From: Asterias rubens
Taxonomy: Eukaryota
Reading direction: 5' to 3'
NCBI RefSeq assembly: GCF_902459465.1
Contig: NC_047068.1
Span: 14,198,001 to 14,262,000, forward strand
DNA: 64,000 nt
This document shows, in pieces, positions 1-64,000 of this stretch. Each line of letters starts with the position of its first letter. The first letter of the stretch is position 1. Made by a program: the position numbers and the translations under genes. The notes under the pieces are model-generated. The model had not been told where the DNA came from. It ran no database searches and saw nothing but the letters and a program-made list of their open reading frames with translations.

Positions 1-2887
1 ATAACAAATCCGTAATTCGAGAATTTATATTGTTTTACTGTTTTCTCAAAAAGTAAAGCATTTCATGGACTAATATTTTAAGAGAAGTCTTTCACCATTA
101 CCTTCTGTAAACCCTGTAAATTATTTGTAAATCTGTGAACTTTTTTTTTTTTTCCTGTACCGAAAGGGTCCAATGGCTTTAAGGGTCATGTCACCGGGGG
201 CAATCTCCAATGAGAAAAATAATTTACATTTAACAGTGAGTTCATTTCAATATTTTTCCTGGGGAAAGTGAATTGTTCCTCTAGATCACATCCCCTTAGT
301 AAGTTTGATCCCCAAAATGTGTGTCATATCTATCCGAAGGCTTGTTATAAAAATGCTACGCATCCTGTGATATTATTACACAAGAAATGCATTTTAAAGT
401 CAACAAATTAGATTCTTGGGAATCAATTTTTATTAGGGGTCAGTTCGCTAAATGTGGATCTGGATTTGACGCTTCAATGAAAATACCAAGACAATTTTCA
501 CTGTGTTCTTTCAGTCGATATTTATTTAAACATACTTGATAATTTTGTTTATCAGCATGATGCTGATAAAACACAATATATTCTAGCACACTACCTTTAA
601 TTTAAATGCTCTCCATTTCTTAAAAGAATCTTTTCTTCCACTACCTATCTAAAAGTGAGACCTCCTACACATAAAGATGACCAGCCCAGCACTACTTTTG
701 TGGCCGAATCCTTGGTGAGCAACCACAGTCGGTGTAGTCTTCCAAACCCTCCATCATCCGGTCTCAGAGTGGACGGTGATGCCTAACAATACCAGTGAGT
801 AGGTGACCAGCAACAGTAAAATTCCTGCAAATTAATTTACCTGTCGTTTCACTAGTCCATATACGTCATAGGAAAAGTAAGTAGGCTAGCCTAGGGCCTA
901 GGGCTAAGGGGCTCCACTGGATATTTGCACTTGTAAATGCAAAAAGTTTGGTATTTTAGGCATTTCTACAAGGTACAAAAATATGTCATAATGTTGAGGC
1001 CATATAAAAATATTTGCCCACCGAAAAAGTTTCATCAAACACTATTTCAATTCACAAATCATGATGATCAAACCATGTGACTGAATATTTTGCTGAGCAT
1101 TCTGGAAAAAAAAATACAGAGGCTTAAAGAAGCCATGTGCCTTATATCATTTTCTAATATTTTTGGAGATTTTTTTTTTTAACCCTCCGATCAATATTAT
1201 TATTAATATTAAAATTTAAACAATCAGCTTGTTGATTCAAATATCACTGTTTATTTATACGCTTTATTATAAATTTTAAGAGAAAAAAAAGGGGGAAAAA
1301 ATAAATAAAAATCAGATTTGAAAGCCAATGATTATTCACACTTTTTTTTAAATTATTAATTTTTGTTATTTTTTGCAAATTACCATGGTAATTTTAAAAT
1401 TTCATTAAAAAATATTTTGAATAAAACGAAGACAACTGCTGGCTATAGAGTAATACACAGAGTCTCAAAGAACACTTGTAGTCACTGTAGATGTTTCTTC
1501 CATGTATGGCTTCACCGGGAAACTATGCTTTCTTGTTTGCCGTGAAAACAGGAAAAACTCAAAACAAATGGGGCCAGTTGAAGTCATCACAGATCGGTGT
1601 GTAGTGTGAACATTTCAATGTCCATCAAGTTTTAATATATGTTTGCATACTTCATATTAACAAAAGAAGGTAATTAGGGCATCGGTTGATAAGGCATCAT
1701 TATTTTTTTCCAAATTCTAAGAAAAAGGCATAAATAGCGTGAAAACTGGTAAGGGGAGGATATAGGTGCAATGCATGCCTATACTGACGCGATGTTGTCG
1801 CATTCATGTGTTGAATGTTATTGTTTTATTAAATACATTACAACAAGTACTTGTAAAAACAAAAACAAACACTTCATTACATTACACAGAAAAGCAAATA
1901 GCAACTTACTTCGTTCCAGATGTCAAAACAATTTCGACCAAACGCATCCACAGAAGACTACAGCAGACAATGAAGAAAATGAGCAGACCGAGCAGACATT
2001 CTCATAATTCCTTCAGCCTTTTTATGGCACCAGCAACAGTAAATTCCTGCTCATTCAAACAACATTGGCCTACCTAATTATTGAAATCATGGCCCAAAAA
2101 ATTGTTGATCTTGACTCCCGAGTAGTTTAGTGTAGATGGTGAAAGGTGAAAGCTAGCTAGCAATAGCACGCAAATAATCTGGCCCGTGGTTACAATTTTA
2201 TTTTCTCTACTCAGCGGGCTGTTCTATTTACTAGTGGGGGTGTTTTGCGACCATTAAATCAACTTCCATTGGGTTCTAGCATGGAAGAAGAAAGTTCTAC
2301 CTCCGTAAATAAAAATGGAATTTGAACAAAAGTAAAATCTAATACATAAAGTACATACTTTGAGTTATTATTGCATCGTTAAGATTATTACATAATTAAT
2401 CTTATTAAAGTTGCTCTTGAAATAATAGGCAGAAAAATGTAACACCCCCACTGGAATGCATTCATATTTCAACAGGTGGCGCTTTTGTATGACTGTTGTT
2501 GTTGGGGACGAATTATTGCATGCAGCCGCTTGAATCGAACGCAGTGTTCTTCGGCAGTCCATCAAGCCATGGGTTGTGTGTTTGATTAGAAGAACTTCCC
2601 GTCGGCAATTGTTTATTGTCTGTGCATGTACACTGTCACTGTCATACTTTTCAGTGGTATTTGTTTTCTCTAAATCGATTAAAAAAGGGAATCATCTATA
2701 AAAAAAAAAATGATTTTTTTTTTTTGTAGGATGGCAATTTTAAAAGCGGACATTAACAACACGCTGGCAACAGTCAATCTCTCTCGTGTTTGACAAACAT
2801 TGGTTCAACATGATTATGAATTGCGCAAATCAAGAAATTGTGATTCAGTAACTAGACGACAACATTAATTAGTCATTGTAAAATTTA

Positions 2888-3013
2888 GCTTGGTGGGATT
2901 CAAACCCACAACCTCGTGATTGCAAGCACTGCAGTCTAGCCACTAGACCAAGGTTAGCTTGGTAGGATTCAAACCCACAACCTCGTGATTGCAAGTACTG
3001 CAGTCTAGCCACT
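2888..3013 (-). mobile_element. Two tandem tRNA-derived SINE head fragments
   Basis: Two near-identical copies of AGCTTGGT(G/A)GGATTCAAACCCACAACCTCGTGATTGCAAG(C/T)ACTGCAGTCTAGCCACT. The reverse complement has a B-box-like GGTTTGAATCCC but no complete cloverleaf. Confidence 0.6.
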
Positions 3014-4099
3014 TGTCTTCATACTGTTCTGTTTTACTCAAGTCATATGTCAGAAACAATTAATAGGGATGATTAATCTATCAAATGAACACATAAGTAT
3101 TGAAATATAATAGAGAGTACAAGAAAACATCAAAATAAAATACAAAAATGTTGCTTGTTTTGGTTGTTTTTATATAAAGCCTGTTTTATTAACACTTTAA
3201 AATTGATACATCCAGGTTTCGGGGATTTTTTTTTTACAAAGTACAACTCATGATTTTTAAGCTGGAGGACCAAAATAACATTATAATAGATCCACTTATT
3301 ATAACAGGCACAATAAAACCTAAAAATAAAATAATATTTAAAAAGAACCTTGTGGATATTGTTTCTTATTCCTTCCATCTTAAATGTCATGGTAACTGAG
3401 CCCAAACATTGAAGTGGCCCAATTTCATAGTGCAGCTTCATCAGAAAGTAGTGTTTACAACGAAAAATGAGCTGGATACCAGTCACAAATTGTACATGTG
3501 ATATGGCAGTTTGACTCGCAACCATTTTCTGGTCAGCACAATTTCGTCGTGCTAAGCAGCTCTATGAAATTCGGCGAAGGTGCGTGGACAAAGCCATTTG
3601 CAGTGTGCCAGAGGAGGCCCTTTGGTATCACAACTCCCTCTCGCCAATAAGAAACACCCGTTTGTAAAATTGTAAAGTAAGTTATAACTGGTCTTCTTTC
3701 GTTGTGCTCCTACATAAAACACTTAAAATTACAGATAAAGTTAATGATATAAAAAAACTATCAAACTTTCCAATCAAACTTTCTACTAGACCTTTCACTC
3801 ATTAACTTTAAGGTAAGGTCATACTTTGGTAATGATTTTGAAAATAATGTGTGCAATATCTCTCCGAATGGCACCTTGTTTATATTTTTTGTCTGAAATG
3901 CCCCTGCTGATTAGAAATTAATAAAAAGTATTGGCTGCCGCTCAAGACCACATGAAGCCAGGGAAAGGCTGGTTTGGTTGTGTGGTGATGAAACTAAAAG
4001 AAACCAGATGGATCCGAGAAGGTTGTTTGGTAATGGCAGCTAGAGTCGATACTAAAGAAGACACTCGCTGTGTTCATGGCGAGGAGCATCCTAATTGTT

Positions 4100-7000
4100 T
4101 TACAGCAACAATCTTTCAATGTTCTTTCGGATTGACTCGATCTGGGAGTTCAACTGCGAGCCCTCGTTTGTTGTTACCGAACAGGAGATAACCGGTCGTG
4201 AAACTCCACAGGCACGGCCAAGAGCTGAAAATAAGAAATAAATGTAGCAAATTTAGAAGACAGTACAGCAAATTTATTTCCTGTCATCTACTTTTTGTAA
4301 TGCAAAAAAAAAGTTAATGGCCTGACGTTTTGTTTCAGATGTCAGGACATTAACTATTTTTTGCATTTATACCCTCAGTCCTCTTGGCTGGTAAGTTGTT
4401 TGCAGCAGCTAAATCTATTTTCTATTTTCTTAAATGAACCCATAAACTGAACAACCTTGTGTCATGGCTAACACATGTGCCTCTTCTATCACTGCACCAG
4501 AGAAAACAAATCTTACTGAGAAGATCAAACAATCTACCTCAGTGGTCTTTGCCTGCGGGTTCAAACTGCGGCAACCCTAAGCTGCGTAGCATAGGCAATG
4601 TGGCAAAGTGGAGAGGTAGAAGTGTGAAAAAGCTGAGCAAAGTGGCGACTGATAGAGAATAAGTGATGGCTAGGACTACAGAAATCCCCCACCCCTACAA
4701 TTAAAGGACACGTTGCCTTGGATCGGTCGTGTTGGTCTTCGAAAGCATTTTTAACCATTTGCCATAAAATGCATATGGGTAGAAAGATGTTGGAAAAGTA
4801 GAATACAATGAGCCACACAAATATGCCTCGAAGTTGTGTGGTTTTCTTTTTACCTCGTCAACTAACAAGGTCGGCCATTTTGACTCCCATTAATGGCCGT
4901 CCGTGTTAGCTTGAAAAGGAAAACCGTACAATTTTGAGTGATACTTGTGTGGATCATTATATTCTACTCTTAAAACATCTTTCTAACCATGCATTTCATA
5001 ACAAACGGTTTCAAACGCTTTTTATAGACCAACTCGTCCAATCTAAGGCAACGTGTTCCTGTAAGAATGAGGTAGCCACGGATGCAAGTATATGCCGAAT
5101 TAGGACGAGTGACACAAATACACTCGCAATTATAACACTGACCTTGCTTGGATCTTACAAAGACATAAGGTACGTTCTTATCTTCACAGAGTAGTGGGAG
5201 ATGAAGAAGAATCTCAAGAGGTTCTGCATCTGCAGCCATGACGATAAACTCAGCAATACCACGATTCAGTGTCTTGGTGGCTGAAGATATAGAAATTGTA
5301 TTGTATGAGGGTATGAATATGATATTTTGAACGGAGGGAAAGACTACCTAGTGTGGTTAGCAGAGAGCTGTTGGTGAAACAACTCATGCTCATGACTACA
5401 AACCAGCATATAGCACTCTCTTCACGATAATGTCAAAGACTGTACCACGCTAGATTAATTTAAATCTAAACTTAAAACCTGCCTTTTTAATTGCAGAAGC
5501 CTATTATAACGACTCTATAGTATTATGCACTGAACTGCTTATCATTATTATTATCAGAATGTATTGATGGCTGATTCCAACTTGGAATTTTTTTTGTATG
5601 TGATTCAAGCATTAGAATCATCATCATGAATGTCTGTGTGTCAGTTACATTTAGTTGTAAGTTTATCCTGTGTGCCAAAATTGTGTCACAGAAATATATA
5701 TTTGATTAAAAAGTTAGAACAAACCATTGATACATTTACACTTTATTATGAATGCAATCAAAACCTCTGCAATACAGAATTCATCATACTCAATTAAAAG
5801 AAAAAGTAACCTACATGTAAAAAATGAAGAAAGAGTGAGTTTGTTCTCTGCTTTGATTGTCGTGTTGGCCTGCATTTAAAAAACCGCCACCAAATTTACC
5901 TTCATTTGCTCCTTTTCTCAGCTGACTGTAATTGGAGGCTTGTTGCAACAGATCCAAGATTGTCTTACTCAGATTCGGGTCGGCAAGTGGGTATGCCTTG
6001 GGGTTAACATCATCAGTAGTAGCCTGAAGTATAAAACAAGCAGAATTATCATCAATTAATACAAAATTTCTTCTCTGGAAAATAATACTAAAATATACTC
6101 ATAGGCGACAAGAAAAATACTTTGAAGTTCATACAAACAACTTATGTTTCGTTAGTTTGCCCCTCGCATGCATGCAGCCCAGACTTTGTGTAAACTGTGG
6201 CTTTCATTCACATGGACTGACTTACCTGGGCCAAATTTCATGGCTCTGGCTCTTACCGTAAGCAAAAAATCAGTGCTTACCAAAGCAGGGAATTCTATGC
6301 TAACAATTGTTCAAGCCTATTTCACAGGTTAGCATAACTTTGCGATAACGTAACCCTCCTCCCGACGGCCGCATGTTTTGGTCACCAAGCTCTACACTGC
6401 AGGTACCAGCCGAGTCGGTAACGCACCAAGCAATTTATTTACCAATGAACTTTGCCCCACATCGCGCACGCCCTCAATGGGCGAAAGTCGACATGTTTGA
6501 ATAGGCTTTGAGGCTGTACATTGTACCTTTTTGTACCTACGTGCGACACACTGTGTGGCAATTCTTTCTCAGTTTGTGAACGTGCGTATTGTGCATGCAG
6601 TGGGTATTTCCATGCTCTAGCGGCGGCCTCGACGGTGTGGGTGGTGGGTGTGCACTACGAACCATGTGGCCATCTGTACATCGTTTTTTAATTAACGTTT
6701 GTTTACGATCGCATTTCTGATGCTGTAGTTTTGAAGTCAGTTTGGGCTTGTCAGGTACTCATTTGATCTTATTAAATGCAGTCTAAAAATGGTCTCTTTG
6801 TCCTTTTTAGGGCAGGGCGGGCAATAATTTTAGCAGAGCGGCCTAAATTTTAGGAGGGCGGCCCACCCTCCCAATTTAACTTGTGTGGAGAACACTGGTG
6901 TTGGACCCGATTGCCATTTGAGTTTGAGTCGTAACCCTCCGGCTTTGCTGTCAGCAGGAGGGTTACGTTATAAAATCGTAACTGTGTTGTGAAGAGCACA

Positions 7001-8291
7001 TTAAATTAACTTGAAAATGTGCGCTGTTTTTGTGCGGTGTGTGTAATTTAATTAACACTTTTGGAGCCGGCAATTGGTTGATGAACCCCTACCTCAGGAT
7101 GGTCCATGATCACAATGTTTCAACGAGGATAACTTTTCAAATCCTGATTCCTGCCTCCACTTTTTCACTCATCTGATCTGCTCATTTTAATTTTACAAAA
7201 AGGAATGTCAATAATATTTTTTTTTTACTAATAATAACATGGCATGGTCAAGTTTACAAAATACATACAAGTTAAATTTATTAGATATTATTTTATTTCA
7301 CAACGAATAAAAAACAGGTGGCAGGATACGGAAATGTTATCAAGTTTGTACACATGACATGATAACGCCACGGCCGGCCACATGCAATGCATGCTGCCAT
7401 GATGTGCACTGCACGTTTTTCTTGGACTGGTAAGGCACGCAATTTTTTATATGCCGCATGGCAAGTCAAAACAAGCCCATTACCATACAAGATGACTGTA
7501 TGTTTTGTCTTGAAATGTCTAGTATTAACTACACTTACCATGTTTGTGTAACAATGTCTCTAATTATTGAAATTAAAGGAAAATCTGGACCTCTCCGCGG
7601 AGCGCTTCACTGAGGACAAGACACGTGCAATTTTTTACTAAACGCAGTAACGCTATGTGAAGTCTGGTTACTGTCTTCACATAACAGCTCTTCGCTGCTG
7701 AACTGTACACAAGATAAAGGAACCAGTCTGTTCGTTGGTTTTAACCGGCATGCAAAGCGAAAAAGTAAACTTTGCAAAATACGACGGCTGTTTGCATTAA
7801 ACTGCAGTATTTGACAAAAAATAAGGTTTTGCTTTTATAGGCTTAGAATTGAATTTCATACTGACCTGAACAAAAAATCAGTATTCATAAATTATTCTCT
7901 GTATGAAATTAACATCTGCATCCGGAAACATAGCACTGTTTTTTTTTCAAAGGAAAGTTCCAAACAATAACTCATGCAATTGTTAAAAACGCGCCAAACA
8001 TTAAAATGCCACTTTTGCAGTAGTCGACGTGAAAGTTGTGTGTGTCGTCTGCTGCATGCTAGCTGCCAAAGATCGAAAACAAATTAAGTTGTAAGGAAGT
8101 TTCTTCTAGCTGAACTGAATACACGATTGTGAAAAAATAAGACAACTATTCTATTGTATTAGAACGCAGTAAACGATAGATTTCGGTCGGGTAGGTAAAA
8201 CAATTTTCCACGGCCAAATTAACCGAGAATTACTGAACAAAATATAGGCCTATTTAAACCGAATTTGATGAACTATTTTAGTATTTACCAT
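4100..8291 (-). CDS. SNU13: SNU13 / NHP2L1 (15.5K, U4 and box C/D snoRNP kink-turn binding protein), 4 coding exons
   Basis: Exons 5900-6023 ([41 protein letters not shown]), 5143-5280 ([46 protein letters not shown]) and 4100-4224 ([41 protein letters not shown]). All junctions are GT-AG and in phase, and the translation closely matches 15.5K. The start codon sits in an ATG-only exon, either 8289-8291 (AAACATG|GTAAAT) or 7539-7541 (AAACATG|GTAAGT); which is used is uncertain. Confidence 0.96.
4705..5060. mobile_element. TTAA-flanked (Kolobok-like) MITE in SNU13 intron 3
   Basis: TTAA|AGGACACGTTGCCTTGGAT ... ATCTAAGGCAACGTGTTCCT|GTAA, with an internal inverted repeat. A second copy lies at about 57305-57652. 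Confidence 0.7.
6345..6971. mobile_element. Non-autonomous DNA transposon with 16-bp perfect TIRs in SNU13 intron 1
   Basis: ATAACGTAACCCTCCT (6345-6360) and AGGAGGGTTACGTTAT (6956-6971), with a GC-richer interior. Confidence 0.6.
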
Positions 8292-8957
8292 GTTTACAGA
8301 CAGTCACGACTCACAGACAGTCAGTGATTAGTGGTTAGCTTTGTTACTTGACACACAATGTACGGTGTTTTTATTGAAAGCTGGATGATACAAACTCGTT
8401 CTGAGTGTCACAGTGTCAGCAGTCTGGCAGTGTGTCAGTGTCAGGGACCGGAGTGGGGGACACTGTTAAAATTAAATTGTGTCACTGTCAATGTCTTTTG
8501 TCAATGTCAATCAGTGTCACTGTAAAATCAATACAACAATTGTCATATGGCTTAGTACTAGTAGTAGTATTTAGTAAGTTAGTTTAGTTAGTTGTGTTAA
8601 TGAAGTGAAATAAACATAAATTTACTTTTTGAAATAGTAGGCCTACAATCATCACATGAAATTAGTTGTATTAGTCAGCTAGGTATGATTCTATGATATG
8701 AGTGGAAAATCAGTGATTCAGAAGCAGTTTGATGAGTTAACTGGTGAAAAGTCAGAAAGTGGCACGCACTGCAATGACTGAGCGTGTACTGTGGATGGTA
8801 GCCCACCTGTTTCTGCTGTTTTCTTCAAAGTTTGAGTTTTAACACTAAAATTATTATTGGTCTCATCATAATCAAGATTTGTCATTTTGTCAAGACCGTT
8901 CAACATGTTCAAAGACAAAGAAACGAATAACGAATAAAGCCCAGACACGAATAAAGT
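8292..8957. promoter_or_regulatory. Putative shared divergent promoter of SNU13 and DMC1, including a probable non-coding DMC1 exon 1 ending at 8957
   Basis: The SNU13 ATG-exon is at 8289-8291 (minus). A plus-strand donor AAAGT|GTAAGT at 8957/8958 lies upstream of the DMC1 coding exon. There is a dense TGTCA cluster at 8405-8545. TSS positions are inferred, not observed. Confidence 0.6.
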
Positions 8958-9129
8958 GTAAGTGGGCTATTCATGTATTAAAGTGGCACTGGTACTGGCG
9001 GTAGGCTATCCGCTATGTAGTTTGGTGTAGGCCTTATACAAAAATCTTCTTTTTATTTTGTGAAAACTTTAGGCTCTAAAGGAGAAAACTACAGGCAATT
9101 AAAGTTGTTTTAGTTGGACATCATCAGTG

Positions 9130-12100
9130 ATGGATAGTAACATCATGCAGGATCAAGTTGTACAAGAGAATATCGACGATGACATGGATGAAGAGGTAAG
9201 AACAAAGGGGCAAGGGATATGGATCATAGATAAATTTCATACAGCACCAAAACTTTGGTAAAAAGTTAAGTGCAACAATCACTCTTATTTGATGCAGTGA
9301 TGTGATGATAAAGGTCTATCATGGTAAAGGTCTGTACTATAACTGCAGAGCATTTTCCAACTACACAGGGGTGTTACATTTATGGCAATCTAACTTTAAA
9401 TCATCTGTAAATATAACATTTTGTTTATTTTTTAATGCTTTTAATTTTGTGTTTCCTTCCTAAGGAGTCCTTTTTCCAGGACATTGACCTTCTGCAAAAC
9501 CACGGAATTGTGAGTGAAACCTTTAGTTAATATAATAACAAAATATTTCCCATTCTAATAAAAACATAATTTAGTTAGCAAAGCACCTCTTTGTTAAAGA
9601 CATGTCGGGCCTTGCACCTTTTAAAAGCTTTTTGTATAGTAGCCCACTGGGCTAGTAAACTGGTTTCTCTACTCCTCCCAGGAAAGGATAGTAGCCCAGA
9701 TTTGTTCATGAAAACGTCGTGTAGGCCCTATCTTTCTTAATGGTAACAATCACAACTGGAAAAACGACCAAATTAAGTGGCATTTACACACTGAAAATAA
9801 ATTAACACATTTAAAAAAAGAGTTATTCACATCTGAAAATGAACAAATTTAAGCATTTTAAACAAGAAGGTTAAACAGTTGTTAGTAGTCCACAAGGCAA
9901 ATTGTGACGTAATGTTAAGAGTGAATCCCATGGGTGTAAAAAACAGAACATTTTATTTTGCAGATAACTCACGTTCAAAATAAAATGTCACCAATGTATT
10001 GATTGAAGAAACACATACCCCATTCATACCCCACCAAACAGAAAACTTACCTTGTTTAATTTTACAGAAACCCTTTTTTGTTCCAAAACAGTACATTGTG
10101 TAAAACAGTTGAGTTTAATACACATTTTTATTTTTATAGCTACTATGCAAACTCTTTTTCAATAAGCATTGGGTACAACATGCACAGAAACAACAAAACA
10201 AGCAAAGAGGTTACTAAATATTAATTTGTATTGTTTGTTGAATTTAGAATGTTGCTGACATCAAGAAACTCAAGTCTGCTGGGATCTGCACAATCAAAGT
10301 TAGTTCATTCTTTTCAAAGAAAATTAAAACATGTTATTAATGTTTATGGTTGTTTCCGCAACAAGCAATTTATGTTTTTAGTGTGTTTATTGAAATTTTA
10401 ATCTGGATTGACGTTGCTATACAAGACAGGTTTTCAAAAGAAAATTGCGCTGCATCACCTGGGAATGGGGAATACAGCAGATACAGGTTGGATGGCTTCG
10501 GACTAGCTTCACAAAATAGGGAGACCGCCAACATTAGGGCTAGATAGCTCTACTGGTGGAGCACCAGCATGTTGACCTAGAGGTTGCAGGTTCAAATTCT
10601 GCTCTAGTAAATGTTTCTTTCTTACAACCCAAAATCACTTAAATGAAAATGAGCAGTTATGTTAAAAAGATGATATAATTTTCTTTAATTCTTCATCTGT
10701 TGATACAGGGAATCCAGATGACAACTCGCAAGCGAATGTGTGACATTAAAGGAATATCTGAGGCCAAAATGGAGAAAATCAAAGAAGCTGCTTCAAAACT
10801 AGAAGTAAGGAGTTATTAATAAGTGCTTTAAAGGGAAGGTACACGTTTGGTAATTGTTAAAGATCAGTGTCCTCACTTGGTGTATCCCATCATAAGCATC
10901 AAATAACAAGCCTGTGAAAATATGAGCTCAATTGGTCATCGGAGTTGCGAGAAAATGATGAAAGAAAAAACACCCTTGTTGGATGAATTTGTGTGCTTTC
11001 AGATAGGAATAAAAGACTTCTAGCTAGAAGTCTTTTATTATTTTAGTGAGAAATTACCTCTTTCTCAAAAACTACTTTACTTCAGAGGGAGTCCTTTCTC
11101 ACAATGTTTTATACTACCAACAGCTCCCCAATGCTCGTTACCAAGTCAGTTTTTAATTTAATATTTGTTTTGAGTAATTACCAAACATGTACCTTCCCTT
11201 TAAACCCCTTCTCATCATCGATATTATAACACACTGCAGTGTTCTGTATACTCTATAATTGGTTTATTATTTTGATAAGAAAAATTTACAACACAACGCA
11301 AGAGGTCCAATATTGTTCATCAAGTTTACTTCCATTTACTTCCTTGACATACATCAAGCTTACTACATTCTTACTACATCCTTCATTTTCCACTAAAAAG
11401 AATCAAACTCATAATCCTGTTTAATAATCCATTACTATTTTTGCCACGCAAGATTTCCATTTGTGATTAAACAAGTTAAATTAAATTCACATAGGTTATT
11501 TTCCTGTTATTATTGAATCAGAAACCTAGAAACCAAAGTCCTAAATCCAGAGTTCTAACGTGATTTATTAACAGGTTCATGGATTCATGACAGCTCTGGA
11601 GTACAGCTCTAAGCGCAAAAACTGTTTCCGTATTACAACAGGAAGCTCAGAACTAGAGTAAGAATCTTTGTTTGCATTCATCATTTTCTTTTATATATTT
11701 CACATTACTTTCATAGTTCCTTGGTAGAAAACCTCTGTTTGCAGAAGTTTGAGTGGTATTTTCCCCCAAAAAAGGATTCAACAAAGAATATATCCATTTA
11801 AGCCTTTTTGAGATACGGCGGACACAATGTTATGACACTATTAGGTTTGGGTTAATCTGTCTGTATACAGGTACAACCAAACCGGACTGTGCACTCCTAT
11901 AATTGTGTCCACCATACCTCAAAAAGGCTAATGCCTTTGGCCCGATGAAAAAAACGAAACGCTACACACTAGGACTTAGTACCCCCTTCAACAAATTACC
12001 CTTTGTAAAGTTAAAAACCTGGCCCTTTCAAAGGTAGAATTCAATGTCTGAAGTTTTTGGGGGTTTAAGTTCTGTTTTCTACAGGATGACCAGGATGGTC

Positions 12101-15100
12101 ATAAGATCTGAATAACTGGAGTTAATAATTTGATTAGGACTAATGCTTCACAGAGGCAATGTCTCTTTTGCCTTGCTGCTCCTTGAAATGTTCCAATAGA
12201 AGTTTAAAAGCTCCTCATGGAGGTGCCCTATACAAGGGAGAAAACACTGGTGCCCTTGCCCGGTCAAGAGCAAAAGCATCAGGCTTATTTGTGTTACTTT
12301 TTTGTGCTAGATAGAATTCTTCTGACTTTTAACTAAATAATTTGTTGGAATTTGCAGTAAGCTCATGGGTGGTGGCATTGAGAGTATGGCAATTACTGAA
12401 GCATTTGGAGGTGAGTTTTTTGAGACATTTTGTTATTCTTTGCACACATTTGGTATTCAGTATGACTATGTTGTGTTGGACCTCTTCAAAAGTCAGTTAT
12501 GGAATCACAGTCAGAGAATCAGGTTCATTTTAAAATTATTATGTTTGAATAATTAGCTCTTTATGAGAATACCCCCGGAGGATAAATAATATGTACAATT
12601 TGTGGATTTTTAATTACTTATCAAAACCAGGTAGAGTTTGTTCTTAGAGAAATGTCTTGCTTTATTCTAATACGGCGATGTAGATGTTAGGGGGTTCGGG
12701 AGACTTCTCAGTTCTAAAAAGAACTGTCCTGCTTTTTTAACTATTACCCGGGCGGATGGTATAGAAAATAGGCTGGGACTACTACTTTAGCTTATAGGAT
12801 CGTGATTAACTGCACTAACGCGGAGTCAGTTCTTAAATTGGTCTCAATGTTTCGACTAGCTTGCTCTAGTCATCGTCAGGAGACTGTTACCGCAAACCAA
12901 ATATATATTGATACCTCGACACACAATGCCTCAAATCCTATATTATCAAAACCAATTGACATTGCCTTGATTTTAAAATTAGATATTTTCATTTTAAGGT
13001 AAAGAGAATACTTATCAGACCTGAACTTTGAGAGAAATCATTTTGTTTAATTAACAAGCTCATCTTCTCCACTGATTTCTAGATAAACATGACCACCAGA
13101 TTTTATGAAATTGTCACAGCAGGCCTAGAATTTCATGGATGCCACGGAGGACTTCATTGCTCTACTGGTCTTGGCCTTGGTGCCCCACATAGACGTTAAG
13201 ATATTTCCAACGGAAGTGCCCTTTTCAAAATGAAAATGTCCTTGCCCTCTCAAAGATGAATTTCCAGGTCTTATTGAAAACTAGAGTATGAGAAATGTGT
13301 TTATTCTTTTAACACCAATGGTTGGTGTATGATGAGTCCATTAACTTGACGATGTGATCTATTTTACTTTTAGAGTTCCGAACCGGCAAGACCCAGATTT
13401 CTCACACACTGTGCGTCACGACTCAACTACCTGGAGCTAACAGCTACCCTGGTGGAAAAGTAGTCTTTATTGATACTGAGAATACTTTGTATCCTTTTTT
13501 TTTTATTAACCCAACAACAATTAGTACAGAGGGATGGAGTGGTGAAGACATCAAAGCTCAGTTTCCTATAGTTTCCTCACAGGTACCCATTTTTCCCTTG
13601 GGTGATAAGAAACGATTACAGTTAAGTGTCCTGCTCGAGCACACAAGTCTCATGACCGGGGATTCAAACCCACACCCTGATTTAGATGCTCTATGTCCCT
13701 CAGCCATGATAAAGGTCTATTTGCTGCTTTGGGCTGCAGTGATTGAGGGAGGCAATTCCAAACAAATCCCATATGTCCCTCTCTCTTTCCTTAACGTTGA
13801 TCATTCAGTCGTCCAGACAGGTTGAAGGACATTGCTGATCATTACAACCTGGACCATGGTGCAATGCTAGATAATGTTCTGTATGCAAGGGCCTACACAA
13901 GTGAGTTATTGACTTAGATAATCTTGACTTTAGACAGAGAAAAAAAGCAAATTGTATGGACCATCTGTATGGGCATTATTTGGTTGCTTGCTCAAATTTT
14001 ACACTGGACCACAAGCCCGAGAGGCGGGTAGTTTTGGTGACGGGGCCACTAAACCCTTCTTCGACCAGACAAGTCAAGCGGTCTTGTGTTTTTTAATATC
14101 AATGAAAATATTTTTCACGGGCAGTAAAGTTGAAATAGAAAACCAATGTTTTTCTTGATAGGTGAACATCAGTTTGAGCTTCTTGACTTTGCCGCTGCCA
14201 AATTCCATGAAGAGCCGGGCGTCTTCAAGTTACTGGTAAGAACGTTTTCCTTTCTTAAGATTCAAAATCAAAGAGGTGCCCATCCAGAGCTGCTCCAGAA
14301 TGCAGGGATCCTGTGTTAAAATCCCACATAATTTGTATATTATGTGTTTTTTTTTATCCAAAAGCACAGAGTTTACAGTGAGAAATTCCAAATAGTGTTC
14401 TTCTAGCAACAAATACCTCTCATTATCATTACTGATCTACTTTATTATGAGCTGCCAACTCTCCCTGATTTTCAGCAAATTCCCTGAAACAAACCAATCT
14501 TTCCATGTTCTGTTGAACAAATTTGAAAACCTCCCAATTCTGTAACTTATTCCCTATTATATTGAATGTAATTCGAAATACCTCCCTGATTGTTGTACAA
14601 TCTTTCCATTGCAAAATGCAACTGTTGGCAGTTCTGCATTTTTAGCCTATAGTAAACTTGAGGGAATATGAACTTATTGAAGCTTTATGGATGCATAGCT
14701 GAGTCATATCTGTTACACCATAACCTAGTTGTCCTAATTATCATGTCAGGTGTATCATAACAGATTTATAACCTGCAATATAATAGGATCAATATTAAGC
14801 CCCCATTGGACTATGCAGTGTTTTAAAGGCACTGGACACCTTTTGGTAATTGTCAAAGACCAGTATCCTCACTTGGTGTATCCCAACATACGCATAAAAT
14901 AACAAATCTATGCAAATTTTGACTAATTGGTCATCGAAGTTGCAAGGGAATAATGAAAGAAGAAAAAACAGTTGTTGCACAAATTTGTGTGCTTTCAGAT
15001 GCATAATCAAAGGCTTCAGGCCTTAAGGCTTTTCTTATTTGAGTGAGAAATTACCTCTGTCTAAAAATCTATGTTACTTCAGAGGGAGTCGTTTCTCAAA

Positions 15101-18100
15101 ATGTTTTATACTATCAACAGCTCTCCATTGCCGAGTTTGTTTTTATGCTTCCCGTTATTTTGAGTAGTCCAATAGTGTCCAGTGCCTTTAAAGGGAAGGT
15201 ATACTCGTGGTAATCCCTCTTTAAATTAATGGAAACAAAAACCTTTGGTTAGAGAGCCTACAGCAGCCTTTGATAGTATAAATGTGAAAATGTCTTCTAT
15301 TCATGAGTTCAAAGAGGCCCTAAAAACCCACTTTTTCACAGCTGCTTTTCATTAATGTTTGTGTTTCTTCCTTGCGCCGTGAGTATCACTTGTGGAAATA
15401 ATGAAGTGAAATAATTCTCAAAATAATAACTTTGTTTTTTTTACCTATACACAGATGTGTGTTAGCATACTCGGTACTTTCCCGAGTCCTGTGAACAAAT
15501 TTCAAATGCATATTACACGGGTGGGATTCGAACCCACGACCCTGCACATCAGTGTATGGGTAAAAACCAAACTTAATATACTCTTTATCCCCGATGCAAG
15601 TTTAAACAGCCAATAAAGGATGATCTCAAATATATAGATATTACAGTTTTCTAATAGCTGGAGTCCATAGGAAACATAAAAAAATATAACGAGTCTCTTA
15701 CCTCATGTTAAAACATGGTAAAAATTGGTTTTTCTCCAGAACGCTACATGCCAAATTTCTGAAAAACGCGGGGTCAAACAAACTCGCGCGACAAAGGAAT
15801 CGTGACGTCAGTGGCGGCTATTTGATGTGGAAAATAGCGCCCCTAGTTTGCCAAAGCTGGAGAACTCTGTTCAAACCCAATTAGGGGAAAATCGTCACTG
15901 GTGTCAAGGGGTCATTAAAATAGATAAGCCGTTTTTGACTCTCGGCTGAAAAAGCCGCATGGCCGGGTGCATATTTGACTCTAGTTATTTATTACTAAAT
16001 GCAATTTTTGAGAGTAAAATGGTCATTAACCGGTATCTACGATGTCTATTTGGCCATAAAAAGGTAATGGTTGAAATATTTGGATCATCCTTTATTGGCT
16101 CTTTAACATCTATTAAATTCTCAAAATGCTTCATATTATCAAAAGCTGCCGTAGTCTTCCAACAGAAGTTGTTGTTGCCATTAGTTTTTAGAGTCATTAC
16201 CAAACGTACATTCACTTTAGTACATAATCAGTGAGTTTCAAGAGTGAAAACCAATCATCTTTTTATGATAACCATGCAACGATAAATGAGGAGACTCTAA
16301 AGTGCAGTGTCATAAACAGAACATGATGATCTTGCAAAGTAATAAGAATGAGTGTCATTGATTTAGTACAATGACCATTTTGGCGTCTAGAGTTTCATTA
16401 CTGTAGGGGCTATAAGGGACATACTGGAAAAATAAGACTTTGAGATTGTAGCTCTTTGAAGGACCGAGAGGCTCTGTATAAGATTGGTTTATTTTACTGG
16501 GGGTGTCATCATTATATAGCTCAGGTTTCATGACAAAGTCTTGATGAAGCCTTGAGAATAAACCAAAAGAACTCTTTCCGTCTGCATCAAGTAAAATTCT
16601 CAAGATTTATAACTTTATTTATTATAGTATAACTCATTTTAGGATCTGGCAGAAAATCATAGTTGTGATTTAGCAATCATAACAAACAATAACAAAAACT
16701 CTGTCTGGGGTGTACACTTGGTCTACAATCCCGGCAAAAATGCTAAGGCCACATGACAATAAACATACATACATACCCTCCCCATCTCCCCCGTCAATGT
16801 TGTTAGGAGCGCAGACCGCGCAATGAGAGCCAACATTAAATGGGGGGGTTAGGGGCGGGGGCGCAATGAGATATGGCTGGGATTGTAGATATAAAGACCA
16901 GAGAAACTAATTATTCAAGAAGAAAATACTACATTCATAAAGAATTTGGCAACATCTTTACTCGGTTGCAATTTTCAGGAAAATGTTGAGGCAAAAGATC
17001 CATAAAAAATATATCCCTGGCTCTGGAAAAATCCAAACAAATCAGAGACCGATGAGAAAGAGAGCAGATCACAGAAAACATGTCAAGATTTTCTTGTTTT
17101 GTTTATCTTTCATTGCAGATAATTGACTCCATCATGGCATTATTCAGAGTAGATTTCAGTGGACGGGGAGAACTTGCTGACAGACAACAAAAACTGGCTC
17201 AAATGCTCTCCAAACTACAAAAAATATCTGAAGGTAAACAACTTTACACGGTCAAGCTTCATTTTGCAAAGCCAGCAGCATAAACTTTGACTTGAGACTT
17301 TTTTTTGAATATGCAGAGCCAAGCCAAACAACCAGTTAATCTCTTGCATTTTTTGCATCCAGCAAGAGTCTAACATCCTCTTGAAGACGGCAGGCCTGAT
17401 ACTTCATTTGCCTCCATGCCCACTGGTGCCTTGGTGCCCTTGAAATGCCCCAGTAGAAATTTACAATTTTCTCATAGGTGCCCGTTACCAAGCAGAAAAT
17501 GCCTTGGTGCCCTTGCCCTTTCAAAAGCAAAGCATACAGGCCTGAGATGATCAGAGCATCCTGATCAAAACATTGAGTTGTCAACCACCGGTTCTTTTTA
17601 GAACCAACACTACTCAAAAGAACCGGTCCCACTGCAAACCTCACCTGTTTATAAAAACCTACCAGAATACTATTTGCTTTTCACATTTTCACTTTTCCTT
17701 TGTATTTGTCAGAGTACAACGTCTCTGTCTTTGTAACTAATCAGATGACATCTGATCCTGGAGCAACAATGAGGTACAGTTTTACTTCGATCTTATTTTG
17801 TATAGATTTATTATCTCATATTGTTTTACATTTCTATGAAAATCACAGTAGGGCAACTACTTAGGGTTGTTTGGAATCATGGCAAAAGTTTTGTACAACA
17901 ATTACCTTTTATTAACACAATGTTGATTAGTTACACACAAATACCAGGACCTCACAGTCCCGCTTTTGGTTGTACTTTTTTCAGTCTTCTTTCAAGATGT
18001 TTCTCCTTTTTCGATTTGTGCGAGACTTGCACAGTCTTAAGCTTTTTCATGTCACACAATGTAGTAGTGATTGACTCCTAAGTTTCTATTTTTGTAATGT

Positions 18101-18870
18101 AGCTTTCAGGCGGACCCTAAGAAACCTATTGGCGGTCATATCCTTGCCCATGCCTCAACGACACGATTGAGTCTCAGGAAAGGACGAGGTGAATTAAGGA
18201 TTGCCAAGATCTATGACAGGTAAGGAAACTAAGGCCGTGTTCAAACTGGCGGCTACAGCTACGGCTACTACTGTTGCTATTGACTACTTATACTTCAACC
18301 ACCGCATGATGGCACAGCGAGGAAACTAAGGCCGTGTTCAAACTGGCGGCTACAGCTACGGCTACTACTGTTGCTATTGACTACTTATACTTCAACCACC
18401 GCATGATGGCACAGCGACCCAGCTGCAGCCGTGGCTGCCAATTCGGACACAGCCTAAGACAGTTTTTATTTTAACTATTTTATGTTAAGTTGAGAATGAA
18501 CTGCATTCGGCTCTACCAGTCGAGCTCCTAGTGGATGATACCCAAGCCTACATATCCTTAAGGACTGTAAACTGTAAAGGGGATAAACCTGTTTCAGTCC
18601 CAGGAGTAGGTGGCAACATGCTTCTGGTGACAGTTGATTTGGGTTGACAGCCCTAATCAGTTGAAGTAGCCCTCGCCTAGAAGTGGCCGTCCGGTCTTGT
18701 GATGTTAGGCTATATCTCATAAAATAAAACATTATAAACTAATGGATCTATTATAATTGCTGGTAGTAAATCCATTAAATATGTTGGGTTTCTTTTGCAG
18801 CCCTGACATGCCAGAGAATGAAGCAACGTTTGCCATTTCCACAGGAGGTATCATTGATGCCAAAGAATAG
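9130..18870 (+). CDS. DMC1: Meiotic recombinase DMC1, 13 coding exons, 345 aa (340 aa from the second in-frame ATG at 9145)
   Basis: Exons 9130-9195, 9465-9509, 10248-10298, 10709-10804, 11575-11657, 12358-12410, 13374-13488, 13809-13900, 14162-14235, 17119-17233, 17713-17773, 18103-18219 and 18801-18870 total 1038 nt with phases consistent throughout. Walker A is GEFRTGKT and Walker B is LLIIDS. DMC1-diagnostic stretches: [79 protein letters not shown]. Confidence 0.98.
10832..11199. mobile_element. TTAA-flanked (Kolobok-like) MITE, high-copy family
   Basis: TTAA|AGGGAAGGTACA ... TGTACCTTCCCT|TTAA. The body (CTCACTTGGTGTATCCCA..CATA..CA...ATAACAA) is shared with the copies listed below. Confidence 0.8.
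13489..13808 (+). other. U12-type (minor spliceosome) GT-AG intron of DMC1
   Basis: The 5' splice site is GTATCCTTT at 13489. The branch site TTTCCTTAAC at 13786-13795 lies about 12 nt upstream of the AG at 13807-13808, with no polypyrimidine tract between them. This is the textbook U12 consensus. Confidence 0.92.
14827..15187. mobile_element. Kolobok-like MITE, same family, followed at the shared TTAA by the start of a second element
   Basis: TTAA|AGGCACTGGACAC ... GTGTCCAGTGCCT|TTAA|AGGGAAGGTATAC. Confidence 0.8.
18233..18454. mobile_element. PIF/Harbinger-type MITE with a 97-bp tandem duplication of its left part
   Basis: TAA|GGCCGTGTTCAAACTGGC ... GCCAATTCGGACACAGCC|TAA. The direct repeat runs 18224-18320 and 18321-18417. 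Confidence 0.7.
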
Positions 18871-19577
18871 CAAGATGCTACAAGTGGATGAGTTTTCTGA
18901 TAACATCATTTCTCTTGCCAGAAATTATGGATACCAATTTATTATTGTTCAATTTGGAAGGTTGGTCCAATTAAAAAATTGACCATTTCTGACATAACTT
19001 ATTTGAAAGTTTGATGACGTTTGTTCATTGTTTCTTGTGGGTTTTATACACTATTTAAAACTACTAATAGCTGTATTGGTGTATTTAAGTAAAGGAATCA
19101 GTGATAATCACAAATTGTACCGGTAAACAGCTCCCCCCAAAATGTTGCAATTGATTGATTCAGACAATTTTATCTATCTCGCATTGAACTGCTCAAAAAC
19201 CGCGTATCTCATCGTCAACTTGTTTTTTATGCACATCAGGGCGATTTTACAAAAGATATATACAGTTTGACAAAGTGTCAAGCGAAACGTTGCACTGAAA
19301 CAATGAAAGTGGCTTCTAAAAATAAATCAGTAAACCTAAAAAACCATCACTGAAAATGCTCAGTCAAGATAGATTTAATAACATATTTACAGCAAATAAT
19401 ACAAAGCATTATTTTATAACAACTTACTGTCCAGGTTTCGGTGTAACAAAGCTCTTAAGCCAAAACAAATGCTGTTTTAACAAAACCATTTACTGAGAAA
19501 AACAATAGCGGGTAATCAGTCACAACTAAAGTGAAACTTGTTCTTGCAGAGCAATATTTTACGGTAAGCAGGTGTCA

Positions 19578-19946
19578 GGGCCAAATTTCATGAAGCTGCT
19601 TATAAAAACATAAATTAGCTAAGCACAAAATAATTCTGCTTACCAAGAGAAGAATGCCAGCCAAAATACTGGTATCCTGTTTACTTTTTTTTGCTTAGCA
19701 GAATACTGACAATGACAAGCATTTCGATCTGCTCTATGACCAATGGTAATTTGCATAACAGTGCAGTGGCATACAAAATTACTTTGCAAAAAATAACTTT
19801 TGCAAGCCCCCAAAGTGGTAACAAACAACAATATAATGTTATGTGCACAGTTTACAACTGGTTCTCTTCTTACTTATGCTCGGCGGAATTTGTAAAGTAA
19901 TCATAGAATAATTTTCTGCTTAAGCAGCTCCATGAAACTGGGCTCC
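19578..19946. mobile_element. MITE (GGGCC.AATTTCAT termini family)
   Basis: GGGCCAAATTTCATGAAGCTGCTTA ... TAAGCAGCTCCATGAAACTGGGCTCC. Related fragments occur at about 6228, 27000-27350, 43220 and 54625-54745. Confidence 0.65.
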
Positions 19947-22900
19947 GCAGCTGATTTCAAGAAACTTTAGGAAACTGTACAAGTCAAGCTTCACAAGATT
20001 TTTTAGTGGTGCACAGTGTACGCAATAAATGTTGCTCCATTGGACTTACGCCGGTGTGTAAAGTTTTGTAACAGCAGCAAGACTACATTTCCATTGCCCT
20101 TGATTGATATTCATCACAAGTTTCTGGCAAGCACAGCGTATTCATCAGCTCTAATAATCTGTTTGCATGTTAGATTCCAATATCGTCTGGAACAATGACG
20201 TGCTCGATCACAAGTTACCATTTAAATTTAAATTCCTCTCACTATCCAGACAGTTGCTATGTCACACGATTAGGGACAAGCTTTTGCGTAGATACGCAAG
20301 TGATGACGGTGAACACCCATACAAAATTCCGAATGGATGTGAATTGCAGAATGGTACCAGGGTTTGCTCATCTGGAGGTTGCTTTTGCAAAGGCTTGCCA
20401 CGAACCATTTGACATATCAACTGTCTCTATAGTCTTAGCAATTCAAATGTACGCGGTCCATTGTGACCAAGCAAGTTATTGTACCAGGCATTATTCAAAT
20501 CTAACTTGCAAATGGCTTATTGGTGCTCTTTCACTTCAGCAGCTGCAGAGAAACAGCAACATCTTCTAATTTGTTCTAGTTTATCTGAAACAACGCATAT
20601 AATATATTGTAAAATACAATCAAATAATATTAAATAATTTATCATTTCTATGACAAAGAAAATATTTCCACTTATATCACCCAACATTAATATATTCCAG
20701 TTTTTGCCATTAAATGTGAAAAATATAAAAGAATAACGTAATTTGTGATAGAATTTCCAAAATAGTATAGTATAAATGTGTAATTAAACAATCTTTTTAA
20801 AGAAAATGAAATAACTGATCAGATTTCCTCCAAACTATAAAGCATCTATTAGAATAACTATATTTGATTGTGCTATTTATCAACTTCAGGTGAGAACAAT
20901 TCTTTCCTCTATTCTTACAATTGCTTGTTATGATCGGTTCACTCGTTTGAAGAATAAATCTCATATAATAATAATAATAACAGTGTTTCCTTTTTAAAAA
21001 TGGGAATGCATTATTTCAGTTGTTTTGATTCTCGAGTTTCTTCCCAGCAACATGAAAAGAAAGGTACCACTCTCAAGATGGGGGGGGGGGGGGATAGAGT
21101 TTACAATCTTTCAAAGGAGTTATAAAATAAATTATGGGTTTTAAATAATATCTCTAATTAAATTAGCAACAACAAATTTTAACAGAAACAATTGCCTTTC
21201 ATTCCTGAATGAAAAAAAAGAAGTATGTAGAACAATCGATCAGTGTGCAAGAATACTGGTGTAGAGTTCACTTTTGCAAACCAGCTTTTGCTGAGAATAG
21301 CCATTCATTAATTGATTATTTTGTACCAGTATATTCTACCCCATCTATACACCCTTAAAATGCAATATTAAATATAACCCAACCAAATACATGTAGTACA
21401 CTCTTGGCAGAGTTTGGGTGGTTTCCTTGAAGGATGATGGTGGTTTGGTTGGTACAATAAATTTGACAAAACATCCCCATTTAAGGTAGGGCCATAGGTC
21501 GGTTTTTGTCATAATGCTGAAATATAACATACACATAGTTGAAGGAATCTGTGTTGTATGTTTATAGATTCTACCAAAGTAAGTCTAAATCGATATGGCA
21601 AGTGGAAAGTGAAGGCAAAATATGTCTCGGCAGGCAATATATTTGAAATTTGAAATAAAATTTACAAAATTGGGAACACATAGTCAAAGCTCTTGGTAAC
21701 AACCATCATCTCTGGCTTAAGAATAAAGCCAAAAAATGCGGTTGTCCCACGACTCTGTATGCTCCAGAAAATGTATTTAAATGCATACTATTTATGCCAG
21801 CAAAAATGTCTACAAGGCAAGCTCTTGGCAAGCTAGCTACCAAAATTATTAAAAGAAAACGAATTGTGAAGTTGAATTTGTTTTTGTGTCTGCATTTATG
21901 CACTAATTTGCAACTAAAATAATCATCAAAAGCACTCGGCACTATTGACCTCATTTTGCTTAAAAACACTTAAATCAAATGTCAGACAAACTTTCCCCCA
22001 ATCATTGGTCACCGCATTACCGGGCCAATCTGCAGTAGTACAGTCACTATCAGTACATGTACACATACACATAAAGCTTGGACATGTACATGCCTCCATG
22101 GAAGTAAAATTGATCTAAAAAATTATTGTCTGAAGTTTAGGTACTAGTTTTTAGGTACCAAGCTTCTATTTTCAGCATTAGTTCGGAAAGCTAATGAGTA
22201 CGCTGAAAGAAACATTGTAAAACAAAAAATGTTTAAAACAAAATGATACATGTGTCTTTCACACTGCCACAGCCACATAGAGTTAACATAATTCAGGATC
22301 TACTTTTCCTAATGCATAGATAGATATTGATTGTCCAACACCAATCCAACCTAATTTCAAAAATATGTTAAGCAAAAATAACAAAAAAAGTGGCTAGCAG
22401 AGACAAATCTCGCTAAGCAGATACAGGTTACCAGAACCAATATACCATGTAATGTGGAGTGTTTATGACTGGCTCCCCTGACAATCTCTGCTAATAAGCA
22501 GAAACATTTGCTAAGCACAACTTTCTGAGAAACAGCTTTACGAAACTCTAAGTCATCAGAATTACAGAATATAATGAAGTAAATTAACAGCAGAATTGAA
22601 AGGACACACATATTTATTTTTTTTTTAAATTACACACATTTAGGCTATGTTCATCCAGTGTAGGATGAAGCCCTGCTCATAAAAATGCCCATTTTTCCAT
22701 AACCCCTGATGTTGTAGTACATACTGTTCCTGCATAAGATCTAACGACATTCCTTTATACATTCTTTCACCTATTATAAAAGTTACAATTAAACAATTTT
22801 TCAGCCGAACCCACCACATAGAGCAAGTTTGATTAAGGACCCTCGTTTTACCCATAGTTCAACTTACTCTTAGTGAGCGTTTGCCACCTCAACGATGGAT

Positions 22901-23768
22901 GGAATGGTCTAGTCGTTAATTTGTGACCAGCCAATTGTGGCTTTATCGCCCCGGTGTTTCTTGCAGATTGTGCTGCATAACCTTGTAAACACATACAAGG
23001 TGTTATATTGATGAGTTTCACAACTCAAACATGTAATTTCTTTTTTTCTTTTTATGCAAGTTTCCAGACACACAAGGTCTGAAGGCCACTTCAAGGTGTG
23101 GGCTACAACCAACTATTTTTAATTTTTTGCATGGCCCCCATAACAAGAACAGTTTGGAAACCTGGCATCATGCCTGAAGCTTTCAAGAAATATCTCAAAA
23201 TATTCCTGTTCAATGATTGATTGCTTCGACTGTTTTCCCATTACCAGTGCCATTATTTACATGGTTATTGAATAAGTTTCTTGTAAAGCGCTGTGGTACC
23301 ATGTTTAAGAGCGCTCTATAAATGCCCAATATTATTATTATTTCAGCAACAATCAATGGAATATGAAAAAAATTGTTGGGAAAAAAAAAGAATTATTTAT
23401 TGCTCACTTCGACAATTGATCTAGCCTGACGACATCATTTGAGAAGTTCCCGTCAACTTCAGTGCGCATGCACTATGGCGTCAAGAATCACTAGTTAACC
23501 GATGGTCCATGATCGAACTTGCTCATAATTTCACAGCAATGCACATTATACATCTCCCCTTTCATTTGTAGCGTCGTATAAAACATTATGTACAACCACT
23601 CTTGCATACGGAACCAATCCAACAGTCTTAAATGCATATCAAATGTATACCAACCCTTTGAAGGAATGCGTGTATATAATTGTTGCAATTAATAAATATA
23701 ACCAAAATAAATAAATATATATAGGTCAAAAGTGAGGGCTGATTGTAGTGAGGTGTTGAACTTTTTAA

Positions 23769-24142
23769 AAAACACTGGACACCTTTGGTACCTGTCAAAA
23801 GACCAGTATCCTCACTTGGTGTATCACAGCATATGCATAACAAACCTGTGAACATTTGGGATCAATTGGTCATCAAATTTGTAAGAGAATAAAGAAAGAA
23901 TACACACCCTTGTTGCACTACTCCGTGTGCTTTAAGATGTATAATAAAAGGCTTCAGCTGAAATATTTGTTATGTGGGTGAGAAAGTACTTTTTTTTTCT
24001 CTTTTCTCAAAAACTTTGTTACTTCAGAGGCAGCCATTTCTCACAGGGTTTTATATACTACCAACAGCTCTCCATTGCTCATACCAAGTAAGCTTTTATG
24101 CTAACAATTGTTTTGAGTAAATACCAATAGTGTCCACTGCCT
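23769..24142. mobile_element. Kolobok-like MITE, same family as 10832 and 14827
   Basis: TTAA-flanked, ..CACTGGACAC ... GTGTCCACTGCCT|TTAA, with the shared body. Confidence 0.75.
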
Positions 24143-24852
24143 TTAAACCAGTTACTCTTTTCCACTTCGGGTCCATGCAGTCTGTGAGTTAAAAATCATA
24201 AATTGCAAAAAATCTTTCTTCTAAAGAAACATTTTGTTCTGTTTTCCTTTTAATAGTAGCAAAAAAACATGTTTCCTTTCCCTTGAAAAGACAAGGTTTG
24301 TTTTCTTCTCTTGAATCCAAAATCTGTGTAACGAAATTGAAAACCTTTTTGTGGCCCTTTCATGAGTGATATGAGTTTTTAACTTAATCTATTTTCTTTA
24401 TTTCAGTTGCTTGTATCTTTTATTCACATGAGGGCGTTTTCAAAAAGCAAATTTTGTAGTTGCATCACAGTTACACTTACACTTTTAGTTTTTATTTTAT
24501 TTTGACTGCATGTATGTTGTTTAATGGTATCAAAAAGTAACAACAACGAGGACCAAAAACATGCGCCTTTTAAAATATTTGGCATAATGTTAATTCAGTT
24601 TTGGTTCACACACGCCCTACCATAGTTTTAAAAAATGGCAAATCCCCTACAAATGCAAACCCAAGTTAATCTCTTAATCAATAATCTAACCTACAAACCA
24701 AAGCCCTCTGCAAAAATACTCTGATTTCAGTTTTTCCTGAACAGTTTTATATAATTCATAATTAAAAAACGGCAATTCTGTTAACTTACAGAAATTGGCG
24801 CTTGAGGGCTCTGTTTGCTTATTGCGTAGATGAAAACCTTTGTTCAAATCTG

Positions 24853-27800
24853 CTATCGGCTGTGCAATGTCCCATGTACACGGAATCTATACAAACAGGT
24901 ATACTCCAAGTTGCCATGGTTACTGTGGATCTTCAGCTCAACAGCTGGTATTGGCTCTACATCAGAATTCTATAACAAGGGAGAAGGGTTGACAAAATGG
25001 TCAATACAAAATATTTTGTTTTTTTTACAAGGCTGTTTACTTTGCATCTTCTATATCACTTTGACTAAAATGGCATGATACTTGGCCTTTGGGAATATCT
25101 AATCACAAATATTCTGATTTTTGCAAGGGAAAGGAAGAATGGCATGCCTGCAATTGGGAACACACTACATAAAGACAAGAAACAAGTTTACCTCAATGGC
25201 AAAGAACTGCAACGGTGGACCTTCTTGGTCGTAGGAGTAGGTCCCTAGAAGAATGCTCTCACTGGCCTCGTCATCTTGCAGACCCTGGTGACAAGAATCA
25301 AAATAAACAAATTAAATTGCCGTCAATAGAAAGGGTTTCTTAACAATATTTCACCGATCAGATATTTTAAAGTGAGATAGAACCAAAACTAAGAACATAC
25401 TTTCAAAAACACATTTCCTATTCTTGAAAAGGTTATCAAATCCAACAAAATTAAGACATTTCTATTAGTTAGTACATATGATTTAACAATATTTATAATA
25501 CATGTCTAATACATGTATAATACTTATACAATCCAGGAGATTTATGTACACAACACATCACACATTTGATGTCCTAGTAGGTGGAGGGTTTCTCTTTGTT
25601 CAATCAGACAATCATGAGGTTGAAGCTCATGAAGGCCCTCAAAACACCATACTAAACAGATTTGAAAGCCAAACAAATTAATAATATTGGGTTCTTATAT
25701 AGCGTTTTATTAACACCCCAAAGGGCGTAACAAAGTTACATTATAAATGGGAGTTACATTATAAAGTACGAGACCTATTCCTTTATAGCATCGTGCTACG
25801 AGGTGCTAAGGTGCAATAAGCAGTCAATCAAACCTGCAGCCCAATTCACAAAACGCTAGGATTAATCCTATCTCAAGTTAGGATGAGTAACTCGTCCTAA
25901 CTTAGGATGGGTTCAATGCATCCTAACGTCTTTGGATGCGGAATTTAAAGGGATGCTGCAGTGAATTCAAATAAAACAGTTAATTTTGCTGTCATTTATT
26001 TCTGATATATGTATTGAACATCAATAAAATGTGTTTGTTTATTCCCGACATATCTCACTTGCCTAATTAGCGAATAAGTCATGCCCCCCCCCCCTTTTGT
26101 GGATTGTAACCGCCCCCCTACCATCGACGTCAGGTCGGGAATTCAAACATATCGTCGGCAAAAAGAGTCTGGTCCCCAACTACACGCGCCTAGGTACCAG
26201 GCCACAAAGTGCACACGTCTCTATATGCACACAGCCAGGGGGCCCGACGGCTCGGGTTACCGACATGACGTCACGTTTATGCAAATGAAGGCTCCCAAAT
26301 TGAAAAGAATTCAACTTGAGAAGTGACACAACAGGAACTCAAACACAAACTCTACTGATAAAAAAACACCAGAGCTGGAGTCCGGTGGTTCCTTACAACC
26401 AACTTCAAGTATTTTGGATACAAAAAGAGAAGAAATTATGAAACGTAATTTGTTGTCTTACCCAAACACTAAACTCCTTTGGTGCACTATCAATGGTTCC
26501 AGTCGGCGATAGTGATTTGGGGATGTGTTCCAATGAGAAGGCACTTGGTTTAATAATCCCAGCTAGCTGGATCACCATGTAACCCTGGGTACCTTTGAAA
26601 GCCCAGCAATTACCAGGCTGTACATCGGGCTGTGTAGAATAAATAGTTTGGACATCGTTAAATTACTAAACCTCTTACGTCCATGTCATGCGAGGCAATT
26701 TACAGGCAGCCAGTTCCAGGCAATCGCAAAGAAGAAAAGGTATTTAAATTTGAATGTTCACACATTTTTCATGAGGATCAGAAGAAATTGTTTGAAAAAA
26801 TACTGCAGCTGGTCGTCTGTAAAACTTGCCTTGTGTGTCAAGGCCCTTATGTTCTGTAACATCTTTCAGTACGAGTATGTTGCATCAGTGCAAAAAAACA
26901 GATCTTGAGTTTGCAAAATGCTGAATACTCAGTGCAAACAGAGTCTTGGCACATACATAGAGGAAATCATCTAATCTGCTTGAATGGTGCAAAGTGACCA
27001 GAGCCCAATTTCATAAAGCTGTCTAGCAGAAGATTCTGCTGAGCTAATTCCTTCGCTAAGCAAGAAACAAGTGGACTACCAGTTACAGCAATGGTAACTG
27101 TATAGTAGTTGAGCTGGTAACCTATTTTTGCAAAGCAAGAGTTTTTTGTGCTAAGCAATTTTTTCTGCTTATACATGCTTTATGAAATTGGGCCCTGGGC
27201 CCAATTTCATTAATCTGTTTAGCAATTTGCTAAGCAAGAAACAAGTGGAGTCACCAGGTACCAGTCACAGCAATAGTAACTGTATGGTATTTTGGCTGCT
27301 AACCTTTTTTTGCTAAGCAAGAGTTTTCTGCTTACTTAAATTGGGCCATGGTCTAAAAATCACCGACCAAACACAGCAATGCTGATTCCCGCTGTAAAGT
27401 TGACCTACCTGAATGACAGTGTGAGGTGAGTTGGCCATATGCCAGAGTGGTATTCCAAAGATACTGAGCAGCGCAGTCTTAGAGTAGTGAGTCTTTCCTT
27501 GTGAAACCCTTACCCTAACCCCAACCAAAAACAGCAATGCTGATTCCAGCTGTAAAGTTGACCTACCTGAATGACAGTGCGAGGTGAGTTGGCCATATAC
27601 CAGAGTGGTATTCCAAAGATACTGAGCAGAGCAGTCTTAGAGTAGTGAGTCTCTCCTTATGAAACCCTTACCCTAACCCCAACCAAACACAGCAATGCTG
27701 ATTCCAGCTGTAAAGTTGACCTACCTGAATGACAGTGCGATGTGAGTTGGCCATATACCAGAGTGGTATCCCAAAGATACTGAGCAGCGCAGTCTTAGAG

Positions 27801-28705
27801 TAGTGAGTCTCTCCTTATGAAACCCTTACCCTAACCCCAACCAAACACAGCAATGCTGATTCCAGCTGTAAAGTTGACCTACCTGAATGACAGTGCGAGG
27901 TGAGTTGGCCATATACCAGAGTGGTATTCCAAAGATACTGAGCAGCGCAGTCTTAGAGTAGTGAGTCTCGGAGCACCGGGTGCTAATCACGCTACCACCA
28001 GCAGACTCTAGTGCGTAGTCTACCATACCAGTCTTATCAGCACTGTACATGGTCAACGCACTCAGGACAATGTGCTTCACTCTCTGTGATTGAGACCAAA
28101 ATAAGATAAGATTATAAGATTTAAGATAATACCTGTATTATCCCACACTTGGGAAATTATAACCGGCTTTGATTCAAACAGTAGAGACAAAAACATTAAA
28201 ATTAGAACAATAAACAGATAGATTGATTAAAAAGAAACAATGAGAACGACCAGGTCAAGATCCTATGGGACTTTAACATTCAGACCGATCATGTTATACA
28301 ACATAGGCGTCCGGATGTTGTGCTATCAGATAAGACGAAGAAGATGTGTCATCTCATTGACATAGCTGTGCCAGGTGATATAAGGGTTAGCTTCGAAGGA
28401 GATGGAAAAGATCGAGAAGTACCAGGACCTGGCCAGGGAACTTCGTAAGATTTGGCAGGTAAAGGTAAAAGTAGTCCCCGTGGTGGTTGGAGCACTTGGC
28501 ACCATTCCCAAAGCACTGGGGAAACATCTAGATGAAATAGGGACAAATGTGAGGGTAGATCTGTTACAGAAGGCAGCGCTTTTGGGAACAGCGAGGATCC
28601 TGAGAAAGACCCTTGAGATCTAAGGCTACGGGACGTAGCCCGGCTCGAGGAGTTACCGGCACAAAGGAAAATGAGATCTTTCTTTTGCATGCTGTGATAA
28701 AATGA

Positions 28706-28751
<46 letters not shown>

Positions 28752-31700
28752 GTGGCTTATTATATAGCGCTAATATCTGCCACCCAGTGACACACCAGGC
28801 GCTTCAACAGTCAGTAATTTTCTAGCAAGTCATTGTGGAGCTACGTTTACTACTAATGAAACCAAATCCAATGCGTAGCACCATGTACAATTTACAAGAG
28901 GCTGTGGCAAGAGACAGTAAAAATGCATTGACATAAAGACAGTAGATACAACAGTAAAAATGCCAATATAAAGACAGTAGATACAACAGTAAAAATGCAT
29001 TGATATATAAAAACAGTAGATACATCAGTAAAAATGCATTGACAGATAGAGTAGAAACAAAAGTAAAAAATGCATTGATAGAAAGACAGAAGATACAACA
29101 GTAAAAATGCATTGACATAAAGACAGAAGATACAACAGTAAAAATGCATTCACATAAAGAGGGTAGATACAAAATATACTTAGGAGACAATGAAATCGCA
29201 ATCAGAGGAAAAATAATAGCACAACTGGCTTAAGTGGTAAAAGGGCATTGTACAATTATTATAACTACTTTATTTAATACGTACCTCTTCATCCAAACTA
29301 CCGTCAGCGCTCAGATTGACGCTACCCCCAGATGACCTTTGACCTTGACTGAACCATGGAGCCATCCACCATCCCTAAGACATAAAGGGGAAAAAACTGA
29401 TTTGGAATAATCCTAGCAAATTTAATTTGAATTAATCATTACAATAAATATGTTAAAATTATAAGTATACAAAAGGAAAAAAGGCTACAAAAAACCAACA
29501 ACAAAAATACGGAACACCAAGATTTTTTAAAATATTATTATTAGATACAACAATATTACAATAATGACAGGACGAGAGCAATTACATGAAAATGGACCGG
29601 CCAATATTTAACACTGCCACGCTTGTATCCTAGTGACCAGGCCAGATTAATCCAGATTGAACCAGATCAGACCCCATCCAGCCTTGCCAAGAGTCCCATC
29701 TAGCCCCAATATTCATAGACCTTTCTATTGCAACGTCACAGCCCGAGCTTTTGCCAACCCAGATTGGAAAACTATGGAAAGCCATAAGTGCACATCAAGA
29801 AAAGATCACTATTTTTGGTAACAATGTTACAAAAAACAAATTTTGTTTAAAACAAAACAACGAATTATGAGAGGTATTTTTATTAAATTGAAAGTTAGCA
29901 GAAAATAATGAATTTTGTAAAAACATATGTTTTTACGATTTAGTGTTTTACTAGCATTCGGCCGAACATGCCAACCGAGGCAGTTTGTTTATCAAAAAAG
30001 AAAAAGGGCTATACACAAAAATTGTAACCTGATGACCAGGCGAGATTAATCCAGATTGAACCAGATCAGACCACATTCAGACTTACCAAGAGTCCTGTCT
30101 TGTTCTTACAGCAATCATGGACATCAACCTGTAACTTGGTGATGTTGGCCTTAGCTGCATTCAGTTCATCCTTTACGGCGGCGATTCCAATACCCAAACC
30201 AGCACTAAATGAAAGGTAGAATAAATAAAAAAAATAAAAAAATAGTAATAATAATTCTGACTGACCGTGGTTCAACTCGTGAAAAAAACTCATATTTCTT
30301 GATTTTCAATTGCAGCAAAAACAGGGGTGAGCTCTCAAACTTAAGGACCAGTCAAACTTAACTCTGAGTGGTCCGGCTGGCTAATTCAGTGTTGGAAAGC
30401 CTCCCTATTTAATGTGAAATACATCCCAGTGAAAAAGCTGAGGGATTGTGGAATGACAAGCGAGTTGGTCCAGCTGGCCAGTCACTAAACAAGTTCAGGA
30501 CAAACTCTGTTATTGCCTCCAAAATGTTACATTGGCGGAGTAGCTTAACTCACCCAGAATGATGTCCCGCAGCCTGCCTCATCATGTCTTCTTTAAGATG
30601 GTTGATTTCTTCTCTAAACTGCTGTATCCTCACTTCATTGCCTCCTCCGCCACCACCTAAAGATGTTTGCACACCAGCCATGCTAGCCTCCAACCCAGCC
30701 ACTCTTTCTAACAATGCAGCAATGGCACTCACTGATTCACCCTCCTGCCCCTGGGTATACAACAACCCATTCAGACGATCGGTATTAGATCTGATCAACG
30801 CAAGATCTTGCTGTAATGTCACGATGGCGCCATTTGTGCCGCCCGTCCCACCGAGACCCCCCGCCGCAAGGAAAGTGGCTAAATTCTCATTGTTATCCCC
30901 TAGAATGGACGTCAGTGAGCTGATTCTCGAATCCAGAAGGGAGAGGTTGATAGGTTCGTGATTGTCGCTGTACATCATTGCCTCAAGCTGCTGAACGGTA
31001 CCCTGTAGTTTGAGGAGATCTGCAGCGAGGGCAGAATGAGAGTCTGAGTCTCCCGTGTATGTGGCACTCATCTCAGTCAGGTGAGTGTGAGTTGAGTCAA
31101 CTTTAGATCTAATACTCGCCACCTGCTTCTTCAGAGTGTCCACATCGCCGCTTGTTGCATAGTTACTCTGAGTAGCCGATAACTGACCAATCATAGTTTT
31201 GAGGTTGGTCATCTCTGCCTGCAAGTCCTGCATCTCGCTCCGCGTGGCGAATGCTGTCAGTTTATCCTGTCCTTGTTTCAGTGACGCAACGGTTACGTTA
31301 AGAGCCACCATTGCAGAGCTTTGTTCCCCAAATGCTTGATTCATTTGACTGAACTCACCCTTGAGCTCTGAAACACTACTTGAAATGGTCCGTTTCATTT
31401 GCATCTGCGTTGAGTCAAAATAACTGATCTGCGATTCTAATGCTGTAAGAGAGGATTTTAAGTTGGCGACTCCCACCACAATGTCACTACCCCCCTGCAG
31501 GGAAGCTATCCTTCCGACATCCAGTCTAACAGCTCCGACCTCATCCGAGAGCTTCTGGACTAAGGAGTTAGTGTCCGCGTCCCCTTGCATATTCTCCAGG
31601 ACAACCATTCTATCTGCTTTTATGGACAACTCTCCGACTTCAGTCTTCAGTTGACGAAGAGTTGCTCCAGTCTGGCTCCTCTGTTCTTCCTGGCTTGTTG

Positions 31701-34700
31701 CAAAACCATCTACTTGATTTCGAAGTTGTCCAACTTGTATCTTCAGTGAATCAATGTCGGCTACGAAGATGTTTAGCTCCCGCTCCGTGTTGGAGATGCT
31801 CAGATGAAGGCTCTCCAAGCCACTCTTGTCAACCTTCTCAGTATCAGAACCCTGGAGTGACAGGAAGCTCGCTTGTATAGAGCTGAAGTCTGATTCTAAT
31901 TTGGCAAGTTTAATATTCAGCTGCTTTATACTGGATGAAACTGGTTTGACATGTCGAACGCTCAGATCCTCTAATGAGATCTTCAAGAGACCAATCTCTG
32001 ACTGTACTTCGGCAAGAGTACCTCCAAGTGTTTGGTATTTCTGTTGCTGAGCCCTCAGCAATTCAGAGCTATCTGCTTGAGATGCTTTCAAGGAGGCCAC
32101 GTCCTTCTTAAGAAGCTCCAGCCGTGAATCCACCGATTCCCTTCCATCTTTTTCTTCCAGGTTTTGCATGGCAACCATCTCTCCAAACTCCGACCTGAAG
32201 TTGTGCATCTCGATCTTAACATCAGAGAATCCCGACTCAAAATCATTCATTCTGTTGACAAGCTCGGTGACCTTGCTGTTAGTGAGCCGGTCTTCTGACT
32301 GCAGAAGCTCCACCTCCTTTAGTAATCCTGTAAGTCTAGCCTCTAAGAACGTAACATTCATTGCTAATCGCTCCTCCCAAGAGACCATACTGAGGTGAAG
32401 AGCCTTCAAATCACGACGGAACTTCTCACTCCCCGTTTGCACGCTGCTCATTTCCATCATCTGCTGGGCCTGGAAGCTGTCCATCTCCGTCTGAAGACTT
32501 GACACCTCCTTAGAAAGTTCTTTCAGTTCTCCGCTGAGCCCAAGTACAATCTTAGATCCTTCAGTTTGCTCCATCTCAACATTGTTGTACCCTTGTAGTC
32601 TGCTCAATTGTAAATTACGAAGTTGACCTCTGACCCTGGTCAGCTGACCTTCCATGGAGTTGATGTAGAGGAGTGTGTGGTCATTCGGTCGTTCTTGTTT
32701 GGCAACGAGAACACCAATTTGATCACGGAGCATCCCTATCTGTGATTCTTGCAGAATGCTCTGCTCATGCATCTGTTAATCAAAACCATGAAAACAAATA
32801 AATAATTTGAAATGTCCGAGTGAGCTTTGCTTTGTTTACAGCTTAAAAACACATCAGAACAAAGTTAACTTGATCTGATATCTATAAATGAGTTGGGGTG
32901 GTTCTGAAAAGAAATGTTGGTTTCAACTTTTTAAACGTTGTTTTCAACCGATAACGGTTCTTTTCAGAACCACCCCAACTCATTTAGAGATTATCATTAC
33001 TTTGTGTTACAGTAAACCTTTTTATAAAATAATTCCACCATGCAAAGTTTCAAATCCTACTTGATCTGATTTGTAGCAGCATGGTTATTTTTAAACTTGT
33101 CTACTTTTACGACGATTAAATACAGGAATCCTGTACATGGTTTTGTACGACAACAAAACTATACCAGCCTGCAGTATGATATAATGTTTTTCAAATATGT
33201 TTTCTTTTCTCTTAAGATTTCACCCCGCCATTATGACATTAGAACGAAATTCTACTTACAGCAATAATCTGCTGATTCTGAGACGTAAGCTGAGATTGAA
33301 GGTCACCAAGTTGACCTTTGACCACAACCCCAATCAGGGTCATGAGGTCATCTTGTTTCAAGCATTGAAGGCAGCCACTACCGGCAGCGTATGCCGCTCC
33401 TCCCTCGTCCCCATCTGATGACAGCTTGCCAAGAAGGATCCCAAGTTGTTGATTCACATCATGAAGAGGTGAGGTCACCTGGAGAGGTCAGGGGGTAAGT
33501 GAAATTATTACATATTCATGGTTTAAAGGTCACACATTTCTGTATAAATATCATCATACGCTCAGACACTGCATTTCTTAATTTTAATAATATTATCTTT
33601 ATAATATCTTTATAATAATAAAAAAGACTTGTAATGTGCACATATCCACTCAGCTTGGTGTTCAAGGCACAGTAAAACCAAAAAAACAAAACAAGAGAAA
33701 ACAGACAAAACAAAATTAGTCCTTGAAAACTTGTGACACAAGATAAGTTTTGAGAAGAGACTTGAGTTTTGTGGTTCAAAGACAAGATTACAGATAAGGT
33801 TGTAGAGATTTCCAGATGCGTGGCGCAGCTGAAGAAAAACACCCGTCACAATTTCTTGCACCATTGTTTGCCGAGATTAATGTCAAGGAAAATAAATAAG
33901 AATAAAAAATACATGGTATTGTTTTAGAGTTGCAGATTTTATGTTCACATGGGAAGCGTTGACTAATGTCAGTTCCATTCCTTGCCTTTACTTTGAACCT
34001 CTTGTTTGAGCAAAAGTTGGTCAAAGATTGTGGCTGTTTGTGGCTGCTCTGGGCCTTTCAGTACAAACCATTGGGGCCGTTAACTTGCCTCAAACTTGTT
34101 TATTAAATAATAATAATAACGAACGAAGTCTTATATAGCGCACGTATCTACCAAAGAAGGTACTCAAGGCGCTGAGTATATACAATCTTTCAGAAAGATA
34201 GGTAATTGCATGGATGAATTTTGAGACCCAATTATTAAGCACCTTATAAGTGTTTACAAGGTGCTACGGCGAATACAGCAGCCACAGCCAGGAACATCGG
34301 GGCGAACCCCTTCTCTTTTCGATAAGTGCACTGGGTTCTTTTACATGCGTTACACAACACATGGGACCAACGGCTTTACGTCCCATCCGAAGGACAAAGC
34401 AATGGTTAAGTGTCTTGCTTAAGGACACAAGTGTCACGGCTTGGGATTCGAACCCACACTCTGCTGATCAGAAACACCAGAGTTTGAATTCGGTGATTTT
34501 AACTGATCGGCCACGACACTTCCACATAAATAATGCTTACATTTCCAGCAATAAAAAACCCCAAAAAATTTTCAAAATGTAACTGTAATTTTCTCTGCAC
34601 AAATTGTAGTCGATCATCGATGACAAATTACACACAAGCTGCTATACATATTATATAATAAAGTGGAAGGGTTTGCTGAAAAAAAGCTCCACAATTTTAT

Positions 34701-37700
34701 CAAAATATCTTCATAACCCACTCTCTGACTATCTATTTACCTTTGTTTCATTTCTTGATACTGCGGCAAGTAAGAAGGGAGCTGCAGCCAGCAGGAGATA
34801 TAAAGCTGAAATAAAGAGTTTGATCATGAATTTCAGAAAACAATTTGAAGCAAACCAAACAGATGCACAGTCCGTGAGAACTTTTCAAATCCTATCACTG
34901 TTCCAAGAAAAAGGAGAAAATTGAAATTTAATGAAAAAAAAATGGAGAGCAATGAATGAAAATCAAAGAGAAAATCACACAAGATTGATATAATTTTCTA
35001 GCGAGATGCATGGGTTGTGTATAGTGGCACAACAGTTACTGTGCACATGACTAACAAAGGGTGATACTTTTACCAATAGGAATACCAATCTTATTAAAGT
35101 CCTGAACACTATTATTAAATTTAAACTTTAAAGGCAGTGGACACTATTGGTAAATACTCAAAATAATTATTAGCATAAAACCTTACTTGGCAATGAGTAA
35201 TGGGGAGAGGTTGATAGTATAAAACATTTTGTAAAACGGCTCCCTCTGAAGTAACATAGTTTTCGAGAAAGAAGTAATTTTCCACGAATTTGATTTCGAG
35301 AGCTCAGATTTAGAATTTGAGGTCTCGAAATCAAGCATCTGAAAGCACACAACTTTGTGTGACAAGGGTGTTTTTTTAAATAATTATTATCTTGCAACTT
35401 CCGACCACCAGGTTTGTTCTTTTATGCATATGTTAAGATACACCAAGTGAGAAGACTGGTCTTTAACAATTACCAATAGTGTCCAGTGTCTTTGAATCCC
35501 ATATTCCTTTTTGAGTTTTTATTCTAATGTTTATATAACTAAACCAAGTCAATAGCATTCCGCACTAATGCTAAAAATAGAAGCCAAGTACACGGAGCTC
35601 ACGACAAAAATGCAAAATTACACTTTCGCGCATTATGTCCTAGTTGTATGTTTACCCACGACTTAATAGACTACAGTGCATGATCACGTAGGTGGTGTGG
35701 CATGTTTGTCTGACAGCCAAGTGTTTTACGAAAAAGTGACATCATTAGTGCGGGGTGCTATTCCTTAACTTCCTCTCTGATATATAGGTAACTTACCAGC
35801 TAATGTCCCAAGTAGAAGTAGTAGGCATAGACAGCAAGGTGTTCCTCTTCGTCTCTTCTCTCGTAGCATTGTTGCCGTCATTGCTGCCGCTGATCTGTCC
35901 TTCTGAGTAGCCCAGCTCAGGCCAAACAGCGATGCTAACCTCCCACAAAGACCCAGCGTTGATCGTCTGGATTGACAACAACAACAATTGTTTAAAGGCA
36001 CTTGACACTATTGGTACGTACTAAAAATAATTTTTAGCATAAAAACTTTATTGGTAAGGAGCAATGGAGAGCTCTAGATAGAATAAAATAATGTGAGAAA
36101 CAAATCTCTCTGAAGTAACGTAGTTTTTGAGAAAGAGGGTAATTTCTCACTCAAATAATAAAAAGACTTCAGGCGTGAAGCCTGTTATACAGCATCTGAA
36201 AGCACACAAATTGTGTAAAAATGTTGAATGTCAATTTTACAAAAACATTGTATCTCACAATTCTGCAAAGACGAGTCTCAATTTAGTAAAACCTTGTCGC
36301 ACAATTCTGCAAAATAGTTGTATCTCCGCAACTTATTTTATCAAAATTGCGAATAACGTTTTTTGAGGTACACTATTTTTGGAGAGACACAAGAACAACA
36401 AAAAGGAGTCTTACTTGACGAATAACAGCCATCGTACATCAATACCAATCAGCCATGTCAGGAATCGATAGACGGCAACACTCACAATATGTACAAGACT
36501 TGAAAATGCATTGACTGAGGAAGCAAACAAAGAAGAGAGGATTTCATCAGAGCAAGTCAATAATAATAATTAAAAAAATAATAACAATAATAGTGGCTTC
36601 TTGTGTGGCGTTCATTGGAGTTTTTAGTGAACATGTTAAGTTACCATTGCTGTGAGGAAGTCTTCTGTGACCTCTTTTGGTCTGTTTGCGGTACGTTAAC
36701 AGGGCGTCAGGTTACCATGCGTCCCCATTGGAAACATGGCTTTACAATGAACCACGCTTACCAAAATGGCAAGCATGGCAGACAGTCTCTGCATGTTATG
36801 TTGGTGCAAGGGGTGATCAGTTAATCAGTGTTTTGCATACCTATACTGGAAGACACAGAGTTTGCTGATGATGTACTGACAGACATAGAGTCTACTGCCG
36901 AGGTTGACCCATAGACTCCGCCAGCTATGGAAGACCAGGATGTCCGGATAACGGTGGTGATGAAATACAGCACTGATGTGACGATGGAGATGGTGGCATA
37001 AACCGGGAGGAACAATATTGAGACGGTGGAGGAAGAGGAAGAGTATGAAGCGAGGTGGGTGTGGTCGTGGGCGTGGTCCACTGAGGTCCACTCACCCGAT
37101 GCCTCCTTGTTAGTCAAACCTACGCGGGAAGTCACTGCGGAGCTAGACTCCGTATCTGGGGACAAAAAAACAGGCAAGGAAATCGTTGTGTCCGTGCAAA
37201 ACATTGTATCTCCTAAACCAATACTTACATTTCAAATCATCAAAACATCATATCTCTTTTATTTTGTTTATAGGAAATATATGACAGCGCACCAAGGCCA
37301 AGATTAGGGCAACAGAGGCCATCGCCTTCATGTAATTCCAAGCCTGATAAATTATTTGTTAAGGAAGCAGCATTTCATGAAATTTTCTCGTAAATGATTA
37401 GATGTACTGAGACTAAGTCTGATTCAAAGCTTACCTGATAGTTCACTTTCATCATTGGCGTCTAAACCTGCAAGATTAACAATAGGTGGTCAATATGTTT
37501 GTGATGCTTTTCCTATCTTTGGAAAGGAAAAATCTTCCTTTCCTTTTAATTTCGATCTTCTACCATTGAATGAGTTTTTCAGATTATGAATGATGAAACT
37601 TCTTTTTGAAAAAAAAACCACCTTTTTTTTATTATCTATTTTTTTATTTACTTGATTACACATCCAACAGCATTAGTGCCAATTCAGTTTGAGATGTGGG

Positions 37701-40700
37701 AAAACTACGCACTCTGGTAGGGACTGAAAACCCAATCCGCATGCAAGGCTCCAGCTTTAGGTGGGATTCAAACCGGGGTCCACAGAGGTGAAAGGCAGGG
37801 AAAGAAACCATTGAGCCAATCTCATCCCCTAGTTCCATGCAGCACTAAAGACCAAGAAAAATAAATTCTTACCACATATGTGACTGATGGAATGCTCTCT
37901 AATATCGGAGTGAAGTCCACTTATAAAAAGCACAGGAGAAAGTAAATTCTTACCATATATGTGACTGATGGAATGCTCTCTGATATCGGAGTGAAGTCCG
38001 CTTCTCAATCTAGCCGAGTGATGTAATGATGACATCATTCTTGAAGCTGAGGATGCAATAGTTGACGACGATGACCCATGGATAGATTCATCCGCTGCCG
38101 ATGCTGCTAGGTGGTCATGGGCCATTGAGGCACTCGCTGATGTGGAGTGGCGACTCACTTGGACAGAGCTGGACTTATGACCTCTGTAATTGATAGAATT
38201 ACCAAAAAACCTTATGCACTGACAAGTGAGATTAATTTTAAGCATAACACTGGAAAGGTCTATAGATGGATTGCACATGACATTATTGACCACCATCTTT
38301 GATGTAAAACAGAAAAGTGCACACGTATACGCACTGCACACAACTCTCAGCTAATGATAGCCAGTGATTTCAGTGTCGGTCCAATAATCGCACCTTCAGA
38401 CTAGTCCGTTGGTCTTGTATTTTTTTTTCAATTGAATAATAGGCTACCTCATTGTGTTAAATCTTTGTGAAAATATGAAACTATGAAAAATATTGTTCAA
38501 TTCTTTTGAGTATGGAAGTACACTTATTAAATTGACAACAATGACAAACAACAATTTTGTCATAGTGCTCCTTCAACTCATTTTGATTTTGATCTTGTAA
38601 ACAAAATTCTGGTCCAGTAAAATATTTTAGCACTGACCCCTGCGATATTTTCCACAAATTTAAGCCATGTTATAGTAAATTGATCCCATCTCTGTGTCTC
38701 TGTTACCTTGAAGTAAAAGAGGATTCATTGTGAGTGGTCTTCCTAGCCAACCGGTCACTTCGTCTGTTTGGACTTGCCGAGACCTCACGTTGGAAATGCT
38801 GCTGCCCTCGTCGCATCGGTGAGCTGGTATCCCGTAAAACAGAACCCTGGGATAGACGAGACATGATGGGTATCTGGTAACCGCTGTCCAGACTGGTCGT
38901 TGTGTAGCTGGAACTAAGAGGCAAATAAAAACACAAATATACAAACACCTGTTCTGTAACAGATTTCAAAAACATGGGATTTGAGGCATTGCATGGGGAG
39001 GTATCAATCTTGCCAGATTTATAATGTAAGTACACTTTCTAATCAGGTTAGGTTTGCGTAAGCACCATGTGTAAATCTCTTTTGAGTAGTATTGGTTTTG
39101 AAAAGAACCGGTTCATTTCAGAACCACCACTACTGAAATGAGGTTCACACATGGTGTTACCGAAAAGACCTTAACTGATATACTCCCGCAATGCAAAGTT
39201 TCAAATCCTTCTTTCACATTTTAATTAAATGATTATTACAGATGTAACACGGAGCGCAAATTTAATGTTTTTTTCACACGATAAAATCAATAACTGGAAT
39301 TAACTGCTAAAAAAGTGCTATCAACATTTTACAATAATTTACAATTTACATACTATAAAACACAGAATTGACTTTGTTATGTTTACAACAAAAATGATTC
39401 AGTTTCAAATTAATTAGCTGATAAAACATAAACAAAATAATTTAACAGAAATATTTTATGAGTGAGACACAAAACCATTAACTTTATTTACCTTCTTGAG
39501 TACGTATAATCAGTTTTCTCCCTGTAAAAAGAAGAATACAAAATAATAAACCATAGGGGCGACTGTAAATAAGTTTGGGTTTGAAAATGATAAATTTACA
39601 AGAGCGGGATATGAACCTGCAGCCTCTGGATTAAGATACTAGCGCTCTACCAACTGAGCTATCTAGCTTTATGTTGGCGTTCTCCCTATTATGTCAAGAT
39701 TATTTTTTGGGGGTGCCAGTCAGAAGCCATACAAATGTTAACTGCCATGTAGCCAGAGATCACAAACAATATTATGCTACTAAGAGGGGAAACAGCAGCC
39801 GAGGAATCTGAGAGGCATGTATGCTTCATTTTTGAAATGGCAAGGGCACCAAGGTATTTTCTCCTGGGTATAAAGGGCATCCTATGAGGAAATTGTAAAT
39901 TTCTACTGGAGCATTTCTGAAGGCAATCGCCTCCGTTGTCTCCGTGTAGTATCAGGCCTTAGATCACCAAAAGAGGAGCGACTTTAATATCAAATATCAA
40001 GTAATAAACCACAAGGGGAAACTAACTAAGTAAATTTCAAAAACAATTTTGGGTTTTAAAAAACAAAGACAAATTGACTAGAGCTGGACTTGAGCATGAT
40101 ACCTCCAGAATAATGTTCCAGCACTCTACAAAATCATAAAGTTACCTTACCTTGAGGCCAGCCATTCTTCAGTCTTTTCAGGAGAGTCAAATTTTAACCT
40201 TGGTCTGGAGACGAAAAAAGAAAACCATGAATGAATAAAAACTCAGCTAAACGGATTTATGCAAAAAATAGTTAATGGCCCAATGTTTTGACCCGAGCAA
40301 TCAAAAGCATTGCTGGATTGCAGTACACTTCTCAAAAGGCATATGGCAACAAGCGTATGTCTGTCTACACTTTGTTCAACCATAAAATTGGTCCGCTGAC
40401 AATTGCTAGTTAAAACCTTCGAGGACCAGTCAGAATTTTTGTCTAACTGGTCCTGTCCCCATCGCTAAATTTTACCTTAAAATATGGATTGGTGAAAAAA
40501 GCTTGTGAACTAGTGAAATGACAAGCTAACTGTTCCTGCAGGCTAGTCACTGAAAAAGAATAGCAAACCCTAGTATGCATAATGCAACGTAAATGTTCAT
40601 TATACATGTGGGTGCTTAGTGATGTGCACAACCGTGACGCTATAAAATATGTATTAAATGTCATTATTATAATCCCCACTGGCTTTATGGGTCAACTGGA

Positions 40701-43700
40701 ACAAAGAAGATTAAGATGCCTTTATGCATGGAAGCTAATTGTATTCACTTGAAAATTGGGTCAGGGTATTCCCGCTGCACAAGTCTTTAATGAGGATTTA
40801 AAGATTTTGAGTACTTTTTATACAACACAAAACATACATAATATAAAAGTCAACAGATTTACACCAAACTTACAGGGTTAAAAAATAATGATTAGATAGC
40901 TTCCCTTCAAAAAATATTACTTGCTGAGGTGCTGTAGTTTTTGAGAAATGACTTAAGCAATTTCACAAAAATTGTTTTTGTCTCATTGAGACTACAATTA
41001 TTTTAGCATGCACAATGGATTTATGTGTCTCTCCTAAAAACAAAAGCTCTGTGATTTTCATTTGTTTTCTTAAAAACAAAATTGACGATTACTGAGGCTG
41101 AAACTTCAACAGGCAAACTACATGTATTACATACATGTACAGCTTCATTCACAGTAAGAGACCATGGGCAAACAAGTTATCTACAAAAGGTATCCAAACC
41201 CAAAGTAATGTACACAGAAAAGTGTGCACCAAAAAGAAACATGTTTGCAAAGTCTTTATTTCACCATAAAAACAAAAACAACAATATAACTGAATAAAAG
41301 TAGAGACAAATTTCACAATACTGCAGCTCATGCACATGTGAGCAAACAACAATTTGGATATCGGAGACTTCCTCATAACAAAATGACAATGTCTTTGTCT
41401 GGGAAAAAGAAATAATTAATCACAAAAAAAGAGTATATGTATATTCTAGAGAAATAGAATTAGCTGTAACAAACTGTTAACAACTCAAAGGACCTACACG
41501 TATGGTATAAGTGCAAATAGAATTATTGGCCTGCCATTTCGACCTTAGCAGAGTCTTTCTTGAAGGCTAAAAAAAATATGTGAACTATTTTCTGCTGAGC
41601 TCTCACCAAACGACATGCAGCCTGAAATAATTTTCCCAACAAATTTCAAAATTTGGAAACAAATCACTGTACACATTGTTTACAATCACCTAACACATCT
41701 AGGTACACAGCCAGACTGACTTACGTTGTGAAGGCTCCCTCAACTTCTTCAAACCTGATTCAAATCCTAAGAACCCCGGCAAAACACAAGCTTCAAACAT
41801 GGCAGAGACAACTCATAATCGACTCTCCACGTGTACTGAGAAAACCACACACTAAAGATCTGCCACAACAGGAAGACCCCTGAATGTATTCCTAACCATG
41901 AATCGTTTTATACAGGATACCCTAGCACATTTACAACCGACAGGAAATGGTTAACTGGAGACGAAACTAAAACAGACAAGATGGTTCCTGGGGATAAGAC
42001 CCGACACCTACAACCGGAATATTATCACAAACAAAATATCAAGGCAACTCTCAATTTTCAATAACTACTTCCTTTCAAGGGACTGTGTACGGTAGTACAC
42101 TTTGTAGAAGAAAAACTAATTGTGAAGGATTAAACCAGTTTTGTACTAAAGTGAAACTAAAGCCAGGATTATACTTTCTGCAAATGCGAATGAGCCGAAT
42201 GTAATACAATGTCTACGTCACAACCCTGTTTTCACTGCCTGTGTTTGGCAGAAGTTGCCCGCACGAATGCGCAGGGAAACTCTTCCAAATTATTTGTTGA
42301 GCATTTGTAACATCCCCTTAAAAACATTATTTCACTTTAGGCCCAAATGCTCCAGGAAGCAATTTCTCAGAATCCGGGGGTTAGTTCATTCCCCATAAGC
42401 TGGGGGTAATTAACACTTGTCTTGTAGTCCTTGTACAATTTAGCTCAGTAAAGAAGGGGTGGGGGTGTGCATTATAAAAATTGTTTAGGCCCAGGCAAAA
42501 AAAAAACATGTTTAGCGTCCCCGCCCGCTTCCTTTTTACAGGCCGCCTCCTTTTTTATTTGTTATTTATTATTTGTTATTTTTTTGAAATAGGGTTATTT
42601 TAAATGATCTCAGCAAAAACAGTCCGAGTGTCTTGTCTGAATGCCTCGACTAAATTGTTTCATTTATATGTTTTGTGTATTTCAGCAGTAGAAAAAAAAA
42701 TGAATATTGGACATTTTAACAAAGAATGGCGGCCATCTTGAAATAAAAAATAAAAAATAAAAAGCCCCTCTTCCTCCTTTTTTTGAAAAACCCGGACGTG
42801 AAACATGGTTTTTTTTACACTCGGCCTTACCTAATGTAAAAGGGAGACTGGTAGTCATGATTATAGTAGGCATGTGGCTTTACATGGAATTATGCAGTCT
42901 AACCACTGGTCTAACCCAGTTACTGTACGCGCCGTCACATTAGTCATAATGGCAGTCACAATAGTCTTATCACAATTGCATGGTTCTCGTAGTAAGCCAA
43001 GAATTGAAGCTTACGGAGGCAGAGAATTACAATGCGTATGCCAGCCAAGTGCATTTCACACAGGTAAGCAGGGAATTTCTACTTCTGTGTGCGCAAGTCC
43101 ACATTACTAGGCTAGGCATTTTCCACTTACACAGCTAGCGCAGAAATTCGGCACTTGTCCTGTAAGTAAAGAATGGTGATCGTAAGAATGGATTCGACAG
43201 TACCGTAATCGGAACCATGAAATTGAGCCCTGGTTGATAATGACATCAGTCTCCCTTTAACTTGAGTGTTTGAGACTCTCCTGGGGGTCATTAAATGCTT
43301 GTTTCATCTCCCTGAGGCCAAGGTGTTGGCTAGGAAGATGGCATAGGCCAAACTGCTCTGGTGGATTTTATTTCCTAGACACTTAGCACGACCCAAGTAG
43401 AGATTACTAGGGTCAACTTCACAAGATCAGAATGCCTGACCCTGTAGCTTGTGATAGCCACTCATCACTCAGTTATGAGAAACTATGGAGAAACCAACTC
43501 AAAAGTCTGGTGTATCTGATCAGCAATCAGGGGTCAAAATTAAAGTGTATTTTCATGGTAGTCAGCAGGGCTAGTAACGCAGAATTTTGGTAGCCCGAAA
43601 AACACATGTCTTGAGTCACAGCACAAACTGGTCACCGAAAGTATTGCATTCTACATTTCATTTTAAATACCATCAGCACAGGTCATTATTGTTTGTGATG

Positions 43701-46700
43701 TTGATTTTTGCATTTTTTTCCACTTGCCCATCGGGCTATCAAACTGGAAAAATGAGTAGCCCGGCTGTAAATCTGGTAGTCACAGGCTAGAGGGCTAGTG
43801 GGAAATTTGGCCCCTGCTAATGCAATGCATAGGCCTAAAGTGTGTGTTCGAGAGACCGAGTCTTGACACTCTTAAAATTAATGGCAATACAAACTTGTAT
43901 GGTAAGAAGTACAGCAGCTTTTGATATGATAAAGCATTTTGAGAATCATTCAAACTTTTCCACCAACAAATTGAGTCTGAGAAATGTTACCGTCAGCAGA
44001 GCTCAGATTGTGTATTCCAATTACGAATAAGTCTTACTGCATGGAGATAACCAGTCCGAGTTTCAGTGATATCTCAAAAACGTGTACTACCTTTTAATTT
44101 GTTTTTTATTGTACTATGATTGAAACAATCGAACGGTTCCAAAAACACAGTTCCCCATCAATGACAATTGCTTGAACTTGACTAACAAATCCAAACATTT
44201 CGGGTGTGAGTGTACTTGGGATGGTATTTCACCATCAGAACGAGGGGGTGGAAGTTTTCAACACTATTTGCTTGTCACTTTACACAGAACGAAATGACAC
44301 ACGTATATCATAATACACAAAGTCAACCTACAGTGAGTAATTAAAGAGCTGTTGAGGTGTGCGTTTATTTGTTCTTATCCGATCTACAAACATCACCCTC
44401 CAGGAGTTGGTAGAATGATCTTTGATCCCATTAATGCCATAACTTGCAAAAAATTGCAACCACACCAAAAAACTAGCTATGTTAAAATCCCAAAGATTTA
44501 AACAAAAATAATTGGCAATTAAACAAAATCCAAGGACCTTGTTTCAATTAAGCATGCTAAGACCGGACTTCTAGGGTTTCGATGCCCCATTGTTTTGAAA
44601 AAATGGGCAACATTATCATCCATGACTTGCCTCCGACATTAGAACTAAGAGCAGGGTTCCTTCCATGCACAGGGCGTTTCAGGCCGATACAAGCAACTTG
44701 TGCGTTGATACACGCACATTTCGGCCAATTTTTTTTTTTAACAATTTCAAGAAAAACATCAAGACAAAACCATATGCTCCACATTGCACTGTGCTTTTTA
44801 AAACCAAGATAAAGTAGAAAACCTACGGAAGACCTTGTTTCAGTTCAACGATCTTCGGCTGAACTTCCAAAATTTGGGCACAGAATGCACTCACAGTTTA
44901 AAAAAATCGTAGGGATAACCCTAATAATAACACTCATGGAGACACAGTTACATGTAAATGTAAGGGAACTTCAGTAATACTTATCTAAGCTTCTTAATTG
45001 CCATTACAGTATTATCATTAAACAAATAATGAAGTGACCCTAATCTCCAATGTGCTGTGGCAGCTTATTGGATTTACTCTAAGATTATCTCACAGCATGC
45101 CTGAGAAACTCCAACATCTACCAGCTTCCAAAAATGCCCCCCCCCCCAAACAAAGGAAAACAGGATAATATACAATGGGAATAAAACTATGAAGACCTTG
45201 CCAGAGTGGAACCTACTTCCTCAAGACATCTGTACTGCACCTGACCTGAAGTCATTTAAGGCTACGCTAGACTCCATCAACATCCACCAAGCGACAGAAA
45301 AAGCGCATTACAACAACTAATGGTTTGCCAAGCTGCGTTGCGTTTAGACCCCTACCCAAAGTACGACGACAACCTCACCAGGTGTTTGTACAGAGACCAA
45401 TACAGATACAGATACAGATGAAGAACCTGTGTACAGCAGGCTCTTATGGGTTGAAGGGATACTGCATGTTACAGTTATTGTCCGTAAATACTATCTGATA
45501 CTTGAATATTGTTTGTTAATTTGAAGTTTGTCTACAAAAGATGCCAAAAGAACTGACAATATTTGTATACTCTATTTAGACACCAGGTTGATTAATGTGA
45601 AAGCAGGTCAGACATTGTGCCTTGCCAGTTATAATTCTGAAGACTCCTAAGGCCTTTTCACACGAGGAAATTAAGCAGGGTGTCCTTGGTCTTAGGAACA
45701 CAACGTTGTTTAATCCACATCGTGTGAAAGGTACCTCTACTTAAATAGGCACGGGTCCCTGGTCTTTTTAAGACCAAGGTCCAGACCTCCGTCTTGAAAA
45801 CACAACGTTGTGAAAATTATACCACGATCGCCCGTGTGTGCTGTGTGAATGAACATTGCTTGCGTAACGAAGGACCCTGGTGTGGCTGGAGCTACCACGC
45901 ATGCACGCAAGAAGAAACACATAGTGCAAGAAAATCGAGATGTTCGACCCCGTTGTGCGATAACGTTAAACCTTTGAGCATGTTTATGAGAACGTGTGTG
46001 CACGACTCCTTCAAGAGAGCAAGTTTTCAATGTTTAGCATGAGATCGTTGAGACATGTTTTAAAAAGTTCACTCTCGAAAATCAATTTGATTTTGCCTAA
46101 AATTCCATCATAGTTCTAGGAGTAGGCCTACGTAGCATTCGTTCGATAAGTTTCATGATCGAGCATAGAACGACATATTTATATAAAAAAACTTCAGTGT
46201 GCAACAAAATGCGTGCCAGATTTATGACAACATTCATCGGTAAGAATCTGCACTCCCCAGTTTATAATCGATTGTTACCTTTTCGGTTTGGAATTGGTGG
46301 TCGGCGCATGAGTGAATGGTTGGAGCAACTCAACTACACGTTCATTCTTCGTCCAAAACAAAAATCTTTTTTAGGGGCCGCCGATTCACGACAGTGCAGA
46401 AAAATCATTGGTACATACGTTGGCGATGCGGATATCAGTGAAATGGACAATGAACAATGTTGACCTTTAGCACCACAAAAGACGAATGTTCTGAAACACG
46501 GGACGTTGGTTTCTGCGCCGTGTGAAAGGTCCTGTTTGAGTTTGACCAACGTCCTTGGTCATGACAACTGGCACCGGGGACCAAGGACCCTAGTTTGACT
46601 TTGTCGTGTGAAAAGGGCTCTAGTGTGCCATGTCAGTGTCAAGGATGACACTCCTGTCGCAAAAACAAGAACTCTGCCATACACAAAGAGAAAGACTACC

Positions 46701-47669
46701 AAAGGCCGAAGGCTTTGATTTTGAGATCGACTTTTATTTTGCTTTTTTGTTGATGGCAAAAAGATTTTGTGGAACCGATCTGAGCTCACTAGGAGAGAAC
46801 ACAAGAGCCTAATTTTGGTGGGATGTGGTTTCAAAATGGTTGGCATGATAACTTCTTTGTGGAAATGATTTACATGATCTAGCAGAACGAACCAGTTATA
46901 TATGGGTAATATAGTCATAGGAAAATAAAGTGAAACAACTGAACAGAGCACTAATCCGTAATCCATATTTACAATGAAATCAGATTGCAGGATGGAAAAG
47001 TGTATTATCTACTTGAACCATGGAGGTGGAATTCTACCTCCATGCTTGAACCACTGTGTTATGATATTGAATTGATCAGTACAACAATAGCAATTTTAGT
47101 ATCGAAAGGTGAAGTTTGCCGTTGATTAGCGCTTCGATCAGTATATACGAGTTGTCAATCACCTGTTCTCTTCAGGACTAACACAACTCAAAACAGAGAA
47201 AATAAAACGACTTATGGGACTCTGTTTTGCAACGAGGAACTGAAGACAGTCTAGTGGCAGGACGGCCCTGTGTGACATTAAAACTTACATATTTATCAAC
47301 ATTAATTTCAATTTATGTCAATTATACTCCCATCTACTCCAAGAACTATGAGAATCGTTTCGCTATCATCTCCACTCAAACCTGGAGATGATAGCTGAAC
47401 CATGCTGTACCGAACCTCATAGTTCTAGGAATAACCTCCCACCATGGCCCATACAAATCCTATACTGCCCGTTATACTACTACTTTTAAGTATCACACCA
47501 ACGTCAACGTGTGGAAATGTGGCAATGATTCACAATACAAAAACTACATGGGTTTCCTAAAACTGCTAGGATATTACCTGTCACTGTTTGTTTGAGTCTG
47601 TGGCAAGAATGGTGAGATATCATCCTGACTCCTTAAGCTTCTTGTTCTCTTCTGATTCCGTAAATTCAT
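24853..47669 (-). CDS. SUN1/2: SUN-domain inner nuclear membrane protein (SUN1/SUN2 co-ortholog), 17 coding exons, ~1,495 aa
   Basis: Exons 5'->3': 47669-47578 (tentative first coding exon, with in-frame upstream TAA), 40204-40151, 39521-39492, 38913-38707, 38183-37954, 37155-36841, 36514-36415, 35966-35797, 34805-34741, 33478-33260, 32772-30554, 30204-30087, 29374-29285, 28083-27883, 26629-26462, 25284-25192, 24969-24853. Total 4488 nt, all GT-AG and in phase. SUN-domain motifs: [96 protein letters not shown] segment [26 protein letters not shown]; N-terminal DYTYSRSSSY resembles SUN1 GYTYALSSSY. The first exon is the least certain part. Confidence 0.93.
27366..27969. repeat. Four-copy 158-bp tandem repeat spanning the 3' end of a SUN-domain exon and its donor
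   Basis: Units start at 27366, 27524, 27682 and 27840, with scattered substitutions between copies. Each unit contains about 87 coding nt, CAG|GTAGGT and AACCCTTACCCTAACCCCAACC. Confidence 0.95.
28236..28752 (+). mobile_element. 5'-truncated R4/Dong-clade non-LTR retrotransposon (RLE domain) with (TAA)n tail
   Basis: [22 protein letters not shown]...LIDIAVPGD (frameshift) [20 protein letters not shown]...[13 protein letters not shown]...[15 protein letters not shown] is a restriction-like endonuclease. It is followed by a GGCTAC-GGGAC-GTAGCC hairpin and about 15 TAA repeats. Confidence 0.85.
28914..29172. repeat. 37-bp minisatellite, about 7 copies
   Basis: Unit ACAGTAAAAATGCATTGACATAAAGACAGTAGATACA with variants. 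Confidence 0.9.
32880..32991. repeat. Palindromic element (about 34-bp arms) of a family also present at ~39090-39210 and ~53960-54135
   Basis: ATCTATAAATGAGTTGGGGTGGTTCTGAAAAGAA ... TTCTTTTCAGAACCACCCCAACTCATTTAGAGAT. Confidence 0.75.
34106..34519 (-). mobile_element. Near full-length tRNA-derived SINE, probably Deu-domain type
   Basis: The minus strand has an A-box-like GTGGCCGATCAGTTAA, a B-box GGTTCGAATCCC, a central TCGGATGGGACGTAAAGCCG...TAAAAGAACCCAGTGCACTTATCGAAAAGAGAAGGGG resembling the Deu domain (recall), and a GCGCTATATAAG + (TTA)n tail. Related fragments lie at ~13555-13710 and ~51240-51410. Confidence 0.7.
35132..35491. mobile_element. Kolobok-like MITE, same family, opposite orientation
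   Basis: TTAA|AGGCAGTGGACAC ... GTGTCCAGTGTCT. Further partial copies lie at ~35996-36370 and ~53020-53280. Confidence 0.75.
37862..38000. repeat. 81-bp-period duplication of a SUN exon 3' end plus donor
   Basis: TAAATTCTTACCA(C/TA)ATATGTGACTGATGGAATGCTCTCT(A/G)ATATCGGAGTGAAGTCC occurs twice, with donors at 37954 and 37873. Confidence 0.9.
42484..42830. mobile_element. Harbinger-like MITE
   Basis: TTAGGCCCAGGCAAAAAAAAAACATGTTT ... AAACATGGTTTTTTTTACACTCGGCCTTA, imperfect TIRs. Confidence 0.5.
45195..45420 (+). mobile_element. CR1/L2-like LINE 3' fragment with (ATACAG)n tail
   Basis: Translates [26 protein letters not shown], the typical C-terminus of CR1/L2 ORF2. Confidence 0.6.
45651..46619. 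mobile_element. ~970-bp non-autonomous PIF/Harbinger element
   Basis: TAA|GGCCTTTTCACACGA ... TCGTGTGAAAAGGGC, with repeated subterminal CGTGTGAAAGG motifs and a GC-richer interior. Confidence 0.65.
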
Positions 47670-48346
47670 AATGGCATCCAAGTTCACTTCCTTCCACCAG
47701 CACAAAAATTACTCAAGTATATCCCAATCTGGTCTCAGGAGACTTGGTATTAGAAGACATGTATCTAGTAGTATGACCTTCCCTAAATGTATCCTTATCT
47801 AGTCATGGTCATCAATTTAAATGTCGGTCATGACCAAATTGGTAGTAACATAAAATGTGAAACATTAATATGTACTGGCCATATGCGAAGTACAATGTAC
47901 AATGTGTATACCATAGAGTGACTTACAAATCACACACTACACACACAACTAATGCACTATTCATAAAGGTCACACACTGTGCACAATGTATTCATCCTGT
48001 CTAGGTCACATATTGGGAGCTTCCATTCATTACACAGGGGTGGCATGTAATCAGTTGTTCTGCCAAGACAAGACGGACAATGCTGGTTGGAAAAAAAACA
48101 TGGCATGCATTGCTGTTAGCTTGGACAGAATGCCTAGGAACACAAGTTCATCACATGAAATTACTTCACGTCTTCGTAAATCAGTGAATTTGCTTAGTTA
48201 TTTTTTCTTTATGGACATTTTAGGTCAGGAAACATCCCTTCAAAAGCTAACTGGGGTCACAGGAATAGAATCGCCTAAAGGGACGCTACCTCCATTAGGC
48301 CAGACTACTGAGCAAACATAATAGCTCGTGAATATTCATGACTTAC

Positions 48347-49830
48347 CTGGCGGGTAGTTTAGAAGTTTAGATCAGTGAGGTGTAGACAGTCTACAGTGTA
48401 GACTCCGTCATTCAACGACTCAACATGAATTACACCTATGCTGCTAATGGATCCAAGCCGCCTCGTCCACTTATTTTCCATTCACCCACCAGCACTATAT
48501 TTATAAAAGATGAAAAAACATAACAAAAACATTTTTATACATTTTTCACTCAAACGTTAATATCGATCTACACTTTTACTTCTCTTTTGTTTTCATCCCA
48601 AAGTGCATAGAGACTTCTCTGTGATTGTGATATGCGCTCTACAAAAATGGTTCATCATAATTATTATTATAATTACACAAGTGTGGATAATAACAGCCAA
48701 CTTTTTAAGCTCTTTTTCCTAGCTAAAAAAAAGTCACTATTACAAATTGATAAATGAAAAAATAGACTTAGCTGTTGCAAACTGCTCACCAATTAAAATG
48801 ACCTGTAGTGGTATAAATGCAAATAAAGATGGTTGCCTGAAGTTTTGACCCTTAGCTAGCAAAAGCTTTCTCGAATGCTAAATAACAACACAACAAAACA
48901 AACATGCCCAAGATAACAATAGCAGTCAAGTGGGAAGAAATGAAGATAATTTTATAAAGAATTACTCCAGCCCAAAGACTAGTTTAGTTATCCCCTGTAG
49001 GAGAGGACTAGCTCCTGCTTGTCACCTTCAGCACTCGATCGCATACCCACCAACATTACAGTTTTTTCCTCACCATATTTGAGTTCTTCGTTTATTGTTA
49101 TTTGTTCTTTTTTACTTTGTCATTTTAAATAGAAAGTTATCAATAATAGAGTATTATTCTTGGAAAAGTTTCCGTATGGCGCCACCACTTTTTCATTCGA
49201 AATAAAATAATATAGTATCTAATTTACCTAATTGATATATCCCTTTTTGTAAAAATGAGTGAAAAAGTGGTGGCGCCATACGGAAAGTTATCCTTATTCT
49301 TTCTTGTTGTAATTTTTGGTTGCCAAGGATTTGTTGTGCCACGCAGGGAAATAACTTTACATAAAATGAACAAATGCAGTGCGGCAAAATTTCACTGTCT
49401 GGCCTTGTTTGGTGCCCCTTCAAAAGTTTCCCATAAACTTTCAGACTTTGCTGTGGACTCATGGAACCTGCCCTTTGCAAATTGAAAGTTACCTCCCTGT
49501 CAAATCTTTTTTTCACTATTAATTTATTTTTATCTCGTGACAATTGTATCAGAGTCCACAAATTAAAATGGCGGCACTTCTCTTGTTTGGCTTTGTTGGT
49601 TTAAGTTTATTACTTTTATATAAGAATTTACGCTTTCCAATCGCCAATGTTTGACTTCAACTTTGTGCCAATCTTCATCCACTTACTAAGCTAAAAAGCC
49701 AACAGGTTTTGATTTGACTTTGCTTACCTTTTTGAGGAAGAAAATAATGCAACTGCAAGGTCCAGAGGATGACACAGTCATGACAGTCCAACACGCGCAT
49801 ACAATTTCACCACACCAAAAAAATAATAAC
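48347..49830 (-). promoter_or_regulatory. Putative SUN promoter and non-coding 5' exons (48494-48347; alternative first exons ending at 49493 and 49728)
   Basis: Internal exon atatag|TGCTGG...CGCCAG|gtaagt. Donors GGGAG|gtaact (49493) and AAAAG|gtaagc (49728). YY1-like AAAATGGCGGC at about 49566-49576. Confidence 0.5.
49169..49286. mobile_element. Small hairpin MITE
   Basis: TTTCCGTATGGCGCCACCACTTTTTCA ... TGAAAAAGTGGTGGCGCCATACGGAAA, perfect 27-bp inverted repeat. Confidence 0.75.
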
Positions 49831-50342
49831 TTAGACACGTGCAGTTCATGTACAGTTATTTTAGTCAAAAAATATATTCTACCGGGCAGATGGTGAAAAC
49901 CGCAGACAAAATTTGCGTAAAATGGGCGTGGCATCAATGTTATTTATGGTCCCCTCCCATCATCCATCAGCTTCAAGAACTCCGATATGATGAAAACAAT
50001 TGATATTTATTATGGCTAAAAAAACACAATGTTATTATATAATTTTGTTTTAGAGCCATCCATTATTTTCAATCTTTCAAATATATAAATGTAGCAGGTT
50101 TATGGGTTTCCAAAAAGAAAAGCAGCAGCCGCTGCGGCTCCTCTCTAAAAATGTTGCTCTCTTTACATACTTATCACTAAAATCATCAACAGAGCCAATA
50201 AATTAGTAAAATGTTACGGTTAATGCACAATCATGGAAGTATAATTATATCCCATCAATCACTTTCTAGCTAATTATTGACAATAGCTTGCCCCCCCCAA
50301 AAAAAAAAACCCTTGCAGTACCGCCCACCTCTTCACAACTGC

Positions 50343-50356
50343 CCACAAGAGGGCGC
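50343..50356 (+). promoter_or_regulatory. CTCF-like site
   Basis: CCACAAGAGGGCGC, one mismatch to CCASYAGRKGGCRS, lying between the SUN promoter and the 3' end of the GH99-like gene. Confidence 0.5.
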
Positions 50357-52807
50357 TTTAAAGGGCGATAAATTCCAACCAACATAGGCTAACTATAAAT
50401 AAAAGCTAAAAATACTTCAAACTATAATCTCAGCCTCTTGAAACCTAACCAAATATATTTTCAGACAACTAAACCTCAGATTTCCTTTCACTCTTTGGCA
50501 GGTGAGCCATTGGCAACTTTTGTTAACACAGCCCTTTTTGTCCCTAATTGCTGCCAGATTTTATGAAGCCTCCTCCACTTCCAAATAGGGCCTTCATTTA
50601 CTAAAAAGTTGAAAGTGAAGCACAAAACCTCCAGAATGTGATTAAAAAGAATTTGAGTCCATGGGGTGAATAATAATAATAATCATTTTGCGCTTGAATT
50701 GTTGTTGTTGTTGTGTGGTGCACCCTGAAGTTTCACACGAAATTTGTGTGAAAGCAAATAATATATGGAGGTTTTTGTTTTTTAAAATAATAAATGACAG
50801 TGCTATGCCTTTATTTATGTTATAAATACTTTATTACAATTCTCAGTTTGTCCATAAATACAAACAATATTTATACAAAATTAGTTATTTAGAAACAAAT
50901 TAACAAAAAAAGAGGAAGACAGTTTGAACAAAAACATAACAAAATATTGGCAAAAATTGTAATAAAATTATAGATTAATTAAACAATTCATTTGCTTATT
51001 TATTAACAATCTTCTCTTTTTAAGGTGCAACTTATCCATCTAAATTAAACATATATCTGATGAGTTTTGTTTAATATAACATTTCTTTTAAGAAATAATA
51101 ATTTGTACATGATTTTAAATGTGCAAAAAAATCGTTAATCAGGTCCGATGTTTCAACCCTAGAGATTCTATTTTGAAAACTATTGTTAATTCTGACAAAT
51201 CATTCAAATTGACTTTTGATATATTGTAGTTTTTGTAGCGAGTTGTTGCGGAGTGGGTCTACTTCACAGGACTCAAGCTCTGGTGTTGTCAGCAGCAGAG
51301 TGGGGTTCGAAACCGAGTCATGAAACTTTTGCCCTTGAGAAAGGCACTTAACCAGAATGTCTTCGTAAAAAGTTGTGAAGGTAGTGCGTTATGCTCTAAC
51401 CAGCAGAGCACCTATGACTGAATGAAATAATGAAAACTTTGTATAATCCTGAATTAAGCTGCACCAATTAATTGACCTGCTACATATTTTCAGTGAGAGC
51501 CAACCAAGTGAAACTGTAATTAATACAAATAAATACACTTAAAAACAAGCAATACATAAATTAGATAAACATAAGAATTTAAATGTTTGTCTCTAATTAT
51601 AAACTTTTTGTTATGTACACTACAGTGATATTACTGTATAAAGAGTCAAATTAATTTTTTGTGACCCTTTCAATGCTTCCCTTGAACAAAATGTAAGACC
51701 ATAAGTAAATGAATAAAGCAGGGGAGAAACAACAGCTACACTGACTCACGCTTTGGAACTTTTTTACAAACAGCATAATTTGGTTATTTCCTATGAGCTG
51801 ATTTTAAAGTCATTATATACATGCTTCACCAATTTGTTTAACCCTCTAGTCCCTGCACCGCCAGAGTTTGCTGAAAAGGTAACTAGTTTTCAAGATTTTT
51901 GCAGTTAATTACTAGAATCGTGGTTCAAGTTGTAAAATAATATTATTTATGCAAAATTTGTGGCCTTCTTGTTAAAATTTGTTCAGGATTAATAAGCCCC
52001 TCCAGGGAACAATAAGTTAGTGCATCTCGTAAACGGCTTTCAGTAATTTGTATGGCGATTATTTTTTCTAGAAGGTTAAAATGAACACAATAGCTTTTCA
52101 AGGCTTCATCTGGCTCAATGCGCATACTGATTAATTGCTAAGGATTAGTTGTGTGCAATATCGTCAAAATGAAAGACAATGTCATTTGTGTTGGGTAAGA
52201 GCTGGATTATTTCATTTTTACAAGTCAACAGTGAAGGGGAAATTAATAATGATCAAACAATTAGATGGATTGATCGTGCGTTCTGATGAATATCAAATTT
52301 TATTTTGATGTTACTTTTTTTCTCAGACACAAGCTAGCGAGGTTTCCTCCTACCCCATAATACTGTGAAGCGCTTTAGGCAGTTGGGCAGTTTAGTGGCT
52401 AAAAGGTTAAGACCCCAAATAACTGTATTTAAAATAAAATTAAGTTAAATTGCATAGGTTAATTTAAGACTTTTTAAAGATCAGCAGAAACCTTGATTAT
52501 TTAAAATAGGAACACAAAAGAGATTGAGGATAAAAAGGGAGAAATGACAAATTAAACGCTTTTTAAAACCTATTTAATGCTACCCTGCAGTGGCTTAAAC
52601 ATGTTGTATCCGCATCCTTCGCAATTCAGCTTCTCAGCTGCAAGTAAGGATGATCAGCTTTCCAAATATAGTATTGTTATTTCCAGTAGAAACAAATTGT
52701 CATTATTTCTGACAGGATCGACAAATGTAATAAATTGACAATTTTAAAAATAGTTACTTGACCCTTGCAGAGTCTTTCTCAAAGGCTAAAGGACCAAATA
52801 AAACTCA

Positions 52808-55800
52808 TCAACTTTGGGGGACTGAGATGAGTTGAAATTCTAGAGAGATGTTACGCAATAAAAATGGAGCATCGGCAACGAAGTAAACATCAGAGGAATG
52901 TTCAGCACTATGGTCCCAAGCCTGGTTGACCTTGTGCAATGCTACAACGGCTGACCGCCAGATATCTGCATTTGAAAATGAAGAGAGAAAAAGGAAAACA
53001 ATGAAAGAAGGAGGTAAAGTAACTGGACACCTTTGATAATTGTCAAAGACCAGTATTTTGCACTTGATGCATCCCAGCATATGCACCAAATAACAAACAT
53101 GTGAAAATTTGGGCTCAATGGGTCATCAAATTTGAAAAAGAATGAAAAGAAAAAACACCCTTGTAGCATTACTTTGTTTTCTTTCAGATGCCTAAAAAGG
53201 CTTCATATTAAACCTCTTTCTCAAAAGCTACAGAGGGGGGCCATTTCTCGCAATGTTTTATACTATCAACAGCTCTCCACGATGATAGTAGAAAACATCC
53301 CTTGAAATATTTCTGTTTGAAATGTCATATTTAATGAGAAATAAATAATCTAATTCAGTGAGCGTTTTATTCATTTTTGTTTTGGCATCGCTGCAGTGCA
53401 AAATTCTAAATCGTTTTTTTCACTGTTCGGTCGTGACCCAGATGGCCGATCGATCTCAAACCGCTACAGGTTTGTTAGTTTATGTATATGGTGGATTACA
53501 TAAAGTGCTTACACTGCTAGCAATTGTTTTTGCTAGCAAAACCAATTCTGTAATGTTCCATTAAAATGAGACACAGCTCTCTATGTTAAAAAAAAAAAAA
53601 AAACCCACATTTTCTTCCCCAAACTGACCTGATGTTTCTGCCATGATGTCACACACCATAGAGTATTCACCATATCTAACGAATAATTCATGAGAGTCAT
53701 GACCTCTAGGGTATCTCGATAGGACAGGTTCCCTTCTCACTAGTTCAGTTTGTCGAGACGATGAGGAGTAAACTTTCAGAGAAGAGAATCCTTGCCGTTG
53801 GAGATTGTATTGAAATCGCAACAAACCCTGGAGAAACAAAGAATCTTCATGAGACCGAATCAAAAATAATGCTCCCTTTTTAAGTTTAAAATCTCGAGGC
53901 GAGACAACTAATTAAAAGGGTTTCAAATAGTCTTAAAGAAAAAGAAATACACCACCAATATGCAAATCTGTAGGATTTGAAACTTTGCATGGTGGAAATG
54001 CGATATGGAAAGGTTTGCGGTAACACCACGTAATGACTATCTCTAATGAGTTGGGGTGGTTCTGAAAAGAACCGTTGGTTTCAACTCAGTATGCTCTGAT
54101 CGTCGATCAGTATGCTCTGATCGTCTTCTGGAGAAAGCTGAGAAATATGCAAATCTCTTGAGGATAAATCTTTTTTGTGTTCTGTTCTGCTTAGAGAGGA
54201 GCCCTTCCCCCTCAAAAACACAAAAGAAAAAAAAGAAAAAAAAAACAACAAAAAACCCACACCCTACACCCCAACAAACAAACAACCAAAATAAAATTTA
54301 TTCACCTTAAAGTTGTAGCTTCTCAGAGTTGCTGCTTTTGTTTCATTCACTGCTAGGTACAGACCACTGGTGTTAGTGACCATATACGACCCTGCAACAA
54401 TGTTTGGCTTGACCGTGGGATAAAGGTCATCACTGGGTAGATCAAAGGTCATGTTGGTCACTTTAAGCATGGAGGTAAGCTGCTGTAAGTCTTTCCTGGT
54501 GAGATAAATTAAAAATTAGACCCTGGCTAGTTCAATAAGGTCCAAAATATAGCACAGTCGAACCAGCAGGTTTGCCATATTACTTATTTCACAAATCCTA
54601 AAATGGGTTTCACTCCTCTTGAAAACACCCTGGGCCCAACAATTTAATGAAATTCTGTGCTTATATCTACTCATAGCGTCACGACCTTAGCAACACACTG
54701 TAAGCCCAGAAATCTATGCTAAGCAGCACCATGACATTGGGCCCAGATCATCCAGGGTGTTACATATCAGAAGATCTCTAGAATATCGACCTCACCACTA
54801 GAGATTTGGAAATAAAATTGGCTGTTTTTCTTCAGTTAATGATTAGCTCACATCCTTCAAAAATATGTTTGAGGTAGAGGGAGGTTCATGAAAAAACTTC
54901 TGATTTTAGGTCAAATAATAAATCACTGACAAAAAAACATGAAATTACTGCTACAATTTCGTTGCTAGAATTACCCAAAAGATGAGTTTTCCCATTCCAA
55001 TGCAGAATTTAACCTTCCTATAATAACTTATAAATGGCAGAAAACCGCTCAAATTTTCACGTTTAGTTTGCTTGAAACACAAAATTGTACATTGATTGCT
55101 TTAATGCCTTAAATTTTCTCCAGTAAAACCTACGATAGGCCCCAAGCCAGGCACGTGACAAATTTGGAAAACTTACCTAACAGACTGTAAAGAAGAGGAA
55201 GCCATCGAGTACTTGTGGTTATTCAACAACAAAGCTGTCTTCTCTAGAACCATGATAATTGTTGTTACTGAAATTCAACAGCATAAAAAGAGTAAATGGC
55301 CTGACGTTTCAACCCTAGCAGAGTCGTTCTTGGAGGCTAAATGACAACACATGAACAGGTATCTAAGTGTAATGCGCAGTGAAGTGGAAATACATGAGTT
55401 GAGTTAGAAAGCACACAGACAAAAAAGCAAGGGGTAAACAATGAACATCAGTTTTGTTTCCAATACTTGTTTATTCATGTAAAGGGATGATAGATCATTG
55501 GCTTTGGGAAGAGACCAATGGGAGACTTTCTGGGACGATAGAGGGCAGCAGACTTACCGGGTAAATCCATTGTTCTCAGAATTATGCGCATGTTCAGAAC
55601 TACATAAACAATGGACATTTACCCGGTATGTCTGCTGCCACCTAGCGTTGGAAAGTCTCCTATTCATGACCTATTGCTCAACAAACACACCAGGAGGCAT
55701 CGTCATCCTTTTAAGTACCACCATCTTTTACAGCTGCCAGAGGCGCCCTTGCCTGCCTGCGGCTCAACCACATTATAGTTGCATCCTTCAGCGTCTCAGC

Positions 55801-58800
55801 TGCAAGAAACGATGATTATCCTCCCAAACTATGATTATTATAATCCCACACGCGAAACTGTAACTTCCCCAGTGATTTGAATAGTCAAAGCATACCATTA
55901 AGCCCCGGAGTCCGTTGGTAGAATAACGCCTTGTTGTAGAGACTAAACCAGCCGGCCGGTAAGGTCACTCCCGATGGGTCATAGCTAATATTCTTCCATT
56001 TGGCTGACAGTGATAGGGTTCTGTGTAATGTGTCAAAGGTCCCATCAATGGGAAGGATTGGTGTCGCTTCTGAATTGAAAAAAACAGAAGGAGAAATAGT
56101 AAGAATAATTATCATGTAGGAAACTAACTCCCGTTTCAGACAGAAGCTCCAAAATTGGGTCGAACCAAATTCTGGATGAAGTAAACAAAAAGTTTGACAT
56201 TTGAAACAGTTAGGGGTGACTGGACGCGGTGGGTATGTCGAAAGATCGACTGTTGCAGTCGTTCTGAACCACTCTGGAGCGCCTTGGTTTCAGACATTGA
56301 TCTTGTCATGAGTCGAGCCAATGTAATGTTATTTTAAGTTAACCTGTCTGAAACCCAAAACTTATTTGGGTTGACCTAGAGTTGCTCCTAATATATATGG
56401 TTTGGCGAGACTCTGCAGCGCCTGTCTAAAACGTTGAGACCCTGTCAAACCTAACCCTGCTCAGGAGGTGGGTTGAAAGCTCTTGATCGATGTCAAAATT
56501 CCAACATGTGTCAGAAGCCGTAGTGTAATAAATTTTGATCCATTTGAGCATGCGCACTACAACCAAGAATCTTTTTAAAATGTGAATTTTTTACTGGCAT
56601 GAAAAAATTGGGACTTATTGGGAATGATGCTCATATAGAAACACTGGTGCACATGTTTGAAGCGCAGTGACAGGGAGGTTGGGTCAATTGGAATAAGGTT
56701 GAGAGATTTTTAAGCACGGTTGATTTTGGGTTTGGGGAGATGCCCTAAAATTTATCGTCGAGGCAGAAGTATAAGTATATGAGTGAGAAAGAAACAACTT
56801 TACCGACCAGAGTCTAGAGGAAGTAGAGAAACTGAAAGAGTTTACCTGGAAAGTCATTCATTGTTGGTAGAATGATAACGTCTGGAGAGGAGGCTAGACT
56901 GATGTAAAACTGCCACTGAGCTTCATAAGTATTCCTGCATTCGGGTTCAGAGAAGAACATGTATAGCCAGGGAAATATTGAATTGTAAGGGCCTTGTCAC
57001 ACGAGGCAACTTTCACAGGCAACTTGGAGGCAACCAATTGCAGTGCATGCTACAGGACCACTTTTTCAAATATCGTCTTACGACCCACAAGAACAATCAG
57101 CGAACATTAAAATAAGAATGCGTTTTCTTCTTTGAGATTGTCTGGAATTGGTTCCCCATGAATTGCCTCGTGTGACATTGCCTTAAGAAATGCATTAAAA
57201 GTGTGTACATGAAATAACCTCCATCTCCATCCCTTCCCATTCTTGAACATTTGAAGAAAAAAGAAAAAAGAAAGAAAAAATGTCTTTGTTGAGCATCAAT
57301 TTTGGATCGGGCGGGTTGATTCTATGAAAAGCGCTTGAAACCGTTTGTTATGAAATCGATATGGTTAGAAAGATGTTTTAAAAGTAGAATACAATGATCC
57401 ACATAAACATGCCTTGAAATTGCGTGGTTTTGCTTTTACTTTGCGAACTAACACGTTTGGCCATTTTATAGAGTCAAAAACTTGACTCCACAAAATGGCG
57501 TGCCATGTTAGTTTACGGCGTATGAGGAAAACCATGCAATTTTGAGGCATCTTTGTGTGGATTTTTATATTCTACTTTTAAAACAGCTTTCTAACCATAT
57601 GCATATTATAACACACGGTTTCAAACGCTTTTCAGAGACCAATCCAAGGCAACAATTCCCACAAATTTTTTCTTAGAATGATTTTTTACAGATGCTTCTG
57701 CTGTTGCAAAACAAAAAAATATAAACTTTCCTCTATGCCAAAGAGATTTCACCAAATGCACGCAACATGCAAAAAATTGATTTGTACATGGCTGATGGGT
57801 GTGAGATAATATGGAGGTTTAGCTGCACGTTACTCAAGCAAAAACCTGAATGTGAACGTACAAAAACTTTTTTGTAAAAATCTCATGTTTTTAGCATACC
57901 ATTTCTCATGTAAGGTATGTACAGGAAGACGTCATACGTGAGCATGAAATAAGCCCAAAGTGGTGCCTAATCTATCTAGAAACGACACAATTTTCTGACG
58001 TTCACGTTCAAGTTTTTGCTAGCTTAACTTGCAGCTAAACCATACAGAAACAACAACGTGCCTTTTTTGTGTCTGGAGATCCAGTCTAGGAAGGTAGCGC
58101 AGACTCCTCCCCCATCCGACACACCCTCTGTTGTCAAACCCTGGAGATATCGACCCACACCACATCACACACGAACCTTGTTTGACGCAATCACTGCCAA
58201 ATATACTGAGATTTCTCTGCAGAACAAAAACACAGCATAACACATTTTGTTTTCAAAGATAAAAACTTAAAGAATATTTTTAAATATTTAAAAACATCAG
58301 TGAAATAGACACTTATGATTTAATGATGATCCTCTTCCCACCTTCGAAAAAGTAAGACTGAGGTCAATTTGTAAAAAGAAACACAAGTTGTAATAATAAT
58401 AATAATAATAAGAACACTTATAGTGCGTCAGTATCCACCACAAGTGATGCCCATAGCAGCTGTGAAAACGTGGGTTTTGAGCGCCTCTTTGAACTTATGA
58501 ATAGAAGACATGTTACGGATATTAAGAGGCAGATTATTCCAAAGTAAAGGACCAGCATGAGAAAAAGCCCTGTCACCCCAATTGTTGTGGGTTTGGGGAA
58601 CAACTAGTAACAAAGAAGTGGACGATCTAAGACAAGGACAGTGTGTGAAGAGAACTCTATAATATGATGATATGATTACATCATAATTGTCATAATTGTA
58701 TTCTTAAAGGACTGCTCACACAGTACTGGGTGCCTGCAAGGTGTCAATTAATACAAAGATTGTTACTTTTCTTTTAAACTAAAGGCTCTCCACTTACACA

Positions 58801-61800
58801 ATGGAAAGTAATCAATCGGTAGCTAGCCCATGGAAGCAAAAGATTCTGTATCTTGGTAGTTTATTTATTTATTTTTATTTTAAATCTTTAGATTTTTATT
58901 TTAAATCTTTAGACATATACAGTTACTGCAGGTTGGACAGGGGCTGTCAAGGTTAAAACACAAGTACAACAACTGTCATCAAAAGGTGTGTAAAACCAGA
59001 CCTCTGTCAATGATAAAAATATAAAAAGGTAATAATATAAAAAGGAGATTGCACTCAAACATTTAAAAGTCACATACTAGAAAACATTTAAACAAAGCAA
59101 ATCTACATTATTGCAAAAACAGCACCGACAACAGAACACCATAACAACAGGCCGGAAAGGACAACAATTTAAAAAAAAACACAGCCAAACACAAATGGAC
59201 TAAAAACCCACGACAGCCAAATAAAAACTGGTACAGAGAACAACTTTTAAAACAATGAAGCAGGAGCTAAAAATAATATAAATATAAAGTAATGATTTTA
59301 TTTAGTATGAAACATCTATGATGACAGTTTTTTATTTATTTTTGTCTTGACCTGGACAATTTTAAATGTATATTAATGACCGAAGATTTAACTTTATGTA
59401 CCTGATACTCCACAGCATCTTCCAATGTTCCATAATAGTCCCACTCAGACATACCCGGTGGTGTGGGCTTTTCAATAAACGGCGCCCACCCAAAAGTACC
59501 GTTGAGCAGTCCACCCCACTCATCCCACAGTGTAGGGCTAGATGCAAAGTTGAGGTAGCTACCAATCCAAATAGGGGTGGACATGCCAGCAGGGAGGCTG
59601 AGGGGCATGGATAGTACAGCTGTGGAATGAAGGATGGCATCTTGAAACAATTCAACACAATCTCAACAATTTGTGAAACGATCAAGCAAAATAAGTTGTT
59701 GGTCGGAAATATTACTATAGAGAAACAAGCCAAAAAGGGTGAAATTTTCAACAACTTTTTTGTTTGTAAATTAAAATGACCCACTATATCTTATTTTATA
59801 TTGGCAAATTCGTTCCTGATAAATAACATCAAAAGAGGTTAAAATCAGAATTGAAAGAAAATGTGCCAATGTATGTTCAATAAATAACTTGACTTTAACC
59901 TCCTTATTCTCCGTTTCAGTCTCTGGTAAATTTTAAGCACATTCACTCATGTTACCTTTAAATTGTTTTGACATAAGACCACCTCCAAAGATGAATATGA
60001 TGGGATGGTTGCCGTGGTACAGGGTGACTTCAGGTCCCAGACTAAAAACAGTATCAACCAAGCACTGAAGGTTGCTGTGGAATGCCTGTATCACCTTCAC
60101 ATAACAACAGCAAAAGAATTTTGTTTTATTATTAATGAGCATTGTTTAAATGTACACAAGTTTTTGATAGCTAGTCATAGAGTTATATATAAGAACTAGA
60201 GGGCGCACTGGTGATGCTTCTTGCACAAACGCGACGGGACTGCAAGATGACAGGCGCGCCATTCTGTACGTGCGTCGAATATGAAATACACGTTTAAGTT
60301 TTTTTTTATTGAACGCTCACGCGATGCTGTTTGTTCAACTTACAAAATGGCCGCACAAACACACGCTGTGAGATGGCTGTTTTGTCAACTTAGAAAATGA
60401 CTGCCTGCGCGCATACCGGGGCCCGTATATAGGCCAGTGCGCCCTCTAGTTCTTATATATGACTCTATGTAGCTAGTACATTTCAATTTAATACCCTGTA
60501 GAGGCCTAAAAGTGGTCGGTACTGCAGTTATCATAGCGGCAAGAAAATGCAATGTGTAAATGTACAACGTAAAAGAAATCCAGGAAATGTTTTGTTAAGA
60601 AAAGGGATTTGCCTTAGGTCTCCAGTCACTAAATGAGTAAAACAATTTCGTTAAGAAAAGGGATTTGCCTGTGGTCTCCATCCACTCTGTAGCTATAACA
60701 TACTCTGTCTAAGCCACTAAGGCTTTGATAAAAAGGCTAGTTTGTATCAGGCTTGCTTCGATAGCAAAAACAAATGGAGATTTTTAGGGTGTTTAGAAAC
60801 CATTATTTTATTTGCTTTTTAGATGCAAATTTCTCTCTGGAGGATTGGTAGAGGTATGAACTTTTTATTATCATGTGCTTTCAGATTGAAACTATACAAT
60901 TTTCATTAACAATTACTAATACAGTACTTTGTGATATACAGCTACCCCCATCACACCTAATTTGTTCTCACTATGTTCTGAAAAATGTAGTCTTGTTGCA
61001 AGATGAACGCAATGTGCCTGGCGAGGAGGGAGCGAGCGGGGGATCGCGATAGCCGAGTGATAGTGTGAATAACAACGTCTTGCACCAAGACTACATATTT
61101 CAGAACGTAATGAAAACCAATTTGGTGTGATCGGGGTATAAAAAGGGAACTACAGCATCTCTAGAGGTTTGGGGGAGATTCTCCTCATAGTTACCTCTTC
61201 ACTGGAGTTTTTATTCAGTTCAGAGGTCAGCCAGTGATCACACCTAAACACTCATAACAAAAAAACATAATAATCAAGATCTCATAGGATGATAACAGAT
61301 TGGAAAATTTACATAAAATATCTTATATAATCCATAACAATGCAAAAACAAATGTTCTAACTGTCTAACAGCAAAAATCAAGACAAAATCAAACATCTTG
61401 AATGAAATTGGGTTTCACATAGCCTGAGGTTTACATGGCAAATTTTCGATTTGAACTATTAAACAAATCGTAACTTGGTCGTTGGTTCGCATCCTACCAG
61501 AGTGATTTGCCTGTGGATTTACTCTCACAGAACTCGGGAAAGTACTGAGCATACAGTGTCTTATAGACATCGGTGTAACGTGAAAACAAAATTTTTATTT
61601 TCGTCCCCGGTGCAGCACTAACATCCATCAAATCATGCCTTCACAAATAGCACCATGATTCTTACCAGTTGATTCCGATAGAAAATTCGCCATGTTTCTT
61701 GACAAGTCCAAGAAGTTGTTGAAGAGCCACATTGCTGGAATGAGTCTTGTACCCCTGAAAGAAGGACGAATACAATATACAACTGAATTCAAATGACATT

Positions 61801-62633
61801 GTGAATGAAAGCAAAGGACAGTAATTTCCAAAATTTAGATAAAGGGATAATTTACGTTCATCATCATGCTTATTTGGATTGCAGCAATCAAAATGAGTAC
61901 CAATGATGATTTGCTGTGTTATTTCCTCACTTTTGCAGTATTTCAAAAATAACGTGGATCACACCTCCTATAAAGAATGCATGTCTATCACTTGCATCAT
62001 ATTGGGAGTCAATTCCTTTGTGCATAGTTTGGACTCCAGAGTTGGCAGACAAGATAGGCACGTGTAAGTAAACTGTGCCTTGCGCAAGGGGTCTATAAGG
62101 ATTTGTTGTTGGTATGAGCTAAATAATCAGTGAGTTTTTAGATGGACGTTTGGTCATAGTTTGTTTTTTTGTCAACGTAATGGTTATCTATAGGCAAAAC
62201 TCACCTATAAAAGTGTCAGCTGAACACAGTGTCTATCTTCTGAGAAAACAGCAAAAAACTCTTAAAGTGTTTTCACAAGAACGTTGAATTCATCCTTGTT
62301 AAAGTGAGGTGGCAGTGGGTACCGACTAGCCACAACGATTACACACGGACACCAACCCTCAGAAATCTGAGAATTGATTCATGCATTATTCCTTTCCCAG
62401 ATTTAAATTTTTTAATACTTTATTTTTGAATAACGGGGGATATTTCAGCCTCAAAATTATTTTTACTACCATTACCATCTTTATCAACAAGGAGCCCTAC
62501 CGGTAGAAATTTCAAAAATATTGTCAAGGTCAATACTAAACGATGACCCTACCTCTAGATTGGAAAACATTCTTACCCACTCTAGGAGGAATCCATCAAT
62601 GCCTGCCGTTTTGGCTTGTAGCAAAAGAAATTC
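52808..62633 (-). CDS. GH99/GH71-like glycoside hydrolase (TIM barrel plus C-terminal domain), 5'-incomplete, 12 exons, 534 aa in window
   Basis: Exons 62633-62577, 61754-61666, 61243-61195, 60094-59956, 59640-59402, 58216-58062 (GC donor), 56934-56846, 56069-55896, 55243-55177, 54495-54306, 53827-53629, 52965-52808. Total 1605 nt in one continuous frame ending in TGA. Motifs AKTAGIDGFLLEWG, FSIGINWCDHW, HPIIFIFG, SISPGFDNRGCVGWG, NTYEAQW and PTMNDFPEATPILP parallel GH99/71-like motifs (GIDGxxxxW, SVGPGYxD, TSFNEWHEGTQIEP). The gene structure is well supported; the family assignment is from motif recall. Confidence 0.8.
56989..57182. mobile_element. Harbinger-type MITE
   Basis: TAA|GGGCCTTGTCACACGAGGCAA ... 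TTGCCTCGTGTGACATTGCC|TTA. Confidence 0.7.
58389..58650 (-). mobile_element. CR1/L2-like LINE 3' fragment
   Basis: [39 protein letters not shown] followed by a (TTA)n tail. Confidence 0.8.
60175..60470. mobile_element. MITE with ~36-bp TIRs
   Basis: CATAGAGT(T/C)ATATATAAGAACTAGAGGGCGCACTGG at both ends; perfect 27-bp core at 60185-60211 and 60434-60460. Confidence 0.8.
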
Positions 62634-62673
62634 CTTCAATTAAAATAAAAAAACAGGGTTGAAAGAACGTTAT

Positions 62674-63570
62674 AAGGTTATAAGTGAAAAATTCAAGGCA
62701 AAACGTGTTAACAAACCCTATGCTAATTCAAGTATTTTATTTTTTTCCTGCCATACTCCTGATAAAAATGTTGAAATCTTTGTGAGAACTCATTCCCGAA
62801 ATTTCACAAAGGCAAGGCTTGATCATTGACTTGGTGCCCAACTCATCATGATAATACAAAGGAAACTGTCTCACCCTTCTAAGACTCAGCCATCCTTGAA
62901 ATTACAGGGAAAATATTTTGTTATGTTGAAGGTTATAAGTGAAAAATTCAAGGCAAAACGTGTTAACAAACCCTATGCTTATTCAAGTATTTTATTTTTT
63001 TCCTAAAGGCAATGCTTGAGGGCGCTAACTGTCCATGCTTGTTACATGTCTGCATGTAAGCTTGCGCCATGTTTTCATGAGTTGAGTTATAGTAAAGTTC
63101 ATGTTCAAGTTATTGCTCCATTCTCTACAAGTAATTACAAACCCTATGCTAATTCTGGAATTTTACATTTTCCTTAAGGTAACAATTGAGGGCGCTAGAA
63201 ACTTTCAATGCTTGTTACATGTCTACATGTATTGTAGGCTTGCGCCATGTTTTCATGAATTAAAATAAAGTTCACGTTCAAGTTACGCTCCAGTCTCTAC
63301 AAGTTTATCCTTACAACTACTACAAAGTGTTTCCATCATCAATTCTACTAAAGACATTTTCAAACACCTCTAAACCAAATTTCCTGCCATACTCCCTTGA
63401 TAAAAATGTTGAATTCTTTGTGAGAACTCATGCCCGAAATTTCACAAAGGCAAGGCTTGATCATTGACTTGGTGCCCAACTCATCATGATAATACAAAGG
63501 AAACTGTCTCACCCTTCTAAGACTCAGCCATCCTTGAAATTACAGGTAAAATATTTTGTTATGTTGAAGA
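62674..63570. repeat. Nested local duplications in a GH99-like intron
   Basis: ~62674-62746 matches ~62930-63003; ~62747-62930 matches ~63383-63570; ~63010-63130 matches ~63180-63300. Confidence 0.8.
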
Positions 63571-63654
63571 TCAACATATTGAGTTGATTGTCTCAATTCC
63601 TTAACGTAACTGGACAACAGAGGGCACCATCACTTTTGTCCAATTTGACTGTTA

Positions 63655-64000
63655 ATAATAATAATAATAATAAACCGTTCTTTTAAAGCGCATTACACAC
63701 GGAGTCCCAATGCACTGTACAAAGTCAGAAAGAAAAAACAGACAAAACTAGTTGGAGTTTAACAAGTGATTTTTGAGAAGGCGTTTGAATTTATCCAGAG
63801 TTTTAGCGTCTTTGATGTTGCGGGGGAGTTTGTTCCAATAGGGTAGGAGAAGACGTAGAAAATGCACGCTGGCCGTAAGACTTAGTAGAAGCGGATGAAC
63901 AGGCAAGTAGAGATTGTGATTGAGAGCGGAGATTTCGAGAAGGCTGGTATTTGTGAACAAGTTCTTGCAAGTATGTAGGTGCGTGGCCATGGATACAGCT
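63655..64000 (-). mobile_element. CR1/L2-like LINE 3' fragment running off the window
   Basis: PYWNKLPRNIKDAKTLDKFKRLLKNHLL followed by a (TTA)n tail at ~63655-63672. Confidence 0.8.

Follow-up and report, generated by a model that had tools for sequence, protein, structure and literature searches.

A gene on the minus strand of a 64,000-nucleotide stretch of the Asterias rubens genome (contig NC_047068.1, positions 14,198,001 to 14,262,000 of the forward strand; the window in what follows) encodes a putative glycosidase that resembles bacterial proteins from end to end. A first-pass annotation had read it as a bacterial carbohydrate-active enzyme that was domesticated in this lineage and has since gained at least 11 introns. 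The locus thus raises the questions of whether these exons form a real gene, what kind of enzyme they might encode, and when and how the gene came to be in animals.

A spliced and transcribed gene in the window

The gene lies at 52808-62633 on the minus strand, where 12 in-phase exons are separated by 11 introns, one of them GC-AG. Exon borders were set with the annotated Asterias amurensis orthologue, P0009, as a guide, and the 12-exon protein is 96% identical to it. The exons total 1608 nt, or 535 codons plus a stop; the exon number given in the first-pass annotation therefore stands, its length of 534 aa does not, and its minimum of 11 introns matches the number in the window. The peptides it quoted were all present in minus-strand open reading frame pieces (AGIDGFLLEW/G, IGINW/CDHW, QCLVDTVF, PGFDNRGCVGWGRSLRYLPR, MNDFP/EAT, and WRSAVVALHK...LLRNISLEF followed by a stop).

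All exons have AG acceptors and GT donors except exon 6, which has a GC donor. Exon 1 of the window (62577..62633, minus strand, as are all that follow) corresponds, judging from the Glandiceps gene, to exon 4 of the complete gene; it encodes EFLLLQAKTAGIDGFLLEW, in whose DGFxxEW block the D and E are invariant, and the intron flanking it has a position and phase common to Glandiceps, Anneissia and Centruroides. Exon 2 (61666..61754) encodes GYKTHSS...FSIGIN(W), the 49-nt exon 3 (61195..61243) encodes (W)CDHWLTSELNKNSSEE, exon 4 (59956..60094) encodes VIQAFHSNLQCLVDTVF...FGGGLMSKQFK, and exon 5 (59402..59619) encodes AVLSMPLSLPAGMSTPIWIGSYLNFASS...EDAVEYQ. Exon 6 (58062..58216), encoding RNLSIFGSDC...SPGFDNRGCVGWGRSLRYLPRLDLQTQK(R), ends in phase 2 at the GC donor (58061-58060). 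The Asp of a DxxE dyad lies in exon 7 (56846..56934; NTYEAQWQFYISLASSPDVIILPTMNDFP), and its Glu lies in exon 8 (55896..56069; EATPILPIDGTFDTLH...YQRTPGLN), which also begins a helical linker; the phase-1 intron that splits the dyad is common to Glandiceps and Centruroides. Exon 9 (55177..55267) encodes a further part of the linker (VTTIIMVLEKTALLLNNHKYSMASSSLQSVR) that forms helices in structure models, exon 10 (54306..54495) the linker end and the first strands of a C-terminal jelly roll, and exon 11 (53629..53827) more jelly-roll strands and a variable, low-confidence loop. Finally, exon 12 (52808..52965) encodes DIWRSAVVALHKVNQAWDHS...LLRNISLEFQLISVPQS and the TGA stop (52810-52808), and its W..A..(L)YK.N...RNISL motifs are kept in bacterial homologues.

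RNA contigs confirmed the proposed splicing for exons 2-3-4 and 4-5-6, with joins exactly where the borders had been predicted. Contig X1 record 2 (2471 nt) joins 60092-59956, 59619-59402 and 58216-58061 without gaps, linking exon 5 to exons 4 and 6. In contig X3 record 18, which covers 61664-61753, exons 2 and 4 are linked with a gap of 49 nt between them, matching exon 3; exon 4 is also covered by contig X2 record 10. An alternative GT donor, 21 nt beyond the end of exon 6, which would add an in-frame insertion of 7 aa, was ruled out by the orthologue and by the RNA contigs: these end exon 6 at the GC donor (58061/58062), which settles the GC-AG intron. The sea-star gene is genuine, spliced and transcribed.

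The gene model is truncated at its 5' end, with about 125 N-terminal residues beyond the end of the window: residues 1 to ~125 of the orthologue, which include, besides a signal peptide, the conserved ADLTSNKLTRxHDG..W block at the start of the barrel, had no match at 62640-64000. The missing part probably comprises three exons, and the window holds the 3' four-fifths of the gene, or 12 of ~15 exons.

Predicted fold and acidic dyad

The AlphaFold model, with a pLDDT of 77.5 overall and of 89 in the C-terminal part, predicts a (beta/alpha)8 barrel of GH99/GH71 type, then a helical bundle, then a CBM-like jelly roll. Confidence was lowest at the loop that carries the dyad (residues 385-398, pLDDT 36-56). 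In VIA-align comparisons the barrel (model residues 48-417) matched GH99/MANEA and BxGH99 with Z of 23-25 over 296-306 residues at an rmsd of 3.2-3.7 A; Z was 19-21 against the GH71 structures Agn1 and AnGH71C and about 15 against generic TIM-barrel hydrolases. Foldseek likewise matched the model to the GH99 structures BtGH99, BxGH99 and MANEA (E ~1e-10, TM by target 0.62-0.68). The helical-bundle linker parts the barrel from the jelly roll, which is closest to those of CBM29, CBM22, CBM36 and BcsB (Z 9-11). These structure matches agree on the fold, in line with the initial description of the protein as a GH99/GH71-like glycosidase.

Sequence profiles placed the protein at the edge of both families. 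P0009 scored 12.9 bits against Pfam GH99 (PF16317; gathering threshold 33) and 15.7 bits against Pfam GH71 (PF03659; threshold 34), in the latter case through a weak match spanning the barrel. Sub-threshold GH71 matches were found in 9 of 14 family members, with a best E of 1.9e-5. Because all Pfam scores of the animal proteins are below threshold, we regard them as an unclassified sister family of GH71 and GH99. A bacterial paralogue (L005:3891-5984) reaches 41.6 bits on PF16317 through its N-terminal half and so exceeds the threshold, indicating that the family borders PF16317. NCBIfam has no model for the family. Pfam searches with eight single-exon translations gave no match, PDB sequence searches with one exon and with the family profile returned nothing relevant, and querying the ESM Atlas with one exon returned noise only.

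Six barrel residues do not vary in an alignment of 11 animal and 3 bacterial proteins: D137, E142, D336, N337, D387 and E390. The first-pass annotation had pointed to NDFPEAT as the counterpart of the GH99 motif, and N-D-F-P-E does bear a D/E-x-x-E dyad, conserved without exception in the animal and bacterial proteins. Its first acidic residue is Asp in 14/14 aligned members, so that the ExxE dyad of GH99 (E333/E336 in BxGH99, E404/E407 in MANEA) is absent and DxxE (D387, E390) is found instead. Motif and predicted fold suggest that NDFPE is equivalent to the GH99 dyad. In GH71 the dyad is DxxE, with Asp as base and Glu as acid in an inverting mechanism, and in GH99 it is ExxE at the same barrel position; Asp in the dyad is almost exclusive to GH71 (PMC12394665).

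The complete product would be a protein of ~660 aa with a signal peptide, a GH99/GH71-clan barrel, a helical linker of ~85 residues and a CBM-like jelly roll. Judging from the N-termini of its orthologues, since the signal peptide lies outside the window, the sea-star protein probably enters the secretory pathway. It is most likely an endo-acting alpha-glycanase: by analogy with GH71, the Asp of T-M-N-D-F-P-E-A-T may act as general base and the Glu as general acid in inverting hydrolysis, and the jelly roll may serve to steady the barrel or to bind the polysaccharide. The putative substrate is an alpha-linked glycan of microbial or dietary origin, for instance an alpha-glucan or an alpha-mannan-like polymer. 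A catalytically dead protein, serving as a lectin-like or structural glycan-binding factor, would fit a family without known activity, a poorly modelled dyad loop and a first dyad residue that is Asp rather than the Glu of GH99. We consider this unlikely, as neither the dyad residues nor the four further acidic or polar positions of the barrel change between bacteria and animals, DxxE is the active dyad of GH71, and bacterial members adjoin, or are fused to, glycosidases of active type.

Bacterial relatives, shared introns and the origin of the animal gene

The Bacteroidetes motifs given in the first-pass annotation are real: near-collinear proteins with the same C-terminal domain were found as P0025, at locus L007 of Bacteroides xylanisolvens XB1A and in about 50 other species. 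The bacterial homologues are ~600 aa long, collinear end to end with the animal proteins and 27-32% identical to them, and full-length members occur in Bacteroidota, Planctomycetota, Armatimonadota, Verrucomicrobiota and Bacillota (at least 50 species). Many carriers are animal-gut Bacteroides, Alistipes and Prevotella; others are environmental Phycisphaerae, Armatimonadota and Opitutaceae. In Bacteroidota the family sits in polysaccharide-utilisation loci (PULs) beside GH31, GH2-malectin and SASA esterase genes, with SusC/D and DUF6528 also part of the Bacteroides locus, and is sometimes fused to GH31; on one bacterial scaffold, a sulfatase and rhaM are neighbours of the homologue. A tandem paralogue lies in the same PUL upstream of the Paludibacter homologue, and the GH99-scoring open reading frame at that place, considered as a bona fide GH99, is this second member of the same family. 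The nearest ESM Atlas clusters were all bacterial.

Among animals, orthologues were found in all five echinoderm classes, two hemichordates, Branchiostoma and the chelicerates Centruroides and Tachypleus. Four large word-seeded searches of predicted proteins recovered eukaryotic members only from Ambulacraria, Branchiostoma and the two chelicerates, and such searches of 5.8 billion clusters and 1.84 billion representatives returned no homologue from non-bilaterian eukaryotes or archaea. An exhaustive HMMER search, which used one 108-aa exon translation, gave 7 matches, including full-length orthologues. Orthologues are flanked by animal genes (Anillin and Rad50, PRELI/CRAL-TRIO, Cullin-binding), and the PRELI/CRAL-TRIO neighbour is kept in a crinoid and a hemichordate. 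With these flanks, spliceosomal introns and spliced RNA, the gene is physically part of animal genomes. The Tachypleus gene shows an apparent frame disturbance past residue ~300. The amphioxus gene is intronless; its flanks hold no poly(A) remnant, and retroposition as its source is suggested only by the shared-intron argument. A literature search by RefSeq LOC identifiers found no functional study, and the main texts of an amphioxus transfer survey (PMC13350694) and of a metazoan transfer compendium contained no glycoside hydrolase term.

Animal genes carry up to 14 introns and bacterial genes are intronless. Ten intron positions, with identical phases, are common to the scorpion Centruroides and ambulacrarians; the last scorpion junction (P0009 residue 607) did not resolve in frame. 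These shared introns indicate that an intron-rich gene was already present in the protostome-deuterostome ancestor, and any transfer must then predate that split. On this evidence the gene was present in the bilaterian (nephrozoan) ancestor and was lost many times thereafter. Domestication in this lineage, as first proposed, is thus contradicted by the range of the orthologues and by their introns. Acquisition of a bacterial enzyme gene within the echinoderm or ambulacrarian lineage, with the introns gained there, would agree with the collinear bacterial homologues and with the most complete and best-conserved copies being those of echinoderms and hemichordates. It is nevertheless extremely improbable given the ten introns shared with the scorpion, the Branchiostoma, Centruroides and Tachypleus orthologues within a single animal clade, and a full-length scorpion gene amid ordinary scorpion genes. 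Contamination of the chelicerate data or transfer between animals is likewise opposed by the host-like flanks and introns.

Animal proteins were monophyletic (100/100), on a stem of length 0.86-0.92. Within the animal clade the chelicerates fell among deuterostomes (83/83), unlike in the species tree. In the outgroup-rooted maximum-likelihood tree, animals grouped with Opitutaceae (82/71), and this group fell within a larger clade (95/89) that also holds Bacteroidota. The outgroup branches were very long, and an AU test did not reject a topology in which all ingroup bacteria are monophyletic (p = 0.199). The nesting, and with it the direction of transfer, rests mainly on taxon distribution. 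Nesting of animals inside bacteria is favoured by the tree, short of significance. The very patchy range and the exclusively bacterial outgroups favour an older bacterial origin, and we consider an ancient bacterial origin of the animal gene likely but not proven. This holds even though the gene behaves in part as the vertically inherited metazoan family that the first-pass annotation had set against its own reading: inheritance appears vertical within Bilateria, but the range and outgroups still point to transfer.

Two other histories have to be weighed. If there had been no transfer, an ancient cellular gene would have descended vertically into animals and disappeared from most of them and from almost every other eukaryote. 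That animals as sister to all ingroup bacteria were not rejected, the long stem of their clade and their high and old intron density are all compatible with this. We judge it improbable, though the most credible of the rival histories: it requires dozens of independent losses, the large protein searches found no relative among archaea or among eukaryotes other than bilaterians, the Atlas neighbours, like the more distant relatives, come from bacteria, and the rooted tree places animals inside bacterial diversity. Uptake of an animal gene by bacteria, for example gut Bacteroidales, might be suggested by the many carriers that live in animal guts. This seems very unlikely, with bacterial members spread over at least five phyla that include environmental lineages, bacterial divergence deeper than that of animals, bacterial paralogues and domain fusions inside PULs, and an outgroup root among bacteria. 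The ultimate origin of the gene would most likely be one very old bacterium-to-animal transfer, with both direction and date deduced rather than observed.

Together, these data make it probable that this transcribed asteriid gene encodes a secretory member of a sister family of GH71 and GH99, most likely an alpha-glycanase, and that the gene was present in the bilaterian ancestor, most likely by way of an old transfer from a bacterium. A bolder proposal, which we put forward tentatively and regard as somewhat doubtful, is that the sea-star protein and its bacterial homologues constitute a new CAZy-level glycoside hydrolase family, with a GH99-like barrel, a GH71-type DxxE dyad, a helical linker, a jelly roll and a specificity outside GH71 and GH99. 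More than 550 million years ago, a stem bilaterian would have received it from a bacterium, and it would have been kept only in a few marine lineages and chelicerates as an extracellular enzyme that digests, or defends against, microbial alpha-glycans.

Comparison with known glycosidases and transferred genes

An active enzyme would define a so far uncharacterised branch of the GH71/GH99 clan, one that occurs both in PULs of human-gut Bacteroides and in invertebrate deuterostomes, and a single biochemical study would then annotate hundreds of bacterial and animal genes. The gene is also a rare candidate for a bacterium-to-animal transfer datable by shared introns, followed by heavy loss (vertebrates, tunicates, most protostomes) and, in amphioxus, by a derivative that lacks introns, which makes it a good test case for ancient transfer versus differential loss.

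The GH99 endo-alpha-1,2-mannosidases and mannanases (MANEA, BtGH99, BxGH99) are the best structural match for the barrel, and their acidic dyad, likewise spaced i, i+3, occupies the same barrel position (PMC12394665). The sea-star protein differs from them in its DxxE dyad, in its extra helical bundle and C-terminal jelly roll, and in sharing 12-14% identity with MANEA; on these grounds it does not belong with MANEA in GH99, in keeping with the first-pass reading, and it is not a MANEA paralogue. With the GH71 alpha-1,3-glucanases (Agn1p, AnGH71C, MutA) it shares the DxxE dyad and the arrangement of a barrel with a C-terminal beta-sandwich, which the GH71 barrel also carries (PMC12394665). In GH71, however, an 8-stranded beta-sandwich is tightly packed on the barrel, whereas in the sea-star model a four-helix linker of ~85 residues intervenes and the jelly roll best matches CBMs. 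The GH71 members listed in CAZy are fungal and bacterial apart from two plant entries and one rotifer, and include no deuterostomes (PMC12394665).

Bacterial proteins named glycoside hydrolase family 71/99 or 71/99-like (L007; the Planctomycetota protein P0031) belong to the same family, sharing its three domains and invariant residues, and align with it from the mature N-terminus (KKVYADYHGVRYTRxHDG versus RKVLADLTSNKLTRVHDG) through the C-terminal RNISLEF. Unlike the animal members, they are encoded without introns, bear a lipoprotein or Sec signal and are located in PULs, some with a GH31 fusion or a T9SS tail. Among genes proposed to have passed from bacteria to animals long ago, msp130 offers a parallel, with a patchy animal range (PMC11878542): like the sea-star gene, it has bacterial homologues, a patchy distribution among marine invertebrates, and integrated genes with introns. 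It belongs to a different protein family, and in the sea-star gene it is the shared introns that date its presence to before the protostome-deuterostome split.

Exon model and intronic features

The peptides quoted in the first-pass annotation were all present in minus-strand ORF pieces between window positions 52808 and 62639, and the spliced, multi-exon glycosidase-like gene that it had described was borne out by alignment to the Asterias amurensis orthologue (P0009, 659 aa) and by RNA contigs. P0009 matched the window in 12 blocks covering residues 126-659, and splice-site refinement yielded 12 exons totalling 1608 nt (535 codons plus stop), with a product 96% identical to P0009, indicating that the source of the window is closely related to A. 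amurensis. Acceptors were AG and donors GT throughout, the sole exception being a GC donor after exon 6. The exon model is supported by public RNA contigs: one of 2471 nt fused exons 4, 5 and 6 precisely at the predicted borders and used the GC donor, and a second linked exon 2 to exon 4 over 49 nt, the length of exon 3. Residues 1 to ~125 of P0009, which span the signal peptide as well as a conserved part of the barrel, had no counterpart in window 62640-64000; by comparison with the gene of the hemichordate Glandiceps, probably three further exons are located past the window end.

Several features were observed within the introns. Between exons 10 and 11, the intron carries a minus-strand match to the Rfam histone 3' UTR stem-loop (RF00032; window 54033-54078; 35.7 bits, gathering score 34); no histone ORF was evident directly upstream, and the match may be a remnant or due to chance. 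Upstream of the window's first exon, the intron holds two direct-repeat pairs, one of 172 nt (62760 and 63398, 98% identical) and one of 76 nt (62674 and 62929, 99% identical), and this arrangement within 62674-63569 suggests that the segment was recently duplicated in place or contains a tandem element. RNA-run contigs with many mismatches and loose ends were stacked at very high summed depth over intronic positions 57228-57615, 60138-60525 and 61496-61689, a pattern that typifies the expression of interspersed repeats and not of the glycosidase gene.

Animal orthologues and shared introns

When the largest exon (window 59339-59662, minus strand) served as query in an exhaustive HMMER search of 1.84 billion representatives, only seven proteins matched, two of them full-length (~640 aa). 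In a follow-up search these two proved to be uncharacterised proteins, one from the crinoid Anneissia and one from Branchiostoma, and further orthologues came from all echinoderm classes, from two hemichordates and from two chelicerates. Across all searches of predicted proteins, including the exhaustive one, no eukaryote was found beyond Ambulacraria, Branchiostoma and the two chelicerates, and the closest Atlas clusters were bacterial without exception. The annotated isoforms of the horseshoe crab Tachypleus (P0006 and P0023) depart from the family past ~residue 300, where SPGFDNRGCAGWG is expected, suggesting a frameshift, pseudogene or mis-annotation.

Gene structures are more informative than trees on the history of this gene. 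All 11 window introns were matched in position and phase in Glandiceps and 10 of the 11 in Anneissia, and a PRELI/CRAL-TRIO gene is the common upstream neighbour in the crinoid and the hemichordate. Within the annotated part of the scorpion (Centruroides) gene, 8 of 9 introns coincide. Two additional scorpion introns coincide as well, one in phase 1 that splits the DxxE acidic dyad and one in phase 0 between NFK and G. The scorpion locus (L064) holds the entire gene, and its RefSeq model (355 aa) is truncated by a local duplication: an identical three-exon block, probably an assembly artefact, lies at 19311-20538 and 22168-23380 and coincides with this model, and the remaining C-terminal exons are at 25055-26684. 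Whereas 13 to 14 or more introns interrupt the other animal orthologues that were examined, the amphioxus orthologue is a single 1917-bp exon (L063, 3001-4917) of 638 uninterrupted codons between Anillin and Rad50. Because the introns are shared elsewhere, the intronless amphioxus gene is derived, via retroposition or wholesale intron loss. A possible 5'-UTR acceptor immediately precedes its ATG.

Bacterial relatives and origin of the animal gene

The bacterial motifs listed in the first-pass annotation do exist: a Bacteroidota homologue (P0025) carries KIDGFFIEWG, IGVNWCD, PGMDNRGCAGWG, W.KAK..LYKEN and IRNISL. The collinearity claimed with them was likewise confirmed: the alignment with bacterial ORFs extends from KKVYADYHGVRYTRxHDG through to the C-terminus. 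Scanning a single genome of each bacterial species for the family pattern gave 53 loci (L003-L055) with extended family matches, mostly collinear over the full length, with carriers including Bacteroides xylanisolvens XB1A, Alistipes, Prevotella, Paludibacter, Mariniphaga, Phycisphaerae, Armatimonadota, Opitutaceae and Clostridia. A profile search added members from Planctomycetota and other metagenomic sources, one of them named 'glycoside hydrolase family 71/99 protein' by NCBI. The bacterial ORFs are ~600 aa long, with Sec or lipoprotein signals.

The genomic contexts of the bacterial genes are carbohydrate-related. One member on a 643-kb scaffold, which also holds two paralogues, adjoins a sulfatase, GFO/IDH oxidoreductases and rhaM. 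The B. xylanisolvens polysaccharide-utilisation locus (PUL) comprises SusD, a fasciclin protein, DUF6528, the family gene, GH31, GH2-malectin and a SASA esterase, and Paludibacter (L005, 3891-10110) has two tandem family paralogues within one PUL, the first with a T9SS sorting tail and the second forming an in-frame fusion with an entire GH31. These neighbourhoods point to a complex alpha-linked glycan, though not to a particular one.

In ML trees (LG+C20+F+G4, 14-17 animal sequences), the animal sequences formed a single, long-stemmed clade (100/100). In the tree rooted with four distant bacterial relatives, they adjoined an Opitutaceae pair (82/71) within a clade (95/89) that also contained Bacteroidota and Bacillota, and a Planctomycetota/Armatimonadota-type clade fell outside it. 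Constraining all ingroup bacteria to one clade cost only 7.5 log-likelihood units (AU p = 0.199), and bacterial transfer to animals, in its much older form, is statistically unproven. The simplest reading is that a bacterial gene would have entered the animal line before the protostome-deuterostome ancestor, would already have been intron-rich in that ancestor, and would then have disappeared from all lineages but Ambulacraria, cephalochordates and some chelicerates. Vertical descent would dispense with any transfer at the price of massive loss, and transfer from an animal to bacteria would reverse the direction; both are less parsimonious than an old bacterial entry, though compatible with the tree taken by itself. 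The horizontal transfer proposed in the first-pass annotation remains tenable only as a far older event, and its domestication in the sea-star lineage does not, since the introns are common to the scorpion and Ambulacraria. Among animal genes, the sea-star gene is a candidate for ancient bacterial ancestry.

Fold, putative catalytic dyad and family placement

Single exon translations of the window gene had no match in Pfam or PDB, the family scores under the Pfam thresholds for GH71, GH99 and WbsX, and NCBIfam has no model for it. The AlphaFold model of P0009 (mean pLDDT 77.5) comprises a (beta/alpha)8 barrel up to ~residue 400, four helices (402-485) and a beta-sandwich (488-656). Foldseek and VIA-align ranked the GH99 enzymes MANEA, BxGH99 and BtGH99 first (Z 23-25, ~300 residues aligned over model residues 48-417), followed by the GH71 enzymes Agn1 and AnGH71C (Z 19-21) and by generic TIM-barrel hydrolases at ~15. 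The original assignment as GH99/GH71-like and not MANEA is supported. Modelled separately (pLDDT 89), the C-terminal part formed a helical bundle and a CBM-type jelly roll, the latter matching CBM29, CBM22, CBM36 and the BcsB carbohydrate-binding domain at Z 9-11. Across 11 animal and 3 bacterial sequences, six acidic or polar residues never varied, among them D387 and E390 of T-M-N-D-F-P-E-A-T. Our literature search located no publication dealing with the animal gene, and the family merits biochemical follow-up.

According to a 2025 paper on GH71 structure, a D/E-x-x-E dyad occupies the equivalent position in GH71 and GH99: in GH71, which has a C-terminal beta-sandwich, the first residue is near-exclusively Asp and the enzymes are inverting, Asp acting as the base and Glu as the acid, and in GH99 it is near-exclusively Glu, with retention via a 1,2-anhydro sugar (PMC12394665). 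We infer that the sea-star protein is a putative secreted endo-alpha-glycanase with GH71-like inverting chemistry. Within the GH71/GH99 clan the family forms an unclassified branch, and it is not categorically new. From the fold ranking, the invariant residues and the published GH71 structures, the sea-star protein combines features of both families: its barrel is closest to GH99, its dyad is of the GH71 type, and it has an added C-terminal module.
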